Positions 1 through 14,674 of a stretch of 14,674 bases of DNA are shown in pieces. The position numbers and the translations under genes were made by a program. The notes below the pieces were generated by a model, which saw nothing but the letters and a program-made list of their open reading frames with translations, did no database searches and was not told the DNA's origin. The DNA is taken from assembly GCA_041288045.1 (NCBI GenBank), contig JBGGMM010000100.1:1-14674 (forward strand), read 5' to 3'. The DNA is from Pseudobdellovibrionaceae bacterium. GTDB taxonomy: Bacteria; Bdellovibrionota; Bdellovibrionia; Bdellovibrionales; Bdellovibrionaceae. Every line of letters begins with the position of its first letter. The stretch's first letter is position 1.

Positions 1-10
1 AGGCAAAGAT

Positions 11-56
11 AGTGCCAGCCCCGAAATTGCTGAATGACAATTTCGGGGCTGGCACT
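11..56. repeat. Perfect 19-bp inverted repeat (REP/REPIN-like hairpin) upstream of the Y1 transposase
   Basis: AGTGCCAGCCCCGAAATTG (11-29) is the exact reverse complement of CAATTTCGGGGCTGGCACT (38-56), with an 8-nt loop CTGAATGA. An outer pair AGGCA (1-5)/TGCCT (60-64) extends it across an internal loop. The left context is cut by the window edge. Confidence 0.9.
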
Positions 57-178
57 TGGTGCCTTCGGTTCACTTCGCTTTTCTTTCGACATCCGGACAC
101 TCTTTGCTCTCTCCTCTCACTGATTGGTCTTGAACCCTGCCGTGAACTTGCACTCCCTGCTTGTCATGGAGGCTTGCT

Positions 179-569
179 GGGGTATGGGTCAACAACTAGG
201 ATTTGAATTCGGAAAAGTTCACTGGAAATTCCGCTACACACACGGCGGGATCTTACGACAAAAACGCTTAGGTCGCGGTGCCAGGTCTTTATCTTCGAGA
301 GATCCTATTCATCTAGTACTCAAAGCCGATCGCCTTGGGATGCGCCGGGGGTTTCGGTCACCTCTCGCTTTTTCCATCTGTGAAAGAGTGCTCAAGCGCT
401 ATTCGAAAAAGTTCTTTGTGAAGATCGAACAAAAGGCCATTTGTGGAGATCACATTCATTTATTGATCAGAATCTCGAAAAGATCACTCGCTCAGCATTT
501 TCTAAGAGTTGTGGCAGGACAAATTGCTCAGGAATTTGGAAAGAGCAATCTCTTGCTGACCCATACCCC
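179..569. repeat. Long-range inverted repeat: arms 179-191 and 557-569 (13/13), extendable to 179-195 and 553-569 (16/17)
   Basis: GGGGTATGGGTCA (179-191, contains ATG184) is the exact reverse complement of TGACCCATACCCC (557-569). CAA/TTG extends it after one mismatch. GCTTGC (172-177) and GCAAGC (591-596) are also complementary. Confidence 0.8.
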
Positions 570-795
570 CCACCCAACTACGGGATCTGGGCAAGCTCAC
601 GGAAAAGCACAGAAAAAGAAGACCAAGCTTTGGAAATTCAGGCCATTCACACGCATCGTGAAAGGGTGGAAAGCTTATCTCACAGTTAGGAATTACATCA
701 GGCTCAATGAGAAAGAAGCCAAAGGTGAGATCAAGTACTCGAAGCAAAGATTGAGAGGGCTTTCGACAGCCGATTGGCAAGCTCTCTGGAGTTGA
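184..795 (+). CDS. HuH Y1 transposase, IS200/IS605 TnpA superfamily (REP-associated tyrosine transposase-like)
   Basis: Shows the N-terminal strand 'PIHLVLK', the HuH motif 'DHIHLLI' (His codons 451-453 and 457-459), 'LWKFRPFTRIV' and the catalytic-Tyr helix 'VRNYIRLN' (TAC 694-696). Start moved from 124 to ATG184 because GGAGG lies at 168-172; ATG166 is an alternative. No adjacent tnpB. Confidence 0.8.
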   Translation: MGQQLGFEFGKVHWKFRYTHGGILRQKRLGRGARSLSSRDPIHLVLKADRLGMRRGFRSPLAFSICERVLKRYSKKFFVKIEQKAICGDHIHLLIRISKRSLAQHFLRVVAGQIAQEFGKSNLLLTHTPHPTTGSGQAHGKAQKKKTKLWKFRPFTRIVKGWKAYLTVRNYIRLNEKEAKGEIKYSKQRLRGLSTADWQALWS

Positions 796-804
796 GGGGA
801 AAAT

Positions 805-1344
805 TCAGGCCTCGGAGTTTGGTGTTCGTTCTTTGGTTGGAGGGAGTGCAAAACCAAAATGGTTCTTCGCTGCTTCATAAGTATTATAAACGATCGGGCA
901 GACGCGGGTGTTTTCGACGATGTGCCAGCCGCGGCCGATCATGTGGGAGTTTTCCATATGGGGGTAGCTTCGACAGGTTTCGGGTCTGTGTTCGTAGACG
1001 GAGCATTTGTTGGCTTTTAGGAAAGGGCAGGGTCTTTGTTTGAAGACCAAGTCGCCTTCGAAATCTTTTTTTAGATATTTGGTTTTGAATTCATAGGGGC
1101 TGATCTGGAGGCCATCAGAAAGTCGTTTGATGTCTGTGGATTTGGGAACGATTGCTAGGCTTTTGCAGCAGATGGCGCATTCGGTGCAATCGATTTTTGC
1201 TGAGACTTGGCGGCTGAGTTGGTCAAAGGCATGGGCGACGGTTTGAGAGTCTTTGGATTTGAGCCAGTGGCGAAAGCGCTGGTTTTCATCCCATTTGAGA
1301 TTTCCAAGTGCTTCAATTTTTTTTGGGTCCAAGATCAAATCCAT
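805..1344 (-). CDS. YkgJ/UPF0153 family CxxCxxCC cysteine-cluster (putative Zn/Fe-S-chelating) protein
   Basis: 'CTECAICC' followed by 'PCPFL..NKCSVYEHRPETCRSYP', the canonical 8-Cys signature of this family. Confidence 0.9.
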   Translation of the reverse strand: MDLILDPKKIEALGNLKWDENQRFRHWLKSKDSQTVAHAFDQLSRQVSAKIDCTECAICCKSLAIVPKSTDIKRLSDGLQISPYEFKTKYLKKDFEGDLVFKQRPCPFLKANKCSVYEHRPETCRSYPHMENSHMIGRGWHIVENTRVCPIVYNTYEAAKNHFGFALPPTKERTPNSEA

Positions 1345-1358
1345 TTGAACCTGCCTCT

Positions 1359-1378
1359 GGCTCCGAATCGACGGAGCC
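1359..1378. other. 7-bp GC-rich hairpin in the leader of the YkgJ-family gene / end of the gliding operon
   Basis: GGCTCCG (1359-1365) pairs with CGGAGCC (1372-1378) around a 6-nt loop. There is no U-tract on either side, so it is not a classical intrinsic terminator. Confidence 0.5.
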
Positions 1379-1386
1379 CTGCTCTT

Positions 1387-1414
1387 AGGATAACGAGCTT
1401 TGAAGGAGATTCAA
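1387..1414 (-). promoter_or_regulatory. Putative sigma70-type promoter for the YkgJ-family gene
   Basis: The minus strand reads TTGAAT (1414-1409), a 16-nt spacer, then TATCCT (1392-1387). This lies about 40 nt upstream of ATG1344, within the 88-nt intergenic gap. Confidence 0.45.
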
Positions 1415-1432
1415 GCGGAGGTCAGAAAAGGT

Positions 1433-2077
1433 CTAGTCCTTCACTTCAGCCAAAGAACTGTAGTTGTCGTTGAGCTTTTGTTGGCGCTCAACTTCTTTTT
1501 GCCAGCGAGAGACTTCGCCCTGGTAGCCGCGTTGTTTGGTTTTCCATTCGGCTTCCTGCTGATTCAGTGACTTGGAGCGAGCGTCCAGATCTTTCACCGA
1601 TTTGGCCAGCTGTTCGCTGCGTGATTTCCAGTCAGTTCGCTCTTTGGCAATTTGCTTTTGCTGCTCTTGATAGTTCTGAATATTGGCTTGGCGCTTAGTT
1701 TGATTGTCCTTCAGTTGAGTGATCACCCGAGTGAGCTCCTGGATTTTCTGCTCTTCAGCTGCCATTTCTTTTTGCTCAGTCTGGATCAGCTGATTGATTT
1801 CGGCTTCACCTTTTTCAAAAGACTGAAGCTTTTGATTGTTTTCATTTAGAGCTTTGGCCGCTGTCAGTTTTTGCTCATCGACTTGCGATTTGGCTTTCGT
1901 GACCTCGGTGGCATTTTCCTCGACGATCTTGAGATTCTTTTTATAATCTTCCAAGTTCGCTCTTGAATTGCCCAGATTGCCCTTGAGCTTGTTCAATCCA
2001 TCTTGCGCCGTTGTCTGCGCTTGTGCGAAAGAGACCAAGGCCAAGCTGCAGATAAGAGTTGTGAATTGTGTTTTCAT
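1433..2077 (-). CDS. Secreted long coiled-coil protein of unknown function (last gene of the operon)
   Basis: Sec signal peptide 'MKTQFTTLICSLALVSFAQA'. The mature part is a continuous Q/E/K/L-rich heptad sequence without Pro. It starts 15 nt after the gltC-like stop, with a GGAGA RBS. Confidence 0.8.
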   Translation of the reverse strand: MKTQFTTLICSLALVSFAQAQTTAQDGLNKLKGNLGNSRANLEDYKKNLKIVEENATEVTKAKSQVDEQKLTAAKALNENNQKLQSFEKGEAEINQLIQTEQKEMAAEEQKIQELTRVITQLKDNQTKRQANIQNYQEQQKQIAKERTDWKSRSEQLAKSVKDLDARSKSLNQQEAEWKTKQRGYQGEVSRWQKEVERQQKLNDNYSSLAEVKD

Positions 2078-2092
2078 ATTCGTTCTCCGTTT

Positions 2093-4255
2093 TTAATTTC
2101 CATGCATATTTGACGAGAGCTTGTCTTCAGGAGGGCAGACATTCTTCAGTGAAGAACGGAAGTGCCCCAGCTCATCTTCCCAGATTTCACCGCGGAAATC
2201 CCAATTGAGATCTTTTCCTTTTTCGACTTTCAGTTCAGGTCTTTCTTTCTTGCTGATATCGCCGCCAGCCATTTGATAGCGGATGTGATCGCCAGCGCCC
2301 GAGTACAGTTCATACTGAAGGACTTCAGATTGATCCAAAGTATCGTTCAGTTTTGTAACCATCTGATTGAATCGAGCTTTGACAGCACGGCCGGCATTGC
2401 TGCGATAGCGGGTCTTTTCTTGATCCAATCGGGCCAGCCCCTCAGTGCGAAGATCTTTGATCGAATTTCTGGCTTTCTTGGCAATGTAGTGCTCGATTTT
2501 TTGCGCCATCAATCGCTTTTCTTGATAAGCATAGTCTTCTTTGTAAGAGCTCTTATCGCTGGCGGCATCCATTTTCTTTTTGATTGAAATCAGTTGAGCT
2601 CGAGCATCGTTTTGCGCTGTCAGTGCTTTTCGCTCGGTTCGGATCAAGCCGATGCTGATTTGATTCACTTTTGTCACTTGGTCTTCGACCGAGTTGATCA
2701 TTTTCTGCTCGAGAATGAAGCTTGGATGACGAGTCAGCGAGAAAATGAATTCGCGAGGCAATCCATCCACAGTCTGAAGATCTGGATTCTTAGCCCAAGT
2801 CTTCACAGTGTCATAGTAATTCACGCCGTCTTTCATTTTCGTTTCGTAATCTTTCATTTGCTTCAGCACGGGTGTGTACTTTTTCTTAAAATCATAAACG
2901 ACTTTGGCGCCATCACCGTATTGGCAGAGGTTCAAGTAACCCACTGTGCGCACAACGTATGACTCAGGAGTGAAAGCTTTTTTAAAGAAATCCGTGTGCA
3001 AACTGAACATGTTGCCGGCAGCACCTTCGTAGTCCTCTGAAAGAACCTGGCTCCAGGCCTGTTCGATCATGGCTTGCATCCATTCCGGATGAGTTTTATC
3101 GACCTTTAAATAATTGGCAAAGGCCTCTTTGTACTGACCCGCTTGAAAATGCAGACGGGCCAGAGTCAAAGCGACAATCGATCTGAATTCAGATTTGGGT
3201 CTTTTCTCTTCCACATCTGCAAGCACAGTCTGTTGCAAGCCGATGGCTTCTTGGACCTGATTGCCCCGATAGAGGATCAGAGATTTCAAGAAGAGCGCAT
3301 CAATGTAAAGAGGGGAGTCCATCAGAATTTCATCGACACCAGAAAAAGCTTTGGTCAGATCGCCTTTGTCCAAATAGTATTTGGCGCGATTCATTTGGTA
3401 TTGATCAGCTTTCTCCAGTTCAATATTGAAAGCTTCCAATTTTGGATCCAGAACAGGCACGAGCTCTTTATCACCTTCAGCGGCATTTTTTGCCAAGCTG
3501 TAGGCGGCTTTTTTCTGCCATTCAGGGCTCTTGTCTGAAAGAACCTGAAGCATTCTGAATTTGTATTCGGAGTAAAGCCCCAGTGCTTTCGAAGTCAAAG
3601 CCAAGAGGTAAGTGGCTTCGGTTTTAACTGATGCATCCTTTTCATCCAAAAGCTCGGCGAAAAGGGCCAGCGCCATGTTGTAATTCTTTTTGATTTCCAA
3701 AAAGATCAGTGCCTGAAGCATCTTCATTTGCACTGGTGGCATCTCGTCGATTTTTTTCAAATCTGGCTTTGGAATATCGGCAGTCGTCGGAGTGGTCACT
3801 GGCGCAAACTGTGGAATATCCGGAGCCATCGCACCAGGATCGATTTTCACAATTTGCTTGGGCCCTGCCGCAGGAGCGACGTTTTTGAGATTGTATTTCT
3901 CAATGGAAATCGGCGCCACTTTCGGAAGCTGAGTGATTGTGAACGTTTTAAATACTTTTTCTTTTGGTATTTCAACTGGAGCGATTTGTGAAGCTTTGAG
4001 CTTGTCTTCTTCGCCCAGATTCAGGCGAGGAATGTTCTTGACCCGAACTGGCTCCAGTTTCCCATTGATCATTCGTTTTTGAACGAGATCAAACTGAGGG
4101 ACATTGGATTGTTTGAGCTTCAGCTCAGAGCTGGGAGCCCGTCCTTTTTTCTGAGTGACCAAATCCGCAGCCTCAGCAACTTGAGTTGCCGCGAGGCCAA
4201 GGATTGCCAATCCCGAAATCACGATCCGTTTTGTGTGCTTCTTCTGTGATTTCAT
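2093..4255 (-). CDS. gltC: GltC-like periplasmic TPR protein
   Basis: Signal peptide ending in 'QVAEA', then a Pro-rich N-terminal linker and TPR arrays. Has 'AAGNMFSLHTDFF...PESYVVRTVGYLNLCQY' and a C-terminal 'WDFRGEIWEDELGHFRSSLKNVC', resembling the GltC W-x-F-x-GE-x-W-x-DELG tail. It follows the beta-barrel gene, as gltC follows gltA in Myxococcus. Start moved to ATG4255 (RBS GGGAGGG at 4262-4268). Confidence 0.75.
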   Translation of the reverse strand: MKSQKKHTKRIVISGLAILGLAATQVAEAADLVTQKKGRAPSSELKLKQSNVPQFDLVQKRMINGKLEPVRVKNIPRLNLGEEDKLKASQIAPVEIPKEKVFKTFTITQLPKVAPISIEKYNLKNVAPAAGPKQIVKIDPGAMAPDIPQFAPVTTPTTADIPKPDLKKIDEMPPVQMKMLQALIFLEIKKNYNMALALFAELLDEKDASVKTEATYLLALTSKALGLYSEYKFRMLQVLSDKSPEWQKKAAYSLAKNAAEGDKELVPVLDPKLEAFNIELEKADQYQMNRAKYYLDKGDLTKAFSGVDEILMDSPLYIDALFLKSLILYRGNQVQEAIGLQQTVLADVEEKRPKSEFRSIVALTLARLHFQAGQYKEAFANYLKVDKTHPEWMQAMIEQAWSQVLSEDYEGAAGNMFSLHTDFFKKAFTPESYVVRTVGYLNLCQYGDGAKVVYDFKKKYTPVLKQMKDYETKMKDGVNYYDTVKTWAKNPDLQTVDGLPREFIFSLTRHPSFILEQKMINSVEDQVTKVNQISIGLIRTERKALTAQNDARAQLISIKKKMDAASDKSSYKEDYAYQEKRLMAQKIEHYIAKKARNSIKDLRTEGLARLDQEKTRYRSNAGRAVKARFNQMVTKLNDTLDQSEVLQYELYSGAGDHIRYQMAGGDISKKERPELKVEKGKDLNWDFRGEIWEDELGHFRSSLKNVCPPEDKLSSNMHGN

Positions 4256-4278
4256 AAAAATCCCTCCCAAACTCCTGA

Positions 4279-5106
4279 TTAGAAAAATACTGTTAAACCA
4301 AGGAGAACGGTTGTGTCTTGTTGGGTAAAATCACCCAGTGGTCGATCCGCTTCTGTTTGTCCAGTCGCCGTGTTGATGAAATATCTTTCTTTGTCCTGCT
4401 TGCTCCATTTGTTTTTGATATCAAAGCGAACAGCGAAATGCTCATGGAAAAAGAGCTGCTGAGTGATATCAAAATTATACCCAATGGTCGTTTTATTTTC
4501 TGCAATGAGATTTCTTGAGCCAGTGGCAGGGTCAAAGGGTGCAGACTTCTGAATTTGATAATTCATTTGGCCGACACCGACAGCAAATTGCATATCAAAG
4601 TACATGATCTTTCGATCCCAAAAACTCATTTTCGCATAGAAGGGAACCACGATCATGTTGAGCGATGTGTAAGATTCAAAAGTGTTGTAATCAGGTGCGA
4701 ATTCGTTCTGATTGATGAAGGCATCTGTTGAATCGTTGTCCTTCAAGTTTCCGATCTCATGCGCAACTTCCACACCCCAACGCTCGTTGAAGTAGTAGCC
4801 AACAGAAGCATTGGTCATTCGGCCATAAGAGTAAGCATCATTCACCAAAGGTCCGTAACCAAGACTGACGAAAACCTTTTTCGCTTTCGAATAGGTTCGG
4901 TTCTGAACGACGCTGAAATCAGCATCCTTCGCAGACCAGTATTTGTCTTCGAGTTTTTTCAGATCCAGTTTGTCAGATCCACGGTCGCTCTGTGCTGGGG
5001 GTTGTGACGTCCCCTGAGCTGGCGTCTGTGTTTGGGTCTGAGCTTGCGCTTGCAGTCCCAATGCTGTCACGGTTGCGATGGCCGCAACATACCACTTCTT
5101 CATCAT
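4279..5106 (-). CDS. GltA/GltB-family outer-membrane beta-barrel protein
   Basis: Signal peptide, 'FSVVQNRTYSK' N-terminal motif, 'VPFYAKMSF...IMYFDMQFAVGVG', alternating beta-strands and a C-terminal aromatic BAM signal 'LLGLTVFF'. RBS GGAGG at 5112-5116; start is ATG5106 or ATG5103. Confidence 0.8.
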   Translation of the reverse strand: MMKKWYVAAIATVTALGLQAQAQTQTQTPAQGTSQPPAQSDRGSDKLDLKKLEDKYWSAKDADFSVVQNRTYSKAKKVFVSLGYGPLVNDAYSYGRMTNASVGYYFNERWGVEVAHEIGNLKDNDSTDAFINQNEFAPDYNTFESYTSLNMIVVPFYAKMSFWDRKIMYFDMQFAVGVGQMNYQIQKSAPFDPATGSRNLIAENKTTIGYNFDITQQLFFHEHFAVRFDIKNKWSKQDKERYFINTATGQTEADRPLGDFTQQDTTVLLGLTVFF

Positions 5107-5144
5107 AACCGCCTCCTAGGCTGATTCTGTCTTATGCCGTAAAC

Positions 5145-6611
5145 TTAGTTCGTGCTCTTAAAGAGGAAAGGATAAGTCACGAGGACTTTGGTCCCACCCT
5201 CCGGTGCCGGAAATTTCCATTTTGCAACTCTTTGCAGAATACATCCCTCGACGGTTGCATTTCTTAAAGTACTATCACCAATTCTTTGTGTTTCAACTGA
5301 TCCACTGCCAGCGATTGTGAACTTGATCCCGACTTTTCCGTAAAGATCCGGATTGGCCGAAAGCTGTCGTTCGTAGCAGTAAAGAATTTCACCTAATTTA
5401 GAGCGGATGTAAGCCGCGATGACTTCACGATCCAATCCGCCGACCACATCGCCTTCATCTTCAAGCAAACCAACACCACCGGATCCGGTTTTACCTGCGG
5501 CCATGGTGCCCATGCCACCAGTTCCCTGACCACCGGCTTTTCCGTTGGTAGAAATCGTGATGCCAGTGCCTTTACCTTCTGCGGACCAGTCTTTTCCAGA
5601 TTTGTTGATAGATCCCAATGCAGCTAGTGCTCGCCCAGTCGGAGCCGTTCCGGCAGCCACACCGGAAGTCACAACCACATTGGCTGATCGAGCAGCCACA
5701 GCCGAAATTTTTCCGACCAGAGAGCTGATTCGGCCACTCGCCAAGCTCTTGATCATGCTTGCCGCTTTGCTGGAGCCAGTGCCTTTATTCTTAGGAGCAG
5801 CAGCTTGTTGAGGCTTCTGATCCGGTTGAACTTCTTTCGGAGCGCTTTGAGCTTGTTTTTTCGGAGGTTTCGGCTGCTGTTCCAAACGGATTTCCCGAGG
5901 AGGAAGAGCCGTTGTCAAAGCATCATCCAAAGTTTCTTGCTTGGGGCTGAAAAGAAACAACAAAGCCAGAACCAAAGCACAGGCCAAAGTGAATGCGAGC
6001 GATTTTCGTCCGTCTTCATCGACCAGATCTTTTGGATTCATGTGTTTGAGAGCTTGCACATCGGTCAAATAAACTGTTCGTTGCGAAACTTCCAAATGTG
6101 CAATCGGAGTTTTCTTCCACTCGGTCGCTTTTTCGGGAGTGAACTTGGTGCGAGTGGGATCGTATTGAGAAACGAAAGTTTTGTGAACAGGAATCAAAAC
6201 TGTTTCCAGCAGAGTGCTGCCAGAGTAAACAGTGAAAAGCTGAAAGGGGTGACGACCAGCGCCCGAATGAGCCACATCGCCTTCAAGCCGAGAGAAAAGG
6301 GCGGGGCGGCCTTCCATCACTTTGATGTGCAAAGTCGTTGTGCCCAAGCGGATTTCAGAATCCTTCTCGATGCACATTTCGGTTTTGCCATCATTCATTT
6401 CTGAATGCTTGGTTTGCAAATCCAAATTGACGTAGTGCCATTTGTCGTTTTTGTATTCGAAGACACCCTGGATCCCTTTGATGGAATCCACTGTGGTGCG
6501 CAGATCGGCATGCTTGGAATTCCCGAAAGTGAGAACACCTTGCTCTGATCGGAGCTTCCACGTTTTCACAAGGCCCGTCGGACCTCTATGCTCAATCAAA
6601 AGATTCTGCAT
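5145..6611 (-). CDS. gltG: GltG/PglI-like inner-membrane energy transducer (degenerate FHA - TM - linker - TonB C-terminal-like AgmX/PglI domain)
   Basis: FHA-like N-terminus ('VLTFGNSKHADL...EIRLGTTTLHI'), one TM ('LAFTLACALVLALLFLF') and a Pro/Lys then Gly-rich periplasmic linker. The C-terminus is 'GGLDREVI...YCYERQL..NPDLYGKV...VEGCI...WKFPAPEGG..V.VTYPFLF'. Confidence 0.85.
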   Translation of the reverse strand: MQNLLIEHRGPTGLVKTWKLRSEQGVLTFGNSKHADLRTTVDSIKGIQGVFEYKNDKWHYVNLDLQTKHSEMNDGKTEMCIEKDSEIRLGTTTLHIKVMEGRPALFSRLEGDVAHSGAGRHPFQLFTVYSGSTLLETVLIPVHKTFVSQYDPTRTKFTPEKATEWKKTPIAHLEVSQRTVYLTDVQALKHMNPKDLVDEDGRKSLAFTLACALVLALLFLFSPKQETLDDALTTALPPREIRLEQQPKPPKKQAQSAPKEVQPDQKPQQAAAPKNKGTGSSKAASMIKSLASGRISSLVGKISAVAARSANVVVTSGVAAGTAPTGRALAALGSINKSGKDWSAEGKGTGITISTNGKAGGQGTGGMGTMAAGKTGSGGVGLLEDEGDVVGGLDREVIAAYIRSKLGEILYCYERQLSANPDLYGKVGIKFTIAGSGSVETQRIGDSTLRNATVEGCILQRVAKWKFPAPEGGTKVLVTYPFLFKSTN

Positions 6612-6620
6612 ACTTCACCT

Positions 6621-6905
6621 CTAGCGAACGTATTGAGCGGATTCCCGAATTCTCGAATCCATGTCCCGTTGCACATCGTGCAAAGGCATGAACTTGATCC
6701 CGCGTTTTTGCACGAGATAAGCTCCGTCAGGATTCCTTACGGTTCCCTTCAAATCCATCTCAGCAAAGTTGACCTCTTGCACTTTTCGGACGGTCTTGGA
6801 CTTTGCCTGAGACAGATGACCGGAAAGTGCAACTGTTAGCCCTAAGACCAGGGCTGTCAGTCGGATAAAGGTCTTGTTGTTGTTGGTTCGTGCTGTTGTT
6901 TTCAT
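6621..6905 (-). CDS. gltF: GltF/CglF-like small exported protein
   Basis: Signal peptide, then 'EVNFAEMDLKGTVRNPDGAYLVQKRGIKFMPL', resembling the GltF pattern (IDF-x-D-x-x-I-x-G-x-x-x-x-P-x-G-x-Y). Located directly before gltG, with an ATGA overlap with the upstream gene at 6902-6905. Confidence 0.75.
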   Translation of the reverse strand: MKTTARTNNNKTFIRLTALVLGLTVALSGHLSQAKSKTVRKVQEVNFAEMDLKGTVRNPDGAYLVQKRGIKFMPLHDVQRDMDSRIRESAQYVR

Positions 6906-9900
6906 TCTTGACCTCCATCATTGTCTTTTCCAGTAACGTTCTGAGGTTGTAAGACAGTGACAGTGTGTTTACCTTTTAAAAAGTTCAATTTTCTTTGAAT
7001 CCAATCTTTCATATCCGCATTGCCAGCAGTTTTCAGAGCTGATTCATAAGCTGTGACAGCTTTCGCAGAATCAAATCTGTAAATTTCCTGAATGCGGCCG
7101 AGCTGCAGCCAGAGATCAGCAGGAGCTGTCGCGCTCTTCGCAGACTCTTCGGCAAATGCCACGGCTTTATCAAATTCACCTTTTTGCGCTTGGCATTCGC
7201 TCATCACTGGACCCAGGTTGTATTTGGCGACTGAACTTCGGTCGAGTTTTCCAAAATCCTCCATCACCGAGAAGCAGTCACCTTGAGCAAAGCTGACAAT
7301 TCCATGCATGAGGATTGTCTCTGGAGTTTTGATTCCCAGATCATGAGCCTTGATGAATGCCGCATTGGCATGGGCGAAATCTTCGGCCTGATAAAGGGCG
7401 CGGCCTTTTTGATAGAGCAAGAAAGGCACATCGGCTGATTTCTTCAGAGCCAAATCCACAAGCCAAGCGCTCTTTTCAAATTTACCCTGCATTTCAGCGA
7501 CGAGGCTCAAGTAGAAAGCGCCCAGAGCGGACTTTGGATCTTTTCGTGTGATCGCCATTGCCAATTTCTCTGTTTGATTGGCATTTTTGGTCAGAACGCA
7601 AGCGTTGGCCTTGCGTGAGAGCTGCAGAATATTGGCGGTCTTATCTGCATCCGTGTATCCACATTTGTCAGAGTTCGAAGCTTCGTAACGAGTGGCTTCC
7701 ATCAAAAGACCTTCTGACCCGAAAGCGGGGAGATAAACTTTCATTTGATCTTTCGAAAGGTTCTTCACTTGTGGCTTCACAGTCTCTTCCACTGGCAAGC
7801 TTGCAAAGTCGACTTCGACAGAGCCAGCAGCTTTGGATTCTTTCGCCAGCTTCTGCAGTTGTTTATCAGTGTCGACTTTCTTTTCAAGGATCGGTGTCAC
7901 CAGCTGAGTGAGCTGGGCTGCTAAAGCCTTTTTATCATCTGGAGTCAATGCGGCTTCATCTTTCAAATTCGGGTGGCCAACAGTGTCCACATAGTTGGTG
8001 TAGATTCTGTTGAGACCTTGCAGGGCCTGATGTTTGGTATTTGGATCTTTGGCGATCTTGGCAGCTGTCAGATAAGCCGTTTGAGCTTTGTCCAGTTTTT
8101 CGGTCTTGATGCTCAAGACCACTGCCAGTTTTTCAACTGTGGTTTTGGTTCTGGTTTCGACAAATTCTCTTTCTAAAACCTTGGCTTGAACCAGACGGGC
8201 GCGAGCGCGGATGTCGTCATCGGTTTTACCATCTTCGCCAACTAAGGCTTTTGCTGAATTGAAAGCTTCTGACTGCTTTCCAGAAGTCAAAAGGGCTTCC
8301 ACACGCTTCACGCGAATTTCGGAAGCATAAGGTTCATGGCCCATAGAAACAATTTTGTCTTCGATTTTTTTGTACTCAGCCGAAGACTCTTGGCCTTTCA
8401 TGGTGGTGAGAAGCTTGGCGTAGATCTTTCCATGGTTGGCTGTGTTCTTTTCGGTGAGCTGTTTTTTCAAAGACTCTTGAGCTTCTTTGGTTCTGCCTTC
8501 GATCAAATAGAGTTCGCTGGCAGCTTCAACATATTTTTCTTTGTCTTTTTCGGACACAGAGGCAATCTGTTGCATTGTCTCTGCTGCGGGTAGGATCAAA
8601 CCTGAATCCGCATAGTGTTTGGCAGCATCTTTCAATGCATCCAAAGAGCGCTTGTCATCAGGATAAGTCTTTGCGTACTGATGGGCGATTTCGGCTCCAT
8701 CGATCACTTTGCCATCGGCATAGTAAAGAGAGAGAGCCTGCCAGAGAGAATCTTTGGCAAGAGGAGAAGTCTTGTTCTCATTGTAGAAAGCCACCAAGCG
8801 TTCTGCTGCTTTGGTTTTCTCGCTGGATTTTGCATACTCTTGGATTTCGCTGTAATCGGCTTCACGGATGATTTTTCCAAGAGCGGCTTTACGAGTGTCA
8901 TCTTTGGTTTGGCCGGCGATTTGTTTTGAAAATTCTTTGATCGCTTTGAAATCTTTGCGGTCATTCAGAATGTCCAGGATCAAATCTTCAGATTTGCGTT
9001 TGAATTCACCGGCACCGGGATCAGCGGCCAATGGCGCCAGCCACTTTTCAGCTTCGCCATGATTGTTCTGTTCATAGGCGATGAAGCCGATTTTAAATTT
9101 CACCTGAGTGGCGTGTTCACCTTTTGGATAGCGCTGCAAATAGGTTTGGCAAAGACGAACCAGATCGCCTTCGTCTGTTGCTTCTTTTTTCTTGGCTGTG
9201 GCTTTTTCAAGAGCGACGATCGATGAATAAGTGGAATCATGAGCGATGGTTGTATCCACAGCTTTGGTTCCAGCGTATTCGTACTGATTGGAGGCTTTTC
9301 GATAATCTCCCAATTGGAAAAGAAGCTCAGCATAAGCATAGCGTGATTTTGCATCTGGTTTTTTAGGATCTTCGCGGTCCAAGTGAAGGCGGAAAGCCTC
9401 TTGAGTGTATTCGGCGATTTCACGAGCGGCTGTGGCATTTTTATTTTTCTGCCAGAGATCCCACCATTTTTTGGCCATGTCGACGTTGGCTTTGGCGAAA
9501 TCATAATCACATTCAGATTCAGCAATGTCTTTATTGGCATCTCTCCACTCAGAACCTTTTTTACAGATGGCAGCAGCAGCCACCAAGTGCTTCAAAGAAT
9601 CATGTCGGGCACGAGCAACTTCGTTGCCAGTGATCATCAGCATTTCCATCTTCACGCGAAAACGTGAAAGTGGCTGTTTTTTCATAAATTCAGTGAGGAA
9701 CACATTCATTTCTTTATGACGAGAGTGAGAGTCAAAGAGGCGACCCAGATTGTAGATGGCTTCACCCACTTCGTCCGGAGTCCCAATCCTCGAAAAGAAA
9801 GCATAAGCTTTATCAGCGGGCTGAGATTCACCGTAGAAAAGAGTCAGATCGCGCAAAGACTCAGCTCGTAGATTGTGGTTGACCAACTGTCCATCCTGAG

Positions 9901-10654
9901 TGGCAGGATCGTGGTATTTCACAACCTGGATCAGTTTTCTCATAGCATCTTCGTTCTGGCGAAGATTGTAAAGAGTCCAAGCGGATTTATAGAGACCGTA
10001 AGAGTAAACTCGAGATTTTGGATATTTTTCGATGGCTTTGAAATATTCCAGAGCATCTTTGAAGTTTTTATTTTCGTAGGCCATTTCGCCAAGTGCCAGA
10101 TAAGAGTCAGGCACAAGCGGTGAGCGTGGATGTTGAGTCACAACTTTGTAATAGAGAGCTTCCGCATTTTTTCCCATTTTCACTTGTTGGCTGGCGAAAG
10201 CATTGTTGAAAAGAACTCCATCCATTTCACGGAATTTTGGGAAATCTCTCTCAATTTTGGTGTAAACCTGAATCGCGCGCTTCAGAGAAGCTGCCGAAGA
10301 TTCACTTTTGATTTCAGGTGGAATGAATTTTACCGGACCGCTGCTGTCATTTCGGTGCAGATCAAAGAAACGTCCGGATTTGGCTCTTCGCATGTAGAGC
10401 TCAGCCAGTCGGTACCAAAGATCAGGTTCCATGCTGGAACCCTTTTTCTTTTTCAAAATTGCAATCAAAGATTGAATGGCTTGGTTTTCAGTTTTAGTGA
10501 TGAGCACTTCGCTTTGCAGAGCTTTTTTCTCGTTGACGTTTTCGTCTGTTCCATTGATTCGAAGCTCGGGCAATAGGCCCTTTTCACCTTTTTCAGCAGA
10601 AAAAGCGAGAGAAGGGATCAGCAGAAGTGTCAAAATCAGTAGGCTTCGATTCAT
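6902..10654 (-). CDS. gltD: GltD/AgmU-like large periplasmic TPR protein (possible GltD-GltE fusion)
   Basis: 1250 aa with signal peptide 'MNRSLLILTLLLIPSLAFS'. Dense TPRs include 'DLWYRLAELY', 'PRSPLVPDSYLALGEMAY', 'YGLYKSAWTLYNL' and 'LRAESLRDL'. It lies between the motor genes and gltF-gltG. Confidence 0.75.
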   Translation of the reverse strand: MNRSLLILTLLLIPSLAFSAEKGEKGLLPELRINGTDENVNEKKALQSEVLITKTENQAIQSLIAILKKKKGSSMEPDLWYRLAELYMRRAKSGRFFDLHRNDSSGPVKFIPPEIKSESSAASLKRAIQVYTKIERDFPKFREMDGVLFNNAFASQQVKMGKNAEALYYKVVTQHPRSPLVPDSYLALGEMAYENKNFKDALEYFKAIEKYPKSRVYSYGLYKSAWTLYNLRQNEDAMRKLIQVVKYHDPATQDGQLVNHNLRAESLRDLTLFYGESQPADKAYAFFSRIGTPDEVGEAIYNLGRLFDSHSRHKEMNVFLTEFMKKQPLSRFRVKMEMLMITGNEVARARHDSLKHLVAAAAICKKGSEWRDANKDIAESECDYDFAKANVDMAKKWWDLWQKNKNATAAREIAEYTQEAFRLHLDREDPKKPDAKSRYAYAELLFQLGDYRKASNQYEYAGTKAVDTTIAHDSTYSSIVALEKATAKKKEATDEGDLVRLCQTYLQRYPKGEHATQVKFKIGFIAYEQNNHGEAEKWLAPLAADPGAGEFKRKSEDLILDILNDRKDFKAIKEFSKQIAGQTKDDTRKAALGKIIREADYSEIQEYAKSSEKTKAAERLVAFYNENKTSPLAKDSLWQALSLYYADGKVIDGAEIAHQYAKTYPDDKRSLDALKDAAKHYADSGLILPAAETMQQIASVSEKDKEKYVEAASELYLIEGRTKEAQESLKKQLTEKNTANHGKIYAKLLTTMKGQESSAEYKKIEDKIVSMGHEPYASEIRVKRVEALLTSGKQSEAFNSAKALVGEDGKTDDDIRARARLVQAKVLEREFVETRTKTTVEKLAVVLSIKTEKLDKAQTAYLTAAKIAKDPNTKHQALQGLNRIYTNYVDTVGHPNLKDEAALTPDDKKALAAQLTQLVTPILEKKVDTDKQLQKLAKESKAAGSVEVDFASLPVEETVKPQVKNLSKDQMKVYLPAFGSEGLLMEATRYEASNSDKCGYTDADKTANILQLSRKANACVLTKNANQTEKLAMAITRKDPKSALGAFYLSLVAEMQGKFEKSAWLVDLALKKSADVPFLLYQKGRALYQAEDFAHANAAFIKAHDLGIKTPETILMHGIVSFAQGDCFSVMEDFGKLDRSSVAKYNLGPVMSECQAQKGEFDKAVAFAEESAKSATAPADLWLQLGRIQEIYRFDSAKAVTAYESALKTAGNADMKDWIQRKLNFLKGKHTVTVLQPQNVTGKDNDGGQE

Positions 10655-10677
10655 AAATTACCTCACGTTTGCAAAAG

Positions 10678-11265
10678 CTAGTTGCCGACGACTGTCGCCA
10701 TCTTCATTTTCGGAAATCCCGCCATTGAAGCTGTGTACATCACCTTTCTTAAAACACCGTAGGAGAGATTCTGATCTGCTTTGACGATGATCTTTCCGTC
10801 CAAAATACCGGGATTGGGTTTTCCAGCAGGGATCAGATTGCCATGGGCATCTTTGATCATTTCTGGAGTGCCCGCAGCCAAATTGGCTTGGTACTTGGCA
10901 TCTCTTTCCTTTTCCTCTTTGGCGGCTTTTTCAAGAGCTGCAAAAAGAGGTTTGATAAAATTGGTGTCGTTGGGGTCAATGTCACCGCGAGTGAAATCAT
11001 CAGACTGCAAGGAAGCAATGACACGGTCTTCGATTTTCAACTGTGTGCGGGTCACTGAAATTTGCAATGCCATGACAGGATTGGCTTCTGAATTCGAAGT
11101 CGGAAGAGCCTGATCCTTATCTGGAATCACCTGAACTTCAGAAGTTGTATAAGTCTGAAGTAGGAACACCAGCATAATCGTGAACATGTCCGTCATTGAA
11201 GTGACGTTCAATGCGAAAGTCGAATTGTGATTGCCTTTAAGTTCAAATCTTTTTCTTCTGCTCAT
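10678..11265 (-). CDS. aglS: ExbD/TolR-family motor subunit (AglS-like), conserved Asp present
   Basis: TM 'LNVTSMTDMFTIMLVFLLQ' with Asp26 (GAC 11190-11188). C-terminal ExbD motif 'IIVKADQNLSYGVLRKVMYTASMAGF'. Confidence 0.8.
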   Translation of the reverse strand: MSRRKRFELKGNHNSTFALNVTSMTDMFTIMLVFLLQTYTTSEVQVIPDKDQALPTSNSEANPVMALQISVTRTQLKIEDRVIASLQSDDFTRGDIDPNDTNFIKPLFAALEKAAKEEKERDAKYQANLAAGTPEMIKDAHGNLIPAGKPNPGILDGKIIVKADQNLSYGVLRKVMYTASMAGFPKMKMATVVGN

Positions 11266-11268
11266 ATA

Positions 11269-11811
11269 TCACCCGTCGAAAATATTTGTGAAAACAACGT
11301 CAGGGAACATATAGTCTGTTTTGACGGTTTTGTTTTCTTTGGCGTCGTACACTGGGAAAGTCACTGTTTTATCTCGGCTGCGTCGAGCTTCATCCGTCAT
11401 TCGAACGACATCCTTGTAAGGAACATTCGAATCCGGAGTGAGCTCGATTTTGAAAACTTCGGGGTTCTCACCCTTGATTCTCTGCAAAGTCTTGTGCAGA
11501 GTTTGATAATCGAAGTTTCCCTCTTTCATCGGAACTGTTTCTGTCTTCTGAGCTCCGCCTTTTGCAATGATCACTTGGATGCCGTCTTTGGTTGAAGCTC
11601 GGATCTGAATGTTGGTGGTGGGTTTTTGCTCTTGCTGTTGAATTGCTTCTTTCACAGCTTGGGGCAAATCCGTTTCCACTGTCATCACTTGCACGAAAGC
11701 AGAAGAGACCAGAAGAACGGGGACGAGCTTGACCATGACCGCCAACAGGGGCGCCAGGTCCAGTTCGAACTCGTAGGGATTCAGAGTTTTGATTCTTCTT
11801 AGTTTTCTCAT
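11269..11811 (-). CDS. ExbD/TolR-family motor subunit (AglQ position), TM Asp replaced by Ala
   Basis: TM 'ELDLAPLLAVMVKLVPVLLVSSAF' and a C-terminal ExbD-like 'IELTPDSNVPYKDVVRMTDEAR'. Lies directly after the TolQ/ExbB gene. Confidence 0.8.
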   Translation of the reverse strand: MRKLRRIKTLNPYEFELDLAPLLAVMVKLVPVLLVSSAFVQVMTVETDLPQAVKEAIQQQEQKPTTNIQIRASTKDGIQVIIAKGGAQKTETVPMKEGNFDYQTLHKTLQRIKGENPEVFKIELTPDSNVPYKDVVRMTDEARRSRDKTVTFPVYDAKENKTVKTDYMFPDVVFTNIFDG

Positions 11812-11851
11812 ATCGTATCCTCTTCAAAATTCATCTGATCTCAGTCAACAA

Positions 11852-12568
11852 TTAAGACGCACGGTTGTTTGTTGGTGGCGCCTTTGTTGTCATTGAGTCT
11901 TTTTTGATTGAATCTGGATAAATTGCGTTCTTTGACAGTGATGGAACATGTGATCCAGTCAAAAGCTCTGTCAGCTTTCCACATTTTTCCTGAAGCTGCT
12001 CAACCAGAACATTTTGGCGAGAAACCAGGAACGAGTAGAAAACCATGAGCGGAATCGCAACAGCCAGACCCAAAGCCGTGGTGTACATCGAAATCGAAAT
12101 ACCGTTAGCAAGCAAAGTCTGCTTCATCGCAGGATCTGCAGTCGCAACCGCTTGGAAGGAAAGGATCAGACCGTGGATGGTACCCAAAAGACCCATCAAA
12201 GTCGCAACGTTGGCAAGCATTGAGAGATAGTGCAATCGGCGAGTGAACATCGGAACTGTCTCAGCCATTGAAATATCGTGGGCTTGGAAAATCGCATCGT
12301 CTTCGCGATCGGCTTTTTCCAAGATGTTTTTGAAAGCTTGAGCCAGAGGCTTTGTGGTCAATTGCGAGCAAAGAACCAAAGCTTCATCTGTTTTGCGAGC
12401 CAGAACCAAGGTTTGCACTTTGGTCATGAATTCTTCGGTGTTCATTCCGTAACGGAAATAAAGAACCATCGCTCTTTCGGCAACGAGAGCCAAAGAGGCG
12501 AGACCCATAAACATAATGCACCATCCGATAAAACCTGAAGCATTGAGAAATTCGATTAAGCTACCCAT
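11852..12568 (-). CDS. aglR: MotA/TolQ/ExbB proton-channel family protein (AglR-like)
   Basis: TM1 near the N-terminus, then TM2 'LANVATLMGLLGTIHGLILSF' and TM3 'GISISMYTTALGLAVAIP'. Followed by two ExbD genes, matching the aglRQS arrangement. Confidence 0.85.
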   Translation of the reverse strand: MGSLIEFLNASGFIGWCIMFMGLASLALVAERAMVLYFRYGMNTEEFMTKVQTLVLARKTDEALVLCSQLTTKPLAQAFKNILEKADREDDAIFQAHDISMAETVPMFTRRLHYLSMLANVATLMGLLGTIHGLILSFQAVATADPAMKQTLLANGISISMYTTALGLAVAIPLMVFYSFLVSRQNVLVEQLQEKCGKLTELLTGSHVPSLSKNAIYPDSIKKDSMTTKAPPTNNRAS

Positions 12569-12583
12569 GATGTATACTCCTTC

Positions 12584-13171
12584 TTATTTGTTTTCTTTCT
12601 TAAATTCTTGAATCCAATTTTGAATCTGATCGTCACCCGTTTCCGACTTGGCCATGAACTTCACTGCATAGTGAATTCCGGTGTCGTGCTGGATGCGGGA
12701 TTTCACCAAGCGCTTGGTGAGAATCTGAGCCGTGCAATTGAAAGCCACGTCTTTGTCGTTTCTTGAGCGAAAGTGAATGTGGACGATGTGGCCGGGGAGC
12801 AGAACTGGATTCTTCATCAGAACCAAAGCGCCACCTTCGCTTAAATTTTCCACAGTTCCTTCCCACAAAGTCTGCTGGTCATTCACATAAACCGGAAGTT
12901 TGCAGTAAACCCGCTCATGCTCCCGCCGTGAGAAAACCTGTTCGGATTTGTTCTTATCAGCCAACTGAGCCAGCCGACCGGCTGAGAACTCTTCAATGTC
13001 CGCAAGCGGAGTCCAAGCTTCCATGTGCGGAGCCCAAACATAATCGAATCCGAAAACCAGGCTGGATTGCATCATGCGAATCATTTCTTCATAAGTGTAA
13101 GGCCCGTACTGAGTCTCACCTTTGAGAACATGCCATTCGTTGCTTGTTTGTACTTCAATTGCCAAACTCAT
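12584..13171 (-). CDS. Cytoplasmic GYF_2 (DUF4339)-PilZ fusion protein
   Basis: aa ~12-62 'EWHVLKGETQYGPYTYEEM...DYVWAPHMEAWTPLADIEEF' fits the GYF_2 pattern (W..GP....L....VW..M..W). aa ~82-175 is PilZ with R83xxxR87 ('REHER') and N109xSxGG ('NLSEGG'). No signal peptide or TM. Confidence 0.85.
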   Translation of the reverse strand: MSLAIEVQTSNEWHVLKGETQYGPYTYEEMIRMMQSSLVFGFDYVWAPHMEAWTPLADIEEFSAGRLAQLADKNKSEQVFSRREHERVYCKLPVYVNDQQTLWEGTVENLSEGGALVLMKNPVLLPGHIVHIHFRSRNDKDVAFNCTAQILTKRLVKSRIQHDTGIHYAVKFMAKSETGDDQIQNWIQEFKKENK

Positions 13172-13180
13172 ATCGACCTC

Positions 13181-14398
13181 TTAGTTTGATGCTCGTACTG
13201 GTGTGAAAAGAATCTGAACTTTGTCACCATCATTTGGAACTGCACTCGGAGCGAATGTGATTTCCCAAGTGGCTGCATTGTAAGTCCAACCGTCCGTTGC
13301 CGAGTTAGGGATTTCAACATCGTTCACAATCACTTTGATCGTTTCAACCAAAGGTTCTCGATTCAATTTAAACACAGCACTCAGTTGCATTGCTTTTGCA
13401 GCAATTACTTCTAACGACTGACCAAAGTCGGCACAAAGAGAAGTCTTCGCTCCGCCTGTGGCATCGGCCAGCTGCATGTATCGGCGGCCCAAACGGATTC
13501 CTGCGAAAACGGGCTCGTTCAGTTGAGTGCGGCAAGCTGTATCCAGAACTCCGATCATATGAACATTGTAATTTCCAGCTCCGGCCACTCCATCCAAAAG
13601 AGTTTTGTAGGAGTCAATCGTGTCCAAGCGGCTGTCTTTATATAAATTGTAGAGATCCGTGCTTGTTGATGAAAAGGGCAGGACCAAAGGATCTTCAGCG
13701 GGATCATTACTAGGAGCTTCGGAGCGGTAAGCGCCAGCCACATTCGAAGAAGTGTTCACAGAAAAGTCATCTTCGTCGCTGACGATGATCACTGCTAGAG
13801 AAGCATCGGCACGTCGGAAATTGCTGTTGGCGGGATCATTGAAAAAGGCTTTCAGACTTGCAAAAGGACGCTCGTCCCCAGTTCCACAAATGCCTTGAGT
13901 GGCATTGGTCAAAAAGACTTGAGCGATATTCGGAGTCAAAGCATCCATCACAGAAATTGTGCTATCAGTTAATTTAGCGATTGGATTCAAAAGGCTTCCG
14001 CTGCAATTATTGAAATTGGTGCTTGTATCCTGATTGGTATAAAACTTGAGGGCACCAGTTCGGGCTCCTGAAAGAAGAGCTTTGGTTGTGGCATTGGATT
14101 GATAAGCCGCTCTCCAAGCATCAGAGCCAATCACAGCCATATGATAGTCATAACCTTTTTGCTGAAATCCATTGATAAAGCTTTGGAAATTGGCTGTCAG
14201 ATTTTCCTGAGAAGACTTCATCGAGCCTGAGTTGTCGATCACCCATAAAATATCAATTGGTTTTGGGACATAGGTGGCCGACTGTTGAAAGCTCGAGCCT
14301 GAATCAAGCAGTGAAAACGAGCGGTCCGTTTTTTCACAAGCGGTCGTCGCCACTGCTGCGGCACCGAACATTGCGATCATTAGCTTGTTTGTTTTCAT
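13181..14398 (-). CDS. cglB: CglB-like vWA-domain lipoprotein (putative surface adhesin)
   Basis: Lipoprotein-type signal 'MKTNKLMIAMFGAAAVATTA-C', MIDAS DxSxS 'DILWVIDNSGS', later 'VIIVSDEDD', and a small C-terminal beta domain. About 405 aa, similar in size to CglB, and first gene of an agl-glt operon. Start moved to ATG14398 (GGAGG at 14407-14411, 8-nt spacing). Orthology to CglB is inferred. Confidence 0.65.
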   Translation of the reverse strand: MKTNKLMIAMFGAAAVATTACEKTDRSFSLLDSGSSFQQSATYVPKPIDILWVIDNSGSMKSSQENLTANFQSFINGFQQKGYDYHMAVIGSDAWRAAYQSNATTKALLSGARTGALKFYTNQDTSTNFNNCSGSLLNPIAKLTDSTISVMDALTPNIAQVFLTNATQGICGTGDERPFASLKAFFNDPANSNFRRADASLAVIIVSDEDDFSVNTSSNVAGAYRSEAPSNDPAEDPLVLPFSSTSTDLYNLYKDSRLDTIDSYKTLLDGVAGAGNYNVHMIGVLDTACRTQLNEPVFAGIRLGRRYMQLADATGGAKTSLCADFGQSLEVIAAKAMQLSAVFKLNREPLVETIKVIVNDVEIPNSATDGWTYNAATWEITFAPSAVPNDGDKVQILFTPVRASN

Positions 14399-14404
14399 AC
14401 TCAC

Positions 14405-14674
14405 TGCCTCCAGTTAGAGAAGCGCCATAATTGTTGTGCGTTTCTTCAATCAGTTTACTGCCGATATTTGTGGTTCGGAAATTTGAGCTAAATAGTTAAT
14501 AGAACTTGTGAAAAGATGTGGAAAACTTTTTGAGAAGTTAGCTAAGTATTTGGATCAATTGGGAATTGAAAGATCAAAGGAGATTTCAAATATATTTTAG
14601 ACGCAAAAAGTTTCGTCACTCCCTTGAACTTTTCAAAACATTTTTCTGGAAGTGGGAAGAGAGTTCGATTTTGT
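14405..14674 (-). promoter_or_regulatory. AT-rich non-coding upstream region expected to hold the operon promoter
   Basis: No ORF of 60 aa or more, visibly more AT-rich than the coding regions, and ends in the RBS GGAGG at 14407-14411. No promoter boxes could be assigned with confidence. Confidence 0.5.

Follow-up and report, generated by a model that had tools for sequence, protein, structure and literature searches.

A GYF-PilZ gene in an Agl-Glt-type operon of Bdellovibrionales and the AglR tail as its candidate docking site

The systems closest to the one described here are GltJ (AgmX) of Myxococcus xanthus, the flagellar brakes YcgR and MotI/DgrA, and, in Bdellovibrio bacteriovorus HD100, the protein Bd1482 together with its paralogue Bd3100. 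GltJ meets each of its partners with a different part: the GYF domain takes hold of a proline-rich sequence in AglZ, MglA-GTP binds to the linker, and MglB is recruited by the zinc ribbon (PMC11135422). A first-pass annotation of the present DNA had described this GYF domain as a hub for both AglZ and MglB; the AglZ part stands, and the recruitment of MglB belongs to the zinc ribbon. The origin of gltJ has been placed in the Myxococcales, and the same study reports GltH, I, J and K as absent from Bdellovibrio and favors Bd0828-0838 as the gliding motor (Luciano 2011, PMC3169522). MglB is given as absent from HD100 (PMC3983030).

Bd1482 was put forward in 2012 as a c-di-GMP receiver for gliding (Hobley 2012, PMC3271064). 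It is found between the MIDAS lipoprotein Bd1483 (PMC11003981) and aglR, Bd1481 (PMC2277423, PMC12546842), with aglQ, bd1480, beyond (PMC9140294), in an operon of 11 tags, Bd1473-Bd1483 (PMC2797640). The combination of GYF and PilZ has been given as an architectural theme in a supplement legend (Attia 2024, PMC11135422). The novelty that had been claimed for the present gene is thus forestalled by these two publications. Both the gene with its position and the underlying hypothesis had already been published, and what is new is the comparative evidence and the AglR tail as a docking candidate. Neither the GYF domain nor the AglR tail appears in the published passages on Bd1482 that were available. 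A literature search, with most subscription papers outside it, turned up no paper that brings Bdellovibrio, PilZ and GYF together, a single one that names Bd1482, no description of the AglR tail (PMC11761067 included, in its available text), and, in the texts open to it, no identified cyclic-dinucleotide receptor of the Bdellovibrio gliding machine. In the part of the Lai 2025 proteome tables that was searched, Bd1482 is absent and Bd1481 and Bd3100 are present (PMC12546842).

The operon and its GYF-PilZ protein

The window, which is the whole 14,674-nucleotide stretch of Pseudobdellovibrionaceae DNA analyzed here, contains a cluster of 11 co-directional genes on the minus strand, as many as there are tags in the Bd1482 operon. 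It begins with a predicted lipoprotein adhesin of the vWA/MIDAS type (13181..14404), which resembles Bd1483 and has a DxSxS motif at residues 57-61; its matches to the MIDAS adhesin model (E 9.7e-15) and the CglD model (E 5.8e-8) are both under cut-off. The GYF-PilZ gene (12584..13171) follows, and then a Bd1481-like AglR of the TolQ/ExbB type with three transmembrane segments (11852..12568). Two ExbD/TolR-type subunits recognized by Pfam come next, the first AglQ-like (11269..11811) and the second AglS-like (10678..11265). They are followed by a 1250-residue TPR protein (6902..10654), labeled GltD/GltE-like because relatives have two genes there, by a small CglF/GltF-like protein (6621..6905; E 2.4e-4, under cut-off), and by a GltG-like protein (5145..6611), whose GltG match is under cut-off (E 4.2e-43) and whose AgmX/PglI C-terminal domain is over it. 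The cluster is completed by an outer-membrane beta-barrel that is probably GltA/B-like (4279..5106; TIGR04565 over cut-off), a GltC-like TPR protein (2093..4270; E 6.2e-35, under cut-off) and a coiled-coil protein (1433..2077).

AglRQS, GltD/E/F/G/C and an outer-membrane barrel are therefore combined in one cluster, which is the composition of an expanded Agl-Glt core cluster, and all of the Glt matches are under the equivalog cut-offs. A profile search agreed with the earlier observation that the operon has no GltJ. Scans for promoters and terminators gave counts at the level of shuffled sequence (11 versus 12.6 and 20 versus 18.1), and repeats around the GYF-PilZ gene were limited to short, chance-like pairs.

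Directly downstream of the cluster is a gene for a protein with a CxxCxxCC zinc/iron-chelating domain (805-1344, minus strand). Beyond it, on the plus strand, is a tyrosine transposase of the REP-associated/IS200-like type, recognized by weak matches (124-795) and preceded by a perfect 19-nt inverted repeat at 11-56. Nine further close pieces, 87-95% identical, occur in the genome, several of them at contig ends, and the hairpin was found again on contig C57.

The GYF-PilZ gene is separated from the adhesin frame, which ends at 13181, by 9 nt and from aglR, which starts at 12568, by 15 nt, as first reported. It encodes 195 amino acid residues. A GYF_2 domain occupies residues 13-62 (12986..13135; E 4.7e-12, 45.9 bits versus a cut-off of 25.8) and is the sole Pfam match in the N-terminal part, where no YcgR-type N-terminal domain is found; its W13, G23, P24, W46 and W53 are invariant and align with the GYF domain of GltJ. 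A PilZ domain occupies residues 82-188 (12608..12928; E 5.1e-14, 52.9 bits versus 22.5) and retains both motifs, R83-x3-R87 and N109-x-S111-x-G113-G114. The protein has no transmembrane-like segment, the maximum 19-residue hydropathy being 1.19. The first description of a soluble two-domain protein with intact motifs is therefore borne out by Pfam, sequence and hydropathy.

Among 45 aligned relatives with a single GYF domain, R83, R87, S111 and G114 are invariant, and position 109 holds N in 15 of them, S in 29 and T in 1. The canonical N109 is kept in the clade of the window protein, and S is found in most of the other single-GYF relatives. The AlphaFold model has a mean pLDDT of 86, and its top Foldseek matches are the c-di-GMP-bound PilZ of YcgR (5y6g) and MotI (5vx6). 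Together, the motifs and the predicted fold make it likely that the PilZ domain of the protein is a binding site for a cyclic dinucleotide.

YcgR, the MotI/DgrA brakes and related PilZ motor brakes resemble the window protein in being soluble, in having two domains and in placing a PilZ domain of matching fold at the C-terminus, and the proposed target of both kinds of protein is a MotA/TolQ-family subunit. The window protein differs from them in that its N-terminal domain is GYF_2 instead of YcgR-N, and in that its gene is located in a gliding-type operon. With GltJ it shares the GYF_2 domain and its aligned W/GP/W/W residues, and both are linked to an Agl-Glt machine; in a family profile search against solved structures, the best sequence match is the GltJ GYF domain (7z3c, E 2.2e-4). 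However, the zinc ribbon, linker, membrane helix and TonB-like C-terminus of GltJ are missing, with PilZ present instead. The GltJ model NF033761 scores 14.5 bits against a cut-off of 450, over residues 9-63 only, and in none of the 5 genomes scored did it have a match over cut-off, the matches being confined to a C-terminal or middle region.

Conservation, paralogues and the wider family

Named Bdellovibrio relatives of the window protein are about 40% identical to it (WP_413288019.1, 41%), and in a quick tree the operon-linked single-GYF copies form one clade (27 rows, SH-aLRT 96). Bd1482 occupies the same slot as the window gene, between the MIDAS lipoprotein gene and aglR. Judged by gene order and this clade, the window gene is very likely the orthologue of Bd1482.

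Across the phylum, 71 of 301 genomes had a match. In family f1 the order adhesin, GYF-PilZ, aglR is seen in 34 of the 35 genomes having the short copy. Outside f1, a copy lies within about 2.1 kb of an agl or glt gene in 26 of 35 genomes. The arrangements number at least five: the copy may precede the adhesin gene, aglR, or a TPR gene that has no aglRQS with it; it may lie after the second exbD and ahead of the TPR gene, stand divergently, or follow gltG. The expected conserved linkage to agl-glt clusters is thus borne out. At cut-offs chosen by the analyst (E up to 1e-42 for an aglR orthologue and up to 1e-30 for a strong GYF-PilZ match), 106 of 151 genomes of the order have both genes, 6 the aglR orthologue alone, 14 GYF-PilZ alone and 25 neither, counts in which kin are not independent. 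In family f6 the aglR orthologue is found in 4 of 26 genomes, and the same 4 have a strong GYF-PilZ match.

These distributions make a role as cyclic-dinucleotide input to an Agl-Glt-type machine plausible. They do not support the further idea that the protein is dedicated to the motor, since some genomes keep the gene without the operon. G024, a flagellated genome in one contig, keeps the short copy and has no orthologous aglR, and the single-contig genomes G105, G302 and G306 have a member of the family but not this aglR. In addition, there are eight genomes in which aglRQS has been relocated and the GYF-PilZ gene remains with the TPR and gltG genes, which points equally to a partner other than AglR. 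The protein might accordingly be an adaptor of the same surface machine that acts on the GltG N-terminus, a cytoplasmic scaffold or a vWA-adhesin-linked factor, with the AglR tail serving a separate role; this is judged unlikely. The predicted cytoplasmic part of the window's GltG contains no PP, which counts against GltG as that partner, and the paralogues speak for a partner of this kind.

The window's genome has a long GYF-GYF-PilZ paralogue (G000:C4:44957-45790; L039:6949-7761) upstream of a vWA gene. We take DUF4339, a name used in published annotation, to be GYF_2. Bd3100, a PilZ gene (PMC2797640) annotated as DUF4339 (PMC12546842), adjoins the vWA gene bd3099 (PMC9140294) and is the type that this paralogue matches. 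The Bd3100 type differs from the window protein in having a second GYF domain, in the E that it carries at motif position 109, and in its f1 surroundings, where motor genes are missing. The long copy stands before a vWA adhesin gene, with no motor gene close by, in 22 of the 27 f1 genomes checked (of 36), and three loci from genomes that lack this aglR (L045, L206, L207) show the same pairing with a vWA adhesin. A third paralogue type (G000:C217; L068:9556-10347) has relatives in G016 and G235 that adjoin a second agl-glt cluster. In a quick, midpoint-rooted tree, the long f1 paralogue clusters with the copies that are operon-linked in other families. This placement suggests that in f1 the head of the ancestral operon moved out together with its adhesin and that a duplicate pair stayed.

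It had been proposed that the GYF switch of GltJ was detached from the membrane and placed under direct cyclic-dinucleotide control. That derivation is unsupported, because the likeness is confined to the GYF domain with no zinc ribbon or linker, gltJ is described as having arisen in the Myxococcales and as lacking in Bdellovibrio, and the nearest relatives are soluble GYF-GYF-PilZ proteins.

In the ESM Atlas, named GYF_2/PilZ clusters have 154, 66 and 248 members, mostly from Bdellovibrionota where the phylum is known, and the named loci with a GYF-PilZ gene are Bdellovibrio-type metagenome assemblies. A search for longer fused GYF/PilZ forms found none among 4749 candidates; it was a weak search that missed the 424-534-residue proteins of the f29 and f34 loci. 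At those loci (L048, L049, L051, L095-L098) a GYF-GYF-PilZ gene is followed by the longer GYF/PilZ gene of 424-534 residues, and the three loci scanned have a PhoH-PIN gene after it. In three genomes a GYF-GYF protein is encoded directly after a gene of the ChaN/Tiki haem-binding family (L065:6869-7273, L070:7378-7800, L071:6115-7620). Several genomes also encode a 981-residue TPR protein with a weak N-terminal GYF_2 match (L067:6364-9309), possibly a cytoplasmic scaffold.

The proline-rich tail of AglR

The AglR of the operon ends in a tail of roughly residues 206-238 (11852..11953, minus strand) that carries an aromatic-Pro motif, Y217-P218, and a PP, P231-P232, and is a candidate ligand of the GYF domain. 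The topology of the TolQ/ExbB family is well established, and on that basis the tail should be cytoplasmic. The tail is 47-60 residues long in 57 of the 62 rows from the orthologous AglR clade, and PP is present in 50 of these 57; outside the clade it occurs in 1 of 55 rows. Ten rows that were the window itself or near-duplicates were dropped from the count. Among further rows, the tail is long in 15 of 16 (9 with PP) and, in another set, in 18 of 19 (15 with PP). The invariance of P232 in alignment A3 was excluded as a count, its seven non-f1 rows having been picked for PP tails. Where aglRQS lies away from the GYF-PilZ gene (eight genomes) the tail is kept, with the aromatic-Pro motif in all eight and PP in seven.

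A scan of f1 found a short-type match, at E up to 1e-51, in 123 of 132 genomes. The nine misses comprise six diverged copies within the operon, one genome with copies elsewhere and two with a long copy only. Those two, the sister genomes G298 and G442, are the only ones of the 132 in which no short copy was found, and the AglR of both ends at the same point, without the tail. In f2, a clade of five genomes (G032, G172, G232, G247 and G383; support 0.99) has short, proline-free AglR tails, and in the same five the GYF-PilZ gene is missing, displaced or diverged. These are two independent losses of the tail, and in both the linked GYF-PilZ gene has been lost or has decayed. The evidence from co-loss is limited because there are only two events, both in broadly changed lineages: the G298 operon is diverged throughout (its TPR gene encodes 882 residues, 29% identical), and the f2 short-tail clade has small genomes with no FliG match. 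The joint loss in G298 and G442 is left unexplained if the partner of the protein is something other than AglR.

Several cases fit less simply. G383 has an adjacent GYF-PilZ copy with intact motifs despite its short AglR tail, and in genus g5 and most of the f8 rows read, a long tail that lacks PP accompanies an intact gene. G449 was considered as a counter-example, with the tail kept and the gene not adjacent, and was set aside because two copies are present elsewhere in frames of roughly 200 residues. A structure prediction that paired GYF-PilZ (6-192) and the AglR tail (200-238) scored 0.01 in a run without folded controls and is given no weight for or against docking.

Many AglR orthologues, some of them short-tailed, end in K/R-small-S/A (window 11852-11863), an ending that presumably resembles protease-recognition C-termini.

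Because the GltJ GYF domain binds a proline-rich sequence, and because tail and gene are lost together, it is likely that the GYF domain docks on the proline-rich cytoplasmic tail of AglR, the product of the next gene. Combined with a PilZ domain that likely binds a cyclic dinucleotide, this would give a signal-gated brake or clutch on the Agl-Glt-type motor. The tentatively preferred reading, held at somewhat less than even confidence, is therefore an adaptor gated by a cyclic dinucleotide: its GYF domain would hold the AglR tail, and the adaptor would brake this motor or uncouple it. That in Bdellovibrionales such a soluble protein, by gripping a stator-like AglR tail, replaces the MglA/MglB/GltJ switch of Myxococcus on one Agl-Glt motor is a larger proposal, and a somewhat unlikely one.

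Second messengers, flagella and the function of the operon

Gliding in Bdellovibrio needs cGAMP and not c-di-GMP, which is tied to flagellar motility (Lowry 2022, PMC9140294), so that the earlier statement that c-di-GMP controls gliding is not supported by that study. The effect of cGAMP is exerted partly on the transcript level of bd1480, and the synthase is known (PMC9140294). For the GYF-PilZ protein there is a slight lean toward a c-di-GMP brake over an activator or a cGAMP receiver, since YcgR and MotI offer a parallel and gliding is not sustained by c-di-GMP alone.

The same observations bear on a second reading, in which the protein acts as a c-di-GMP-dependent brake on the flagellar motor, as YcgR and MotI do, and its gene sits in a surface-motility operon so that switching on the operon stops swimming. 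Bd1482 was reportedly treated as a flagellar brake in a 2021 paper by Sathyamoorthy, and we take Bd1482 and Bd3100 to be the two PilZ receptors with which such a role is associated. A 2026 review (PMC13689555) does assign a flagellar brake role to two Bdellovibrio PilZ receptors. The assignment of c-di-GMP to flagellar and of cGAMP to gliding motility, the fact that the closest folds are YcgR and MotI, the short copy of G024 in a genome with flagella and without the operon, and the presence of FliG in 36 of 36 f1 genomes scored all point the same way. On the other hand, the likeness to YcgR and MotI is confined to the PilZ domain, and G298 is flagellated, yet has lost the short copy and the AglR tail together. 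Moreover, five genomes without a FliG match (G105, G302, G306, G307 and G313) keep strong family members, and the closed genome G105 is also without FlhA and flagellin matches. The family is therefore not flagellum-only, though this persistence says less about the short clade because the copies read are of the long, Bd3100-like type. A flagellar brake is, on balance, rather unlikely.

It is also conceivable, and quite unlikely, that the operon encodes a proton-driven envelope machine for secretion, surface modification or adhesion instead of gliding, and that GYF-PilZ regulates that machine. The 2026 review allows that some clusters may be transporters (PMC13689555), the lack of GltH, I, J and K in Bdellovibrio comes with another cluster favored as the gliding motor (PMC3169522), and the Glt matches that are all under equivalog cut-offs are consistent with such a function. 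Against it, bd1480 is surface-induced and is reduced in non-gliding mutants (PMC9140294), and insertions in Bd1481 and Bd1483 weaken biofilm predation (PMC2277423). Like the favored Bd0828-0838, a different set of genes that is up at prey exit, Bd2368-2377 (Lai 2025, PMC12546842), counts against taking this operon as the gliding motor.

If the larger proposal, in which such an adaptor replaces the MglA/MglB/GltJ switch, is true, this would be the first case of a second messenger acting directly as a clutch on a gliding motor, and the PilZ domain might be one that reads 3',3'-cGAMP. The candidate receptor gene has been in print since 2012, and the addition made here is a named candidate for the docking site, the 30-residue AglR tail, which makes the old proposal testable and offers a way to tell a clutch for gliding apart from a brake on the flagellum.

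Small-genome Bdellovibrionales that have no FliG match and have kept agl-glt-type genes include, besides the five genomes named above for their strong family members, the five of the f2 short-tail clade (G383, G032, G172, G232 and G247).
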